A stretch of 64,000 bases of DNA. It comes from an uncultured virus (IMG/VR IMGVR_UViG_3300028392_001454). Lineage: Duplodnaviria > Heunggongvirae > Uroviricota > Caudoviricetes > Crassvirales. Below are positions 1 to 64,000 of this stretch, in pieces. Within the stretch, counting starts at the first letter, position 1. Every line of letters starts with the position of its first letter. The stretch lies in the IMG/VR virus record IMGVR_UViG_3300028392_001454; one strand, given 5' to 3'. The translations under genes and the position numbers were made by a program. The notes beneath the pieces are model-generated. The model did not search any database, was not told the DNA's origin, and was given only the letters and a program-made list of their open reading frames with translations.

Positions 1-175
1 CTTTAGGAGTTATACCTTCCTTATGTATTGGTGTTTCTGGATGAAGTGTTTTCTCTAAATTATTAATAAGCTCTTTACCGATAGGTCCAATACCTTTTAT
101 TTCGTTTCCAGTTGCTGAGTTAACCCACGTCCCTTTCTCGTTTTTAAAGTAGGTCTTGCCTTTGTAGTCTATCTC
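1..175. repeat. 175-nt direct repeat, copy 1 (copy 2 at 62742..62916)
   Basis: Identical for 127 nt, one synonymous mismatch (128 c vs 62869 t), then identical to 175. Confidence 0.97.
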
Positions 176-3148
176 AGATGTTTTCTTTGATTCTTTACCA
201 GCAAATATATCTGCTGCTACTTTTTTACCAAACTCATCAATAGTTAATTTAGAAACTTGTTCAGCAGACATATCTCTTATACCAAACTCTTTTACTACAG
301 CTCTCCACATAGAAGAAATCCATTCCTTAAACGAACTCTTTTGTGTTTCTGTAGCAAACTTCTCTCCATTATCGCCAATAGCTTTAGCTAAAGCTTCTTT
401 TTTGTAGTACAGTTCTTTTTCAGTATCGCTTAATTTACTTGCTTGTTCTTTATAGAATTTATTATTTTTAACATCTTTTAAATAAGTACTATTTTCTACT
501 TTAGCCAAACCAGCTTCATGTAGATCTGGTCTATTTTGTTCAGCCCAACTAGTCCATATATGACCAGCTTCGTGTATTGGAGAGTTTGGATTAATTTTTT
601 CTCCATTTAAAAATATCTTACCATTTTGTTCAAAACCATAAACATCACCTTTAGAGTCAGTCATAAACTGGGTTTCTGTTTTAGGCAATTCTATCTCTGG
701 TTTAACAATACCTTTTGCCCATCCAACGACATTAGATCCTAATTTAGTTTTAGTTGCAGTTTTATTATCCGAATCATTTAACACATCATGAACTTGATAT
801 TTGTTTTCAAGAAGATGTAGTGTAGGTTTAATTATATTTCCATCTTTGTCTATAGATCTAATATGGCTTCCATAGCTTTCATGCTCTCCTTTAACTATCT
901 CAACTGGATGTTTTACTTCTATAACTCCGTAAACGTCACTATTCTTAGCTCCAACAGTAGCTTCATCAGAAAACAATAACCCAATAGCATCTGCAATACC
1001 TTCTTTAGCAAAGCTAATTTTACCGCTTTTTCTATCTGAAGATTTTGGTAATTCTTTTGTATTTAAAATATTTCTTATTTCTTCAATATTATCTTTTGCA
1101 GATTTTGAATTTTCAGATAAATGATTTATAATATCTTCAACAAAAGTACCTCTATTTTTAAATGTATTGTCTGATTTTTCAACAAAATTCTTAACAAGGA
1201 AATCATGTATAGATTTCATATCTGACTTTCCATTATATTCCATTCCGTATTTTTTACCTACAGAATTCAATGAATTTCTAAAATCAGATACACTTATAAG
1301 TCCTTTGTCAACTAAATGTTCTAAAACATTCATAGCTCCTCTAGCTCCAGCATGAGAAGATAATAATTTACCTAAAGTACCTTTTGACAACACTATATAT
1401 GCAACGCCTGATTCTTTTATTTGTTCATTAATAAAATCTCTCATTACTTTTGCTGCACTTGCTTTTTCAGAAAAAGCCCATACATCTCCAGTGTTAGATA
1501 CAAAATGAATTCCACCTTGACCAGTACCAATAACTTTATCACCAGCCATCACTGTACCTACCATCATATTATCTGGATTGATAACAAATACTGGTTTTCC
1601 AGCAAACTGATTAATGTTTTGGTTTTCTTTTATATTACCACTTTTTACTAAATCTTTATACTGAGCACTTTCTTCAAATCCTTTCTTCTCAAATCCTCCA
1701 AAAGCCTGAAAGTTTACATTTTCACCTTTCTTAGCTTCCTCTACAGCTTTATTCCATTCATCACCAGATAATGTAATTACATCGCTGTCAGATTTGCCAA
1801 AAACTTTTTGTATAGTTTTTTTAATTCTATTTACTATAGATTTGTTCACTCCTATTTTAGATGTAACATCAGAAAGCCTTTCTCCATTTGGTAAATCAAA
1901 ATATTCAGGATTAAAATCACCCCATTCTTTTGTTCCATGCATAGCTCCTTCTCCATCAACCATTTGAGGAATAGCTTTTTGTTGTGTATCACTCAATAAC
2001 TTAGACATCTCTAAATCAGTCAAAGATCTAGATAGTTTAACGGCTAATGTAGATTCTATATTTTCTTTTCCATCTATAATGCTTTTAACATCTTTAACTC
2101 CATCTTCTAATACTTTTACGTCTTTAGGCAACATAGATATTACATTGTCTTTATTTAAAAGCTGTTCAGTAGTACCTATATTTAATCCTATATTTAAGAA
2201 ATTACCTTTAGGAGCATTATCTATTTTTACATTATCAGTTCTTTCATGTGTTTTCTCACTTCTTCTCTTCTCTTCTTTAAATTCAACAGCTTCCTTATAC
2301 TTGTCCTTAAGTTCTTGAGATACATCAGACTCATCAATCATCTTAGTGATTTCTGCTTGATCCATCTTCTCGTTATCCTCTTTTAAATGGTATAACTTAT
2401 CATATCTATTTTGAGAGTTTCTTTCATCGTTTATAGCGTTATATACCTCCTTTAATTTCTGATCCCTTGTCTCTGGTATAACAGACTTATATCCTTTCTT
2501 TTCATTACTAACATATTCCTCTTTGAATGGTTTCTTAATAACGTCTCCTTCTTTAACCTCCACATCATGAGGCTTAAACTCTTTAGTTGTCTGAGCTCTT
2601 GTCTTACCATCCCACTCAGCAACCACCATATCATACCCTCTCTCTCCAGCAACCTTTGTCATATATGCCAACTGATCGTTTGGTGAGAATCCAATATTTG
2701 GATGGTCCTCTTCAAATCTTTTTCTAGCCTCCTTTATAAGATTCTCTGAGTCTGTGTTGAAGTCGTACACCTTGTCCTTAGGAACCTTAACTGCATACTT
2801 ACTACTACCCTTAACCATGGACTCGCCTCCCTCAGGACCAGTATAGTACATCGCTGCACCACCAGCTCTTCCTAAAGCGGCAGCCTCTTCCTTACTGGTA
2901 GCAAGTGTCTTACCAGTACTTTTCTTTATAGTATCGTAGTCGTTTCCACCCTTATGAAAGAATACAAAGTTACCATCCTTATCTTCTGTAAGGTTAGCAA
3001 AGTTTGATGATTCTTCTGCAGTTATTGGTTTTCTAGGTTTAAGTCTAGCTATAATATCAGTAAGTCCGCCCTCATCTCTAAGATGCTTGGCGAACTCGCT
3101 TCTATCGTACCACTTATCTTTGTATTTAATTAAGCAAGGTCCTGCCAT
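1..3148 (-). CDS. Giant polyvalent (virion-injected) protein, N-terminal part, open at left edge: ART-like domain, SAM-lyase-like domain, zincin metallopeptidase (HEAGH) with an inserted domain
   Basis: Not in the ORF track because it has no stop. Manual translation from ATG 3148 (MAGPCLIKYK...) is open to base 1. Motifs FVFFH..MYYT..VYDF..GYDMVV; FLNIGLN..ESTLAV..TQQKAI..WGDFNPEYF; YGF..GKIFLN..SPIHEAGHIW..EALAKAIGD. Joins in frame to 62741..59287 through the repeat, about 2200 aa in total. Confidence 0.85.
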   Translation of the reverse strand, partial: MAGPCLIKYKDKWYDRSEFAKHLRDEGGLTDIIARLKPRKPITAEESSNFANLTEDKDGNFVFFHKGGNDYDTIKKSTGKTLATSKEEAAALGRAGGAAMYYTGPEGGESMVKGSSKYAVKVPKDKVYDFNTDSENLIKEARKRFEEDHPNIGFSPNDQLAYMTKVAGERGYDMVVAEWDGKTRAQTTKEFKPHDVEVKEGDVIKKPFKEEYVSNEKKGYKSVIPETRDQKLKEVYNAINDERNSQNRYDKLYHLKEDNEKMDQAEITKMIDESDVSQELKDKYKEAVEFKEEKRRSEKTHERTDNVKIDNAPKGNFLNIGLNIGTTEQLLNKDNVISMLPKDVKVLEDGVKDVKSIIDGKENIESTLAVKLSRSLTDLEMSKLLSDTQQKAIPQMVDGEGAMHGTKEWGDFNPEYFDLPNGERLSDVTSKIGVNKSIVNRIKKTIQKVFGKSDSDVITLSGDEWNKAVEEAKKGENVNFQAFGGFEKKGFEESAQYKDLVKSGNIKENQNINQFAGKPVFVINPDNMMVGTVMAGDKVIGTGQGGIHFVSNTGDVWAFSEKASAAKVMRDFINEQIKESGVAYIVLSKGTLGKLLSSHAGARGAMNVLEHLVDKGLISVSDFRNSLNSVGKKYGMEYNGKSDMKSIHDFLVKNFVEKSDNTFKNRGTFVEDIINHLSENSKSAKDNIEEIRNILNTKELPKSSDRKSGKISFAKEGIADAIGLLFSDEATVGAKNSDVYGVIEVKHPVEIVKGEHESYGSHIRSIDKDGNIIKPTLHLLENKYQVHDVLNDSDNKTATKTKLGSNVVGWAKGIVKPEIELPKTETQFMTDSKGDVYGFEQNGKIFLNGEKINPNSPIHEAGHIWTSWAEQNRPDLHEAGLAKVENSTYLKDVKNNKFYKEQASKLSDTEKELYYKKEALAKAIGDNGEKFATETQKSSFKEWISSMWRAVVKEFGIRDMSAEQVSKLTIDEFGKKVAADIFAGKESKKTSEIDYKGKTYFKNEKGTWVNSATGNEIKGIGPIGKELINNLEKTLHPETPIHKEGITPK

Positions 3149-3151
3149 GAT

Positions 3152-3667
3152 TTATCCTTTAAATAAAGTCTTTTCTAACATTAACATCTCGAACTTACTA
3201 TCTCTATTAGTACCCTCTACTACATTTAACTTATCGCTGTATTCAGCAACAGCTTCCTTCTGTGTAACTCTAAAGAACTGTAGGAAATCAAAAACACATA
3301 GATCTCCAGTCTTGAAGATCTTCATAGATGTATCCTCGTAACCTTCATATAAAGCAAACTCCATATTATATGCTTTCTCTATAACATCAATTAGGTCTTT
3401 AAACTCTAGTACTGGCTTTAAAATATTAGACAAGTCTGGAGTAACATTCCAATAAACTAGGTAGTCCTCAATCTTTTTAGCATGAGTTAATTCATCATCG
3501 CTCTCTGCCTTAAAGAACGCAGCAGCTTTAAAGAATCCTTTGTTTTGACACCAGTTAGTAGCACTTCTATAGAAGTAGAACGCTTTAAATTCATCTGGCA
3601 ACCTCTCAAGTAATAACTTTACTACTTCTTTACTTAATACTTCTGGTTTTTCTATTTTACTACTCAT
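3152..3667 (-). CDS. ftn: Ferritin-like protein
   Basis: Four-helix ferritin pattern: DEFKAFYFY, W-C..G, ESDDELTHA, MEFALY, FLQFF..TQ.EAV.E. Start taken at MSSKIEK (ATG 3667). Confidence 0.85.
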   Translation of the reverse strand: MSSKIEKPEVLSKEVVKLLLERLPDEFKAFYFYRSATNWCQNKGFFKAAAFFKAESDDELTHAKKIEDYLVYWNVTPDLSNILKPVLEFKDLIDVIEKAYNMEFALYEGYEDTSMKIFKTGDLCVFDFLQFFRVTQKEAVAEYSDKLNVVEGTNRDSKFEMLMLEKTLFKG

Positions 3668-3669
3668 GT

Positions 3670-6111
3670 TTAATCGCAATTTTTAGTTTCTAGTCCTAAC
3701 TCTTTTATTATACTGTCTAAATTATTATTAATTTGCTTTAGTTTATCTCTCTTGCCAAGATCCTTTAAAGCCTCTAAAGTTTCATGCAAAGGTACGACTT
3801 TTTCTCCAGATGGTTTTTCTTCAACAACAGCAGGAGCTTCGTATTCTTTCTTTAATGCTTCTTGCTGTTTATCATATTCAGCATCTATATCTTTAGTACT
3901 TCTTAATTCATTATTTTTATTAACACCGTCTACTATAAGATCTATTTGTTCTGGAAGACTATAGTTTCCATTAACACCAAAAGATTGAGGATTTTCTTCT
4001 AAATCTTTATGTGCTTTCTCTCTATTTTTTTCAATCTCTAATTTCTTAGACTCAAATTCTTCATTAACAGCAGGAGCTTCTTTAGTAGGTTTGTTTTTTA
4101 CTAAATCAACTAACTGTCCGTTTAAATCTTCTAGTTCTTTTCTTTTGTTATCTACTTCTGCTTGAGCAACAGCTCTATCAGATGGTTTTGTTACATTAGA
4201 AAATTTAGTAGCTGCATCATCTAGTTGTTTTTGAGCCTCATCTACTTTAGCACTTAATTCCTTTTTCTTTAAACCATACTCAGAATTATCATAAGTATCT
4301 GCAATAGCCTCTACTTTTTTAGTATAGAAACTTTTTTGTTCTTCGTTTAAATCTTCATTACTATTTATATGGTCAATAACAGCATCTTTATTTTCAACAA
4401 TTCCATTAATAGCAGAATGAGCATCTAATTGATTTTGTATTTTTAATGCTTCATTTCCTAATATTTTTTTCTTTTCTAAATCTGGTTCTTTTAAAATGAC
4501 TTTTTTTATTTCATCTCTTGCAGATTCTAATTCTTTTACTCCTTCTGGTGTTAAGTTTGGATTGTGAACTATATCTAAATTTTCTTTTGTTTCATTTAAA
4601 ACTCTTCCAAGAGAACTAGCTGGATCATTTTTTAATACATTATTATAATAGTAATTTAATTCATCATGATTTTTTTTAATACTTCCAAGATGAAGAAGGC
4701 TAAATCCAATACCAGTCCCAGCTTCTATAGCTGCTTCTTCTGGAGTTAATAATTTTCCTTCTGAAATGCCAGTTCTTAATGCTCTTGCGGTAGTAAACAC
4801 ACCAGCATTAGCTAATGGAGTTGCTATAATTGTTGATATAGCACTGTTTATACCTGTCCTAGATAATCCTTTTGCTAAAGGAGTAGTTACTTTACCAGCA
4901 ACTTGCCCTAAACCATGCATATACATTCCTTCAAGACCTCCTTTTACACCTCCCTCTATAGCTTTTAAATAAGCGTTTTCATTTTCTTTTGCTGTAGCCA
5001 TTCCTTCTACAGCTCCTTTAGCTGCTAAAACTTTAGTAAAAGCTCCTGTAGATCCTTCTGCTGCAAATTTTGATACTTTTGGAATATATTTTTCAGCTAC
5101 ACCCATAGCTTTAGGTGCGTATTTCTCTATTAATGGTAATGCTTTTTTACTTGCTTTAGCACTCCAAGAAGCAACTCTACCTTCCATTGCTGATGGATTT
5201 TCAAGAGCTGCTGCAACTAATAAATCAGGAGCCATACCAGAAATACCTTTTAATACTTCAGTAGGTACATTATTTTTAGGAAGTGTTTTTTCTTGATATG
5301 TATCAATTCTATTAATATCTTTTTTTAAGTGATTTGATACTTGATTCAAACCAAAAACAGCAATTTGTTTTACATTATCAGGAAGTACAGAATTTATTAT
5401 TTCAGATATTAATCCTTGTTGTGTTTCAGGATGTAGTACTTCTGGACTTATTTTATAAATTAATTTACCATCTTTATCGTATTCTGGAGCTTGTTGTGGT
5501 GCTTCTTCAAAAAGACTTCTTCCTTTTAAAGCTTTTGAAGCAGATTCAGCAGAGTTTTTTACAAAATTCATTACTGATTTAGCGGCTTCAGATTGAATAC
5601 CACTAAGATAATTTACGGTTTTATGTACACCTCCTTTATCAAAGTTAGGATCTTCCCAGTATTTAACTTCATCGGAAGTAGGTAATTTTTGTGCAGACTT
5701 AACAGCAGTACCTTGTACTGGTTGTTGATTAACAGCAAATCCTCCTAACTCTACAGGCTTCTGTTCTTGTCCGAATGGATTTTTAGCTGGTCCACCTAAA
5801 CCATCCGAAGCCTGTACTTGTTCTGGTTCTTCTGTAGCCAATGAAGTAGCTGGCTCTTGAGTTGGTGTACTGGAAGCCAAAGGTTTTGGAGCTGCAATAG
5901 GTTCTGAAACTTCTTTTTTTTTTACTCCTAAGTTAGTCTTCCACTGTGAAAGATCAGACTTTGTTAGGTTTTTTTCAGATAAATATTGATGTACATTCTT
6001 TTGAATTTCTCCAGATCTACTGAAGTTTTGTTTCCAAGTACTGTAATCAGATTTAGTAAGTTTATTACTAACTAAATTGTTATATATATTTTGTAATGCC
6101 TCTTCATTCAT
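3670..6111 (-). CDS. Putative internal virion (ejection) protein, 813 aa
   Basis: Lies after the tail genes; Ala/Gly-rich amphipathic centre, coiled-coil C-terminus, N-terminal tandem motif LTKSD.S.WK.N. Confidence 0.6.
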   Translation of the reverse strand: MNEEALQNIYNNLVSNKLTKSDYSTWKQNFSRSGEIQKNVHQYLSEKNLTKSDLSQWKTNLGVKKKEVSEPIAAPKPLASSTPTQEPATSLATEEPEQVQASDGLGGPAKNPFGQEQKPVELGGFAVNQQPVQGTAVKSAQKLPTSDEVKYWEDPNFDKGGVHKTVNYLSGIQSEAAKSVMNFVKNSAESASKALKGRSLFEEAPQQAPEYDKDGKLIYKISPEVLHPETQQGLISEIINSVLPDNVKQIAVFGLNQVSNHLKKDINRIDTYQEKTLPKNNVPTEVLKGISGMAPDLLVAAALENPSAMEGRVASWSAKASKKALPLIEKYAPKAMGVAEKYIPKVSKFAAEGSTGAFTKVLAAKGAVEGMATAKENENAYLKAIEGGVKGGLEGMYMHGLGQVAGKVTTPLAKGLSRTGINSAISTIIATPLANAGVFTTARALRTGISEGKLLTPEEAAIEAGTGIGFSLLHLGSIKKNHDELNYYYNNVLKNDPASSLGRVLNETKENLDIVHNPNLTPEGVKELESARDEIKKVILKEPDLEKKKILGNEALKIQNQLDAHSAINGIVENKDAVIDHINSNEDLNEEQKSFYTKKVEAIADTYDNSEYGLKKKELSAKVDEAQKQLDDAATKFSNVTKPSDRAVAQAEVDNKRKELEDLNGQLVDLVKNKPTKEAPAVNEEFESKKLEIEKNREKAHKDLEENPQSFGVNGNYSLPEQIDLIVDGVNKNNELRSTKDIDAEYDKQQEALKKEYEAPAVVEEKPSGEKVVPLHETLEALKDLGKRDKLKQINNNLDSIIKELGLETKNCD

Positions 6112-6113
6112 AA

Positions 6114-7568
6114 TTATCCCATGTATTTACTGTTACCGCCCTTAAGCATATTCATGTATTCTTTTGCTTCATCAGAAGAATGGAAATTTTCCCCAGTATA
6201 TGGATTAGGAATTAATCTAATCTTAGCCTCTATTTCACTATTATTTTTATCGTCATATATTTCCTTAGGAGTTTTTACAACATTAGTCTCTGAGTATCCT
6301 GTGCTTCCTAATTTCTCTTTACCAGAATATTCCATGTATTTAATAAAAAACTTACCATTTTTTATACCAAAACCATTAATAACTTCATCTACACCAGGAG
6401 CCTTATTTAACTTAACATTACTAACTCCTACAGCATATCCAACATTCTTTCTTTTACCATAAGGTTTTTTAGTAACACTATTTATAGGTGTTTCATTTAT
6501 ATAAGATAGTTTTTCTGCTATATAAGGTTCCTTTTGCTTGTCAACCTTAGGTCCTTTTTCCCCTTTAGGAGCTTTCACTATTTGTGGTCTCTCTGGTTGG
6601 TACTGTTGTTTTTCTTCGTATGTAATCTGAGAGTCTAAGACTCCTTTTATATGTTCTGAAGCTGCTTTCTTTTGAGCATCGGTAATCTGAGGAGTCATAA
6701 CTCCATTAACCATTTTCATGTACACAGCGTTAGGATCAGCCTTAGCTTGTTCTTCAGTCCAGGCTGTTTTATAACCCATACCATCTACAAGCACAGACGC
6801 TGTTTTAATTGGTGTAGCTGTTATAGTATTCGCAGCACCATCAACAAATTCTTGGTATTTAGTATGATTTCTAGGATCGTTAGTAAACTCTCCTAATGTT
6901 CTTGATCCTGTTCTTTTAATGTAATCGGCTATAGTTTTAGCTACTGGTGCCGTTTCTTTAGATACGTCTACCTTGTCAACCTTTGTATTAGCAGGATTTA
7001 ATAATGAACTAATACTTGTAGGAGGAATGCTTTTATTTACACTTCCGTCATCATTATTATGATACATATACATCTGACCATCTGAGTTAGGCATTATTCT
7101 AACATTTTGAAACTGCTCTAATCCAGCGTCTAGCTTTGCTTTTTCTATTTCTATTAAAGAATTAACACCTTCGTTACTTCTTTTCTGAAGTTCATCAGCT
7201 CTTTGATTCCAAGTCTCACCAACTTTTTTTAAGTATCCAAAAGAGTCTTGAGAGTTCTTAAGCAGTAACTGAAACTGTCTAGGATCTGCCAATCCCTTCT
7301 TAACTTGATCGTACTGATTCTTTAATAAAGTAGTATAAGCATCTGATCCACTTGTAATTACAGAGTTAACATTGGCATTATTTCCAACAGTATAGTTCTG
7401 TAAATCCTTTAATGCAGTGGATGTGTTATCATCTATCTCTTTTCTCTTAGCTATACGAGCCTGTTCTTGAGTTGCAAGTTGTTCAGAGAATCCCTTAGTT
7501 AGTCCACCCCAATCAACGATGGGGTTGGCTGATACCTTACTCCAGTCTTGTCTTCCGTATTCTGACAT
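6114..7568 (-). CDS. Putative internal virion protein, 484 aa
   Basis: Long ORF in the ejectosome position of a podovirus gene order. Confidence 0.55.
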   Translation of the reverse strand: MSEYGRQDWSKVSANPIVDWGGLTKGFSEQLATQEQARIAKRKEIDDNTSTALKDLQNYTVGNNANVNSVITSGSDAYTTLLKNQYDQVKKGLADPRQFQLLLKNSQDSFGYLKKVGETWNQRADELQKRSNEGVNSLIEIEKAKLDAGLEQFQNVRIMPNSDGQMYMYHNNDDGSVNKSIPPTSISSLLNPANTKVDKVDVSKETAPVAKTIADYIKRTGSRTLGEFTNDPRNHTKYQEFVDGAANTITATPIKTASVLVDGMGYKTAWTEEQAKADPNAVYMKMVNGVMTPQITDAQKKAASEHIKGVLDSQITYEEKQQYQPERPQIVKAPKGEKGPKVDKQKEPYIAEKLSYINETPINSVTKKPYGKRKNVGYAVGVSNVKLNKAPGVDEVINGFGIKNGKFFIKYMEYSGKEKLGSTGYSETNVVKTPKEIYDDKNNSEIEAKIRLIPNPYTGENFHSSDEAKEYMNMLKGGNSKYMG

Positions 7569-7571
7569 ATG

Positions 7572-8372
7572 TTATATAGGTCTTGAGTTAAATCCTACCA
7601 AACCTGGAAGGAAATTTTGATCAATATTAAATGCTGATGTTTGATAATTATTGTTGTTTCTATTATTTATAGAATCCATATTTTTAGATGTATATGGAGT
7701 TACATCTCCAGCAACTGTAATATTTGGTGTATTTTGTCTTTTATATAAAGCTTGCATCTGATCTAGTCCAGCACCTATTCTTAACCCTGCCTCAGCAGCA
7801 TTTGTTTGAGCAGCTACTCTAGCTTTCTCTGCTTGTTGTTTGGCTAGTCCAGCTCCTTGAGCTTCTTGAAGACCTATTCCAGCTAACTCATTTGCTGATT
7901 GTTTCTGTTCTTGAGCCTGAGCCATGTGTAGGTCATATAAATCCTTAGCCATCTTATCTCTCTGACCAAAATCAAAGTCTGTAGCCGCCTCGTTTGTTCT
8001 TCCAACAATTCCTTGTAAGTTTCTTACATCTCCTTCAGTTCCAGCTTGAAGTGCTTGCATCTGCTGTGCAGTACCTTCCCTCATAGCTGCCTGATAAGCC
8101 TCTGTAGGAGCAGATATATTTTGCATGAAGTTTGCTCCAGCTTGTCTTTTTGCTTCAGCTATAGCTCTATTTTGTTGTTCTTGATAGTTTCTTGCTGCTG
8201 AGGCTTGTTCTGAAGCTTGAAGTAAACTCATTCCTATACCTAAACCTGCCTCTGCTGCCATTCCCCAAGGTCCTGCTGCTGCACCTATACCTCCTGCTGG
8301 AGCTAGTGTGCTTGCACCTGGAGTGCCAGATGGTGTTGTAGCTGCTGTTGATACTGCTGCTGGTGTACTCAT
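7572..8372 (-). CDS. Putative small ejection protein (T7 gp14-like role)
   Basis: Gly/Ala hydrophobic N-terminus followed by Gln/Ala-rich helices; synteny. Confidence 0.6.
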   Translation of the reverse strand: MSTPAAVSTAATTPSGTPGASTLAPAGGIGAAAGPWGMAAEAGLGIGMSLLQASEQASAARNYQEQQNRAIAEAKRQAGANFMQNISAPTEAYQAAMREGTAQQMQALQAGTEGDVRNLQGIVGRTNEAATDFDFGQRDKMAKDLYDLHMAQAQEQKQSANELAGIGLQEAQGAGLAKQQAEKARVAAQTNAAEAGLRIGAGLDQMQALYKRQNTPNITVAGDVTPYTSKNMDSINNRNNNNYQTSAFNIDQNFLPGLVGFNSRPI

Positions 8373-8758
8373 ATTCTTTTCGTGTATTCGTTTCCAACGG
8401 AAACATTATAATTATTATCCTCGAATAGTCTCTTTAGTGATGGTATACTGCTAATAGTTAGTATAACATTATAACCATTATATTTCATGCAAACCTCTAT
8501 CTTATCTAACAGATAGTCAAGAGATCCATTTCTTTGTTCTTTAGTAGTGTTCTTGTTTCCAGTTATAAACCCTATCATGCACATGTCACTATCACCAACA
8601 GTAACAGGTACCGCATATAAATCCGTATCGTCATAACTCACAACAAATATTCTCTCTGGAAGTGAGCTATAGCCTACAGTTGGAAAATCCCAGTCAGACC
8701 ACCACCTTACAAGTGTGTCATAGAATGTCTTCTTATTTTCTAGTCTCCATCTTAGCAT
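8369..8758 (-). CDS. Putative GNAT-like / internal virion protein A-like
   Basis: About 129 aa from ATG 8758 (MLRWRL); WW..W.F, FITGN, L...F...GY-like pattern; sits between nozzle and ejection genes. Confidence 0.45.
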   Translation of the reverse strand: MLRWRLENKKTFYDTLVRWWSDWDFPTVGYSSLPERIFVVSYDDTDLYAVPVTVGDSDMCMIGFITGNKNTTKEQRNGSLDYLLDKIEVCMKYNGYNVILTISSIPSLKRLFEDNNYNVSVGNEYTKRI

Positions 8759-8762
8759 TGCA

Positions 8763-8770
8763 CAAAGATA
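8763..8770 (-). promoter_or_regulatory. Bacteroidota -7 promoter element TATCTTTG
   Basis: Matches TAnnTTTG, 4 nt upstream of ATG 8758. Confidence 0.65.
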
Positions 8771-8777
8771 GTAAAAA

Positions 8778-9578
8778 TTATGGATAACTTTTAAATAGAC
8801 TAGATCCAACCCCAAAAAGCTCTACCCTATCTTTATCTCCATTTGTTAGCTCAAAATTCATATAATAACCTCTAGCACCATAAGACTCAGCGGTAGCGTT
8901 CTTTAAGTAAAGTATGAAGTTACCATTAGATGGAACGCTTCCACCTGGAACCGTTGTGTCTACAGTCATTACGTTGTTAACTACATTGGTAATTCTACCT
9001 AGTTTGACTACAACTCCAGAGTTGTTCTTATATGCTATATCTCCAATACTTATAATAGATCCCAAATTAAATGTAAACGTAAGCGTTACAGCGGTTGGTA
9101 CCGTTGAGTTAACAGTTGTAACAGATCCAACCCCTTGGCATGATCTAAGTCTTATACTGTCATCACTTGCGTATCTTCTGATAAAACCAAAGTATAGGTT
9201 CTCCTTATTTTGAAAGAAAGAGCTATTTATAAATCCAGTAGCTGTATCGGTAGTAACTGTTAAATCCCATGGGTGGTCTGTCTCCATATAGAACGTCTTA
9301 AAGTTCTTAATGGTAAAAGGCTCAACATTAAACACACTCTTTACTCTTGAAGGAGTAAATGCGTTTGGTGAATTATTTGGAGGTAGTACGTTGTCTACTT
9401 GATTCCACCAGTGCTGATAGAACGTGTTTCTCTGTGTGTTCTCGTTGTGTTTGTATAGGTTGCCTCCCTTAAACGAATATAGGTGCGAGTTCATACCTAT
9501 CATCATGTCTGGATAATAGGAATAGAACGATGTCCATCCCTGGACAAACTTGCTATGTGATAGTGTGTAGTTACTCAT
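8778..9578 (-). CDS. Tail protein resembling the C-terminal part of nozzle/stabilisation proteins
   Basis: TLS.S..GWTSFYSYYP..M.G.N..YSFKGG.LYKH and G.RGYYM...L.N..ELF motifs. Confidence 0.6.
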   Translation of the reverse strand: MSNYTLSHSKFVQGWTSFYSYYPDMMIGMNSHLYSFKGGNLYKHNENTQRNTFYQHWWNQVDNVLPPNNSPNAFTPSRVKSVFNVEPFTIKNFKTFYMETDHPWDLTVTTDTATGFINSSFFQNKENLYFGFIRRYASDDSIRLRSCQGVGSVTTVNSTVPTAVTLTFTFNLGSIISIGDIAYKNNSGVVVKLGRITNVVNNVMTVDTTVPGGSVPSNGNFILYLKNATAESYGARGYYMNFELTNGDKDRVELFGVGSSLFKSYP

Positions 9579-10270
9579 TATGGGTTACAATATGTTAGTT
9601 CGCTTATTACTCCTAAATTACTTATTCTTACTCCGTACACTCTGTTATCATAGTTAATTTTATAGTATAAGTTAGTTCCATTAAATACATCTACATTGTT
9701 GTTAGTGTTATGAACTATATTTCCATTTTTTAGGTAGCCTGGAGTTGTGTTATTAATCCAAACATAGTATGAAGCCTCTAGAGCTGTACAGTCTATATCA
9801 CAGCCAGTTGGTGTTACAGATCCTGGACCACATATTAATGACTGAATAAGACCTGTGCTTATATTACACGCTGAATCTGTTGAGTAGTAAGGAGTGAACA
9901 ATGATATAGTTGTTGATTCAACAGAATTATTCTTTACACATAATGCGTAATCAAGTGTAATTGTGGATATGTTACCATTAGTTCCTGGAAGATCATTATA
10001 ATTTAGTGTATGATTATATCCCCAACAGTCTGTGTATGTTATAACTAAGTCAATAGTTCCAACACCAGTCCCTGTCTTATAATCAAAAGATGTAAATCTC
10101 TTACAGTCTATACATGTCGTGCACTCTATATTGTTAAGAAGCAATCCGCTTAGCTGCTCTCTATACCCAGAGCCAAACTTATAAAATCCGTCTGCAGCCT
10201 TTGTGGTTAGTAACTCGTCTGTATAAACTGCAGTTGCAGTTGAGAATGATGGTGAATCTATATAATACAT
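9578..10270 (-). CDS. Cys/Thr-rich tail-associated protein
   Basis: 230-aa ORF translationally coupled in the tail operon; beta-rich with many Cys. Confidence 0.55.
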   Translation of the reverse strand: MYYIDSPSFSTATAVYTDELLTTKAADGFYKFGSGYREQLSGLLLNNIECTTCIDCKRFTSFDYKTGTGVGTIDLVITYTDCWGYNHTLNYNDLPGTNGNISTITLDYALCVKNNSVESTTISLFTPYYSTDSACNISTGLIQSLICGPGSVTPTGCDIDCTALEASYYVWINNTTPGYLKNGNIVHNTNNNVDVFNGTNLYYKINYDNRVYGVRISNLGVISELTYCNP

Positions 10271-10280
10271 ATTATTTTAT

Positions 10281-13200
10281 TTAACAGTTACAGCAAACGT
10301 CAGTTGCACTCACATTACTATAACAAAGATCAATACTATTTGAATTTCTATAATCCCAAATCAAGTAAACATAAGGGAAAGCATCTGGATTTGAGTATGT
10401 AAAGTTTACGGTGTAAACACCTGTACTAGGGTTTAGAACTGGAGTTATAGTTGTTCCGCTACTTATTATTGTATTGATATTAGACTCTGTTAATAACGTG
10501 TCAGTTATAAGGTATTTAAACTGATTATTATTGAACACATAATTATCTCCAGACAACTTACTAGAGTACATACTTATCTCTGATCCATCAGTTGGAAGAG
10601 ATCCCTCAGAAGACATACCAGTCTGGTGTGCAAACAATGATATTCCATCAGCCTCCATAACAATATTATCTGTAAGAGTAGGAGATGTAAACGATCCAAG
10701 ACTCCAGTTGTATGAGTTATGAATTGTTTTATCTGCGTCAGAGCTATTATTTACAACAACTCTATATACATTTACAATTGCATTATCAGGGCAGTTAGAT
10801 GTGAACGAGTAGCTTGCATTTGTAGGTTCAATAGTAACGTGTGCTATTGTATCTAAAGGATTATTTTTGCTAAATGATACAGATCCAGACTCACCAATTA
10901 CCTCTCTTATAACTCTATCTCCAGCATAGTCTACAGTTAATAAAGCCTCTCCTTCAGAGAAGTCATAATCAAAGCTAACAGTTCCAATAACAGTACCTAA
11001 CTGAAGGTCATACTCAAACTTATCATTTGAATTTATTTGAGAGAACACCAACCCACAAGGTTGCTCTGTCTGAGTTACAATCACTGGTCTTTCATTGCTT
11101 GATAGAACAAACTCATCCATGTAGGGATCATAAGCCATAAGCTTCTGAGTTCCAAAAGAGTTTTTAAACAAGTCTCTGAACCAAACCTTCATATTTATAT
11201 CAGATATAACGTCTAGTTGGTCATTGGTATAGGAGCTTCCTGTAAGTTTAAGTACGGATGATCTCTTAGCGTCTGTCCATGTCATCTCAGATCCCCAAGA
11301 TGCAAAGCTCTCTGGGTTATGACTAATTCCAAAGTTCTCAATCCTAGCTATCTGCGTACCTAACACCTCTGGTATGGATGTGATAGCACCTCCAGCGGCA
11401 GCGTCAGACAGAAGGTTTTTACCTTGAAGAACGTATGACACCTTATCCTCTTGAAGAGTCAATATGTCAGTAGCTCTTGCAAATAAAGTCTGTATAGGAC
11501 CAAATGATTTTTGAAGGTCCTTATAGTTAGCTAGACCAAGATTGAACTCGTTTAGCTTATTTATATTACTCTCAGCATTGTACACACCACTATAAGTGAT
11601 GGATGCGTATCTAAGAGCTTGTTTGTATTCTTGTTGTGAAACAGCATTTACTCTACTTCCTAAGTACATAGGTGAGCCAGTAAGTGAGTCATCTATCTTA
11701 TAGCTCTCAACACCATTACCAAATGAGAAACAGTTAAAGAAACCTAAGTTACAAATAGCTGGATCTGTTGCTGTTTGGTTATGAGTTACTCCGTCAAATG
11801 TGCTACCTTGATGGAATCCATTTATTATTTGAAAGTTCTCGCTTCCCTCGTAGAACTTCTCTCCGTCTCCATCAGCTGGTTCCGTCTCAAAAACTATTAG
11901 GTTATTAGGAGCTGTTATTTGAACAGTTGCATCAGAATAAGCCGTATGATTTGTATTAGGAACACCACTAGCAAGTACTAAATAAAACTTACCATTTGTA
12001 AAATCTTTATAAAATTTTATTAGATAAGTCTTATCGCTTGGTACAGGAGGATTTATTGATCCTATATAATCTGCATAATCACCAATAGTAGAATCAAATA
12101 TTACATTCATACTAAATGCATCATCATCAGTACCGTATAACACACCAGCTGGAGGAGCAAAACTTATACTATCTCCAATAACGTAGTCATGCAAACTAAA
12201 ATAATCATTAGATGCAGTAAATGTTTTATCATAAGTAAAATATCTAGATCCTCCACCGCCTATTCCAGCAGCAAGTCTTTCGCATCTTAGATATATTCTA
12301 ACTCTACTTCCAGCTTTTATAGGTAATGGATTATACACACCAGTACTTCCTATTTCCTCGTATAAAGGAACTGAAGATGCTCTATCTATTTCTACTCCGT
12401 ATATTTGTTGTGGATGAAAACCAACTTTTTCTATAAAAGAATTTTGATTATATATAACATTAAACCCTTGAGGTTTAATTTTCATATAAGATCCTTCTTG
12501 TATAACAGTTATACCTTCAATACCATTAGATAACTTATATTTAAGATCTAAAACCTTAGCCTTAATTAAATTAACCATAGGTCCATTACTATCTGATTTT
12601 ACCGTAATCAAATCATCTTGTTTTACCTTACTTCTATTGTCTCCTTCTAAATAAAACCACCAACATAAATTTGCTGGATCTGGATAGTAAAGATTAGAGT
12701 ATACAGTCTCGTATGTAGTCTTAGAAGGTTTTATAACCCATTTATATCTTTTAGCCCAGTATGGTGTCTTACTAGTTGATGGAAGTGACGCTCTTATATG
12801 GTTTATATTAATAGACTTAGATTCTGGTATAAATATTGTATTTGTATTACAAACTAAAGCTGTTGTACTTCTGTTATACTCATCCATATAAACAATACCA
12901 ACCTCATAATCTCTATTACTATGTAAACTTCTTTTTGATCCAGCCTTAGTTATTGAGGCAAGTGTGTTTGAGTTTTCAAAAAACTCATATGCAAATATAG
13001 TAGGATCAGCTATCTGTTGAAACTTCATAGCTGGAACTTGTATCTTTATAACGTTTGTCCCTGGATCAACCGTTAATACCTTAAATCCTTGACCTACTCC
13101 ATCTACACCACTTGTATATTTATTCCATCCAGATTTAGCAATTAACTGACAATTAAAATGATCAGATAGTGAATACCCTAAACCACAACTACCAACAGGT

Positions 13201-14591
13201 AATGGATTTGATATAGCATTTAAAAAGTCGCTACTAGCAGCAAACTCAGCAACACTATCATAACTTGCTGTAAGATTAAACAGTAATGGGTAATTAAATA
13301 AGTTTTGAGGTGCTGAATCTCCAATATATGGTCCACTTACAGGATAAAAAGAAACATGTTGTAGATTAAAGTTAATATACATAATAGCTCCTTCCTTTAA
13401 TACAGTAGTGTCTGGAATTGTTATTGTATATATAGAGTGATCTATTGTTTGAGTTGATCCTGTTATATTGTAATTACCATTTAAAACTCCAGTTGCTAAT
13501 TCAGAAGTATCCGCAGGAACTGATATCAGATCAAGGTTATATCTTATAGCTATAGGCTGGTTATTACTATCCTTAATATTATATCCATCAACATAGTTAC
13601 CGTACATGATTCTATTACCCATAGTTGTCTGGGCTTTAGCTACATGAGGAACGTTGTCATATAATCTTAATAACTCACTCTCTGGTAGAGTGGTGTATAT
13701 TTTCTTATTGTCAAATGTTATAGTTTGTGTGGAGTTGTTACCCCATCCTTGTTCTGATTTTATATATTTCTCAACAATATTTACAATGTTTTCATCAGAG
13801 AATTTAAAACATAAATCAACACCAACAACATTAGAGTCTCCAGTATTAAATGAAACCTTAGCTGCATTGAATATGTTCTCCATTCCAGAGTTGTCATATG
13901 TTGAGTAGTTGAGTTGAAACTGCCCTGGCTCAAATGCTACATCAGTAAACTGAGACAATGCACTATACTCGTTATCTTTATATTTATATCTGTATGAAAA
14001 AGATATAAAAACATTCTCTATAAAGTTCTCTCCGCCAGGTACATTAACCATCTGAACAGTTGGAGCAACTAATGGAGGAGCAACAATAACGTTAACATCA
14101 TCAACTGTTATTGAATCAACACCACCAACTGGAGGTAGGTAGGTTCTAGCTATATTTATTTTTCTTGGAGGATTTAAGTTATCCGTCCAAAACAAGTACT
14201 TATCAATAAGATTAATACCAGTTATAAGATACTGACTATTAAAATTTAATACGGTCTCAGATATAACATGATACAATAATAATGCAGTCTCTGTATTGTA
14301 AGATACTATCATGTCAACATTCCCTGGATCTGTTACAAACCAGTAGATTGTTTCCTTGGCTCCATCCTGATAAGTGCCTATACATAAAGCATTAGTACTT
14401 AAGTCAACTCCATTATACTGAAGTTTAGTTAGGATTATATTACCCTTAGTATTCTCAATAACACCAACGCTATTATCTTCAGTGGATCCAAGTCTTATAT
14501 TCATCGCATCGATATACTCACCCTCAGGGAGTAATCTTTGGTCATAAGACTTATTCATTATACCTTTTGTGAAACTTACTCTTGAATCCAT
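10281..14591 (-). CDS. Tail nozzle / tubular protein B (stabilisation protein), 1436 aa
   Basis: F.KG.MN...D.RLLP.GEY.DA.N N-terminus, LFWTDN.NPPRKIN, NRIMYGNY, GISHNPESFA; synteny. Confidence 0.75.
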   Translation of the reverse strand: MDSRVSFTKGIMNKSYDQRLLPEGEYIDAMNIRLGSTEDNSVGVIENTKGNIILTKLQYNGVDLSTNALCIGTYQDGAKETIYWFVTDPGNVDMIVSYNTETALLLYHVISETVLNFNSQYLITGINLIDKYLFWTDNLNPPRKINIARTYLPPVGGVDSITVDDVNVIVAPPLVAPTVQMVNVPGGENFIENVFISFSYRYKYKDNEYSALSQFTDVAFEPGQFQLNYSTYDNSGMENIFNAAKVSFNTGDSNVVGVDLCFKFSDENIVNIVEKYIKSEQGWGNNSTQTITFDNKKIYTTLPESELLRLYDNVPHVAKAQTTMGNRIMYGNYVDGYNIKDSNNQPIAIRYNLDLISVPADTSELATGVLNGNYNITGSTQTIDHSIYTITIPDTTVLKEGAIMYINFNLQHVSFYPVSGPYIGDSAPQNLFNYPLLFNLTASYDSVAEFAASSDFLNAISNPLPVGSCGLGYSLSDHFNCQLIAKSGWNKYTSGVDGVGQGFKVLTVDPGTNVIKIQVPAMKFQQIADPTIFAYEFFENSNTLASITKAGSKRSLHSNRDYEVGIVYMDEYNRSTTALVCNTNTIFIPESKSININHIRASLPSTSKTPYWAKRYKWVIKPSKTTYETVYSNLYYPDPANLCWWFYLEGDNRSKVKQDDLITVKSDSNGPMVNLIKAKVLDLKYKLSNGIEGITVIQEGSYMKIKPQGFNVIYNQNSFIEKVGFHPQQIYGVEIDRASSVPLYEEIGSTGVYNPLPIKAGSRVRIYLRCERLAAGIGGGGSRYFTYDKTFTASNDYFSLHDYVIGDSISFAPPAGVLYGTDDDAFSMNVIFDSTIGDYADYIGSINPPVPSDKTYLIKFYKDFTNGKFYLVLASGVPNTNHTAYSDATVQITAPNNLIVFETEPADGDGEKFYEGSENFQIINGFHQGSTFDGVTHNQTATDPAICNLGFFNCFSFGNGVESYKIDDSLTGSPMYLGSRVNAVSQQEYKQALRYASITYSGVYNAESNINKLNEFNLGLANYKDLQKSFGPIQTLFARATDILTLQEDKVSYVLQGKNLLSDAAAGGAITSIPEVLGTQIARIENFGISHNPESFASWGSEMTWTDAKRSSVLKLTGSSYTNDQLDVISDINMKVWFRDLFKNSFGTQKLMAYDPYMDEFVLSSNERPVIVTQTEQPCGLVFSQINSNDKFEYDLQLGTVIGTVSFDYDFSEGEALLTVDYAGDRVIREVIGESGSVSFSKNNPLDTIAHVTIEPTNASYSFTSNCPDNAIVNVYRVVVNNSSDADKTIHNSYNWSLGSFTSPTLTDNIVMEADGISLFAHQTGMSSEGSLPTDGSEISMYSSKLSGDNYVFNNNQFKYLITDTLLTESNINTIISSGTTITPVLNPSTGVYTVNFTYSNPDAFPYVYLIWDYRNSNSIDLCYSNVSATDVCCNC

Positions 14592-14594
14592 AAA

Positions 14595-15512
14595 TTACTT
14601 AATCATTTTGTCTTTACCTCTCAAGTTCATTAATAATCTTCCTGGATGTAAGTTACTAAGTCTTATTTTTGCGTTTCTTAATAATGCTGTTTTTTCTTTC
14701 TTAGCTCTAGCTACAACATACTCTTGAACACCAATCTTGTTGTTTAGTATAGCCCATTTAATGTAAGAGTAAAGGAACTCCTCTGCAAGCTTGTTTACCT
14801 TAACATCTGCATCGTTTCCTCCCTCCATACCATCTGTAATGTACTCAAGAATACATAACTGACCAGCCATTGTAGAGTTGAAATTAATCACTCCTGCCGC
14901 CTTATCTATCTTGTAGGTAGGGTTCACATTAGCTGTCTCTGTATTAAGCCCGTAACGCTTCCCTATTGGGTACTGGAAGTACCATATATTGTCAAAGTTC
15001 CATCCCTCGTATCCGTGATATAGTCCTGATCCTAAATAAATACTTGCTTCTTGTTTAAATATTCTACCATAGTCTAATAGAGACATCCCCTCTAAAACGT
15101 TTCCGTCTTGATCAAACATAACGTTACAGTTGTTGTCTTGAAGGTATGAGTTACTGCTAATTGCTTGAATATTTTCAGTCAAAGGTCTTAGTATACCATC
15201 TTGAAATAATGATATCCTAACATAGTTGACATAGTCTGGAGGTAGAATATACTTAAGATCATCGCAAACGCTTATCTCAAGAATCTTGATCTCCTTTAAC
15301 GCATCATAGTTAATCTCTTGTATGCCACGCTTTGCATGGAACAACACATTATACTTCTCTACATTGTTGATTAACTTATCGTTACCAACATACATTAGAA
15401 TGAAGTTATTTACAATATCATTCAATGAAACGTATTGGTAAGAACCCCAGTTCTGATTATCTGGTACATTACCACTATTATTGTAGTACTGATATCCGTT
15501 TAAGTATGCCAT
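14595..15512 (-). CDS. Tail ring / tubular protein A-like
   Basis: LP.DYVNYVRIS, LEYITDG motifs; position between capsid and nozzle genes. Confidence 0.65.
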   Translation of the reverse strand: MAYLNGYQYYNNSGNVPDNQNWGSYQYVSLNDIVNNFILMYVGNDKLINNVEKYNVLFHAKRGIQEINYDALKEIKILEISVCDDLKYILPPDYVNYVRISLFQDGILRPLTENIQAISSNSYLQDNNCNVMFDQDGNVLEGMSLLDYGRIFKQEASIYLGSGLYHGYEGWNFDNIWYFQYPIGKRYGLNTETANVNPTYKIDKAAGVINFNSTMAGQLCILEYITDGMEGGNDADVKVNKLAEEFLYSYIKWAILNNKIGVQEYVVARAKKEKTALLRNAKIRLSNLHPGRLLMNLRGKDKMIK

Positions 15513-15515
15513 ATG

Positions 15516-16208
15516 TTATCCTTCTGTTTGTTGTTCTTTAGCCTCTAATCCAGCCCCAAGGTTAACAACCTCAGGCTCTCTAATAGACATCCCAGCATAT
15601 TCTAATATCTTATTAACCAACGATGGTTCGTCTTGCAAAGGCAGCTCAAAGTCTTGGTAGTCACCATTAGACTGATCAAAAACAGGTTCTCCAGCAACGA
15701 TATTTACATAGGTCCATTTAGGATCCTTAGGTAGTCTTAAGTATTGAGATGAAACTCCAGATGTAATTGTGGTTGGATAAACTGTAATAGTCTGTCCGTT
15801 AAGCACATAAGCTGGGTTGTATATGTTTGGAGCTGTTAGGTTTGATTGTAAAAGATATAACACCTTTTCTCCAGAAACCTTGCCAACCTCCTTATTATTA
15901 TATCTAACTGTGTTTAAATAGTAATAATCAGCTGGCATTGTAAAGTCAGAGTTTGTTGTATGTGCTAGGTTAGCAATTGTAGAGAACTTATCGATTATAA
16001 GATCTAGCTTCTTAACTATATCTGCATAACCACTATTAGAAGTTCTTGCATTTTGTTTAGTAACCCATAAATTATACTTAAAAATATAATCCTCAAACAA
16101 ATCAAGTTGAGCTTGCTTTGCGTATAAATTAAAATCTTCGGGTGTAATATACCCAAAGTTATTTTTGTTAGCAACAGCCATTACGGTGCTTCTTACTGAA
16201 TTTATCAT
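15516..16208 (-). CDS. Head-tail adaptor / ring protein
   Basis: NKNNFGYITPEDFN.YA.QAQLD.F, YLR.PKDPKW.Y; synteny. Confidence 0.65.
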   Translation of the reverse strand: MINSVRSTVMAVANKNNFGYITPEDFNLYAKQAQLDLFEDYIFKYNLWVTKQNARTSNSGYADIVKKLDLIIDKFSTIANLAHTTNSDFTMPADYYYLNTVRYNNKEVGKVSGEKVLYLLQSNLTAPNIYNPAYVLNGQTITVYPTTITSGVSSQYLRLPKDPKWTYVNIVAGEPVFDQSNGDYQDFELPLQDEPSLVNKILEYAGMSIREPEVVNLGAGLEAKEQQTEG

Positions 16209-16223
16209 CTATAAAACTTTTTA

Positions 16224-16231
16224 CAAAGATA
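16224..16231 (-). promoter_or_regulatory. -7 promoter element TATCTTTG
   Basis: TAnnTTTG immediately after a terminator and upstream of ATG 16208. Confidence 0.7.
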
Positions 16232-16233
16232 AC

Positions 16234-16265
16234 AAAAAAAAAGCACTCCGATTAAAGAGTGCTTT
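16234..16265 (-). terminator. Rho-independent terminator
   Basis: Stem aaagcactc/gagtgcttt followed by a U tract on the minus strand. Confidence 0.85.
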
Positions 16266-16269
16266 GTCT

Positions 16270-17019
16270 TTACGACATCTTGTTCTCAAGTAACCTCAAG
16301 ACCTCAAGACCTTCATCGCTCTGCATGAACGATGATACTATATAGATATAATCCTCACCGTAAGGAACCGTTAATAGTTTCTTTTTGTTCTGTGGAAGAT
16401 TAAAATAAACGTCTTTGTTTTTGTTCTTCATTACAAGCAATCCTGACTCAAAGAATTTAACACACTTGTTCTGTAACTCAAGCATTGGATCGTTAAGCAT
16501 CTCTAAGAAGCCCATAGGGTGATTCTTGGCATAAACCAACACATCACGCTTCAACTCTACTGTACTCATCTTATCAATCTTAGCTCCAAGTAAAACACGA
16601 GCAACTGACTCAAGCATCTCCAATGGTAACTCTCTTGCTGCAATCTGAGCGTCTAATGAATAGTTTAAAATATCCATATCATGGAACGCATCCTTCTCAG
16701 TATTAACCTCTTCGAAAGTTGTTCCATACTCTGGATGAATTTCTAAGAATTTTTGTAATACTTGGTTTGTTCTTGGTACATGTAGTGCACCATCTATAAA
16801 TGTAATAGGTTCTAAGATAGCATTACCATCCTGCTCATCCTCGAAAGGCGATTTTTGGTTTACTGAATATCTTAAAGCTCTGTTTTGTTTTTGAGCTTCA
16901 TCAAAATAATATAAAGGATACCTGTTTGAATTTCTTGAAGCAATCATGTAGCTAAGAGGAGCTACTCCGTTTTTTAAAATGTAAGTCTTGTCCACTAATG
17001 GAGATTCTGTTTTTTTCAT
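16270..17019 (-). CDS. Hypothetical virion-associated protein, 249 aa
   Basis: ORF directly downstream of the capsid gene, bounded by terminators. Confidence 0.55.
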   Translation of the reverse strand: MKKTESPLVDKTYILKNGVAPLSYMIASRNSNRYPLYYFDEAQKQNRALRYSVNQKSPFEDEQDGNAILEPITFIDGALHVPRTNQVLQKFLEIHPEYGTTFEEVNTEKDAFHDMDILNYSLDAQIAARELPLEMLESVARVLLGAKIDKMSTVELKRDVLVYAKNHPMGFLEMLNDPMLELQNKCVKFFESGLLVMKNKNKDVYFNLPQNKKKLLTVPYGEDYIYIVSSFMQSDEGLEVLRLLENKMS

Positions 17020-17042
17020 TTGATATAATTTTAATTTATTTA

Positions 17043-17083
17043 TAAAAATAAGAGGATGCGGCGATAATCACCGCATTCCTCTT
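17043..17083 (-). terminator. Rho-independent terminator after the major capsid gene
   Basis: Long GC-rich hairpin agagga(a)tgcggtga/tcgccgcatcctct plus a T-rich tail. Confidence 0.8.
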
Positions 17084-17098
17084 TATTATTGTTAATTC

Positions 17099-18514
17099 TT
17101 ATCCTTTGAATAAGAAGAAGTTGTTAGCACCTAATGTACATAACGCTCTTTCAGATAAGAAGTGAACCTCCATTGCATCTAAAGAAGATGTTACAGCACC
17201 ACCAGCAGATCCAGTGATCCATGTTTTGTAACGTCTGTCTTCAGTTTCAGAAGCACGGTATCTTACATGTAAGAATGGTCGTTTAGCATTTTTACCTAAA
17301 ACTTGGTCATAAACTGTAGTAGATCCAGCTGGAACTAATACTCCATTTATGTTACCTCCAACAAGACCACCTCTTAAAGCAGCATCGTTTAAGTATTTCC
17401 AGTCTGTTTTGTAGAAGTCGTAACCTCTACGGAAACCTGTAAATCCTAAGTTCAAAGCCATTTGCTCATCGTTATCAAATAAACCATAAGATGTACCAGC
17501 AGCTCCGTAAGAGTTTTGGTGAGCCAACATGTCATTGATATCGTTAGAGAACTGACGGTTCAAGAAGATAGCATTTTCTTCGATAGCTCCTTGTTTGTCT
17601 AAACGTTGGATGATAGTATCAAAGTCACCTAAAGTGCTTGGGTTACCACCTGACCATACGTTACCTCTTTTGTTTACTACATAGAATAAACCTTCAGTAC
17701 CTTTAGCAGTAGCAATAGCTCCAGATCCAGTCTCAGCAGGAACTCCTTCAACCATAGCCATTTCTAAGTAATCTTCGAATCTCAAACGAGTTTCGTGCTC
17801 AGATTTGATATACCATAAGTAACCAGTTGCTCCATTTTCAGTAGTAACTTCAACCCATCCGATTTGAGCCATGTCTGATCCAGATACTGCGTATTTATCT
17901 TTGATGATAATTGGAGAGTTCTCGAAGATAACGTCAGAAGCCTCTAATGACTCAACCATACCTTCAGTTCCTTTTCTAAATTCAGAACCGTAAACGAATG
18001 CAGTAATAGTAGCTCCTGATCCAGCATTTCCAAACATTTGACCAGATCCCTCGTAGTAAGAAACATCAAAAGTACCATTTGTGTAATCAACAGCAGTAAT
18101 AATACCTTTATTAGAGTTAGCAGCGGTTTGGTTAGATGATAAGAAAACTGTTTGACCTACTCTGAAAGCAATACCAGTAGTAGATGTTTGACCAGGGATC
18201 AAAGTATCAGATACTGTTATAGTAGCGGTGTCAGCTCCAACAGTAGCGTTAGATGCACAGTTAACATATTTAGTGTGTAAACGTCCTTGTTCTGCCCATT
18301 TGATAAGGTCAGAGTTAGACGGCATTTCAGCTCCAACGATTCTTAAGAAAGAAGCGATAGAACGATTTCCGTAACGCTCAAATTCTTTCTCGTAAGTATC
18401 AGGAAGATACTGATTCAAGAAGTTGAAGTTAGTGATGTAATTTGATGCTAAGGTTTTCTTCTCAGCACTTGGTTGTAATTCGAACCCAGGGGTTGATAAA
18501 ACTGATCCAGCCAT
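17099..18514 (-). CDS. Major capsid protein
   Basis: 471 aa after the scaffold gene, followed by a strong terminator; highly biased codons; IKW.EQGRLH, GTEGLF, PFLHVRYR, SER.LC..GANNF. Confidence 0.85.
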   Translation of the reverse strand: MAGSVLSTPGFELQPSAEKKTLASNYITNFNFLNQYLPDTYEKEFERYGNRSIASFLRIVGAEMPSNSDLIKWAEQGRLHTKYVNCASNATVGADTATITVSDTLIPGQTSTTGIAFRVGQTVFLSSNQTAANSNKGIITAVDYTNGTFDVSYYEGSGQMFGNAGSGATITAFVYGSEFRKGTEGMVESLEASDVIFENSPIIIKDKYAVSGSDMAQIGWVEVTTENGATGYLWYIKSEHETRLRFEDYLEMAMVEGVPAETGSGAIATAKGTEGLFYVVNKRGNVWSGGNPSTLGDFDTIIQRLDKQGAIEENAIFLNRQFSNDINDMLAHQNSYGAAGTSYGLFDNDEQMALNLGFTGFRRGYDFYKTDWKYLNDAALRGGLVGGNINGVLVPAGSTTVYDQVLGKNAKRPFLHVRYRASETEDRRYKTWITGSAGGAVTSSLDAMEVHFLSERALCTLGANNFFLFKG

Positions 18515-18532
18515 TTTTTTGTGTTTTTAAAA

Positions 18533-19600
18533 TTATTTTCTACTTTTGATTCTTAGTCCTCGACCAGCATCATCGTTTAATGACTTGACTTGGAATCCAG
18601 AGTTAGTGATAGGGGCAGGAGAGTTTCTCACTTCCATATCGATGTTCTTAATGTTTCGTGCACTATCTAATAATGCATCAGACTTTCCTTGTTCATAGAA
18701 ATGTCTTGCTAACTTATCTGGATTCATTGCCGCAGTCAAAGCACGATGGTAACCAACAGCATCCTTTATTAAACCGTTCTCATCTAAAAACTTAGATATG
18801 AAGTTGTTTACATTGGACTGTGCTGTCTTAATCTCGTTTGCATCTCCAGCTGAAAACTTTAATCTTTTATCTCCTAGATCGAACTCAAAACCTTTGAACT
18901 CATTAGAGAAAATTTCATCTGTTTTCTTTTGGAAGTACTCAGATTTACTGGCAGCTTCTTGTTGGTACGTTTGTGATTCTTGAACGTATTTCTTGTAGGC
19001 ATCGTACATCTCTCTTTCATCGTCTGAAACTAAACCACCCCTTGACTCAAGAGGAGCTTTGTACTGTTCTTTCAAATCATTGAAATATTTCTTTGCCTTA
19101 GCAAGTTCTTTTTTCTTAGCTATTTCTTTCTTCTTGATAACCTTCTCGTCATCAAAATCTTCATCATAACCGAACTTTTCTTCAAGGGTATATGCAATAT
19201 CCTCATCATCTAAGTCCTCTTCGGTCTGCTTGTAATACTCAGCTAATAACTCATTTGGATCGGAGTCATCATAACTTCTGTTAAGCTTAACAAAGTCATC
19301 GATACCTCTACCTGTTTCCTTCTTAAATTTAAAGAAGGCAGAAACATCCTCTGGTAGCTCCTCTTGTGCTTGTCTCTCAGCCACAAGATCGTCAATAGAG
19401 TTTATCTCTTTATTGTATCTATTCTTAATATATGAAAGAACGTCCTCGTCTCTTAGAGTAACCTCTGGTTGTTCAACCACTTGTGGTTCCTCATATTGAG
19501 CTTGTTGTTGAGCCTCGTGCTTATCTAAAAGCTCTTGCTCGATCTGTTGAACTGACTTTTCCTCGCCAGCTCCCAAATCTCTTACAGTAAAATTTTCCAT
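18533..19600 (-). CDS. Capsid scaffolding protein
   Basis: Very acidic helical protein with a basic C-terminal tip, directly upstream of the capsid gene. Confidence 0.75.
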   Translation of the reverse strand: MENFTVRDLGAGEEKSVQQIEQELLDKHEAQQQAQYEEPQVVEQPEVTLRDEDVLSYIKNRYNKEINSIDDLVAERQAQEELPEDVSAFFKFKKETGRGIDDFVKLNRSYDDSDPNELLAEYYKQTEEDLDDEDIAYTLEEKFGYDEDFDDEKVIKKKEIAKKKELAKAKKYFNDLKEQYKAPLESRGGLVSDDEREMYDAYKKYVQESQTYQQEAASKSEYFQKKTDEIFSNEFKGFEFDLGDKRLKFSAGDANEIKTAQSNVNNFISKFLDENGLIKDAVGYHRALTAAMNPDKLARHFYEQGKSDALLDSARNIKNIDMEVRNSPAPITNSGFQVKSLNDDAGRGLRIKSRK

Positions 19601-19625
19601 TTGATTTAATTTATTTATTTAATTT

Positions 19626-20390
19626 TTATGTCAACCTAATCTTCACTACTCCAGCAGTATGATACATCTGTCCAACAGCTATACCAGCAGCAGCAGCAGC
19701 AGTATCATTAGCATAGTTTCCAGCAACAGTTGGTGCTATAGCAATAGTTCCGTCTAAATCTGGAAAGTATATAGTTCTGTTAGATGTAGGAGTAACTGCT
19801 TGTAATATGTTGGTAGTCTTTAATCCTGAAGCATTTTTAGTTAATGTTATCTTAGTTGACTCTACAGTTGTTTTATTTAATAAAGACGTATTTTCAACAG
19901 TTATAACTCCAGTCAATGTTGTTTTAAAGTTTCCAGTAACAAAATTATTTCCTAAGTTAACTGTTTGTTGTAATGTCTGAGTTGCCCCAGCACCTTGAGG
20001 TCCTGTAGGTCCCTGTACCCCTTGAGGTCCTTGTGCTCCTTGTGAAGCTAATAAAGCCCAGTGTGTTGTATCAACAGAAGGATTAGATGTTCCTGATGTT
20101 GCCAGTATACAGAACCAAGAGGCACCATTATATCCTACCGCATCGTTTGCTACATAAGACGTTCCTGACACCCAAGAGCTTCTCCATGTTAAACCTGCTG
20201 GTCCAACTGGTCCTAAAGGTCCTGCTGGTCCTTGAACTCCTTGAGGTCCTGTTGCTCCAGGTCCTACAAAGTTCGCTAAGTCTTCCACCGTATATGGGCT
20301 AGACTCTGCATTAGATGCCGCTGTTCTTCTTTCTGATAAATCTACACTTGTACTAAATCCTACAAATCTAGTTCCGCTTGGTATTGACAT
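19626..20390 (-). CDS. Collagen-like fibre / decoration protein
   Basis: Two G-X-Y collagen runs flanking a W..GTSY..NDAV.YNG.SW carbohydrate-binding-like module; TLQQT..GN repeat. Confidence 0.75.
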   Translation of the reverse strand: MSIPSGTRFVGFSTSVDLSERRTAASNAESSPYTVEDLANFVGPGATGPQGVQGPAGPLGPVGPAGLTWRSSWVSGTSYVANDAVGYNGASWFCILATSGTSNPSVDTTHWALLASQGAQGPQGVQGPTGPQGAGATQTLQQTVNLGNNFVTGNFKTTLTGVITVENTSLLNKTTVESTKITLTKNASGLKTTNILQAVTPTSNRTIYFPDLDGTIAIAPTVAGNYANDTAAAAAGIAVGQMYHTAGVVKIRLT

Positions 20391-20409
20391 ATTTATTTAT
20401 TTTTATTTG

Positions 20410-20946
20410 TTAACAACTCTTACATCCACCGCTTCCACTTCCTGGTCTAGAGAATACTTTTCTAGATGTTCTATCTGGTGCTTTTCTCGAAACTTCCTCA
20501 CTTTCTTTTTTAGCTCTTTCTTTCCACTCAGAAACAGTTTCGTCTTCTTGTTTGTATTTATTATAATCTCTTTTAGTTACCTCGTCTTTTCTTTTTTGTT
20601 GCCAAGTTCTATTATCTCCTCTATTTGCAAGGTTTGATCCACTTAAAGGAGCTGTTATTTTATTTTCTCCATCAACAATACCTTTTGACATAGGTATAAT
20701 AGTAGTTATCTCTCTAGATCCACTTGAACCAGACACACGACTTGCTACCTTAGGGGTATTATTAGATCTAGTAACTGGTGTTGAAGATTTAGTAACTGGT
20801 TTAGCATTAGAAGAGGAACTTGAATTATTCCAATTCATCTTATAAGTTGTGCTTCCATTAGGATTTTTAATCTCAGTTCTAGTTACGTTACCTTTTCCAG
20901 GATCTGGAGTATCTGCTAACGGTGTATCTCTTCTAAGTAATCCCAT
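20410..20946 (-). CDS. Hypothetical basic, low-complexity protein
   Basis: 178-aa ORF with its own promoter; Ser/Thr/Lys/Arg-rich, ends GGCKSC. Confidence 0.55.
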   Translation of the reverse strand: MGLLRRDTPLADTPDPGKGNVTRTEIKNPNGSTTYKMNWNNSSSSSNAKPVTKSSTPVTRSNNTPKVASRVSGSSGSREITTIIPMSKGIVDGENKITAPLSGSNLANRGDNRTWQQKRKDEVTKRDYNKYKQEDETVSEWKERAKKESEEVSRKAPDRTSRKVFSRPGSGSGGCKSC

Positions 20947-20960
20947 TGTTTTAATTTTTG

Positions 20961-20968
20961 CAAAGTTA
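20961..20968 (-). promoter_or_regulatory. -7 promoter element TAACTTTG
   Basis: TAnnTTTG in the gap between the portal stop and ATG 20946. Confidence 0.65.
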
Positions 20969-20985
20969 TTGATTATTTTTATATA

Positions 20986-23421
20986 TTATCTAGGCGAAAA
21001 CTCAGCCAAGTCAAAACCATCTAAACTATCTTCTTCTGATTCAAAATCAATTGGAGGTAAGTTATTCTTACGTTGCTCAATCAATTTAGATTGCTGTGTA
21101 TTTTGAAGAGTAACTCTTTTATCTTTTGCTTGTTCTTTAAGAGTGTCCTTCATTTCTATATTCTTAGTGTCAAGACCTTTAAGCTGCATATTCATTTGGA
21201 ACTCAACCTCCATAAGGTGATACTTAAGCTCAGCCTCTTGCTTCATCTTCTCTATATCAAACTGAGTCTCTGCCTGTTTAACTTGCATCTTAGCTTGTGC
21301 CTCTGCTTGTATGTTCTGCATAGCTGTCTGTGCTGCCATCTGTTGAGACTGCATCTGAATCTGACCTTGAGCTTGTTGTTTCTGTTGCTCGTATGCTTGA
21401 GTCTCGTCTTGTCTCTTTTTCTTTTTAAGTTTTAGTAGCTGATTAGCTAACTTAAGATTCTTAATCTCTCTAATATCAATAGCATCTTCAAGACCAATAG
21501 AGTCTCTCTGAAGTGCCATCTGAATGTTAGCTTCAAGTTGTGCTTTTTCAGCCTCGTCTGGAGACATTTCTATGAATATACCAAAGTCATATATGTATAA
21601 GTCTTTAATATCGTCTAGTATAGATACATTGTATTTTCCTATCTGGTTAGCGAACTGCTCTTTAAAGTCAGAATACTCCAACACGTCAGCTACTCTTAAT
21701 GATATAGCCTCAGAAAGTGTTCTAGTCAAATATAAACTAGCATCTAGTATATGTCTTGTAGCTGTGTTTGAGTTAGCAGCAGCAAGTTTTTGTACTCCAA
21801 CCAAACTATTTGGATCTGGCATACTTCCATCACGAGCCTCGTTAAGACCTGTTACGTCTCTAATCATGCTCATATAATGGTTATATGTACCAACCAAGGC
21901 ACTTATCTTTCCTTGTCCGTTGTTTGAGTTAAGTTCTGTAATTGGAACTCTTGCATTATTAAACTCTCCATCTTGAGTATAGGATCTACCTATAACAGAT
22001 CCAGTCTGGAAGTACAACCTAAGTGCATCCTCTGGATTATATGCTTGACCATTTCCTAGGTCAACCTCATTAAGTCCATCGGCATCAATGAACACCCCAT
22101 CTGGTACCATCTTAGCAAGTACTTGTTGAAGCTTTAGGTGTGTTATCTGAATAAGATCGGCAAACGTTGTCATTCTACGAACTAATGACTCCACCTTACC
22201 TTTATACATTCTAGGTGCAACTGCCACATAGTTTGGCATTGCATATTGCGATGCGGATTTTGGTCGGACCATGTTCTTAGCCATCTCCCACTTAAGTACA
22301 TAGTTTGTACCCATAACCATAACTCCCTCGTACCAAACATCAATTCTTTTCTCTACCTTCTCGAATCTACCCTCCTCCATCATCTCCTGTGGTGGATTAA
22401 ACGTGTCTTCCTTAGGTATCATCTTAACCACTCCGTTATCGCTTATTTTTTTCTTATAAACAATTTTCTTAGTAGTCTTATAGTTATAGTATAACAAAGT
22501 AGCAGAGTCTCTATTGAATAAACTATTATTATAGTATTGTGCGGCATTATAATAATTATACCATGACTGACTGTGTAAAGAAATTTCTTCAAGCTGGTCT
22601 ATTGTTAAAGATGGATCAATTTTTAAAAGTTCTGTAATAGGTACGGTTTTAATCTCTCCCCAATAAAAACAATCTTTAAAGTATGGATCCTCAGTATATG
22701 AATAAACTATACTAGCTGGATCTACATAATCAATCTTAATTCCAGTACCTGGAAGGAACTGATGTCTAACGATACCTACACCGATTGTAGTGATATCATA
22801 GTCAACTCTTTTCCTAATATCCATGTACTTATTAGCATCAAGTACAGTGTTAATAGCTTCCTCTTCAGCTATCTCAATAGCTGGCTTATAGTTAAGCTGC
22901 ATATAAAGATTAAGCTCCTCATCTGTCTCTGGTAAATCGTCTGGGTTTGTGTTAAATGCGTTAATACCAAACTGATCCTTGATCTGATTTAGTAATGGTT
23001 TGGCAACCATATCAGTCTCGATCATGTCCTGGTACTTGTTTCTTTTAGCGGCAGACATAGCATCTTGTGCATATGCCTTAACATGAAACAGTCTGTCAGA
23101 CATTCCGTTAACAACGATGTCTACAAACTTAGGTATGATTGGAACTGGTGTCCAATCTAAATTCAAATAAGATAAATCTCCATCAACAGCAAGCTCGTTC
23201 TTGTACTTTTGTACGGACTGCTCACCTCTAGCATACAGCCTTAATCTATGATAGTCTGTCCATTGATCGTAAAATCTTGAACGCTGACCATCTTTTCTAA
23301 ACCACTCATATTGAATACTTTGTCCAATCTTTAGACCAAACTCTTTTGTTTCTTTCTCAGAGTCAGGAACATACTGAGTAGGAAACGGTATGTTTTTAAT
23401 ATCTATATCTACTTTTACCAT
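20986..23421 (-). CDS. Portal protein
   Basis: 811 aa directly after TerL; PIIPKFVDIVVNG, IRDVTGLNEARDG, Gln-rich C-terminal barrel helix. Confidence 0.85.
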   Translation of the reverse strand: MVKVDIDIKNIPFPTQYVPDSEKETKEFGLKIGQSIQYEWFRKDGQRSRFYDQWTDYHRLRLYARGEQSVQKYKNELAVDGDLSYLNLDWTPVPIIPKFVDIVVNGMSDRLFHVKAYAQDAMSAAKRNKYQDMIETDMVAKPLLNQIKDQFGINAFNTNPDDLPETDEELNLYMQLNYKPAIEIAEEEAINTVLDANKYMDIRKRVDYDITTIGVGIVRHQFLPGTGIKIDYVDPASIVYSYTEDPYFKDCFYWGEIKTVPITELLKIDPSLTIDQLEEISLHSQSWYNYYNAAQYYNNSLFNRDSATLLYYNYKTTKKIVYKKKISDNGVVKMIPKEDTFNPPQEMMEEGRFEKVEKRIDVWYEGVMVMGTNYVLKWEMAKNMVRPKSASQYAMPNYVAVAPRMYKGKVESLVRRMTTFADLIQITHLKLQQVLAKMVPDGVFIDADGLNEVDLGNGQAYNPEDALRLYFQTGSVIGRSYTQDGEFNNARVPITELNSNNGQGKISALVGTYNHYMSMIRDVTGLNEARDGSMPDPNSLVGVQKLAAANSNTATRHILDASLYLTRTLSEAISLRVADVLEYSDFKEQFANQIGKYNVSILDDIKDLYIYDFGIFIEMSPDEAEKAQLEANIQMALQRDSIGLEDAIDIREIKNLKLANQLLKLKKKKRQDETQAYEQQKQQAQGQIQMQSQQMAAQTAMQNIQAEAQAKMQVKQAETQFDIEKMKQEAELKYHLMEVEFQMNMQLKGLDTKNIEMKDTLKEQAKDKRVTLQNTQQSKLIEQRKNNLPPIDFESEEDSLDGFDLAEFSPR

Positions 23422-25710
23422 CTAATTTATTATCTCGCTAAATGATCCTTTATTATTATATCTTGCAAAGGTAATGCTTATTTTCGATTCTTTTTTAGAA
23501 GCAATGTACATGTGCTTCTGATTAGCCATAATAGCTAAGCCTGAGCTAATTGCAGCATCAAATTTAGTTCTATTATTAATATCGAACTTAGCCCAATCCT
23601 CTAAAGTTCTTGAGAAATACATCGATCCCATCTCCTCAGGATCTCTATACGTTCCCTCTAGGTCAAGACCTACATGCTTCTCTATATACGTCTCAATAGC
23701 CGATGCGTGTGCTTGCTTAATGTCCTCAGATGAGTTAGGTATACCTCCAAGCTCTCTCTCTGTCTTGGATAGGTTAGTAAAGTGTTTGTCTGGTCTGTTC
23801 ATAGAGAACCCTCTATATCCTCTGTTCTTAAAGTGATATAAAAGCCTTTGTTTGTTGTTCTCAATAAGAACTGGCATTCCGTAAAACACACATGCCATTA
23901 GTATCTCCTCAAAGAATATCTCTGCTGTTTGTGGTCTTGCAACATACTCAAGAAAGAACTGGTTACTTGGTGCATCGTCCATATTGAACTTAGTCATTCC
24001 ATGTAAAGATCCGTTAGATCCTCTGTTACCAACGGTTCCAGATATATCATATGGATCACATCCAAACGAACCTATGTGCTCGTTACCTGGATACTTCATT
24101 CCGTTCTTCTTAATTACATTATTTGTTATTTTTTTATTTGGTATCCAAGAAACAAGAAACCTACCCCTAATATCTGGAGTCCATATAACCTCTGTGTCAA
24201 GCTTACCATCCTTCCAGTGGAAAGAACCTCTTGTAAGAACCCTATCCTTTATTAAAGAGTCGTTATAATCGATCTGGTGGTATATCTTTGTAAGGTTAAA
24301 TAAAGATGACTTGGACTCATCTCTAAATGCGTGTCCTTCTGTTCTAGGAAACTGACGATAGAACTCATTCAATGCATCTGGATCACTCTTAAGTGAGTTC
24401 ACCTCATTGTTCCAGTAGTCAATAGCTCCAATCTTTATAGGTCTTCCATCCACTCCAATTACTGGAGTTTCTGGAGTTGTAAATACTGGATGACCGTATC
24501 TATCAATGTAACCCTCGAAGTTCCACTCCATAGGAATAAACAAAGAGTACATTCCAGACTTAGTCTGTCCGTTATTGTTTCTGTTTGATGGTATTGAGTC
24601 CTCGTATAGCTTCTTAAAGTTATCCCCTCCTTTTTCTAGTGCGTTTGATGTTGATCCCATCATACACTTACCAATGATTCTACTACCTAAACGAAGACAT
24701 GTCTTGGTTACTCGCCAGTTATTTAAGATATTATCAGGCTTAGTCCATTTACCACTCTCATCATGTATTAAAAGCTTAAGTTTCTCACCATCATAAGAGT
24801 TATCTGCAGTGTTCTTCCAGTCAATAGACGTGTCAAGACCTTCTATATTAGAGCTATCGCTCTCGAACATGTTCTTCTTTGTAATCTTAGACGCTGGTAC
24901 TCTGTAAGCAAGCTCTGTCTTAGGCTTGTCCATACCATCCATAATAGGCTTGAAAAAGAACGGATAGTTTGATGATATTGGAACAACCTTATCTGTAAAC
25001 ATTGTCTTGGCATCGGCTCCAGTCTTAGATAGTATCCCAATCCTTGCATCTTTTGCAAGAGTTGCCACATTTACCGACTCTCCTGATCCCATAAACGAGA
25101 ACCCAGAACGTCTGATCTTTAGATATATCATTCCGAAACATCTATCGTCAGCCTTACATGCCTCCCAATAAATAAAAAATAATCTGTTTGCTTCTCGAAA
25201 GTCAGGATGACCAACGTCAATCTTAGTCCACTGAAGGTACATATAGTGAGATCCAGTGATATAGGTAGGAACTCCATTATTCATAAAGAACATACCTTCG
25301 TCTCTTCTATTAAACTCCCCCTCTATATAATCAACCCACTTAGACTTGAACTCGTTAGGAGCTGCATGCCAGTTGAAGATTGTTTTTATATTACTAAGCT
25401 CTCTAGGATAATCAGCTGCCTCCCAGTACTGATTCTCTTTTTTTTCGTCCCTTTTATACACTGTTTTTGGGACGGATGGAAGTGCTATGTTTATTCCGTT
25501 CATGTTGTATATCTCTCCGATGGTACCATCTCTAGATATAACAATCATGTCGTACTTCTCATCATAACCATAAGCCCAACTCTTTGCTCTGTTCTTATTA
25601 GATAGAACACTTGTTGGGATATAATTCGATACTACTTGATGAAGTTTACTTTGATTTTCCTTCTGCAAACCCTCGTATTGTAGGCTCTTTAGGCTTTTCC
25701 GTTTCTCCAT
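23422..25710 (-). CDS. terL: Terminase large subunit (start uncertain)
   Basis: KIRRSGFS Walker A-like, LLIHDESGKW Walker B, MGSTSN coupling motif, GCDPYD and KFDAAI nuclease acidic residues. Confidence 0.92.
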   Translation of the reverse strand: MEKRKSLKSLQYEGLQKENQSKLHQVVSNYIPTSVLSNKNRAKSWAYGYDEKYDMIVISRDGTIGEIYNMNGINIALPSVPKTVYKRDEKKENQYWEAADYPRELSNIKTIFNWHAAPNEFKSKWVDYIEGEFNRRDEGMFFMNNGVPTYITGSHYMYLQWTKIDVGHPDFREANRLFFIYWEACKADDRCFGMIYLKIRRSGFSFMGSGESVNVATLAKDARIGILSKTGADAKTMFTDKVVPISSNYPFFFKPIMDGMDKPKTELAYRVPASKITKKNMFESDSSNIEGLDTSIDWKNTADNSYDGEKLKLLIHDESGKWTKPDNILNNWRVTKTCLRLGSRIIGKCMMGSTSNALEKGGDNFKKLYEDSIPSNRNNNGQTKSGMYSLFIPMEWNFEGYIDRYGHPVFTTPETPVIGVDGRPIKIGAIDYWNNEVNSLKSDPDALNEFYRQFPRTEGHAFRDESKSSLFNLTKIYHQIDYNDSLIKDRVLTRGSFHWKDGKLDTEVIWTPDIRGRFLVSWIPNKKITNNVIKKNGMKYPGNEHIGSFGCDPYDISGTVGNRGSNGSLHGMTKFNMDDAPSNQFFLEYVARPQTAEIFFEEILMACVFYGMPVLIENNKQRLLYHFKNRGYRGFSMNRPDKHFTNLSKTERELGGIPNSSEDIKQAHASAIETYIEKHVGLDLEGTYRDPEEMGSMYFSRTLEDWAKFDINNRTKFDAAISSGLAIMANQKHMYIASKKESKISITFARYNNKGSFSEIIN
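23466..23473 (-). promoter_or_regulatory. -7 promoter element TACCTTTG inside the terL 3' end, upstream of portal
   Basis: TAnnTTTG(CA) 45 nt upstream of the portal ATG. Confidence 0.55.
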
Positions 25711-25918
25711 TTAGTGCTGATTTCTCTTGTTCTATTCTACTAAGTATTGTGAACGCATCCTCTATAGCTAACTTCTTTGCAGCAGCAGCGTTTTTTAACC
25801 TGTCTGAGGCTAGATCACTACCGTCATCTGTTGGCTTAAGTATTTGTTCCTCTGCAACCTTTATAAGTTCCTCAACGGCTTTATATCCAGCATTTATGAT
25901 TCTAAGTTTTAATTCCAT
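25646..25918 (-). CDS. terS: Probable terminase small subunit
   Basis: 90-aa helical protein overlapping the terL start. Confidence 0.55.
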   Translation of the reverse strand: MELKLRIINAGYKAVEELIKVAEEQILKPTDDGSDLASDRLKNAAAAKKLAIEDAFTILSRIEQEKSALNGETEKPKEPTIRGFAEGKSK

Positions 25919-26475
25919 TTTACTGTTATGTTATTTGTAAACATTCTATAAAGTTTTTCTCCGTCTATAGTGAATGCGTACTCACTATCTGGCTCAAACG
26001 ATACCTCATCACCTTCCTTAAGACCTAACTCTAACAGCTCGTTATTGATGTACTTTATAGTTCCAACAAGAGGCTCTTCAGTTCCAGGTTTAATAATATA
26101 AGAATCTTTTTTTTCGGATGGTTTTATAAAGCAATACTTAGAGTGTGCGTTCCATTTATTGTCATGCTTATAAAGAAAGAACTGATCGTTCTCTATAAAG
26201 AATAGGTCATCCTTAAAAAAAGAGAACCCACTCTTAGCTCTACCCTTCATGTCGTAGTAGATCTTAAATACATTATGATGCACTAAAAGGATATCTCCAG
26301 GGACAATTTCCCCAGAGTACCCTAAAGGTGTCTCTATTACCTCTGCGAACCTATTAGAAGCAGTATGATCCTCCTGAGACGTACTTGTTATAAAGTCAAC
26401 ATCTCCGAGTTTTTTTATATTATCATACCTTCTCCCATTTACAGGTTTAACTATAAAATAGAATGGTGATTTCAT
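25909..26475 (-). CDS. Tandem GroES-like (co-chaperonin fold) protein
   Basis: Two repeats of a P..F.VKP...G.V...GD.V.F/H pattern (PGDILLVHHNV; EGDEVSF..IDGEKLYRM). Confidence 0.6.
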   Translation of the reverse strand: MKSPFYFIVKPVNGRRYDNIKKLGDVDFITSTSQEDHTASNRFAEVIETPLGYSGEIVPGDILLVHHNVFKIYYDMKGRAKSGFSFFKDDLFFIENDQFFLYKHDNKWNAHSKYCFIKPSEKKDSYIIKPGTEEPLVGTIKYINNELLELGLKEGDEVSFEPDSEYAFTIDGEKLYRMFTNNITVKWN

Positions 26476-26703
26476 TTAAAAGTTTATATTGTATTCAATA
26501 GCTGCTGGCATGTTAGAATTAAACTCTTTCCATAATAGGACCTCGTTGTTTTTTTCTATCCATATCTTTAGGCTTTGCTGTTGTCCGTCAAACTGAATTA
26601 GGTGTATGATATAGGTTTTATCCAATACAGGCTGTCCTACAATATAATGCATTGCATCATTTTTGTAGTCTTGACCTATAGATATTTTTCTAATATCTAT
26701 CAT
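26476..26703 (-). CDS. Hypothetical protein
   Basis: 75-aa ORF coupled to its neighbours (IRKISIG.DYK..AMHY). Confidence 0.7.
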   Translation of the reverse strand: MIDIRKISIGQDYKNDAMHYIVGQPVLDKTYIIHLIQFDGQQQSLKIWIEKNNEVLLWKEFNSNMPAAIEYNINF

Positions 26704-26936
26704 TTTATTTCTCCAGATTCTAGATTAACGGTAACATCTCCATACTTTTCAGTTAATGCCTTTTCTGCATCAGCAAAATCAGACGATAACTTCTCAAGTT
26801 CAGAGAATACAATAGTCTTTTTGTTTTCTAAGTTTCTTATAGCGATCTCAACATCTGCTATACTATTCTTAAGAGAGTTGAAGTTTTTGTTAAGTTCTCT
26901 TAAGTTTTCTAATTCTTGTGTTTCTAGTACTTTCAT
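26700..26936 (-). CDS. Small coiled-coil protein
   Basis: Heptad pattern, ends L.EKYG.V.VNL..GEI. Confidence 0.7.
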   Translation of the reverse strand: MKVLETQELENLRELNKNFNSLKNSIADVEIAIRNLENKKTIVFSELEKLSSDFADAEKALTEKYGDVTVNLESGEIK

Positions 26937-26952
26937 TTGATTTAATTTTTTA

Positions 26953-26960
26953 CAAAGATA
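26953..26960 (-). promoter_or_regulatory. -7 promoter element TATCTTTG
   Basis: TAnnTTTG upstream of ATG 26936. Confidence 0.7.
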
Positions 26961-26961
26961 A

Positions 26962-27114
26962 TCATTTTTTTAACTCTTGAATTTCATTATAAATTCTTAT
27001 AAGTTCGGCTTGTTTTTCAGCTAAAATTTCATCTCCTGTAAGTTCTTCAACTTCTATAAATTCAACTTTTACAAGTCCATTGTCATCGTAAATTTCGTTT
27101 CTTATCTGTTTCAT
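26962..27114 (-). CDS. 50-aa protein after the tail fibre (possible fibre chaperone)
   Basis: Manual translation MKQIRNEIYDDNGLVKVEFIEVEE...; fills the gap exactly. Confidence 0.6.
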   Translation of the reverse strand: MKQIRNEIYDDNGLVKVEFIEVEELTGDEILAEKQAELIRIYNEIQELKK

Positions 27115-27117
27115 ATC

Positions 27118-30100
27118 TTAAAAATTAATTCCTATAAATGGTATAGTTGCAGCACTTGTTAAAACAGGACTTGTCAATGTTGTAGGAGCAGATCCAAATG
27201 TTATAGTAGTTACAAGATAGCCTACATAAAGAGTTGTTCCACTTGATGAAAATTGATATAGTTGTGTATTATTATAAGCACTATAAAATGGAGTAGATGA
27301 GCTATGAATAGCCAACCAATATGTAGTACCTGCAACAAATGAAAATGCAGTTGTAGCAGTCTTAATTCCAATAGTTGAACAATCTAAATTAGCACTTTCA
27401 TAAAGTTTAGTAGTAGGTACACCATTAACATCGGAATAAATTAATATTCTTGCGTTTGCTGTTAACAATAAGGTTGTGACATTCATGTATAAACTTGCAC
27501 AAGTAAAAGAAATATTGGGTATATAAGGTAATAAAGTCATTCTATCCGCAACACCAGCAAGAGCATTTAAACTTCCTCCGCTGATGCTTAAATTTGTACT
27601 TCTTCCACTTGCTAAAGTTTTTAAAGTGTGAATACCAACTAGTTTATTATTAAACGTTGTCCAATCTGTAGAAGATAAAGCACCTCTATTACTTGATGAT
27701 GCTGTAGGTACATTCAATGTTATTACAGGTGTTGTTGTTCCATTTGCAACTGTAGAAGTTAAATCTGTTCCAGTTGTTCCTAATGTTAATGCTGCTACTG
27801 AAGTGACTGTTCCACTTGTACTAGATGTTCCAGCTCCAATAGCTGTTCTAAATGTTGCAGCATCTAATGTTGAAACTGTATTATCTGCATTTATTCTTGG
27901 GAATGTTATTGCAGATGGATTTGTAAGAGTAAATAAATTACTTCCAACTGTTGTAGCTCCTAATGAAGTTCTACCTGTTGATGCAGTTAATCCAGTTGCT
28001 CCACCATCCCATTTTAATCTATCTGTATATCCAGTATTAAAGTTTGTATAATCTGTTGTACTTAATAAACCTCTATTACTTGCTGAAGCTGTAGGTATAT
28101 TAAATGTATGTGTTGTTCCAGTAGAACTAATTGCAAAGTCAGTTCCACTTGTTCCAGTAGTTAATGTTTGAACAGCTCCTGTAAGGCTATTAATTGCTGT
28201 AAGACCTGTACCAGCCATAATACCACTCTGTTGTGTAACAGTTAATATAACTGATGGAATTATAGGATGTGCAAATGGAGATGTTTGTGCAACTTCATAT
28301 AACAATCTAACGTGAGTGTCTGGTGTGCTCCACATTAATTGATAGTAATCTCCTCCAACTACGCTTAACACATAATTCCAAGTAGCTATTATTGCAGATG
28401 CTGCTGCACCTCCTGCTAAAACTATTCTACCTCCACTTCCAGGTACATCTACTCCATTTTTTCTTAACCATATATCAACAGAATCAGTACCACTATTTGT
28501 TCTATCAAATTGTGCTGAAAATTGAATATTATAAACTCCTGTATTAGCAATTGTAATTCTTGTCAAATTAATACCATCACTTACTACTGTTATTCCATTA
28601 CTTAAATCAGTAATTCCTAACTTCATTGCGTATGGAGTATTTATTGCAGCAGCTGTTTGAATTGTATTGTCTTCAAACGCACCATAATACCCTGTTGGTG
28701 TTGCAGCTGGTTGAGCAGCCCATTTTAACCCTGTAGCTGTACTACTATCTGCTACTAACATTTGAGTATCTAATCCTACTGGAAGTCTTGTATTGGTTGA
28801 GTTATATGTAAATAAATCTCCTTTAGTTGTAAGAGGAGATGTAAATGTAGGTATTGTCCAACTTCTATTAGCAGTTAAATCATATGTAGTTCCATTAATA
28901 GTTAATGTTCTTGCATTTGTTACTGGTGTATATCCTAAAGCTGTAGTAACATCAGATGATGTTATTCCTGTTAAATATGTATTCGTATCTAAAGCAAATG
29001 TACCAGCAGCGGTCATTTTAACAAATGGCGTGCCAGTTGTCCAAGTTGGATAGTTTAATGCTCCCCAAGTACCTACAGTTGGTATTGTAGGGAATGTAGC
29101 TAATGTTCCATTTCCTCTAATATATTGTGATGTTGTTCCAGTTGGTATAGGAAAATATGTAGACGCAGCAGTTGCAGATGTTAAGTATGGAGATAATGCA
29201 CTTAATGTTATATATCCACTATCATTTATAAATGAAGATACATTTGTTGGAAATGTTGCTAATGAAAGATCTCCTCTTAAATATTGTGCTGTAGTTCCAG
29301 TTGTGATAGCATTTTGTTTAGCATTCCAAGTATTTGCTGATGCTATTCTTGAGTCTGCTAATGTACCAGTCCATCCTAATGTTAATGATACATCTTGAAG
29401 CAAAGCAGTAGAAGGACTTCCTCCTAATGTTAATGTTACATTCGTATCGTTTGTCTTAGTTAATGCGTGTGGTGTTATAGATGGTATATCACTAATTAAA
29501 GCTAATGTTCCTGCTGTATTAGGAAACTGATATATCTTGTCAGTAGTTAATAAGTCTGACTTTAATTGTGCTGTATTAGTATTTGTTTTTAAAGACAAAC
29601 TACCATCAGAACTTAATGTTAAACTTGTATTTAATAAAGTATTATCTAATCTTATATTATCATGTAATATATTAGATTTATTATCTCCTTCACTAACTAT
29701 AATACCTATGTTAGAAAGCAAGTCTATTCCAAGACTTCCATTACTAACGCTAAAATTATTATCCCCTAAATTAACATCTTGATTTGCTCCAGTGTAAGGA
29801 ACATATCCTGTTACAGACGGTATGTCATCAGTAGTAGCTATTGTTTTATCTCCAGTTTTATTTGGAAACTCTAAATTCAAATTAGATGTTAAGTTAGTAG
29901 ATTTAATTGTTCCTACAAAAGAACTTGTTTTAACTCCTACCTCACCACCTTGTCCTATATAAGTATAAGATCCTGTTGTTTTATTTTCAGATCCTACAGC
30001 AGAAGGCTCTACTAAAGAATAGTAATTACTATCCTCTACAGTAATTGAGTTAGTTGTATGGTTTCCAGCATCAGTTACTTGTTGTAAATTCTGTGTTCCT

Positions 30101-30936
30101 CCAGCTACAATACTTGACCAGTTATAAGATGTTCCGTTTAGGTTTAATGTGTCTAAATCAATAGTTAGATTATGAGATGCATTATTATTATCCACCAACT
30201 TTATGGTTGGAAAACTATTATTGTTTAGATATAGTGTTCTATTATTTGAAAAGTTTGTAGACTGAATGTCAGCATGACCTACACCTCCATAGTTAGATAT
30301 TCCATTTCCATTGTTTACAATATCTTGTAAAGTAAATGAAGGAATATCTTGATCAGTTATAAATGGATGAATACCATCCTCACCATCATTAATTAATTGT
30401 GATGTTCTTGTTTTTGATTGATTGTACTTATCCAAAACAAGAGATATAATGTAGTCGTTATCCTCTCTTATGAATCCATTACCGTCTATATAGGTAAGAG
30501 TTACATTAAAAAAGTTTGGCTCTGGTAAGTAAACCTCTACATTTGTTATTTCATATAATCCAAATAAGTTTGTATTGCTACCCTTAGATATAATAACCTT
30601 AGATCCATTAAGAAAGTTTACATACTCACTAACAATATTTCCTTTAAGAGTAGTATTGCTAAGCAAGAACGTTGTTATGGCAGAGAAGTCAACCTGTGGT
30701 CCTATCTCTGTTATAAAAGATATAGTACCAGGTCTTCTTGTCTCTAAAGGATCAAGAGTCTGGTATGTATATCTCAAAGCATTACCAGAATCTATAACTT
30801 GATTGTGGTTAAAATAATCGGCAACATTATCTGGACTAAAATTCTTTGTTGCATTGTAGTTCTGTGCATCAGATCCTATCCATCTATCGTTACCCTTGAC
30901 ATTAGTATCAAGACTATATATACTTATTTTTGTCAT
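27118..30936 (-). CDS. Long tail fibre protein
   Basis: Thr/Gly-rich modular repeats (GTTAQYLRGD, ALGYTP, IPTAS..NRG.LS.TD, TLQQVT..GN); start taken at MTKISIY (ATG 30936). Confidence 0.8.
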   Translation of the reverse strand: MTKISIYSLDTNVKGNDRWIGSDAQNYNATKNFSPDNVADYFNHNQVIDSGNALRYTYQTLDPLETRRPGTISFITEIGPQVDFSAITTFLLSNTTLKGNIVSEYVNFLNGSKVIISKGSNTNLFGLYEITNVEVYLPEPNFFNVTLTYIDGNGFIREDNDYIISLVLDKYNQSKTRTSQLINDGEDGIHPFITDQDIPSFTLQDIVNNGNGISNYGGVGHADIQSTNFSNNRTLYLNNNSFPTIKLVDNNNASHNLTIDLDTLNLNGTSYNWSSIVAGGTQNLQQVTDAGNHTTNSITVEDSNYYSLVEPSAVGSENKTTGSYTYIGQGGEVGVKTSSFVGTIKSTNLTSNLNLEFPNKTGDKTIATTDDIPSVTGYVPYTGANQDVNLGDNNFSVSNGSLGIDLLSNIGIIVSEGDNKSNILHDNIRLDNTLLNTSLTLSSDGSLSLKTNTNTAQLKSDLLTTDKIYQFPNTAGTLALISDIPSITPHALTKTNDTNVTLTLGGSPSTALLQDVSLTLGWTGTLADSRIASANTWNAKQNAITTGTTAQYLRGDLSLATFPTNVSSFINDSGYITLSALSPYLTSATAASTYFPIPTGTTSQYIRGNGTLATFPTIPTVGTWGALNYPTWTTGTPFVKMTAAGTFALDTNTYLTGITSSDVTTALGYTPVTNARTLTINGTTYDLTANRSWTIPTFTSPLTTKGDLFTYNSTNTRLPVGLDTQMLVADSSTATGLKWAAQPAATPTGYYGAFEDNTIQTAAAINTPYAMKLGITDLSNGITVVSDGINLTRITIANTGVYNIQFSAQFDRTNSGTDSVDIWLRKNGVDVPGSGGRIVLAGGAAASAIIATWNYVLSVVGGDYYQLMWSTPDTHVRLLYEVAQTSPFAHPIIPSVILTVTQQSGIMAGTGLTAINSLTGAVQTLTTGTSGTDFAISSTGTTHTFNIPTASASNRGLLSTTDYTNFNTGYTDRLKWDGGATGLTASTGRTSLGATTVGSNLFTLTNPSAITFPRINADNTVSTLDAATFRTAIGAGTSSTSGTVTSVAALTLGTTGTDLTSTVANGTTTPVITLNVPTASSSNRGALSSTDWTTFNNKLVGIHTLKTLASGRSTNLSISGGSLNALAGVADRMTLLPYIPNISFTCASLYMNVTTLLLTANARILIYSDVNGVPTTKLYESANLDCSTIGIKTATTAFSFVAGTTYWLAIHSSSTPFYSAYNNTQLYQFSSSGTTLYVGYLVTTITFGSAPTTLTSPVLTSAATIPFIGINF

Positions 30937-31405
30937 ATACTCTGTATGCAATATACGCTATTGCGATTAATAATAATATCCACCAGTATGATAATAAACT
31001 CTCTTTTTTATCTATATCCTTTTTAACAACCTCTATCTGTGTCTGAGTTTTATTCTTAGAAGTCGTTGTGACTGCATTATGGCGATTTTCAGACACTTTC
31101 TCAGTTGTTTGAGTGCTTATATTGTTCTTGTGTTTTTTAATCCTTAAAACAACGTTTTTAAATGTCTTATTATTGTATATAAAAGGCTTTGTTGTGTCTA
31201 GTGGAGTTATCTCTATCTCTGAACATGAAGATGTATCTAAAGTCTTTGTGTTTACATCTGTATTTATAACAACACTAGATGTATCTACTATATGAGTTTC
31301 AATCTCTTCTTTTTTATCTTCTGTGATATTACTTTTTTGTACTTTTCTTGAACCACAAGATAGCAACATTGAAAACACAATAAATAAAATTAATATTTTT
31401 TTCAT
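30914..31405 (-). CDS. Lipoprotein, probable spanin
   Basis: Signal peptide with lipobox LLSC plus a C-terminal TM helix; next to the endolysin. Confidence 0.65.
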   Translation of the reverse strand: MKKILILFIVFSMLLSCGSRKVQKSNITEDKKEEIETHIVDTSSVVINTDVNTKTLDTSSCSEIEITPLDTTKPFIYNNKTFKNVVLRIKKHKNNISTQTTEKVSENRHNAVTTTSKNKTQTQIEVVKKDIDKKESLLSYWWILLLIAIAYIAYRVYDKNKYI

Positions 31406-31902
31406 TTTGGTAGTCTTTTAATTACTGAATTCATTACAGATTTTAATTGGTCTGCATAATCAGGTGCTGTAGCATATCCTGCTTTAGCTATCTCTTCAAA
31501 AAATTTACTTGGATTGTTTTTAACTAATAAAGCTTTAGAATATCTAGGGTTTTTTAAAAAAAAAGTTATGTGGTCTTCAAATCCTTCTGCTGGTGTCTTA
31601 TATTTTCTGAACCAATCTTTTACTGTGTATTTAAAAGTTCCATTAGGTTGTCTAACTACACTTATAACTTCAGGATATTTTACAGAGTCTTTTGAATGAT
31701 ACTCTGTTGTTGTAATTAATTGTTTATCTTGTTTATTACCTTCACTCCATTTAATACCAAAGAAATTATTACCCAAAGCTTTCTTACCCCAACCACTCTC
31801 AAGCGCACCCTGAGTAAGAGTTATAAGATGATTAAATCCAGTTTCTTTCTCAACTTTATTTGCTTCAGGTAAATATGTTTTTACAAATTCTTCAGGTGTC
31901 AT
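31402..31902 (-). CDS. Endolysin, GH73 glucosaminidase (FlgJ-like)
   Basis: Q.ALESGWG, NNFFGIK, FRKY, RY, GYATAPDYA motifs. Confidence 0.92.
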   Translation of the reverse strand: MTPEEFVKTYLPEANKVEKETGFNHLITLTQGALESGWGKKALGNNFFGIKWSEGNKQDKQLITTTEYHSKDSVKYPEVISVVRQPNGTFKYTVKDWFRKYKTPAEGFEDHITFFLKNPRYSKALLVKNNPSKFFEEIAKAGYATAPDYADQLKSVMNSVIKRLPK

Positions 31903-32105
31903 TACTTTTTAAATATTTTTTCAAATGCTGTTGCAGTTAATGCTGTTCCAGCTAATGCAGTTACTGCTTGTACTAATATATCAGTATTAAATATAAACAT
32001 AGCAACTATTAATGATATACTACTTATTAATCCTATAAATCTTTTAGAACTATTATTACTTTCTGAACTTAATAATGATTTAAAATAATTAATCATCTTT
32101 ACCAT
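31902..32105 (-). CDS. Putative holin
   Basis: SSKRF motif plus two hydrophobic helices, adjacent to the endolysin. Confidence 0.6.
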   Translation of the reverse strand: MVKMINYFKSLLSSESNNSSKRFIGLISSISLIVAMFIFNTDILVQAVTALAGTALTATAFEKIFKK

Positions 32106-32250
32106 TCTTTCTATCTATTAATTTCCAAACGGTATATATTATCGATACTATTAAAAGTATAAACCTTAAAAATGTTTCACCTTGTGATGAAAGTGATAAG
32201 AAAAAAGCTGAAGAGTTTAATAAATATAATCTCAAATCGTTATGTGTCAT
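32089..32250 (-). CDS. Small membrane protein (holin/antiholin-like), 53 aa
   Basis: Manual translation MTHNDLRLYLLNSSAFFLSL...FILLIVSIIYTVWK. Confidence 0.55.
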   Translation of the reverse strand: MTHNDLRLYLLNSSAFFLSLSSQGETFLRFILLIVSIIYTVWKLIDRKNGKDD

Positions 32251-32251
32251 C

Positions 32252-32725
32252 TTACCAAAGAGCTATTAGTCCACTTAATGCAGTTTGAGCTTCAAGAACT
32301 CTTAGTGCTTGTACTGGCAGTATCATTGATGCGTTTTTATCTCCAGCACCAGGGAATGTTACCACATCTCCTCCAACAGTCATTATCTGAAGATTACCAT
32401 TAGAACCTTGTGGAATATAAATAGAAAATCCCTCATTTGGAGTTGGAACATATAACGTATATATTGCTCCTCCAGATGCTATATCATCAGATAAAATCAA
32501 TGTATTTTCATCAATAAAACCAGTTACAGTAGCTAAAGATCCAGTAGATATAACTGTATTTCCAATTAAGTTAGTTGTAAATACAGCATCATTATCAACT
32601 AATAAGTATACATCAGAAACCTCAGATGTACCTGACAACCCAGCGTTTGCAGGATTTGGCATATTAATGTCATCATCTTGAATAATTGGAGTTGCTCTTC
32701 CGTAATGCGTTTTTAAGTATTGCAT
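32252..32725 (-). CDS. Hypothetical structural protein
   Basis: 157-aa beta-rich ORF ending LPVQ..RV...T....IALW. Confidence 0.6.
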   Translation of the reverse strand: MQYLKTHYGRATPIIQDDDINMPNPANAGLSGTSEVSDVYLLVDNDAVFTTNLIGNTVISTGSLATVTGFIDENTLILSDDIASGGAIYTLYVPTPNEGFSIYIPQGSNGNLQIMTVGGDVVTFPGAGDKNASMILPVQALRVLEAQTALSGLIALW

Positions 32726-32728
32726 GTT

Positions 32729-33623
32729 TTATAATATTTTGTTTATTAATAAGTTTGGATTATTTAATGCAGCCTTTCTTTTATTACAGCCACAGTCTTT
32801 ACCTGTTTTTTTTGCAACATAATCAACAGCAGCCTTAACACCTGTAGCCTTAGTTACCTTTTCTATTCTGTCTCCTAGTCTCATTACTTTCTTTTTTTAG
32901 AAATTAACATCTTAACATTAGATATAGCTATCTCCTTAGCCATTTCCTTAGGGCTTTCAGAGGATTCTTTACCAGTTTTAGTTTCCATGGATAGGTGCTT
33001 GTTCATTATGGTAGACTTAGTTTTTAAACCACCACCAGACATTACGGTCATGAAGTTTTTCATTTCTTTACTACTTTTTTTAAGTTAGGATTAGCTTTCT
33101 TTGCAGCAGGTGATGCAGATCTTGCTCCAGCAGCTAGTATAGCTGATGCGTTCTTCATTGGTATTCCTTGTTTCTTTGAGATAGCTACAGCGGCAGCCTT
33201 AAATCCCATTCCTTTTTTTTCTTTCATAATATTAACAGTTCCATTTTTTTAGTGATAATTCCTTTCTTGTAGGCTCTCCGTTTGGCTTCTTCATAGGTCC
33301 TGGCATTCCAGACATTCTTGCACAGAATGATTTCCTTCTGTTTGCATCCTTACTACCTGGCTTTAACTTAGAAGGAGGTGTTGTAACGGCAGTCTTTAAC
33401 TTACTACCAGGATGCTCAGCTCTATAACTAGCAACTCCCTTTGAGTTTAACCCTCCCTTAGGATCCTTTCCCTCTTTTCTAGTCCAAGCTGCTGTTTTCA
33501 TTTCTTTATATTTCCTTTAAGGTAAGACATTTTACCGTTTAAAGATAATTTTGACTCGTACTTCTTAGCATTTGTTTTAATATTCTCAGATATAACCTTC
33601 TTAGAACTTCCTTTTTTAAGCAT
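32729..33623 (-). CDS. Cluster of five tiny Lys-rich ORFs (32729-32884, 32884-33063, 33060-33227, 33232-33501, 33498-33623)
   Basis: Manual translation; mostly overlapping stop/start junctions; 33232-33501 has RRKSFCARM..W.C and 32729-32884 has DCGC..RK. Confidence 0.65.
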
Positions 33624-34833
33624 TGTAAACTCTTATTTCTATTAATTTATCATCTAACATATCATCTGTTTGTAACAATGTTTGATCTAAAATTGCAATT
33701 CTTTGTAAATTTGGATTAGTTATATACATATAAGCATAATAAATACCATCTCCAAAATCAGATATGTTTCCAGTTTGATGTAATGTATTTACTGTTTTTC
33801 CAATAATAAATAATCCATTAGAATTACAATAGTAAGTTCCAACACTATCATAAGTAAACCATATATTTCCAATAGTGTTTTCTAATACAGTTGCTACTGG
33901 AGCACCACCATTAAAAGTTAAATAAGTATTATCATCTCCTCTATCTGCAGGAACTGTTCCTGTAGCAATAAAAATTGTTCCTACATTATTATTAGGAGCA
34001 CCAACATTTGTAAAATCTGCAGTTACACCATTATCTCCTATAGTATATGAAATTCCTATAGTTAAATTATTTCCATAACTAGGTCCAACATATGTAGTTT
34101 GTGAATCACTTCCTCCAGTTTGTGTTAACAAAGCTGTAAAAACCTTATAAGGTCTCAAGTCGCTTGTTAAGGCAACTGTTCCTGACTTATCTGGTAAATC
34201 ATAATTTCTATAGTCAGTTATTAATGATGGATTTATTAATCCATATCGTGAATTTGAAGTATTTTTTATAGTTATTCCAGTCTCCTTTATACTAAATACA
34301 TTTTGCTGAGGCGCATTAAAAAAATAAATTTCTGAATCTCTAGATTGAATGTTAGCATATCCTTCAAAAACTTCATCATATATACCTAATCTATTTACAA
34401 ATATATCATTTGTTGTAGTACCATTTTGAGATGTTACTTGTTGTAGAGTGGTTGTTTCAACCAATGCTACATGACCATTAGCATCTGGTAAAACATATGT
34501 TCTACTGTCTGTATTAGCTGTAGCGTCTAACTTAACATCATAATTATCTTTCTTAAATGATAAGTATCCAGTTGCACTTGATAATAATAAGTTTCTTGTG
34601 TTTGTAGGAGCACCTTTTACTCTGAACACATCGTTATCAAGACTTACCTCTCCGTATCCGTACAGTGTAGGATCGTAGATCTTAAGCTTAGTAACGCTGG
34701 TGTCTAAACCAATAGCGAACATGTCAGAGATCATAAAATTTTTCGTTGCATCCTGGTGATGTATGTCGGTTCCAATCAGTATATCATCACCTAATGGAGA
34801 CGATATTGTAGGATACACACTTATTTTTGCCAT
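33616..34833 (-). CDS. Minor structural / short fibre protein, 405 aa
   Basis: Shares the M.KIS.Y N-terminus and the TLQQVT and R.Y.LPD.SGT.AL.SD modules with the long fibre. Confidence 0.6.
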   Translation of the reverse strand: MAKISVYPTISSPLGDDILIGTDIHHQDATKNFMISDMFAIGLDTSVTKLKIYDPTLYGYGEVSLDNDVFRVKGAPTNTRNLLLSSATGYLSFKKDNYDVKLDATANTDSRTYVLPDANGHVALVETTTLQQVTSQNGTTTNDIFVNRLGIYDEVFEGYANIQSRDSEIYFFNAPQQNVFSIKETGITIKNTSNSRYGLINPSLITDYRNYDLPDKSGTVALTSDLRPYKVFTALLTQTGGSDSQTTYVGPSYGNNLTIGISYTIGDNGVTADFTNVGAPNNNVGTIFIATGTVPADRGDDNTYLTFNGGAPVATVLENTIGNIWFTYDSVGTYYCNSNGLFIIGKTVNTLHQTGNISDFGDGIYYAYMYITNPNLQRIAILDQTLLQTDDMLDDKLIEIRVYNA

Positions 34834-34849
34834 CTTAGTTTTGTTTTAT

Positions 34850-34867
34850 TTATCTTTGCAAAGATAA
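34850..34867. promoter_or_regulatory. Palindromic bidirectional promoter TTATCTTTGCAAAGATAA
   Basis: Perfect 18-bp palindrome giving TATCTTTG on both strands between divergent genes. Confidence 0.7.
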
Positions 34868-34880
34868 TAATTAAATTTAT

Positions 34881-35366
34881 ATGAAAATTAAGAAGATAAT
34901 AACTAAAACCTACTATCGTAGAACACCAGAGCATGACTGGTTGAAGTATTTCAGAGTGGTTCGTTTCTGGGTTCGTGAGACCTATGGAATAAAATACGCA
35001 GAGCTTGAGATGCTGCTATTCCTTTATGGGGAGAACCTATTCACAAGACGAGATTTTGACGATTATCAGAAGATAATGGGATGGAACATAGAAAGATTCA
35101 ACGGTCTTGTAACTGATGGGTGGGTTATTAAGTGGAGAGAGCGTCATGCTCGTACCGAGTCAGACCTTTACACACTATCGTTTAAAGCCAAGCGTATAAT
35201 GAATGCGTTCTACAAAAAGCTTAGCGGAGACGATATAATATCAGAGAACCCTAACAAGAACCCAATATTCAAAAAAAATACCTCTACACAGTATAAATCG
35301 TATAGAGGCATGATTATTAAAATGAACGAGTCTATAAGACAACGACAACGTCACGTTCAAGAATGA
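34881..35366 (+). CDS. Putative winged-helix regulator
   Basis: Only plausible plus-strand gene in the late region; ELEMLLFLY, L...GWV..WR, LY.LS.K pattern is MarR/wHTH-like. Confidence 0.55.
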   Translation: MKIKKIITKTYYRRTPEHDWLKYFRVVRFWVRETYGIKYAELEMLLFLYGENLFTRRDFDDYQKIMGWNIERFNGLVTDGWVIKWRERHARTESDLYTLSFKAKRIMNAFYKKLSGDDIISENPNKNPIFKKNTSTQYKSYRGMIIKMNESIRQRQRHVQE

Positions 35367-35589
35367 TTGTAACGAGCTTGTCCTCTATTAAAACACTATA
35401 GCCAGATCTGTTGTCATAGTAGATAATGTCCCCGACATTTATGTCGGTAACATGTGTCCCTACAGCAACTATGCTGGCTTTCTTGTATCTCATCTCACTT
35501 GCGTCTGATCCAGAAAGTATCAGCCCAGACTCTGTCTTCAGTTGCTCCTCTATCGGATCTACTAGAATATATTTTGCGATTGGTTTCAT
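35332..35589 (-). CDS. groES: Co-chaperonin GroES
   Basis: KPI..YILV, KTESGLIL mobile loop, VAVG, VGD.IYY, I..ERDV. Confidence 0.92.
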   Translation of the reverse strand: MKPIAKYILVDPIEEQLKTESGLILSGSDASEMRYKKASIVAVGTHVTDINVGDIIYYDNRSGYSVLIEDKLVTIILERDVVVVL

Positions 35590-35591
35590 AT

Positions 35592-35774
35592 CTAATTGTT
35601 TTCAAATTGTTCTTTAACAAAATCTAATAAACCCTCCATGGTTTCAAAAACATAAGGAATTGGAGTTGCTTGACCATTATAATTCCATTCTCTTAAATAT
35701 ACTTGATAGCCATTTCTAGCCTTTTCTATTATAACTTTATTTATGTCTACTTCTATTACATTTATTTTTCCCAT
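35592..35774 (-). CDS. Hypothetical AT-rich 60-aa ORF between groEL and groES
   Basis: Coupled to the groEL stop; composition differs from its neighbours. Confidence 0.6.
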   Translation of the reverse strand: MGKINVIEVDINKVIIEKARNGYQVYLREWNYNGQATPIPYVFETMEGLLDFVKEQFENN

Positions 35775-37375
35775 TATGCTCTTGCTATTGTTATAATTGC
35801 GTTTGTACTTAAAATAGTTGTGGCAACACTCACCGCGTTCTTTAACGCGTTATTGGTAACCTTAAGCGGATCAATGATCCCCATCTTAAACATGTCACCA
35901 TAGACCTCGTTCTTAACATCGTATCCTTGACCAGCCTCAGCTTGATTCATGATCTCGAACCCATCCTTACCAGCGTTGGTTATGATCTGCAACAGTGGTG
36001 TCTCAATAGCTCTTGACATTATCATCCTTGCGATGTACTCGTTATGACTTAACTCATCCATCATGTCAATCGTGTGCTCGCTGATCTTATCCGCAATGTT
36101 AAACAAAGCCAAACCCCCACCTGGCAGAATGCCCTCCTCTAACGCAGACCTTACCGCACACACAGCGTCATCAACTCTATCGTACCTCTCCTTCTGCTCA
36201 ATGTCAGAGTTACCACCAACATATATCACACCAACACCACCAGTTAGCGAAGCGATACGCTCCTTAACAGCGTCCCTCTCTGACTTCCTCTTTGCCAGGT
36301 TGTGCTGAACCCATAGCTGCTCAACTCGCTCCTTAATCTCATCGCTTGTCTGCTCTGATCTAACTATAACCGTCTTGTCTCTATCCACAATGATACGGTC
36401 CGCCTTACCAAGGTGCTCCATTTTAATCAAGCTCAGGTCATCACCAGTCTGCTCACTGAAGTACTTAGCCCCAACAGCTAGTGCAATGTCAGCCATAAGC
36501 TCCTGTTGTTTGTACCCAAACTGTGGTGGCATAATGTTACAAAGCTTAAGATTATTCTGAGCCACATTCGCTGCAAGCGTGTTAACCACATTGCTCGTGC
36601 ATGGCCCAATGATCAGCAGCTTCTTGTTATCATTAATGATTGGCTTAAGAACGTTCTCAATCGATAGTATGTTGCTTATCTCCTGGTCCGTAACCAAGAC
36701 ATAAACATCATCCATGATGCACTCGTCCTTCTTAAAGTCGTTAACGAACAGCTTGCTCGTGTAACCCCTTGCAACCTTTATACCGTTAGTAACCTCTGAG
36801 TACGTGTCAGCCGTTTGAGAGTTCTCTATCGTAACGATACCGTCCCTTCCAACCTTCTGGTATGCGTCAGCAATAATCCTTCCAAGCTCCTTGTCATTAT
36901 TGGCAGATATAGCGGCAACATCCCTTAGCGTGTTACCCTTAACCTTACGACTCATTCTCTTAAGGTCAGCAATCACCTCATCCGTTATAAGGTTCATGTA
37001 CCTAATAACCTCGGTAACGTTGTGCTTCTCCGTCAGGAGCTCCATGCCAATCCTAACAATAGCCTCTGTCAGCACAATAGCCGTTGTTGTCCCATCACCA
37101 GCACTTGACGCAGTCCTATCAGCCGCCTCCTTCATCATCTTAACCGCTAGGTTCTCAACTGGGTTGGTAAGGTCAATACTCTTTGCAACTGTCACACCAT
37201 CCTTAGTGACCGTTATACCGTGTGTGTGGTTCCTTGACTCTATAAGAACAGTATTACCTCTTGGTCCTAGCGTGCTCTTAACAGCCTTTGCAATGGTAGT
37301 GATACCATTAATTAATAGCTCACGACCTTCTTGGTCGAAGACTAACTCCTTAGGGGAGTACATGTAGTTTTCCAT
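35774..37375 (-). CDS. groEL: Chaperonin GroEL
   Basis: TLGPRG, TKDGVTVAK, GDGTTT, ISANND, EEGILPGGG, GIIDPLKV; no GGM tail. Confidence 0.98.
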   Translation of the reverse strand: MENYMYSPKELVFDQEGRELLINGITTIAKAVKSTLGPRGNTVLIESRNHTHGITVTKDGVTVAKSIDLTNPVENLAVKMMKEAADRTASSAGDGTTTAIVLTEAIVRIGMELLTEKHNVTEVIRYMNLITDEVIADLKRMSRKVKGNTLRDVAAISANNDKELGRIIADAYQKVGRDGIVTIENSQTADTYSEVTNGIKVARGYTSKLFVNDFKKDECIMDDVYVLVTDQEISNILSIENVLKPIINDNKKLLIIGPCTSNVVNTLAANVAQNNLKLCNIMPPQFGYKQQELMADIALAVGAKYFSEQTGDDLSLIKMEHLGKADRIIVDRDKTVIVRSEQTSDEIKERVEQLWVQHNLAKRKSERDAVKERIASLTGGVGVIYVGGNSDIEQKERYDRVDDAVCAVRSALEEGILPGGGLALFNIADKISEHTIDMMDELSHNEYIARMIMSRAIETPLLQIITNAGKDGFEIMNQAEAGQGYDVKNEVYGDMFKMGIIDPLKVTNNALKNAVSVATTILSTNAIITIARA

Positions 37376-37400
37376 TTAATTTAATTGATTTAATTATTGG

Positions 37401-37408
37401 CAAATGTA
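37401..37408 (-). promoter_or_regulatory. groEL promoter -7 element TACATTTG inside an imperfect palindrome (37396-37424)
   Basis: TAnnTTTG; attggcaaatgta-a-tacatttttgccaat. Confidence 0.6.
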
Positions 37409-37489
37409 ATACATTTTTGCCAATGTTTTATTTTTTTCTAAACTCTTCTATAATTGGTATAAAAGCTATAATTAATATAGCAACAATTG

Positions 37490-37621
37490 CTACCACGTGA
37501 TGCTGAGTTTTAAAATGAAGAAGTAAATGTTAACCTCTCTGTAGTCATACAGCTCGTCCTTCTGAAAGAAGTTAAAACCAAACATACAGTAGTTGGGTGA
37601 CATCTCTAAAGCTATTTCCAT
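37490..37621 (-). CDS. Hypothetical 43-aa protein
   Basis: Manual translation MEIALEMSPNYCMFGFNFF...ITW; codon style matches the core genes. Confidence 0.5.
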   Translation of the reverse strand: MEIALEMSPNYCMFGFNFFQKDELYDYREVNIYFFILKLSITW

Positions 37622-37633
37622 ATTTTTAAGTTT

Positions 37634-37822
37634 GTGTCGTTATGACGAAAATTATGTCCATATTCTACTATATATATATTTATTATTTTATATATTTTTT
37701 TTTATGTAGAAATAGGAAAAAAAACGTCGCAGCGACACTAAACCTTGTTAGCCCATATCAATCCTCAGAAAAGTCCATGACAAACTTTTTTAAAATCGAC
37801 ACCGTTGCGACGATAATCGTCG
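37634..37822 (+). repeat. Origin-like element, copy 1 (inverted relative to 40170..40360)
   Basis: GTGTC-n4-TGACG, TA-rich tract, CGTCG-n3-CGACACTAA, 33-nt spacer, CCATGACAAACTTTTT, CGACAC-n5-CGACGAT. Confidence 0.9.
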
Positions 37823-37835
37823 TAAAAACGTGTTT

Positions 37836-38009
37836 TTAGAACATTTTCTTAATTTGCTCGGCTCTAAGAATGGTGTTTACCTTCTCATTCATTTTCATTT
37901 CTCTCTTAATGTGAGAGATTTTTTTGATCAAGTTCTGACCATCAGGTTGGTAATTTAATAACCTTCCGTCCTTAACTAACAACCCACTTAAATCTTTTTT
38001 CTTTTCCAT
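37836..38009 (-). CDS. Hypothetical basic 57-aa protein
   Basis: Start taken at MEKKK (ATG 38009), downstream of a promoter. Confidence 0.55.
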   Translation of the reverse strand: MEKKKDLSGLLVKDGRLLNYQPDGQNLIKKISHIKREMKMNEKVNTILRAEQIKKMF

Positions 38010-38022
38010 GATATATTTTTTG

Positions 38023-38030
38023 CAAAGATA
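38023..38030 (-). promoter_or_regulatory. -7 promoter element TATCTTTG (first leftward promoter)
   Basis: TAnnTTTG(CA) upstream of ATG 38009. Confidence 0.65.
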
Positions 38031-38044
38031 TAAAATAATCAGAT

Positions 38045-38760
38045 ATGTAGGGGTTGGGGATAATAGGGCGGTTTTGCGAGGCGGGGTGCCAAAAGAAAAC
38101 GACTTCAAATCAGCAACGGGGGTACCGTTTTTGCCTATTTCCTTCAGTTTTTTTGGCTTTTCGGGACGGGTGCAGTGGTGGGGGTAGGTGGTGTGCTGTC
38201 ACGTTCTGCGTGGTGGTGGGGTAGTGGCTAGGTGCAGTGGCTTGGCTGTGCCTACTACTATGCTATGCAAGGTAACTTGCTATGCCGTGAGAGAGTATTG
38301 CATATTGCGATGTGCGGTACTATGCGATACAAGGTAGTTGGTATAGACCTTGAGTGACTGACCGAGCTGATTAACTATAAACAATAACTATTGTATTGGT
38401 ATAAACAATAGACACAAACAATGATAGATAAAATCTATCGAGCAATAGATTTATTGCAGACGCAAAACCTTATGTTTATTGGTATTTTGCGTTTAAGCAA
38501 CGAACTCGAAGGAGGTGGTATATTATATCGTCTTGGGGTAATATCGTGCCGCAAATGGCTTTAAAATGCGTTTTAGGGGCATTCAAGGGCTGTGACGGGG
38601 GGTAACACCTAAGATGCTACGTGTAAGTGTTAAGTACTACCAAATATTAAACAATCGTTTAACTTCCTTATATATATATACGTGCGTGTGTATATACTAT
38701 ATTACAATGGGGTAACCTTCGTGAAGCCTAGTAAAATAAGGTATATTAAAGTTTTAACAA
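38045..38760. other. Non-coding divergence region with G-rich skew; candidate genome terminus / packaging region
   Basis: No credible ORF; G/T-rich tract 38160-38250 with ggtgcagtgg twice; lies between the two divergent transcription units. Confidence 0.5.
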
Positions 38761-38777
38761 AATTTTAACATTTTAAT

Positions 38778-38809
38778 TTTGGTCATCAAATATAGTCGCC
38801 GTAGGTTTG
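38778..38809 (+). promoter_or_regulatory. Major early promoter TTTG-n20-TAGGTTTG
   Basis: Full Bacteroidota -33/-7 consensus with 20-nt spacing; tandem ttttaaca just upstream. Confidence 0.8.
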
Positions 38810-38814
38810 TCAAA

Positions 38815-39011
38815 GAAATGAACGAGTGGAGTTAACCACTTATTAAATCGGATGTCATCCTTTCCTAGCAGGATGTTGCGAGACCACAGCGAGAAAGTGG
38901 CGGGAGTCATAAAAGACTATAAAATAGGGTGTAGCTACTCTGGAATAGAAGGTCAAAGTAATCCTTGAAGTCCGAAGCTACGATAGTCATTCAAATAGAT
39001 TGACGTCGTTA
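38815..39011 (+). ncRNA. Candidate structured RNA between the early promoter and the hammerhead
   Basis: Serial hairpins: agtgg/ccact, catcct/aggatg, ccac/gtgg, agtc/gact, gtagct/agctac enclosing gga..aagg/cctt..tcc, gtca/tgac. Confidence 0.45.
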
Positions 39012-39064
39012 AGTGTCCAAGAGTGTGTTACTCTTGCTGATGAGCCACAGAATGGCGAAACACT
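39012..39064 (+). ncRNA. Type III hammerhead ribozyme, predicted cleavage after GUC (C39017)
   Basis: AGUGUC; stem I caagagu/acucuug (loop GUGUU); CUGAUGA; stem II gcca/uggc (loop CAGAA); GAAA; CACU closing stem III. Confidence 0.93.
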
Positions 39065-39078
39065 AAAAACTTTATATT

Positions 39079-39297
39079 ATGAAAACACTAGAACAAATTT
39101 CAACACGAGCTCATAAATTGTACAGCCAACTAGAATTGGGTGCATTCTTTGACCTATACCACGACAAGATGCTGTATATGGTAGAGGAAATTGATATGCT
39201 AGACGATGACGACACGGCATATGCGGAGGATTTGCTTGCAGAGTGCGAGGCAATCATCAAGGCACAAAAGATATTAAATAACGTAAACATAAAATAA
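39079..39297 (+). CDS. First early protein, acidic, 72 aa
   Basis: ATG 14 nt after the ribozyme; strongly Asp/Glu-rich. Confidence 0.7.
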   Translation: MKTLEQISTRAHKLYSQLELGAFFDLYHDKMLYMVEEIDMLDDDDTAYAEDLLAECEAIIKAQKILNNVNIK

Positions 39298-39556
39298 TAT
39301 GAAACGAAACGAAATTCAAGGTGGCTGTATATTGGCCACCTTCCTGCTTATAGCAGTAATAGTACTAAGCCAACTTTTAACAATTATAGATTATGTATTC
39401 GGAAATTAGAACATACACACAAGTAACTTGTACAGGTGTTATCCGTACAATGTACACGGCAAAGGTGCAGGGCACCACCTACCATGCTGACAGCATAGAC
39501 AAACTAAACTATTTTATTAACAACCACGTAGAGGTACGTGAAAACACATTTTAATT

Positions 39557-39820
39557 ATGAGAGTATTAATTACACGAGGAGCCTACGGCTTTGGTCACGA
39601 TTGGACGCTAGATGCGTTTGATAAAAAATACTACTTAGGTCAGGACGTAAAGTTCTGCTCCCGAGTACTAGGCGTAAGCCCTAGCACTTTGGTTGCACAC
39701 CTAGGAAGTGCTGAAATAGAGGAGCCTAAGGTAAACACTAAACTAGCCAAGTTTATATGTAAGAGACTAGGCATAACTAAAAAAACAAACATTAACCCTT
39801 GGGACTTATGTGCCCAATAA
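39557..39820 (+). CDS. Hypothetical early protein
   Basis: 87-aa ORF with AT-rich leader (GAYGFGHDW, YLGQDVKFCSRVLG). Confidence 0.7.
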   Translation: MRVLITRGAYGFGHDWTLDAFDKKYYLGQDVKFCSRVLGVSPSTLVAHLGSAEIEEPKVNTKLAKFICKRLGITKKTNINPWDLCAQ

Positions 39821-39831
39821 AACTAAAAATT

Positions 39832-40170
39832 ATGAAAACACTAACAATTAACATCGGGTTAGGTAACAACCCATACACGGCAGAGCAGGTAATAGATAGA
39901 ATGGCTAACGATAGTAGTTATCGTTTAATGGCTTATCAAATAGTCACGGCAGAGTACGAAGGTCATCCCGAGGAAACGTTTGTTGGCTTGTTTGAGTACA
40001 AGTACAGCAGAGACTCAAAGATACTATCCGACTTTGAAAATCTTGCATCAGTAATGACTCAGGAGTGTATTGCAGTAAGTACTGAGTCAATGGAAGTGCT
40101 TGCATATAACCCAAGCCACAAAGGAAATAGATACAAGTTTGATAGAAAATACTTTAAAACTATCAATTAG
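39832..40170 (+). CDS. SAM lyase (SAMase)-like anti-restriction protein
   Basis: INIGL...EETFV...LA..MTQECIAV...FD.KYF resembles the T3 SAMase/Svi3-3 family pattern; early position; start taken at ATG 39832. Confidence 0.65.
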   Translation: MKTLTINIGLGNNPYTAEQVIDRMANDSSYRLMAYQIVTAEYEGHPEETFVGLFEYKYSRDSKILSDFENLASVMTQECIAVSTESMEVLAYNPSHKGNRYKFDRKYFKTIN

Positions 40171-40360
40171 TGTCGATAATCGTCGTAGCCGTGTCGTTTT
40201 TTAAAAAGTTTGTCATGGTTTAAACCTTTAGGTTTCAACTAGTTAAACAGATTAGTGTCGTTACGACGATTTTTCTTCTACTTTTACGTAAAAAAAAATA
40301 ATAATAAATAAAGAATATATATATAATAGAATAGGGACATAAAAAACGTCACCTTGACAC
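40170..40360 (-). repeat. Origin-like element, copy 2 (inverted)
   Basis: Reverse complement aligns with 37634..37822 motif for motif. Confidence 0.9.
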
Positions 40361-40369
40361 TAAAACATT

Positions 40370-42468
40370 ATGAAAAACTTAACAATTAATTTAGAGACGT
40401 ACCTACTGAATTGGTACTGCGCGTTGCCTGTAGAGGCACTGAATGAAATTCACTTCGGTGATGTAGATTACACGGGTATATTCGGACACGATGCACGCAT
40501 CATTAAGGATGAACTTCAGGATGAGTGGCACAACGGCTTCGACCTTGAGGACAAGGTAGCGTACCACGATGACCTATACGATAAATATTACCAGCACACT
40601 AAAAACATAACATTATAATGAAACGAACAGAACAGATTATACAAATAACATTAACAACAATATTCCTAATAGGTTTTATGACACTAGTAGTAGGAATAGC
40701 AATAAACGGAATTAATGAATAGACTACAAACAACAATAGCGGTGATAGTGATATGCTGTACCGCCCTACTATCGATTATCTTTGCTAACCTTCACAAGAG
40801 GCAACTGCCAAAGGTGGAGTATCATATGGAACTTATTAACGATGACCACGTAAAGTTATACGACGAGAACTTTAAACTTATTAAAACAATTGAACTAGAT
40901 AGCATTGGCTATTACATAATAGAGGACAACATATGAGACCAAGAACTAACAGAGTATGCATACAAGCAGAGGTGATGCGTATGCAGAGACACGCTAGGAT
41001 ATTCGGTATACTAGTTAATGACAAACAGCAACAGCACGGCTTGAGTTGGGTGCAAGCCAAGGCAGAACTGAAGAGAGAACTAACATTTAAAAATTTATCG
41101 TTATGTCTACAATAAAAGACCTAGAGCTAGTAATTACCTTTATGGAGGTGATGCATCCCGACAACACATTTATTATTAACAAACTTAAGAGAGTATATGA
41201 AGAGATTAACGCTAACGCTTTACAGCCGTCAGATAGGTGACAAGTCGTTCACACTATATAACGGCACCAATCCTTACTTTGTGCCAAGATTTAAGCACCT
41301 TATGTTGGGGCAAAGCCTTATAGACATGTGGTTCCCTGACGACTACTACCACACGAACATTGCCGACCTAGAGAGGATGGCATTTAACACTAACCTATAC
41401 ATAAAACGATTACACGATGGAGAAGAAAGCAATTAAAGAGATGCTCCGCTTTGAGAAGTGGATGCTAAAGAGAGTAAAAACAATACACTACGCGGACAAC
41501 GAGAGAATGTCCGAGGCATATAGACGAGTGTATAACAACATGATGACATAATGAGAAGGTATCTAATAGAGTACTACGCAGAACGCAACGACGAGTGCGT
41601 GGACTTAGAGACGATAGTGGAGGCTGACACGATAGCCGAGGCACTGCTAATATTTGACAAGCAGTACAAACGTATAACATCAATAACAGAGATAAGATTA
41701 TGACAGCAGTAGAGTGGTTAGTAAGTGAATTAACAGAAGTTGACAGAAACCTTATAAATAAAACATTTTTGCAATTAAACAATTCACTTGCAGGACATAG
41801 GTTAAAAGATATAACTAAAGAAGCCAAAGAAATGGAACGTCAACAAATTGAAAAGGCTTACAATAGTGCTGTACCATTTAAGTTTGGTAAGGAGTACTAC
41901 GAGAAAACATATAAACACCAATCAAATAAAGAATCCTTGTAAACGCTACAATGTAGGTCGCAATAATGGTCGTATCACTGCTGATATTGGTTGGTGGATG
42001 TTATTCATAACTCAGTAAATTATTGTATGCGTGACTTTTGCCGTGGAGAGTAATGGCTTAATTTTAAAATTTAAAACTATGACAAATATATGGAATGAGG
42101 CAGTAAACGATGCCTTAAGTACACGGCTAACCACTAGTGATTCGGTATCATATATCCGAAAGGGTATAAAAATGGAGAACAAGAACGGAGAGATTAAAAT
42201 CTACAACACAAAGTTTAGCAATGACTTCTACACGGAGTTAACTAACGATGAGTACGAGTTGTTTCTTCTTCGAGGTTGGAAGGTTGGGTGCTACACGATG
42301 GCTATAAAGAACTACAGGAAGTCATTAGAGCGCATTTCCAAGAAGATAATCACCGAGATTAACCAAAGGAACAACACACGTCATTATCAAGCCTTAAAAG
42401 AGAGCAGAAACGATTTGATGTCACGCTTCACCGACACATTAAAACTATTACATAAACAATTAAATTAA
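40370..42468 (+). CDS. Run of small hypothetical early ORFs (40370-40618, 40715-40936, 40933-41115, 41197-41436, 41700-41942, about 42079-42468 and shorter ones)
   Basis: Tightly packed plus-strand ORFs with AT-rich leaders; 41700 is a TAVEWL-family ORF. Confidence 0.65.
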
Positions 42469-42473
42469 AAACA

Positions 42474-43049
42474 ATGGACGTATTTAAAAAATTATCAGAG
42501 GTTGACGTAAAGTCAAAGATTGTAAAGAAGGGTAACCAAGACTACCTAAGTTGGAGTAACGCTTGGTCGTTGCTAAAGCAGAACTATCCAACAGCACAAA
42601 GAATTGTGTACGAGGACAGCCTAACAGGTCTTAACTATTTCACTGACCACAAGACAGCATATGTAAAGGTGGGCGTTATAGTTGACGGAATAGAGCATAT
42701 AGATTATCTTCCGATTATGAGTTACAACAACAAGTCAATCAAGATTGAGGACGTTACCTCGTTTGACGTGACCAAGACAATACAGAGGTCTATGACAAAG
42801 GCTATTGCTATGCACGGATTGGGGCTTTCGCTATGGTCTGGTGAAGACCTAATCGACACGGTAAAGTCAGCCAAAACCCCTATTAATAAGATAGATTTGG
42901 CTGTTAATGATTCCAATTGGGCTGGTGTTGTTGCGTATGTTACAGCCAACAAAACCAAATTAGACCTTGCGTCTATCGTTAAGAACTTGAGCGTTAAGTA
43001 TAACCTGAGTACCTCAGTAAAAAAGAGTTTGGGGGACTTGTTAAAGTAA
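42474..43049 (+). CDS. Single-strand annealing protein (DUF1071/Sak3-like)
   Basis: K...YLSW..AW, LPIM.Y.NK.I, IQR..TKAIAMHGLGL.L..GEDL. Confidence 0.8.
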   Translation: MDVFKKLSEVDVKSKIVKKGNQDYLSWSNAWSLLKQNYPTAQRIVYEDSLTGLNYFTDHKTAYVKVGVIVDGIEHIDYLPIMSYNNKSIKIEDVTSFDVTKTIQRSMTKAIAMHGLGLSLWSGEDLIDTVKSAKTPINKIDLAVNDSNWAGVVAYVTANKTKLDLASIVKNLSVKYNLSTSVKKSLGDLLK

Positions 43050-43056
43050 TCTAATT

Positions 43057-43425
43057 ATGGAAAAAGAATTTATACCTTACGAACAAGCACTTGCTTTAAA
43101 AGAATTAGGATTTGATGAACCTTGTTTACAAGCATATGATAAAAATGGTATGTTATACTATAGTCATAGAACAGATAAATTATTTACTTTTCTAAATTCT
43201 AATCTAAGCACACAATGCTCAGCACCACTTTACCAACAAGCATTTAGATGGTTTAGAGAGAAGCACGAAGCATACTATACTATAGAAGGTTCAAAGAGAC
43301 ATGGATTTGCTTTTTGTATTTATAGTGAAAATGATGATATAGTTGAAGAAGTTTCTTTAGTATATCCTACTCACGAACAAGCAGAACTTGAATGTCTTAA
43401 AAAATTAATTAAAACAATATTATGA
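43057..43425 (+). CDS. Hypothetical phage protein (MEKEFIPYEQALALKELGFDEPC type)
   Basis: AT-rich cassette-like ORF within the recombination module. Confidence 0.7.
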   Translation: MEKEFIPYEQALALKELGFDEPCLQAYDKNGMLYYSHRTDKLFTFLNSNLSTQCSAPLYQQAFRWFREKHEAYYTIEGSKRHGFAFCIYSENDDIVEEVSLVYPTHEQAELECLKKLIKTIL

Positions 43426-43679
43426 AAGAATTAGATAAAGATTTTTACCTTACCCCTGATAGTTATTCGGGGGTAATACTGAACAAGATTTGTCACAAGA
43501 CAAACAAGAAGGGTGAGGTTGTTGAGTTTATTGACAGGTGGTACTATCCAAACTATGTGTTCGCCTTGCAGAAGTACGCAAAGTTAAAGCAGGAGCAGAT
43601 AGGAGAGTTGGATGAGATGTTAAGGATATACGAGGAAACGTTAAACGTAATAAAGAGTTATGGCACAAATAAGTTTTAA
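43422..43679 (+). CDS. Hypothetical protein
   Basis: 85-aa ORF overlapping its neighbours. Confidence 0.6.
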   Translation: MKELDKDFYLTPDSYSGVILNKICHKTNKKGEVVEFIDRWYYPNYVFALQKYAKLKQEQIGELDEMLRIYEETLNVIKSYGTNKF

Positions 43680-43878
43680 ACACAAGGGAAGGAGTGAGAG
43701 GTACGAGCACGTGTACCTCTGCTCACATAACGGACACGAAATGTTCCGTATGAGAATACAAATAGACAACAAGAAATTTATCAAGGACTACCACACGGAG
43801 CGTGAGGCTGCGTTGGCTGTAGACCACATACTAATTAGTCATAGACTAGAACCTAAAAACATATTAAAGAGATTATGA
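43660..43878 (+). CDS. AP2-like DNA-binding protein
   Basis: Y..V...beta-strands...Y.TEREAALAVD pattern. Confidence 0.55.
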   Translation: MAQISFKHKGRSERYEHVYLCSHNGHEMFRMRIQIDNKKFIKDYHTEREAALAVDHILISHRLEPKNILKRL

Positions 43879-44600
43879 GTATAGAACAATTAAGAGATGA
43901 CGAGAACTACTACGGAGAGTTTGGATCTAAATTTTTATCTAATAGTGATATTCAATCACTTTTAAAGAACCCAAAACAATTTAAGGTTAGAGAGGCACCT
44001 ACATTGCCGATGTTACAGGGTAGCTACCTGCACACGGCAATGCTTGAGCCTGAGAAGTTGGTTAACTTTGAGGTTGTTGAGGCATCCACACGTAACACGA
44101 ACATCTACAAGGATGCCGTTGCCAAGAGTGGCAAGGACATGCTACTGCTTAGACACGAACAGGTTGAGTTGGACACGTTGGTTGCAACGATGAAGGGTAA
44201 CTTCCACTTCTATGACAACATCTACAACCCAAGCAACATCTATGAGGAGCCAGCCATCGGTGAGATATTTGGTCTTCCGTTCAAGGGCAAGGCAGACATT
44301 GTGTGTGAGGACATGCTGATCGACATCAAGACCACCTCGGACATTGACGACTTTAAATGGTCGGCACGTAAGTACAACTATGATAGTCAGGCATACATCT
44401 ATCAGCAGTTGTTTGGCAAGCCGTTGGTGTTCTTTGTGATCTGTAAGAAGAGCCATCGATTGGGTGTGTACGAGCCAAGTGAGGACTTCGTGATGGGTGG
44501 TAAGAACAAGGTCGAGCAAGCGTGTGAGGTGTACAATAAGTTCTTCGGTAAGGACAAGACTGAAGAAATAAATAACTATTTTATTCAAGAAGTGTTATAA
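43875..44600 (+). CDS. PD-(D/E)XK exonuclease (RecE/DUF3799-like)
   Basis: LSNS, GS.LH...LEP, KGKAD, IDIKTT, Y..QA.IY. Confidence 0.88.
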   Translation: MSIEQLRDDENYYGEFGSKFLSNSDIQSLLKNPKQFKVREAPTLPMLQGSYLHTAMLEPEKLVNFEVVEASTRNTNIYKDAVAKSGKDMLLLRHEQVELDTLVATMKGNFHFYDNIYNPSNIYEEPAIGEIFGLPFKGKADIVCEDMLIDIKTTSDIDDFKWSARKYNYDSQAYIYQQLFGKPLVFFVICKKSHRLGVYEPSEDFVMGGKNKVEQACEVYNKFFGKDKTEEINNYFIQEVL

Positions 44601-44606
44601 TTTTTA

Positions 44607-44614
44607 TATATTTG
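44607..44614 (+). promoter_or_regulatory. -7 promoter element TATATTTG
   Basis: TAnnTTTG(CA) upstream of the ssb-like gene. Confidence 0.65.
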
Positions 44615-44681
44615 CAAAAGTCAACTACTGATAAGTGACCTCACACGAGGAGTAATTATTAACAATTAAATTTAATGTATT

Positions 44682-44945
44682 ATGGACAAAATTTTCGCAG
44701 ATGGGTTTATTTTTAAAAGAAACGAGAAAGCACCTGACTTCGTGGTGGGAAACATTAGTGTTAAGGTTGAAGATGCTACGGCATTTTTAAGAAAGCACGC
44801 TAAGAACGGATGGGTGAACTTACAGATCAAGAACAGCCAAGGTGGTAAGCCTTACATCGAGCTGGACACATTCGAGCCAAAGCAACAGGGACAACCTCAG
44901 GCACCTGTTCAAACAGATGGGGTACAAGACGGACTTCCATTCTAA
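44682..44945 (+). CDS. Single-stranded DNA-binding protein-like
   Basis: Small beta protein with a Q/P linker and DGLPF C-terminal tip, next to SSAP and exonuclease. Confidence 0.65.
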   Translation: MDKIFADGFIFKRNEKAPDFVVGNISVKVEDATAFLRKHAKNGWVNLQIKNSQGGKPYIELDTFEPKQQGQPQAPVQTDGVQDGLPF

Positions 44946-44953
44946 CATTAACC

Positions 44954-44978
44954 AAGCCCCTTTCACGAGGGGCTTTTT
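44954..44978 (+). terminator. Rho-independent terminator
   Basis: aagcccct-ttcacg-aggggcttttt. Confidence 0.85.
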
Positions 44979-44992
44979 AAACCTTAAGAGTT

Positions 44993-46490
44993 ATGTTGTA
45001 CAAACCACAAGAAGACCAAACCACTACAATGAAGATAAAAGCATTCTCAAACGACACATTAATGTCGGTTAATTTTTATAGAGATTGTGGTAAGTTTGGA
45101 ACGGAAGAGGCACTAGCTTCATTCACGCTTACAGCAGATAGACTGCTTCAAATATTACAAGAACGAGAAGATATAACAGACGAAGAACTATGACATCAAA
45201 AGACAAAGCGAAGGAGTTAGTAGGTAAGTTTTATGTAAATATTCCTTTAAGGGATTGCGATAATAGAAGACCATATAAGTTAGCATTAATAGCAGTTGAT
45301 GAAATATTAGAAAATTGTTATGAAGTGATGAAACCATTTTGGCAAGAAGTTAAACAAGAAATAGAAAAATTATGAGTGGAGGAGCATTTGAGTACACACA
45401 ATATAGCATCACAATGATAGCTGATGAGATTGAAAAAGAGATAGAACGCAATGGTCGTGCTAAAACAAGAGAAGAACTAAAGAATGAAGGCTGGAGAAAT
45501 GACGAGTGGTATGAGAAGTACCCAGAGGATAAAAACTGGTACAAGCATCCAGACGATATCATTGAGGAGTTCAAAAAAGGTGTAGAGATACTAAGGAAAG
45601 CCTATGTGTACGCTCAACGAATTGATTGGTTACTATCAGGAGATGATGGAGAAGAAACATTTATAGAAAGACTAAAACAAGATCTAAACGAATTATGATA
45701 CCAAACAGAAAACAAGAAATTATAGAAGAGGTAGGTGCTTGGATAGTATTTATCTCATTAATAACAATGATAATATATGCAGTAATATGACACTTAACTA
45801 TCAAACACTAGCATTCGTTATGGACATGCCTGTAAAGACGACTAAAGAGATGCTAAAAACCATACTAGGTCAAGACAATATAACCACAAAAGATCAGGTA
45901 TCGTCTGAAAAACTCATTGGATTATTTGGGACGGTAAGATCTATGGACTCAAGATACGATGGCACAGATAAATTTAATTTTTATTTAGATCAGAGACGTA
46001 AGAGTTACAGGAATTATTTAAACGATAAGTCTTGCATAAAGAGTTGTGGTTTCACGGGAAAGTTTAAAATATTCTATGAACTATTAACACAAGAAGAGTT
46101 GGATTTCTGTCACAAAGTATTTGAAGAAAAACACACATTCTTATATAAAAAGAAATTATGAACCTAGACGACATGCAGAGAGTCTCTGAGAGGTACCAAA
46201 AAATTAAGGAGGCTCAAGACGACATAGATGCCATCAATAAGATAGCAGAGTACGTGCTTGACAATCAAGTAGGTGCTTGGGTGTCGGTGGACATCGAGCT
46301 AAAGCAAGAGAGGGACATCTCTAAGAGTTGGGTGTCAACCATTAGCAACTTCTCCTACGCTGTAAGCGAACCTAACACGATAGGATTCTCTGTAAAGATG
46401 CCCGACATCATAGTTCTAGAGGCTATAGGAATACTACTAAGAAACAAACAACAACGTATTAAACAACTGATAAATGATAACAATATTTAA
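44993..46490 (+). CDS. Hypothetical ORFs (44993-45193, 45190-45375, 45372-45698, about 45788-46161, 46158-46490)
   Basis: Chained ATGA overlaps. Confidence 0.65.
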
Positions 46491-48873
46491 GAATATCAGA
46501 GACACGTCAACACCATTCTATAGAAACATAGATGTGGTGCTTAACAGAATACAGACTGGCTCCAGCAAGGACATCGTTGAACGCATCCAGCAAGAGCAAG
46601 ACAAGACCACACGAAACGAGATCAAGAAGGAGCTACCAGCGATATGTTTCTCTGGAACCTTCACCAAGAGAGCCGACAACGCTATCGTTAGTCATAGTGG
46701 GATCATATGCCTTGACTTTGATGGTTACCCAAGCAAGAAGGCTATGCTGGATCAGAAGAAGAAACTATCTGAGGACGCATACGTTTACTCTGTGTTTGTG
46801 TCCCCATCTGGAGATGGTCTTAAGGTACTTGTTAGGGTACCATCGGACATAGAGAACCACCTTAACTACTTTAACTCACTACAGAACCACTTCAACTCTG
46901 AGTACTTCGACAAGACATCCAAGAACATATCAAGGGTGTGCTACGAGTCCTATGATAAGAACATATACGTTAACAAGGATTCGAAGATATGGGACACAAT
47001 TGATAAGGCAGAGTACATAGAGATGGACAGAGCCACATCAGTACCTACCATACCAATCACAAACGAGAACAAGATAGTTGACATCCTAATGTCTTGGTGG
47101 ACAAAGCGTTATGGATTAGTTGATGGTGAGCGTAACCACAACGTGTACATACTTGCAGCTGCATTTAATGACTACGGAATCAACAAGTCACTAGCTGAGT
47201 ACATCATGGGGCAGTTCGAGTCAAGTGACTTCCCACTATCAGAGATTAAGACAACGATCAATTCGGCATACAACCACACCCATAAGTTCGGAACGAAGTA
47301 CTATGAGGACAATGGTCGTATGTCACAGCTCAGGCAGAAGGTAAAGTCGGGATCGACAGCCAAACAGCTTAAGAACGAGATGTCAGACATAGACGAGTCG
47401 ATCATTGACTCGGTCCTAGAGCAGGTCGATAGCGATGTGAAACGGTTCTGGACCAAGAGTGATAAGGGAGCGATCAATATAGTTCACTACCTGTTTAAGG
47501 AGTTCCTTGAGGATAACGGATTCTATAAGTTCTACCCAGAGAACACCAAGACGTTTGTGTTTGTTAAGGTTACAAACAACCTTATTGACAACACATCGGA
47601 GGAAGAGATAAAAGATTTTGTGCTTAAGTACCTTGAAAACACTGAGGATCTGTCAGTTTATAATTATTTTGCAGATAAAACACGTTTTTTCAAAGAAGAT
47701 TTCCTATCTTTGCTTTCGTCAGTTGATATTTACTTCGTTGAGGACGATGCGAATACGGCTTACCTTTACTATAATAACTGTGCTGTGATGGTTACAAAAG
47801 ATAGCGTTAACATTATTGACTATATCGATCTAGGTGGTTACATCTGGAAGGATCAGGTCGTGGATAGAGACTTCGCTATATGTGAGGTTATGGACTGCGA
47901 CTTCTCCACCTTCATATCTAACATATCTGGAGACGATCCTCAGAGGGTTAAGTCGATGCAGAGCACCATAGGTTTCCTTATGCATGGGTACAAGAACCCA
48001 TCCTACTGCCCAGCTATCATTCTTAATGATGAGGTTATATCAGATAACCCAGAGGGTGGGACTGGAAAGGGGTTGTTCGTTAACTCTCTGTCAAAGATCA
48101 AGAGGGCTGTTACAATAGATGGTAAGGCATTTAGTTTTGATAAGTCATTTAACTACTCCACGGTGAACGTTGGTACACAGGTACTTTGCTTTGATGACGT
48201 AAAGAAACACTTTGACTTTGAGAGGTTGTTCAGTGTGGTCACCGAGGGTTTGACGGTTGAGAAGAAGAACAAGGATGCTATAAAGCTTCCGTTCAACAGA
48301 TCACCAAAGATCATGATCACCACTAATTATGCGATCAAGGGTAAAGGTAACTCATTCGAGAGACGTAAGTGGGAGCTGGAGTTTAAGCAGTTCTATAGCA
48401 AGGAGTTCACACCATACATTGAGTTTGGACGCATGCTGTTCAATGACTGGGATGAGGAGGAGTGGTGCAAGTTTGACAACTACATGATCAACAACCTTAA
48501 GGCTTACCTAAGCACTGGTCTTGTTAAGAGTGAGTTTGTTAACCTTAAGATCCGTAAGCTGTCTGCTGAGACATGCCACGAGTTTATTGAGTGGTGTGGT
48601 ATGATAGATGGTGTACCTCACAACGACAAGCTAAGGACTGGCGAGTTAATATACAAGCAAGACCTTTATATTGACTTCATTCAAGACAATCCTGACTTTG
48701 CCCCGAAGGCTAAGATGACTATTAGTAGGACCATATTCTACAAGTGGCTTATAGCGTTTGGGCTTTATAAGACTGGTGTAACACCTCTTGAGGGTAGAGA
48801 CAACAACGGCAGATGGATCAAGTTCATCGAGAAGGACGGAGAGACACATAACAATAACGAGATGCTATTCTAA
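46474..48873 (+). CDS. Primase-helicase (BT4734/VirE-N-like AEP domain, PriCT-like linker, P-loop helicase)
   Basis: K..LP.I.FSG.F, ICLDFD, F.SPSG.GLK, D..SKN.SR.C..SYD, GERNH, GGTGKG Walker A, LCFDD Walker B, ITTNY, RRK. Confidence 0.88.
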   Translation: MITIFKNIRDTSTPFYRNIDVVLNRIQTGSSKDIVERIQQEQDKTTRNEIKKELPAICFSGTFTKRADNAIVSHSGIICLDFDGYPSKKAMLDQKKKLSEDAYVYSVFVSPSGDGLKVLVRVPSDIENHLNYFNSLQNHFNSEYFDKTSKNISRVCYESYDKNIYVNKDSKIWDTIDKAEYIEMDRATSVPTIPITNENKIVDILMSWWTKRYGLVDGERNHNVYILAAAFNDYGINKSLAEYIMGQFESSDFPLSEIKTTINSAYNHTHKFGTKYYEDNGRMSQLRQKVKSGSTAKQLKNEMSDIDESIIDSVLEQVDSDVKRFWTKSDKGAINIVHYLFKEFLEDNGFYKFYPENTKTFVFVKVTNNLIDNTSEEEIKDFVLKYLENTEDLSVYNYFADKTRFFKEDFLSLLSSVDIYFVEDDANTAYLYYNNCAVMVTKDSVNIIDYIDLGGYIWKDQVVDRDFAICEVMDCDFSTFISNISGDDPQRVKSMQSTIGFLMHGYKNPSYCPAIILNDEVISDNPEGGTGKGLFVNSLSKIKRAVTIDGKAFSFDKSFNYSTVNVGTQVLCFDDVKKHFDFERLFSVVTEGLTVEKKNKDAIKLPFNRSPKIMITTNYAIKGKGNSFERRKWELEFKQFYSKEFTPYIEFGRMLFNDWDEEEWCKFDNYMINNLKAYLSTGLVKSEFVNLKIRKLSAETCHEFIEWCGMIDGVPHNDKLRTGELIYKQDLYIDFIQDNPDFAPKAKMTISRTIFYKWLIAFGLYKTGVTPLEGRDNNGRWIKFIEKDGETHNNNEMLF

Positions 48874-51800
48874 TGATACGAGAGAAACTAATGGAGATAA
48901 ACCAAGAGACTTGGAACTCCGACAAGATTGATCTGCAAGAACAGTTTGTGAGAGAGTTTGCAATAGGATTTGGAGAATATTTAGATACCTTGACAACTGA
49001 AGATATGGGAACTTTATCAATTAAAGAACTATTAAAAATCTACGAGAATGGAGATAGGGAATAAGGTTATATGTATCGATGCTGGTAAGCAACCACACAC
49101 CGCTGAGGAGCTTAACAACGACATGCCAAACTGGGTTGTCAAGGGTAGGACTTACACCATAAGAGACGTAGTTGACTCCGACTTTGTTGTCGGGGTTAGG
49201 CTTGAGGAGTTGCACAACCCCTCTAGATACTTCAGACTTGTTGACAGGAGTATGGAGGGGTGCTTTGCCACTTGGAGGTTTAGGAAACAAGAACAGGTAA
49301 CTAAAGAGGTAGAGAGCTATGAGTACAGTGGACAATTTTAGGTGGTGTATTGAGAACGACTGGCAGGTCTACCTCAAACCATATGGTAGTGGAGCGTATA
49401 TTGCCATCCGTAAGGGGGGTATATCTGCATGTGGTAAGGAGTATCACTATGATAGGGTGACTGGACTGGAGTACTACTCAAAGGAGAATGTAGGAACAGT
49501 ATATTACAAAAACATACAGAAGGCAATGGACATGTTGCCAAAGGTTTATAAATATTTAAAAGATAAATAATATGATGATAATAGTAGACGGAAAACACGA
49601 GTACGATTATGAAGTACATGATAACGTACACAAACTAAGATATTCAGATAATGATTCTTGGACATATCCTAAAGATGTAGCTATGCGAATAGTTGATGAT
49701 GGGAACGGATTGGTGGTTAAACTTGATGAGAAGGGTAGAATAAACTACGGTGAGGCAGAAAGATTGATTATACTTCTAAAGATCATTAATAAAAATACCA
49801 AGTATGAGGTAGTAACTAATAAAGAGATGTTATGAAACACGAAGTAAAATCTATTCCTATAGAAGAAATTCTTGCTAATAGATGTAATGCTTATGAGTTT
49901 ATTGATTTTGATAAACAAGAAACACAACAAGTAATTGATGAAGATTTTGATGGAGGTTTAACTATGGGGCAGATTATTCCAAAGGAAGAAACTATTTGCA
50001 TTCAAACAGGATTACCTTGTGGTATTACTTGTTTCAGCGAAGAAGTTTGTAATATAAATTTTTACACTGAAGAAGATGTAAAAAATGCATTCCTTGATGG
50101 TTGGTAATTAAGAGATGGAGATTTACCATTTCCTAAAGCAAAGAAAAAATGGTTTAATGAATTTAAAAAGAAATTATGAAAACAGCAGTAGAATGGTTAC
50201 AAGATTGTTTAACAGAGCAATATCCAAATGGTTCATTTGTTTGGAATACAAAAGCAGATTTAGAAGCTTTATTTAAACAAGCCAAAGAAATGGAAAGAGA
50301 ACAACAAGGATATACTCAAGAAAAAGTGTTTGAAATAGAAAGATATAGAGCAATAGATTTTGCAAAATGGTTTTCAGATTTTAATGGTTTAACTTGGGAA
50401 GAAAAAAGAGTAACTAAGGAACGTCTTGATACTCTTTATGAAAAATACTTAGGTACACTTGGAGGTGGAATTTAAAAACAATTTAAAAACAAATAAGATA
50501 TGCTGTATAAGAGAGTAACTATGCCTATATATAATCAGGTATTGCATATTGCAATATGCGATGATGCAGAAAAGGAGATAGAAGAGGTAAATAAGAAGTT
50601 CTATACTAACTTGGATAAGTTTGAGTTTTCAGGATATGCTCATAGAGAGGGTAAGCACTATCTAATACTTCTAAATAAAAAGGAGTTAATAGATGAACCA
50701 TTTACTATTAGTACAATAGCTCACGAGGCTTTCCATATTACAAGCTTTGTAATGAAGCGTGTAGGAATACATCCTGATGTTAACAATGATGAAGCTCAGG
50801 CATATTTACTCTCTTGGATAGTAGAACAAGTTTATAAATTTTATAAAAAAAAATAATATATGAAACCACAAAACAAACTTTCAGTAATGATATTAACAAT
50901 ACTTGGAATAATCGAATTAATTGTGTTGATATTACAAGTAATAAGATAATTAAAAACAAATAAGATTAACAGGGAAGCTGAAAACTGAATAGAGTAGGCA
51001 AAATAAATAAATAAATAAATATATGTACACATTAAGAACAATTGAAAAAGATGGTAGAGAAGTAAACATCTACTTAGGAACAAATTACACGCTTTACAGA
51101 AAAGAAAGCATAAGCAAAGAAGACTTTGACTTTAAACTTAATCAGTATTTTGGAGAAGATACTAATAATGAAGACTTAGAGAAAAGGGATTTAGTAAAAG
51201 CATTTATTGATGCAACACATTTACCAAATGCATTAACTATCAATTATGGGGTTACGTATTACATTGTAAATGACTCAGGTAAAACATTTCAAAAACTTTA
51301 AAAACAAATAAAATGAAACAAAAAACACTTGAAGAAACTTATCTAAATGAACTTATTGACGAAGCAAATAAAGAGTTTACTTTAGACAAAAAATTAGCTA
51401 AAGAAGTAGCTATAAAGTTTTATAAATGGCAAGAGCAAAGAATGTATACTGAACAAGAAGTATTAGTGTTATTACATAAAAGGGATAAGCATAATTGGGA
51501 TAGAAGTTTATGGCAAACACCTAAAGAATGGTTAGAAAAATTTAAAAATAAATAAGATATGGAAGTAGTGTATAGACATAGCTATGGTAATGATAGTTTT
51601 GGAGAAGTAAGAAAAACTAAAGATAATTTATATTACTGTTTTACCACACCACTATTTGGTGGTGAATGGATAGAACAAGAAGTTTTTGACGACAAAGAAG
51701 AAGCAATAGAGTTTATAAACTCATTAACTTAAAAACAAATAAGATGAAAACACTTTTAGGAATATTTTTAGTAGCAACTTTATTTTTAGTAACATTTTCT

Positions 51801-54551
51801 TATTTAGAAACAAAAAAAGACCCTTATGAGGTTGGTAATCATTTAGATTATAATGTGAAGTCTATTAATGGATTTATATACATTTCTGCTGATAGAGGTT
51901 ATATTCAAGTTTTAAACTCTGATGGTACACCTTTAAAAAAAGGACATAAAATTTATTGAACAATTTAAAAACAAATAAAATTATGGTGCAAGGCTATTGG
52001 AAAAAAGAAGATAGAGATGCAAGAATGTATTTTTATTATGATGTAATATTAGGTTTAGTTTATTATTCAGGAATTTAAAAAGAAATAAGATGAAACAAAC
52101 AGCAGTAGAATGGTTAGTAAATGAAATCAAGGTAGCAAGAAAACTATGTGATGACTCAAGTATGGAAATGGATATTTGGCATACATTAGATGTGCTAATT
52201 GCTAAAGAAGAACAAGCCAAAGAAATGGAAAATCAACAGAGAAATTATAGTGAGGAAGATATGTTAAAATCTTACCATTGTGGCAGATTATATCTAGGTA
52301 GAGAAGGTGATACAAATTTTCAAGAATTTTTAAAAGAATTAAACAAGTAAGATTATGGAACAAACATTAAAAAAGTTTATGGAAAGCTATAAACATTTAG
52401 GTAAATTCTACAAAACTAAAAAAGAGTTTAAACAACATATACTATCAGGAGAAGTTAAAATAACAATACCTGATATGATTAAGTTTGTAGAAGACCACGA
52501 AAAAAAATATAATGAAATAGAAGTAATTGAACTATTACAAAAAGCTCTTACACATAAAGATGATGGAGAAACAGGTAGTTTAGTTACAGCACAAGGAGAA
52601 ATAAGAACAGCTAACTTTTATAGTTGGTTTGAAAAATTTAAAAAAGAAAAAGGATTATGAAATACAAATTAATAAAAACCTATCCAGGCTCTCCTGAGTT
52701 GGGAACAGAGGTAGATAAAAAAGATAGCGATACTTATGTATCTAGTACTTATCTTACTTTTAGACATGATAACGTAGAGGAGTATCCTGAGTATTGGGAG
52801 AAGGTTAATGATCATTTGTGGTGGTGTGTTTGGAAAGAAGATTATATTCAAGATGATAAAGTTTGTTTTAATGCTTGGACACCTAATCTAATAGAATGTA
52901 TATACGCACCTTGGGAAACTGTAAGATGTTTCTTCAAAACCAAAGAAGAGGCTGAGGATTATATATTATACAACAAACCTTGTTTGAGTATAGATGATAT
53001 AGGTAATAATGTTCTATTATGTAATTTATCTAGATTAAAACAAATCGTAAAATCAACACTATGAAGTACATACTAACAATAATAGGCTACGAGCTTTTAA
53101 GAGATAAGATTGTGTGGTTATGGTATTATTTAATTAACAAAGGATCGAAATGACAGACAAAGCAAAGGAGTTAATAGATAAGTATTTAAGAACATATCCA
53201 ATATATGATAATCCAACTGTAGTAATATCTTATACTTATAATGAAGCTAAACAATGTGCATTAATAGCAGTTGATGAAGTTATCAAGGCACTACAAGAAC
53301 ACCAATGGCAGAACAGACATATTATTAATGAGTACGAACAACTTAAAAAAGAATTATATGAGGGAATATAAAAACAGATACGGTGATGTGTTTACGTTCA
53401 CTAAAGACGAGAACCACGACATACTATGGGAGGGTAACTTTGAGTATTGTAGAGTAGGTATGCCTAATGATTATACAAGAGCATATAATGCTTATTGTGA
53501 AGACATGGGTAATTTACTAACATCAGAAGAGTTTAAAATAGCTGTCCATAAGTATGATAATATCAAGAATGAATACGTTTTAAGTAATAAATATACTATG
53601 ATGGTAGATTGTTTAAGAGATGAAATAGATATGGTGGATCCATCGGGAGGTCCCTATCTATCTAGAGGTATGTCTTTAGATTCTCTTGGATTTAAGGGGT
53701 ATAAAGTTAAAGACTTTAAAAGAATTGAGACTGGATACAAAATCATGACTGATAAATGTCCTATGTGTCATTTAGCTGGAGGTATTCATAAGATGGGTTG
53801 TGAAACAAGAAAAGTAACTATATTATTATGAAAATAGAAATTATAGAGCATTGCTTCGGGCAATATGTCAACGTAGATGGAATAGACGTCTGCGATAGAG
53901 ATGATGTGTACTTAAAGCAGGATGTACAAGACAAGAGACTTCTATTAATAGAAGAACTTAAGGCTAATATGGATGATGTTCATACGGGTGTATGGATTCA
54001 TATAGCCGAAAATTTAATAGACTTTTTTGATAAGAACGTAGATGAGAGTAGTAGTGATGTTTGCGAGCAATGTGGTAACTGGAATAGTAATCAAGTCTAC
54101 GAAAGAAAACAAGCTTTGATAGATATAATGGAAGCAGATGAAAAACTTGGGTTGTATAACGACATTGTAGATGAAAAAGGAAATATTGTAGGTTTTCTTA
54201 AAAAAGATAAATAATATTATGGGAAAAGAAATAAGAATGCCTTATGATGAGTATCAAGATATGGTAGAGCAAGTTAAACTTTCAAAAGATATTGTAGATG
54301 GTGCATTTGTTTATGAAAATGCTTTTAATGGAAGGTGGTTAGTTTATAATAAAGAGGAAGCTCTTGAAAAAATGAAGCACCTTGAAAAATCATTAATGAG
54401 TATAGTAAAAGAAAGAGATAGTGAAATATATAATCTTAAAGAAGATTTAAGGTTTACAGATAAACTATTAAAGAAAAACATAGAACAAAAAAGATTACTA
54501 TATGCTTTCCTAATAGCCTCATTATTGTTTTCAATATTTTCACTTCTTTAA
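48873..54551 (+). CDS. Array of about 22 small hypothetical ORFs (accessory region), including an HExxH protein at 50500-50856
   Basis: Dense short plus-strand ORFs; recurring motifs TAVEWL, AKEME, YTEE.V, W.EKFK.K, ALIAVDE; AHEAFH..NDE.QAYL in 50500. Confidence 0.7.
49832..50179 (+). pseudogene. Cassette ORF interrupted by an in-frame TAA at 50105-50107
   Basis: The frame continues LRDGDLPFPKAKKKWFNEFKKKL* to the family C-terminal motif and an ATGA overlap with 50176. Confidence 0.6.
50162..52092 (+). repeat. Eight dispersed copies of TTTAAAAA(C/G/T)AAATAA(G/A)AT(ATG) at gene junctions
   Basis: Copies start at 50162, 50482, 50950, 51297, 51541, 51729, 51964 and 52074 (some degenerate). Confidence 0.8.
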
Positions 54552-54563
54552 ATAAATAAAATT

Positions 54564-55793
54564 ATGCAACTACGTGACTACCAAATAGATATAGCAAACA
54601 AATCCCTATCCATAATTAAGGAGAAGGGGTTGGTGTACCTATGTGTCGCTGTTCGCTGCGGAAAGACAATCATGGCTCTAGAAACTGCGAGGATGTATGG
54701 AGCGAAGAGGGTTTTGTTTATAACAAAGATCAAAGCCTTCTCATCCATACAGGGTGACTATGATAAGATGGGCTACACCTACGAGCTTAAGATAATCAAC
54801 AAGGAGTCTGTTCATAAGCTTGAGGACACCAGCTATGACTTCATCGTACTTGATGAGGCTCACCAGTACGGTGCAATGCCAAAGCCAGGTAAGTATCAGA
54901 AGATAGTCCGTAAGTTGTTTAGAAAGATGCCGATGATGTTTCTATCTGGGACCATGTCCCCAGAGTCTTACTCTCAAGTCTACCACCAGTTCCAGATCTC
55001 AGACCGATCACCATTCTCTAAGTACACCACGTTCTACAAGTGGGCTGTTGACTATGTTGACGTGTTCATGAAGAACATAGGATACTCTGTGGTTAAGGAC
55101 TACACCAACGCTAAGTATGACAAGATTGTTCAAGCTATCGAGCCGTACATGATCACATTCACACAAGCCGAGGCTAACTTCACCACATCAGTTGAGGAGG
55201 AGATCATTGAGATCGACATGAAGCCAGTTACCTATGAGATAATCAGAAGACTTAAAAAGGACTCGATAGTTAAGGGTAGCAGTGGAAACGTTATAATAGC
55301 TGATACAGCCGTTAAAATGCAGCAGAAGATACATCAGCTCGGATCTGGAACGATCAAGCACGAGGACGGCTCATATCAAGTCATAGACACATCCAAGGCT
55401 GACTACATTAAGTGGAGATTCAAGGATAATAAGATTGGTATATTCTATAAGTACAAGGCTGAGCTTGAGATGTTGCGTCAAGTAATTGGTGCAGAAAACT
55501 TGACACAAGATGTTGACGAGTTCAACAACACAAGTAAGTGGATAGCTCTTCAGTATATTAGTGGAAGAGAGGGAATTAACCTTAGCAAGGCAGACTATCT
55601 GGTGATGTTTAGCATCGACTTCTCAGCTACGACCTACTTCCAAGCAATAGATCGTATGAGTGTAAAGGATCGTACACACAACAAGGTATACTGGCTGTTT
55701 GCTAAGAACACACTAGACAAAAGTATTTATAAAACTGTAACAAATAAAAAATCATTCACCTTAAATTATTTTAAAAAATGGAAGAGTACATAA
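54564..55793 (+). CDS. Superfamily 2 helicase
   Basis: LRDYQ, AVRCGKT, IVLDEAH, LSGT, SGREGINL, QA.DRM. Confidence 0.9.
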   Translation: MQLRDYQIDIANKSLSIIKEKGLVYLCVAVRCGKTIMALETARMYGAKRVLFITKIKAFSSIQGDYDKMGYTYELKIINKESVHKLEDTSYDFIVLDEAHQYGAMPKPGKYQKIVRKLFRKMPMMFLSGTMSPESYSQVYHQFQISDRSPFSKYTTFYKWAVDYVDVFMKNIGYSVVKDYTNAKYDKIVQAIEPYMITFTQAEANFTTSVEEEIIEIDMKPVTYEIIRRLKKDSIVKGSSGNVIIADTAVKMQQKIHQLGSGTIKHEDGSYQVIDTSKADYIKWRFKDNKIGIFYKYKAELEMLRQVIGAENLTQDVDEFNNTSKWIALQYISGREGINLSKADYLVMFSIDFSATTYFQAIDRMSVKDRTHNKVYWLFAKNTLDKSIYKTVTNKKSFTLNYFKKWKST

Positions 55794-55996
55794 AAATGAG
55801 AAACAGCGGAAGATATAATATTAACTGGTTCTACAACCACTATCTTGAGAATACTACCAAGCATATTGATATTGATAACTTCAGTATGATATTTAATTCG
55901 GTTGACCTTAACAATATACTAGAGCATATTGATCGTAAGTTTAAACTTAATATAATAACTGATTCCAAGGGTAACTTTATAAAGGTAGCAGAATGA
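55778..55996 (+). CDS. Hypothetical protein
   Basis: 72-aa ORF between the helicase and the nuclease. Confidence 0.55.
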   Translation: MEEYIKMRNSGRYNINWFYNHYLENTTKHIDIDNFSMIFNSVDLNNILEHIDRKFKLNIITDSKGNFIKVAE

Positions 55997-56256
55997 GTAG
56001 CAAGTTTCAAACAAAGATTATCAACCAGTACAAGTCAACTGGGCATATCGTTATGAACGTTATTAAGCTTAGTGAGAATGGATATCCAGACCTTATAGCA
56101 CTTAAGGATGGTGTGGCTACATTTATAGAGTGTAAGGAGTACAACGACACATTAAAGCCTTTGCAAGAGCATAGGATAGACGAACTAATAAGGCAGGGCT
56201 TCAAAGCCTTCTGCATTCAAGATAAGAAAGGTATAATATATGGAGACAACAGTTAG
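55993..56256 (+). CDS. VRR-NUC domain nuclease
   Basis: Q.KI, NGYPDL, FIECK, L.PLQ..R...L...GF. Confidence 0.85.
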   Translation: MSSKFQTKIINQYKSTGHIVMNVIKLSENGYPDLIALKDGVATFIECKEYNDTLKPLQEHRIDELIRQGFKAFCIQDKKGIIYGDNS

Positions 56257-56578
56257 TTTAGCAAAAGAGCTAGGAATGACCAAGGAAAGTATAGTTGCTA
56301 GAGCTAGGTCGTTAGGCATTCAGAAGACTGGATACAGGTGGATCTTTACAGATATCGAGGCTGGTCTGATCTGTGACTACCAATCAAAGCCTTCGTTTAA
56401 GGATAAGTACCACAAGAGAAAGATCAATATAATAGACTTCTTTATGTCAAACTCCAACAACACAAGGCTTGATATATCAAGAAAGATGGACCTACCTATG
56501 TCAAGAATTGACGCAACTATTAATGAATGGTGTGATAATGACCACTTTATTATTGTAGAAAGTAAAATAAATGAATAA
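56240..56578 (+). CDS. Putative HTH DNA-binding protein
   Basis: LAKELG.T..SI..RA..LGI plus a second HTH-like segment; ends ESKIN. Confidence 0.55.
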   Translation: METTVSLAKELGMTKESIVARARSLGIQKTGYRWIFTDIEAGLICDYQSKPSFKDKYHKRKINIIDFFMSNSNNTRLDISRKMDLPMSRIDATINEWCDNDHFIIVESKINE

Positions 56579-56605
56579 TTTATGCGATATATAGAGATTA
56601 ATCTC

Positions 56606-56613
56606 TACATTTG
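56606..56613 (+). promoter_or_regulatory. -7 promoter element TACATTTG
   Basis: TAnnTTTG upstream of a small acidic ORF (ATG 56629) and the phosphoesterase. Confidence 0.6.
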
Positions 56614-56783
56614 TAAAAAAATAACAAAATGGAAAAATACGTAAACCACATTATGGATACCATAAACCTATACTCTGACAACATTTACGAGAGTCTTATG
56701 GATAATGATACAGATGAATTAAATAAGAACATATCACTTTTAATCAATTTGTTGAAAGATATTCAACACAAAGAAGAAATCTA

Positions 56784-58364
56784 ATGAAAAAATATCCAAT
56801 CGAAGATATTATTAAACTTGTGCAAGAGGGTAATAATATAACTAAAAGCACTCAGATTGCATGTGAGTCTAATGGAATACCCTACTCAGACACAGCTAGA
56901 AGGAGTGTATCTAAGCAGCTGGAGACTAGAGGTCTTACAGACAACACAACAGATGCAGAGCTAGAGCAGACAGACGTTTTTAAGGATGCCAAGAACAAAG
57001 TTCTTGATCACTCTAAGACTAGGTTTATAGTGTCATGGGCTCAGAGTGAGACTGAGATACATGAGCAGTTCCTTGAAAATATGGAGGCTTACGCAAATCA
57101 TATTGATGCTGAGATATCCATAATTGCTGGTCGTTATAAGAACCCCACAACAGTTAACTCTAATAAGCACACAAAGGATAAGGAGAAGGACCTGTCTAAC
57201 ACATGGCATGAAAGGGTTATACCATACCTTGATGCGGCTAGACACAAGATACATCCAAACCTTTGTATCCTATCCGATGTTAAGGTTCAGCCAACGGCAT
57301 CCACTCCGCTGTCTGGTCTTAACGGACTAACTGGTCTTGAGTCATGCATTATAGGTCACCCAAGGGTTCACCTTAAGTCACTCCCAATACTTGATGGTTA
57401 TCCTCACAAGCTTTTAGTTACAACTGGATCAGTTACGGTGGATAACTATACAGACACCAAGTCTGGTAAGAAGGGTGAGTTCCACCACACGCTTGGATTT
57501 GTTGTGGTTGAGCTGGATGGTGACGTGTTCCACATAAGACAGGTTACAGCTGACGATGATGGATCGTTCTACGATCTTATGTATCATGTTGATAATGGTT
57601 TGGTTGATGATCACACAGACATGGGACCGCTTGCTATTGTGTTTGGAGACCTTCACCTTGGAGAGACTAATAACGATATATTAAAGGTTTCGTTTGATAT
57701 GGCTGACGCACTTGGATGCACTAAGATAGTCCTTCATGATGTGTTCAACGGACACAGTATATCACACCATGAGCGAAATATGCCGTTTACTCTAATGAAC
57801 AGAGAGAAGGACGGATCAGATGATCTACTTGCAGAGCTTCATGACATGGTTGAGTTCTTTGACAGGTACTCCGACTACTACTTTATATTGGTTAGAAGCA
57901 ATCATGATGAGTTCCTAGACCGCTGGCTTAATGATGTTGACTGGAGAAAGATGAACAACAAGTACGCATACCTTAAGCTAGCCAACAGCTTATCTGACGA
58001 TACGTTAGGTAAGGGGATCATACCATTGTTCTTAGACGAACAGCACGTTGATAACGTTTACTGTCTTGGTATAGACGAGAGCTATAGGATAGGAGATATA
58101 GAGTGTGGTATGCACGGTCATAAGGGAGCTAACGGATCAAGAGGTGGTGTTATGCAGTTCAAGAACATGAACACCAAGAACATCACTGGTCACACTCACA
58201 CCCCTTGCAGAGAGGACGGTCACAGCTCTGTAGGTACACTTACTCATCTAAGAGTAGGGTACAATGTAGGAATGAGTAGCTGGATGAACTCTAATATAGT
58301 TATCTATCCTAATGGGAAACATCAACATGTACATATTATTAACAACAAATACACAACATTATGA
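56784..58364 (+). CDS. Calcineurin-like metallophosphoesterase resembling T5 A1 protein
   Basis: GDLH, HDVFNG.S.SHH, SNHD, HGH.G.NG.RG, GHTH; N-terminal GHP..., TTGSVT..NY...K.G.K..FHH..G. Confidence 0.8.
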   Translation: MKKYPIEDIIKLVQEGNNITKSTQIACESNGIPYSDTARRSVSKQLETRGLTDNTTDAELEQTDVFKDAKNKVLDHSKTRFIVSWAQSETEIHEQFLENMEAYANHIDAEISIIAGRYKNPTTVNSNKHTKDKEKDLSNTWHERVIPYLDAARHKIHPNLCILSDVKVQPTASTPLSGLNGLTGLESCIIGHPRVHLKSLPILDGYPHKLLVTTGSVTVDNYTDTKSGKKGEFHHTLGFVVVELDGDVFHIRQVTADDDGSFYDLMYHVDNGLVDDHTDMGPLAIVFGDLHLGETNNDILKVSFDMADALGCTKIVLHDVFNGHSISHHERNMPFTLMNREKDGSDDLLAELHDMVEFFDRYSDYYFILVRSNHDEFLDRWLNDVDWRKMNNKYAYLKLANSLSDDTLGKGIIPLFLDEQHVDNVYCLGIDESYRIGDIECGMHGHKGANGSRGGVMQFKNMNTKNITGHTHTPCREDGHSSVGTLTHLRVGYNVGMSSWMNSNIVIYPNGKHQHVHIINNKYTTL

Positions 58365-58648
58365 TTAGTTCAGAAGAAATTTTAACATCTCTAGTAAATA
58401 AAATCAATAGAGATCCAATGAATCCAAAGAAATTTTACTTTACTTTTAAAGAAACGATAGATATAGATAAATATATAACACTTGACATAATGTTCGGAGT
58501 TAGTGAAAATCAATCTTACACATTCAGAAAATTTGTAACAAATGGAACAAGCAAGGATGAATGTAGAAAAGAATTATATGATATGGCTGTATCTAAAATT
58601 TTTGAAATTATTTACGATGTTATAGACAATAAATACACAACACTATGA
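58361..58648 (+). CDS. Hypothetical AT-rich inserted ORF
   Basis: Flanked by a 24-nt direct repeat encoding NKYTTL*. Confidence 0.65.
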   Translation: MISSEEILTSLVNKINRDPMNPKKFYFTFKETIDIDKYITLDIMFGVSENQSYTFRKFVTNGTSKDECRKELYDMAVSKIFEIIYDVIDNKYTTL

Positions 58649-59166
58649 AAGAATATTTTTGCATAAAAGATTATTTAATGGAAGACGGAAGGCTAGCTTA
58701 CAGGGCTGGAGAGACATACAAAGTCACAGAGAAGTTAAAGGATGAGGGTGAGGACGGATGGTTCGTGCTTCCTAGCTTATTTGACCAAACACATAAAATG
58801 AAAACAGATGAAGACTTCTTTGACTACTTCATTGATATTAAGAAGGAACAGAAGAAGGTTATTAAACGACTTAAAAATCATAACAAACATCTACCTTGGG
58901 CTCCTTATAGTAGCACAAAAGGAGGTATGTTCTTAGACGAATTCGTAAACGGAATAACTGTCAATGAACCACAAGTAATAACTCCTAAAGACTCAATAGT
59001 CGAGAGCGTTATAGAGCGATTTAGAGACCGTTCTGAGGTAGGAATTAAGAAATATAATACTACGTTAGATAGAAACGATTTAAGTGTCTTAGAATGGCTG
59101 CAACATCTTCAAGAGGAAATTATGGATGCTTGTTTATATATTGAAAAATTAAAGAAAGAACTATGA
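58645..59166 (+). CDS. Protein with C-terminal all-alpha NTP-pyrophosphatase (MazG-like) domain
   Basis: R..VG.KKY.TTL.R.DL...W..HL.EE..DA..Y. Confidence 0.55.
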   Translation: MKEYFCIKDYLMEDGRLAYRAGETYKVTEKLKDEGEDGWFVLPSLFDQTHKMKTDEDFFDYFIDIKKEQKKVIKRLKNHNKHLPWAPYSSTKGGMFLDEFVNGITVNEPQVITPKDSIVESVIERFRDRSEVGIKKYNTTLDRNDLSVLEWLQHLQEEIMDACLYIEKLKKEL

Positions 59167-59294
59167 AAGAACATAAAATAAACCCAATGCAAAGAATAAA
59201 GATAGTGATGAAGTATCTAATGGACCGTGGTGCAAATAAAGAATCTGTCAATAATGTTTACAGAAACATACTAAAGAACAAGGGAGCTAATTAG
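59163..59294 (+). CDS. Last plus-strand ORF, 43 aa
   Basis: Manual translation MKEHKINPMQRIK...KNKGAN*. Confidence 0.55.
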   Translation: MKEHKINPMQRIKIVMKYLMDRGANKESVNNVYRNILKNKGAN

Positions 59295-59299
59295 CTCCC
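59282..59299. terminator. Palindrome at the convergence point, probable bidirectional terminator
   Basis: Perfect palindrome gggagctaattagctccc containing both convergent stop codons; T-rich downstream on the plus strand. Confidence 0.6.
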
Positions 59300-62200
59300 C
59301 TTCTTTTTATTTCTTCTTTTTGTTTCTTAGCCTCAGCTCTAAGCTCTTCTTTAGTCATAAATTCTGGGGTTTTAGGAGTCATTTTTCTTAAACCTATATT
59401 CTGTAAGAATCTATTTTTAAGTGTACTCTTATCTCTTCCTATTAACTCTCCTTCTTCATTTGTGTCGTAGAACTTAGATATATCAGCAGCAGCTCTTCCG
59501 TAAGGAACAGATGGACTGTATAATGGACTCATTCCTTCATTAAATACTGGAATAGTTCTTAACATAGAAGACATATTAGATGTAACAGATTTCTGAATCT
59601 TATCCATATCCTCTCCTTCTTTAGCCATTATTCTATTATTATTAGCTATTATCAAAGCTGGATAAGTAAAAGCCAAGTGTGATAGTGGTTTGGATCCTTC
59701 ATGACCTAAGTTATGTCCGAACAATTCTAACTCTCCTTGAGCAAGCTCTCCTTCTTTTCTTTTTCTATCTTTGTCAGCTGTAAATCCTCCAAAACGAAGA
59801 TATCCCATAGCAGCTAATCCAGCCATAACAAGACCTAAACCTCCCTTTCTATAACATCTAAATATAAGATCTACCTTATCAGAAGGCATTTTTTTAATCT
59901 CTTTAGTTATAGATTCTTTTATTGGTTCAGAGTTTTTAACACCATCAAATATACCTTTTACAACTGCCTTACCATGTATAGCAGATCCAAACATACTTCC
60001 CAATAAATACTCTTGTATGGCTTCCCTTCCAATATTAACCCCTGTTCTAATAATAGGGTATTTTGCTTTAAATAACGCAGAAGCTACTTTACCATATTTC
60101 TCCCATTTAGGATTCTTAGGATTCTCAAGAGCTTGACCTATAGATTTCATAGCACTAGTAGCATAGTTGTCCTGTTGGTATTTACCCATCATAAAGTTAA
60201 CTAAACTCTCATCTATAGTTTCAATTATTACATTAGGATCAGATATGTCTACTCCTAATTTTGATTTTTGATCAAGTCTAGAAACAAATGAAGCAGCAAA
60301 CTCAGCTCTTGCAGAGAAGTTTTTAAAGTAACCATGAGAAGCTCCCATAGCACCCATTAACATTTCTGTTTTTTCTAATCCTGTCATTTTATTCCATCCT
60401 ACCTTCTCTCCTTTTCCAGTCATCTCTTCTAGTGTAGAAGCTGCTTTTAAAAATACATCAGAAGAGTCTTTCCATGCATCACTTCCTATCCAGTCGTATA
60501 TAAAGTTAGACTGATTAGCAACTAATGCGTTTCTTAACTTCTCTTTATTCTTATCTGTTGGATTTGAATTATAATTATCTTCAGCTGTTTTAAGATTTTT
60601 TTCTGTCTTAGCCCATATTTTTTTCATCCCTTCTGGACCAAGTTTAGCATAATGAGCTCTGTATCTTTGTTTTTCTTTAAGTGATGATATCTTACCTTCA
60701 GAACCAGCTCGTTTGCTTAACTCTGGAAATAATGTATGTGCAGCCAATCCAAAAGTAGATTCAGTTAATGTGTTTAAAGGTTGTTTAGCTAAACCAGATG
60801 CAACCACATTTGCACTTGTACCTAAACCACCGATAAGTTCATTAACTAAGAATGATTGACCAAGGCTTAGTCCTTTCTCCCACCACTTCATATTCTTTTG
60901 AGCAGCTATATCACGCATTCTTCTATACTTAGTGTCAATAGCTCTAGCTTTCATCTCAAGCTTAATAGCCTCAGCATCAGTCTTTAATCTCTGAGTTCTA
61001 GGTTTTTCTTCAAACTCTCCATTATTTATTTTCTCTTCGCTAGATTTTATCTTTCTTTCTAGATTGGTTTTATGTCTAGATAATAAAACATCTTGTTCAT
61101 TATTAGCTGAGTTAGATCTATTTTCAACATTAGTTTCAGCTATTTTATTTAAAATATTATCATTTCCAGCTACATCAACTTTAACTTCATCTAGTTTTTT
61201 AATACCTCTTTCAACAGCATTATTTATTTTCTCTGAAGTATTTTCGTTTACTTTTGTAGATTCAATATCGCTTTTTACTTTATTAAGATGAGCTATATCT
61301 TCATTAGATACATTTCCAGATTCAATCTCTTTATCTATAGTTTCTAATATAGAATCTACATTTTCATTAAAGCTTTTAGCTAATTGCTTTTTAACTTCTA
61401 CTTCTTTAGAGCTAGCTCTTTCAATCTCAATCCCTTTACTTTTTAATATAGTATCAAGTTTTTTTCTTAATGCATTTTCTTCTTCAGTAAGTTTTCTTCT
61501 CTTAACAGGATTCTTTTCTTTTACTTTATTTTCTTTTATATTATCTAACTGAGCCTCTAACTTAGCTATACCATTAAGTTCAGCTTTAGCTTCTGCTTTA
61601 GTAGCATCTATAATATTTTTACTTTCAAGCTTAAACTCTCCAGTCTTTAAGAATGCATCTCTTACTTGTTGGTCTGTAATGTTTGGATAGATTTCTCTAA
61701 GATCAGTATTCATTTGATCAAAAAGCTCTCTACCTCTTAAACCTTCTTCGATATATGTATCTACTAGTTTGCTAATATCTCCTTTAGCTACAGATACTTT
61801 AGATAACGAATCTTTAGATTCTGATTTAATATTATCTAGAATATCTTTTTTATCCATACCACCTAGTATGGATTTTATTAAATCATTTTCATCAATGTCT
61901 TTATATTCAGGCATTTTTAAAATATCTTTAATAGCATCTCCTAGTTTTGCACCATTCTCTACAAGCTTAGCTATAGCTTCAATAGCTGCGTCATATGCAC
62001 CTAAAGATAGATCTGTTCTTAAACCTCCTTTAGATAATTTAGCTTGTCTTATTTTATCGGCTAATTCTTTACCAGACTCTGTTAATTTTTTATTTATTCT
62101 TTCAGATTTTGTCTTACTTACACTTTCTTTTATTCTTCTATTTAGCTCAGCATCAAAATCCTCTTGAGAATATTCAGGCATTTTATCATAATCATTAGCC

Positions 62201-64000
62201 AACTCCTTTTCTTCTGCTTGTATCTTAGCTAACTGAACTTCTTGCTCTTTTGTTAAAGGCTCACCACCTTGAGATCTTATTATATCCATTCTTCTAATAA
62301 CCATACCACCTTCAGAATCCATTCTAGCTATCATTTGACGTATGTAGAATGATCTACCAGCTACTTTTCCGCTCTCAGATAGTACGTAGTCTGTATTAAG
62401 TATTTTCTGAGTTAACTCCGCAGCTTTCTTAAGTGCATTTTCTTGAGTCACCTTATCTGTTGACATGGTATCCTTTTCTAAAGACTTTAACTGATCAAGA
62501 AGATTAGTTCTATGATAACTCATAGTCGCTAGGTCCTCCTCTGTAGGATTGAATGTAGACTTACCAGTCTCAGATATTTCTTTTTCTATCCTAGAACCCC
62601 AATCATCTATTTTTCTCTCTGCTACGTCAGCTATTGACTCATTAGGTTTAGCCTCTGACTTCATAGTCTTCATAGCGTCATCAACGCTTTTCTCCCAAGA
62701 AACTGTGCCACCTTGTATTTTACCTAATGATTCAATTTCTTCTTTAGGAGTTATACCTTCCTTATGTATTGGTGTTTCTGGATGAAGTGTTTTCTCTAAA
62801 TTATTAATAAGCTCTTTACCGATAGGTCCAATACCTTTTATTTCGTTTCCAGTTGCTGAGTTAACCCATGTCCCTTTCTCGTTTTTAAAGTAGGTCTTGC
62901 CTTTGTAGTCTATCTCTTGTTTCTTAATAGGTTTTTTACTACCCATTAAATCATTTATTTTTTCAGGAGTTAAACCTAATTTATCAGCAACAAATTCTAT
63001 TCCTGCTTTAATATCTGCATCAGACTCTCCAGCCTTTCTTTTAGATTCTATATAATTTCTTATTTGAGAATCTTGTGATTCAACAGAGAATTTAGCACTT
63101 GTTTTTGTTATTTTTGATAATTCAGAACTTGTAATATCACTTACTTTTTTACCGCTTAATATTTCTTTTGCAGCAGCATCTACAAATTGGTTTAAGTTTA
63201 AATTTTGAAATTGTTCAGAAGTCATAGATTCAAATCCTACAACTTTTTTTATAGCATTATATAATTTATCTAACCAATCTTTAAAAGATCTTTTTTGTGC
63301 TTCATTAACAAAAAGTTCTCCTTTATCACCTATTGCTTTAGCTAAAGCTTCATCTGCAACCGCATCTTTAATAGCTTCTACATTTTTACTGTTTTCATTT
63401 ATAACAAATTTCCCTGTATTTTTATCTTTAACAATAGCATCAGCACCAAATTCTGCTTTTATTATTTTTTGATATTGAGAATCATTCAATACAAAGTCGT
63501 GATATTTACTTCCAGTAACTAATTCAACACCTTTAGAATATACTTCTGGCTTATAGTTTTTAGCAAAAGAATTCCAAACATGACCAAATTCATGAATAGG
63601 AGTATTATTATTTAAATACTCTGGATTCAAATATATTCTTCCGTCTTTTACAAAACCATAAGATTTACCGTCTTTATTAAATATTTTTTGTGCTTTAAAA
63701 TCAGATTCAAATTTATTATATTCACTTGAATTTATTTCAACTGATACTCCTGGGAAAGCTTTTTGTAAATATTTAACTAACTTTTCTTGGGCTGATAATT
63801 TTGGATTTTCAAATATTGATATAAATCCAGTTTTAGCTTTTTGTAATAAATTATTAAAAGTAGTACCATTTATTTTTTGAGTATATCTTTCTTCTAATGT
63901 AGATTTACTTAACTTATAACCTTCTTTTTTTAATTTACTAAATAATTCTTCTTTTGATTCACCAGATAAATTAACTCCTTTTTTATCTTTAATTGAAAAT
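59287..64000 (-). CDS. Giant polyvalent injected protein, C-terminal part plus a second zincin-containing N-terminal segment (open at right edge)
   Basis: The frame stays open from 63630 to 64000 (..LVKYLQKAFPGV..YGFVKDGRIYLN..TPIHEFGHVW..EALAKAIGD); long coiled coil and a C-terminal hydrophobic region typical of large ejection proteins. Confidence 0.85.
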   Translation of the reverse strand, partial: FSIKDKKGVNLSGESKEELFSKLKKEGYKLSKSTLEERYTQKINGTTFNNLLQKAKTGFISIFENPKLSAQEKLVKYLQKAFPGVSVEINSSEYNKFESDFKAQKIFNKDGKSYGFVKDGRIYLNPEYLNNNTPIHEFGHVWNSFAKNYKPEVYSKGVELVTGSKYHDFVLNDSQYQKIIKAEFGADAIVKDKNTGKFVINENSKNVEAIKDAVADEALAKAIGDKGELFVNEAQKRSFKDWLDKLYNAIKKVVGFESMTSEQFQNLNLNQFVDAAAKEILSGKKVSDITSSELSKITKTSAKFSVESQDSQIRNYIESKRKAGESDADIKAGIEFVADKLGLTPEKINDLMGSKKPIKKQEIDYKGKTYFKNEKGTWVNSATGNEIKGIGPIGKELINNLEKTLHPETPIHKEGITPKEEIESLGKIQGGTVSWEKSVDDAMKTMKSEAKPNESIADVAERKIDDWGSRIEKEISETGKSTFNPTEEDLATMSYHRTNLLDQLKSLEKDTMSTDKVTQENALKKAAELTQKILNTDYVLSESGKVAGRSFYIRQMIARMDSEGGMVIRRMDIIRSQGGEPLTKEQEVQLAKIQAEEKELANDYDKMPEYSQEDFDAELNRRIKESVSKTKSERINKKLTESGKELADKIRQAKLSKGGLRTDLSLGAYDAAIEAIAKLVENGAKLGDAIKDILKMPEYKDIDENDLIKSILGGMDKKDILDNIKSESKDSLSKVSVAKGDISKLVDTYIEEGLRGRELFDQMNTDLREIYPNITDQQVRDAFLKTGEFKLESKNIIDATKAEAKAELNGIAKLEAQLDNIKENKVKEKNPVKRRKLTEEENALRKKLDTILKSKGIEIERASSKEVEVKKQLAKSFNENVDSILETIDKEIESGNVSNEDIAHLNKVKSDIESTKVNENTSEKINNAVERGIKKLDEVKVDVAGNDNILNKIAETNVENRSNSANNEQDVLLSRHKTNLERKIKSSEEKINNGEFEEKPRTQRLKTDAEAIKLEMKARAIDTKYRRMRDIAAQKNMKWWEKGLSLGQSFLVNELIGGLGTSANVVASGLAKQPLNTLTESTFGLAAHTLFPELSKRAGSEGKISSLKEKQRYRAHYAKLGPEGMKKIWAKTEKNLKTAEDNYNSNPTDKNKEKLRNALVANQSNFIYDWIGSDAWKDSSDVFLKAASTLEEMTGKGEKVGWNKMTGLEKTEMLMGAMGASHGYFKNFSARAEFAASFVSRLDQKSKLGVDISDPNVIIETIDESLVNFMMGKYQQDNYATSAMKSIGQALENPKNPKWEKYGKVASALFKAKYPIIRTGVNIGREAIQEYLLGSMFGSAIHGKAVVKGIFDGVKNSEPIKESITKEIKKMPSDKVDLIFRCYRKGGLGLVMAGLAAMGYLRFGGFTADKDRKRKEGELAQGELELFGHNLGHEGSKPLSHLAFTYPALIIANNNRIMAKEGEDMDKIQKSVTSNMSSMLRTIPVFNEGMSPLYSPSVPYGRAAADISKFYDTNEEGELIGRDKSTLKNRFLQNIGLRKMTPKTPEFMTKEELRAEAKKQKEEIKRRGAN
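62742..62916. repeat. 175-nt direct repeat, copy 2
   Basis: 174/175 identical to 1..175 and in the same reading frame. Confidence 0.97.

What the first reader, a model, noticed from the sequence alone, without database searches (positions are those of the whole stretch)
38778..39079. Early promoter, structured RNA, hammerhead ribozyme, then first genes: a self-processing first transcript
Seen: a full -33/-7 promoter, about 200 nt of serial hairpins, then a perfect type III hammerhead (39012-39064; GUC, CUGAUGA, GAAA, three paired stems) ending 14 nt before the first early ATG. Established: hammerhead cleavage gives a 2',3'-cyclic-phosphate 5' product and a 5'-OH 3' product. Inference: right after entry, with no phage protein needed, the phage cuts its first transcript into a discrete ~200-nt RNA and a 5'-OH, hairpin-capped mRNA for early genes including the SAM lyase. 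The released RNA could be a decoy or anti-defence RNA, or the cut may simply set mRNA stability.
Basis: partly seen in the sequence, partly recalled or inferred. Interest (0 to 1): 0.88.

Follow-up and report, generated by a model that had tools for sequence, protein, structure and literature searches.

The report
Self-cleaving leader before phage early genes
A Flavobacterium-type phage places a genuine hammerhead ribozyme, preceded by a conserved folded RNA of unknown class, just in front of the first gene of its rightward operon, an arrangement that recurs in about ninety related viral sequences and offers a testable role for phage hammerheads.

Summary
Window 39012-39064 (+) is a complete type III hammerhead, the only one in 64 kb, and none appeared in 200 simulated sequences. 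Ten relatives found through upstream-only patterns all carry it. Ten of its 17 pairs show compensatory changes and 99.4% of cells are paired. A model built from 74 other viral hammerheads scores it 70.2 bits. Rfam's own model misses it, at 22 bits against a cut-off of 48.5.

The roughly 200 nt upstream is also a conserved, covarying RNA (H-a, H-b, P1-P6), with no Rfam match and no hit in 151 host-genus genomes.

New here: 86 of 91 related loci parse as the same ribozyme. Stem III ends 12-15 nt before an ATG in 58 of 86, against 6.4% at random positions. The following small proteins fall into 59 unrelated clusters. Each of four full-length phage genomes searched has one copy.

Best reading: a promoter-proximal cassette in which self-cleavage detaches a structured leader from a variable first gene. 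This resembles the synthetic RiboJ insulator and the HF1/HF2 halovirus hammerhead. Cleavage and the leader's function are untested. No SAM lyase was found.

The parts
38778..38809 (+). Promoter-like site of the Bacteroidota type: TTTG 38778-38781, a 20-nt spacer, then TAGGTTTG 38802-38809. The implied transcript start is near 38813-38816.
   Evidence: Read. The -7 box and what follows are conserved in L127, while DNA further upstream is not. A TAnnTTTG box lies 117-211 nt before the cut in 21 of 25 family A loci. The consensus is recalled, and the start site is not mapped.
38826..38875 (+). Optional 5' module of the leader. It comprises hairpin H-a (GUGG 38826-38829 / CCAC 38836-38839), the linker UUAUUAAAUCGG 38840-38851, and hairpin H-b (CAUCCU 38856-38861 / AGGAUG 38870-38875, loop UUCCUAGC).
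   Evidence: Seven distinct sequences share it. Both stems show compensatory changes, for example GUGG/CCAC, CUGG/CCAG, CUAG/CUAG and GUAG/CUAC. This was read by eye and not scored.
38880..39011 (+). Core of the conserved leader RNA:
- P1: 38884-87 / 38897-900.
- P2: 38905-08 / 38915-18.
- Junction AUAAAAUAGGGU: 38919-30.
- P3: 38931-36 / 38976-81.
- ACUC: 38937-40.
- P4: 38939-44 / 38971-75.
- Internal loop AUAG/GAAG.
- P5: 38949-52 / 38963-66.
- P6a: 38982-84 / 39005-07.
- P6b: 38986-92 / 38998-39004, with loop AAAUA.
   Evidence: - Window 38897-39084 is the only part of a 1-kb query that matches cultured phages: 78% identity in 68 'elemo' records.
- RNAalifold and pair counts cover 24 pairs. 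96.6% of cells are paired, 9 pairs have changes on both sides, and 0 of 500 shuffles reach this.
- On 29 sequences, P2, P3 and P4 are kept.
- P6a and P6b are recovered in single-sequence folds, with closing helices such as CACG/CGUG, CAUG/CAUG, CUAG/CUAG, CGCG/CGCG, CUCG/CGAG and CUUG/CAAG.
- Model R1 finds one copy in the window, at 38900-39010.
39012..39064 (+). Type III hammerhead ribozyme. The predicted scission is between C39017 and C39018.
   Evidence: Siblings score 38.6-49.6 bits on RF00008.
39065..39078 (+). A/U-rich 14-nt spacer between stem III and the start codon (AAAAACUUUAUAUU).
   Evidence: The spacing is 12-15 nt in 58 of 86 related loci, against 6.4% at random positions in the same loci.
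39079..39297 (+). First ORF of the rightward module: 72 aa with no family match. It occupies a slot that holds unrelated small proteins in relatives.

Best explanation
A host-type promoter near 38778-38809 starts a transcript whose first roughly 200 nt fold into a conserved multi-hairpin leader (H-a, H-b, P1-P6). Directly after it lies a type III hammerhead.

Once transcribed, the hammerhead cuts itself after C39017. This releases the leader with a 2',3'-cyclic phosphate end. It leaves an mRNA whose 5'-OH end is buried in the stem I hairpin, with the compact ribozyme fold ending 14 nt before the ATG.

The selected role of the cut is to uncouple the first gene from the structured leader. That gene is freely exchangeable. 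Uncoupling keeps its unstructured A/U-rich start region accessible and gives its mRNA a defined, protected 5' end, whatever gene occupies the slot. In this sense it is a natural counterpart of a ribozyme insulator.

Shown: the anatomy, conservation, covariation, single copy per genome, fixed spacing and variable downstream genes. Inferred: the transcript start, the cleavage, the chemistry of the ends (from established hammerhead chemistry), and the benefit for translation and stability.
For: - Only one hammerhead-compatible site exists in the window, and none appeared in 200 simulated windows.
- Ten distinct relatives were found with patterns taken only from the upstream RNA. L143 was dropped as a near-duplicate of L138. 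All ten carry the hammerhead with an intact core. Variation occurs only at N7 (U/A) and H17 (C/A).
- 17 hammerhead pairs are 99.4% paired. Ten pairs have changes on both sides, 0 of 500 shuffles reach this, and the slid controls give 0-1.
- An independent model scores the site at 70.2 bits.
- 91 distinct loci with the same stem II/loop II subtype were examined. 86 parse as perfect type III hammerheads (GUA 53, GUC 32, GUU 1). In 58 of 86 stem III ends 12-15 nt before an ATG, and 81 of 86 of these ATGs open at least 36 codons. Random positions give 6.4%.
- The 81 downstream proteins fall into 59 clusters, the largest with 4 members.
- In the five records searched there is one strong hammerhead each. 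These are three IMG/VR contigs rated 100% complete, elemoA, and one 30% fragment that also has a weak second hit.
- Published precedent: the hammerhead of haloviruses HF1 and HF2 lies 13 nt before the start codon of the first ORF of an early polycistronic transcript. That transcript's mapped 5' end is within 3 nt of the cleavage site (PMC3088659, passages read).
Against: - There is no RNA-level evidence of any kind.
- Rfam's curated type III model does not reach its cut-off on the window: 22 bits against 48.5, in a misregistered alignment.
- With the leader attached, nearest-neighbour folding does not put the hammerhead in the minimum-energy structure of the window. The gap is 4.5 kcal/mol and mean pair probability is 0.24. 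The ribozyme-constrained fold equals the minimum-energy fold (ddG 0) in only 11 of 29 relatives.
- The 86-locus set was collected with a pattern derived from this element. Its core, loop II and stem II length are therefore conserved by construction.
- Many loci are related, so counts of cells and loci are not independent events.
- The insulator reading does not explain why the leader itself is so strongly conserved.
- 'Early' is inferred from gene order only.
Confidence: 0.6

Rival explanations
1. The point of the cut is the leader. The conserved RNA (about 200 nt in the window, 110-210 nt in relatives) is a trans-acting phage non-coding RNA. It is released within seconds of transcription, protected at its 3' end by the cyclic phosphate, and binds a host or phage factor, for example as a decoy, anti-defence RNA or takeover RNA. 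This is compatible with the insulator role and could hold alongside it.
For: - The leader is the best-conserved DNA of the region between the window and the elemo phages. Only 38897-39084 of a 1-kb query matches, while flanking genes do not.
- It has invariant unpaired motifs across 29 sequences: AUAA, GGGU, ACUC and the AAAUA loop.
- It has covarying helices.
- It is always followed by the ribozyme, in 10 of 10 sequences found from leader-only patterns.
Against: - No partner, target complementarity or host look-alike was found. There were no hits in 151 genomes of the host genus sample and no Rfam family at E up to 10 or 0.1 in 12 sibling loci.
- The same ribozyme subtype works behind at least four other upstream types and behind plain gene ends. 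The cut therefore does not need this leader.
Confidence: 0.3
2. The leader acts in cis on transcription. For example it could modify the host RNA polymerase or prevent premature termination in the long untranslated start, as the put RNAs of phage HK022 do (recalled). The ribozyme would then merely remove it afterwards.
For: The element sits directly after the promoter, in one copy per genome, at the head of a roughly 20-kb co-oriented module. It consists of serial conserved hairpins with conserved loops.
Against: There is no similarity to any Rfam antiterminator. Cutting the tether between such an RNA and the polymerase would be expected to weaken a cis effect (recalled from work on put RNA, not read here).
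Confidence: 0.1
3. The leader is a sensor that controls the ribozyme, so that cleavage responds to a ligand, protein or ion.
For: P6a abuts stem III with a linker of 0-5 nt, which would allow coaxial stacking. In several sequences the ribozyme fold competes with alternatives. Perreault et al. raise regulated cleavage as a possibility for phage hammerheads.
Against: No conserved alternative pairing between the leader and the ribozyme exists: the best duplexes differ in place and partner in the 29 sequences. RNAalifold finds none. The ribozyme subtype occurs without this leader.
Confidence: 0.07
4. The hammerhead consensus is a chance resemblance within ordinary 5'-UTR hairpins and does not cleave.
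For: The Rfam gathering score is not reached, and there is no experimental evidence.
Against. These show compensatory changes in all three stems, an invariant core, no chance hits in simulation, and siblings recognised by RF00008 (L171 at 49.6 bits, above the cut-off).
Confidence: 0.03

Closest known systems
Hammerhead ribozyme, type III (Rfam RF00008)
   Same: It has the full catalytic core, a GUH cleavage site, and three helices with stems I and II closed by loops.
   Different: The window's copy scores below the curated cut-off (22 against 48.5 bits). It comes from a DNA phage rather than a viroid, satellite or repeat. It has a fixed loop II (CAGAA) with a 4-bp stem II, shared by about 90 viral loci.
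HHphage of haloarchaeal viruses HF1/HF2 (Perreault et al. 2011, PMC3088659, passages read)
   Same: A hammerhead lies 13 nt before the start codon of the first ORF of an early polycistronic transcript, and the mapped 5' end of that transcript is at the cleavage site.
   Different: That one is an archaeal virus with a core-variant ribozyme needing high salt, and no conserved upstream RNA is described. Here the core is canonical, the hosts are of the Bacteroidota type, and a conserved structured leader precedes the ribozyme.
Multiple hammerheads flanking genes in prophages (same paper)
   Same: The proposed role is processing long phage transcripts into gene-length mRNAs. About half of my 'other' loci (21 of 40) have a same-strand ORF ending at most 200 nt upstream.
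   Different: The window's clade has one ribozyme per genome, placed after a promoter and a non-coding leader.
RiboJ, a synthetic ribozyme insulator placed between promoter and ribosome binding site
   Same: A self-cleaving hammerhead removes the promoter-derived 5' RNA, so that expression of the downstream gene does not depend on upstream context. It leaves a hairpin at the new 5' end.
   Different: RiboJ is engineered. What I state about it is recalled: only lists papers that use it, and I read none of them. The phage element is natural, and its removed part is itself conserved.
RNase III site R0.3 ahead of the first early gene of phage T7 (recalled, not read here)
   Same: The leader is cut off the early polycistronic RNA just before the first early gene, leaving stabilising hairpins at the new ends.
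   Different: T7 uses a host protein enzyme. Here the RNA would cut itself, giving 5'-OH and cyclic phosphate ends.
Hammerheads in 5' UTRs of fungal and plant RNA viruses linked to translation initiation (PMC13725137, passages read)
   Same: A ribozyme stands a few nucleotides before a start codon, and the cleaved 5' end was detected in vivo.
   Different: Those are eukaryotic RNA viruses with type I ribozymes. The paper states that the roles of ribozymes in phage and bacterial DNA remain elusive in most cases.

Membership tests
Hammerhead ribozyme (type III) | Core strand C3-U4-G5-A6-N7-G8-A9 | tested here: met
   CUGAUGA at 39037-39043. It is invariant except N7 (U or A) in the 10 leader-found relatives.
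Hammerhead ribozyme (type III) | Core strand G12-A13-A14, with A15.1 paired to U16.1 | tested here: met
   GAAA at 39057-39060. A39060 pairs with U39016. The pair is kept in 10 of 10 and 29 of 29 sequences.
Hammerhead ribozyme (type III) | Cleavage triplet N-U-H (H is not G) | tested here: met
   GUC at 39015-39017. Among 86 parsed relatives the counts are GUA 53, GUC 32 and GUU 1.
Hammerhead ribozyme (type III) | Three helices at the core, with I and II hairpin-closed and III open, supported by covariation | tested here: met
   Changes on both sides occur in 5 of 8 stem I pairs, 3 of 4 stem II pairs and 2 of 5 stem III pairs.
Hammerhead ribozyme (type III) | Score at or above the gathering cut-off of RF00008 | tested here: not met
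   The window scores 22 bits against 48.5, in a shifted register. Among the 10 sibling loci that RF00008 matched, of 12 searched, one passes (L171, 49.6 bits), seven score 38.6-44.4 and two score 26-28. This is a database criterion, not a structural one.
Hammerhead ribozyme (type III) | Loop I to loop II tertiary contact needed for fast cleavage at low Mg2+ | tested here: inconclusive
   Loop II (CAGAA) and, in most relatives, loop I (GUGUU) are conserved. No pairing or known contact could be assigned.
Hammerhead ribozyme (type III) | Site-specific self-cleavage giving 2',3'-cyclic phosphate and 5'-OH ends | not testable with these tools
   This needs in vitro transcription or end mapping.
Bacteroidota housekeeping promoter (-33 TTTG / -7 TAnnTTTG; consensus recalled) | Both motifs with a spacer of about 19-21 nt | tested here: met
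   TTTG at 38778-81, a 20-nt spacer, then TAGGTTTG at 38802-09. The -7 box is conserved in L127 and present in 21 of 25 family A loci. The tool's sigma-70 scan does not cover this promoter type.
Bacteroidota housekeeping promoter | Mapped transcription start | not testable with these tools
   No RNA data were available.
Any described RNA family, for the leader 38815-39011 | A match to one of the 4227 Rfam 15 models | tested here: not met
   No hit at gathering thresholds. Between 38500 and 39300 only chance-level hits appear at E up to 10, apart from the hammerhead. No leader hit appears in 12 sibling loci at E up to 0.1. ARAGORN finds no tRNA or tmRNA in the window.

The most novel reading that the evidence does not exclude
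The leader (H-a, H-b, P1-P6, with invariant AUAA, GGGU, ACUC and an AAAUA loop) is a new class of phage non-coding RNA. It is manufactured by a ribozyme as the very first product of infection. Its cyclic-phosphate 3' end and compact fold make it stable, and it acts in trans on a host factor or defence system. The ribozyme at the same time hands a clean, insulated mRNA to a hypervariable first gene that may itself be a counter-defence slot. More broadly, 'hammerhead 12-15 nt before the start codon' would be the long-sought general function of many phage hammerheads.
Probability: 0.3. Interest if true: 0.85.

Novelty: new variant of a known kind. Interest (0 to 1): 0.62.

Why it matters
Hammerheads have been known in phage and bacterial DNA since 2011, yet their roles are still described as unclear (PMC3088659) or elusive (PMC13725137).

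This locus belongs to a set of about 90 viral loci with a rule that can be tested. The ribozyme ends 12-15 nt before the start codon of a small, freely exchangeable gene. In the Flavobacterium-phage clade it is a single-copy element behind a promoter and a conserved leader RNA.

A cultured system exists: 68 'elemo' phage genomes on Flavobacterium sp. BAL314. Cleavage, RNA ends, leader stability and the effect of a dead ribozyme on expression and growth can therefore be measured directly.

If the insulator reading holds, nature arrived at the design that synthetic biologists built as RiboJ. If the leader acts in trans, it is a new phage RNA class. The case also shows that Rfam's type III model misses real phage hammerheads.

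Tried and rejected
- **RNA sequencing runs:** no RNA holder was listed for window 38700-39700, so read ends could not be examined.
- **Window's own assembly:** it is not held. The nearest virus record, G001, an 8.7-kb fragment, has no match.
- **Pattern AAAGTAATCCNTGAAG in viral contigs:** inspected all 123 loci held so far, including L001-L005 from earlier calls. Among the loci returned, three (L099, L111, L118) carry the element. The rest are chance matches.
- **Leader pattern in bacterial and archaeal genomes:** 11 matches, none with the element.
- **Leader model R1:**
  - no match in a Flavobacterium MAG;
  - no match in 151 genomes of its genus. These are samples, and stricter filters applied;
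  - it does not detect the other leader types, giving only L170 at E 0.7.
- **tRNA-like reading of the leader:** rejected.
- **Coding reading of the leader:** relatives differ by 1- and 2-nt indels.
- **Conserved switch between leader and ribozyme:** none found.
- **blastn of the sibling L224 against cultured phages:** no match. L200 matched only the elemo hammerhead.
- **SAM lyase:** not found.
- **Literature, in the held library only:** searches found no description of this leader or of a Flavobacterium-phage hammerhead.
- **Supplements:** the supplementary alignments of PMC3088659 were not opened. They might list related metagenomic hammerheads.

Full report
**What is there**

The sequence at 39012-39064 (+) reads as a textbook type III hammerhead:
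- Stem III: AGUGU pairs with ACACU.
- Cleavage triplet: GUC, ending at C39017.
- Stem I: CAAGAGU-GUGUU-ACUCUUG.
- Core strand: CUGAUGA.
- Stem II: GCCA-CAGAA-UGGC.
- GAAA.

The ATG of a 72-codon ORF follows 14 nt after the ribozyme. Folded alone, the 66-nt stretch adopts the three-way junction as its minimum-energy structure, although its energy is unremarkable (z -1.4).

Rfam does not report it at gathering thresholds.

**More than chance**

- A descriptor scan of my own required the core, GAAA, a UH site, and perfect stems of at least 4, 3 and 3 pairs. On both strands of the window it finds only this site. It found none in 200 first-order Markov simulations of the window.
- A covariance model (R2) built from 74 distinct hammerheads of other viral contigs, with the window left out, scores 39011-39065 at 70.2 bits (E 1.6e-17). 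The runner-up scores 9.6 bits.
- Caveat: those 74 were collected with a pattern taken from this element, so 18 core and loop positions agree by construction. The stems do not.

**Relatives**

- blastn of window 38700-39700 against cultured phages matched 68 Flavobacterium phage 'elemo' genomes (Elemovirus, host Flavobacterium sp. BAL314). The match covers only window 38897-39084, at 78% identity. This is exactly the non-coding stretch, not the genes beside it.
- Patterns taken only from the upstream RNA retrieved further copies from IMG/VR and from metagenomes. The same pattern gave only chance matches in one genome per prokaryotic species.
- Ten distinct sequences resulted. L143, which differs from L138 only at the last base, was left out. 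One metagenome contig, L144, is identical to the window.
- All ten carry the hammerhead. In their alignment (A3) the core is invariant except at N7 (U or A), and the cleavage base is C or A. Both are permitted variations.
- RNAalifold predicts the hammerhead junction without prompting.
- On the 17 hammerhead pairs, 99.4% of cells are paired and 10 pairs show changes on both sides. No shuffle of 500 reaches this, and sliding the partners gives 0-1 such pairs.

**The upstream RNA**

The stretch from about 38815 to 39011 is conserved and structured throughout.

- In the ten-sequence set, 24 upstream pairs are 96.6% paired, 9 have changes on both sides, and 0 of 500 shuffles reach this.
- A wider set of 29 distinct sequences (A5) keeps P2, P3 and P4, and 21 of 29 predicted pairs show compensatory changes.
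- Single-sequence folds recover a two-part terminal hairpin in nearly all 29 sequences:
  - P6a has closing helices such as CACG/CGUG, CAUG/CAUG, CUAG/CUAG, CGCG/CGCG, CUCG/CGAG and CUUG/CAAG.
  - P6b carries an AAAUA loop.
- Unpaired AUAA, GGGU and ACUC are invariant.
- P5 is an optional insertion. A 5' module (H-a, the linker AUUAAAUYGG, H-b) is shared by seven distinct sequences and has covarying stems.
- One- and two-base indels between relatives exclude a coding reading.
- No Rfam family matches the leader, and ARAGORN finds no tRNA in the window.
- The leader model R1 finds one copy in the window. It finds none in a Flavobacterium MAG or in 151 sampled genomes of its genus.

**Setting**

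- Genes from 1 to 37375 run leftward. Genes from 39079 to 59166 run rightward. The element therefore heads the rightward module.
- That module starts with many small proteins of no known family. It continues with a Sak-type annealing protein, an exonuclease, a primase/helicase and a helicase. This is a typical early and replication layout, inferred from gene content only.
- A promoter-like site of the Bacteroidota type lies at 38778-38809. Its -7 box and everything downstream are conserved in L127, while DNA further upstream is not.
- I found no SAM lyase.

**A wider class**

A pattern for the core plus stem II and loop II returned 103 IMG/VR stretches, 91 of them distinct when the window is included.

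- 86 of the 91 parse automatically as perfect type III hammerheads.
- Stem III ends 12-15 nt before the next ATG in 58 of 86, and 55 of those ATGs open at least 36 codons. The control at random positions in the same loci gives 6.4% and 2.1%.
- Loci from hosts that use Shine-Dalgarno sequences show a somewhat longer spacer containing AGGAG.
- The 81 downstream proteins form 59 blastp clusters, the largest with four members. In L192 the ribozyme directly precedes a homologue of the window's second ORF.
- By upstream sequence, the parsed loci divide into the window's leader type (25), three other non-coding leader types (5, 10 and 6) and 40 others. Of those 40, 21 have a same-strand ORF ending within 200 nt.
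- A TAnnTTTG box lies 117-211 nt before the cut in 21 of 25 loci of the window's type.
- Rfam recognises siblings as type III hammerheads at 38.6-49.6 bits.
- Three IMG/VR contigs rated 100% complete and the elemoA genome each have exactly one hammerhead.

**How it most likely works**

The constant part is the ribozyme and its distance to the start codon. The variable parts are the gene behind it and, across clades, the RNA in front of it. This is the signature of an expression cassette.

Self-cleavage would remove whatever lies upstream. It would leave an mRNA that begins with the stem I hairpin at a 5'-OH end and presents an unstructured A/U-rich start region of fixed length. These chemical ends follow from established hammerhead chemistry.

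Three comparisons apply:
- It works like the engineered RiboJ insulator (recalled).
- It works like RNase III processing ahead of T7's first early gene (recalled).
- It has a published natural precedent in haloviruses HF1 and HF2, where a hammerhead lies 13 nt before the first early start codon and the transcript's mapped 5' end is at the cleavage site (PMC3088659, passages).

This reading does not explain the strong conservation of the leader in the Flavobacterium-phage clade. I therefore keep open, at about 0.3, that the released leader is itself a trans-acting RNA. The two roles can coexist.

A sensor role is unlikely, because no conserved alternative pairing between leader and ribozyme exists.

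**Against**

- Nothing here shows cleavage, the transcript start or timing. No RNA run was listed.
- With the leader attached, thermodynamic folding does not favour the ribozyme fold in the window (4.5 kcal/mol above the minimum). The ribozyme-constrained fold matches the minimum-energy fold in only 11 of 29 relatives. Such models ignore tertiary contacts and co-transcriptional order.
- Sequences are related, so covariation counts overstate the number of independent events.

**Novelty**

- The ribozyme is a new member of a well-known class.
- Its placement has a precedent.
- The spacing rule over about 90 loci, the single-copy promoter-leader-ribozyme cassette and the leader RNA family were not found in Rfam. 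They were also not found in the papers I could search, which cover only the held library.

Noticed in passing
window 50968-51000 (+): A DUF805b RNA motif (RF02914) scores above its gathering score (38.8 against 35.6 bits). It lies between two small plus-strand ORFs (50500-50856 and 51023-51301).
   Followed up: no
window 35774-37375 (-): A 533-aa ORF whose translation reads like a GroEL/Cpn60 chaperonin. This is by eye and was not run against a family library. It is the first gene of the leftward module.
   Followed up: no
window 37376-38777: About 1.4 kb between the divergent modules has no long ORF. It includes an alternating purine-pyrimidine tract near 38668-38700 and several terminator-like hairpins. 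This could be an origin, genome ends or further RNAs.
   Followed up: no
window 38880-38900 and 39041-39056: The conserved P1 region (GAGACCACAG...GUGGCGG) resembles the ribozyme's own GAG-CCACAG-AAUGGC (end of the core, stem II and loop II). P1's GUGGC could pair with GCCAC of stem II. No consistent pairing was found across relatives, and the resemblance is unexplained.
   Followed up: partly
L192 and L239 (IMG/VR contigs), just after their hammerhead: The ribozyme is followed directly by a homologue of the window's second ORF (39299-39409, a 36-aa hydrophobic peptide). The gene slot behind the ribozyme therefore gains and loses genes.
   Followed up: partly
L216:103-202 (-): A weak match to the RAGATH-1 hammerhead (RF03152: 32.7 against 56.3 bits, E 0.023) lies a few hundred bases downstream of that contig's main hammerhead. 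Model R2 found only one hammerhead in that genome.
   Followed up: partly
L269 (GC-rich IMG/VR contig), 296-352 and 676-732 (-): Two hammerheads of the same subtype lie about 380 nt apart, each just before a small ORF. This is the 'flanking' arrangement described for prophages in 2011.
   Followed up: no
L001 (MT497017.1) 1402-1542 (-): The GenBank annotation of the elemo phages places a 'hypothetical protein' CDS on the opposite strand, over the promoter and leader. No RNA feature is annotated there.
   Followed up: no
L200, L212, L220, L221, L226, L230, L248 and others: A second, longer leader type (about 150 nt, with GGCUGUGAGU...CCAAAUAGGUAGUA...GGUCUAGGAAGA) precedes the same ribozyme. 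A further type precedes it in loci with Shine-Dalgarno sequences (L172, L187, L189, L190, L246, L257). Most types carry an AAAUAG motif. None was analysed for structure.
   Followed up: no
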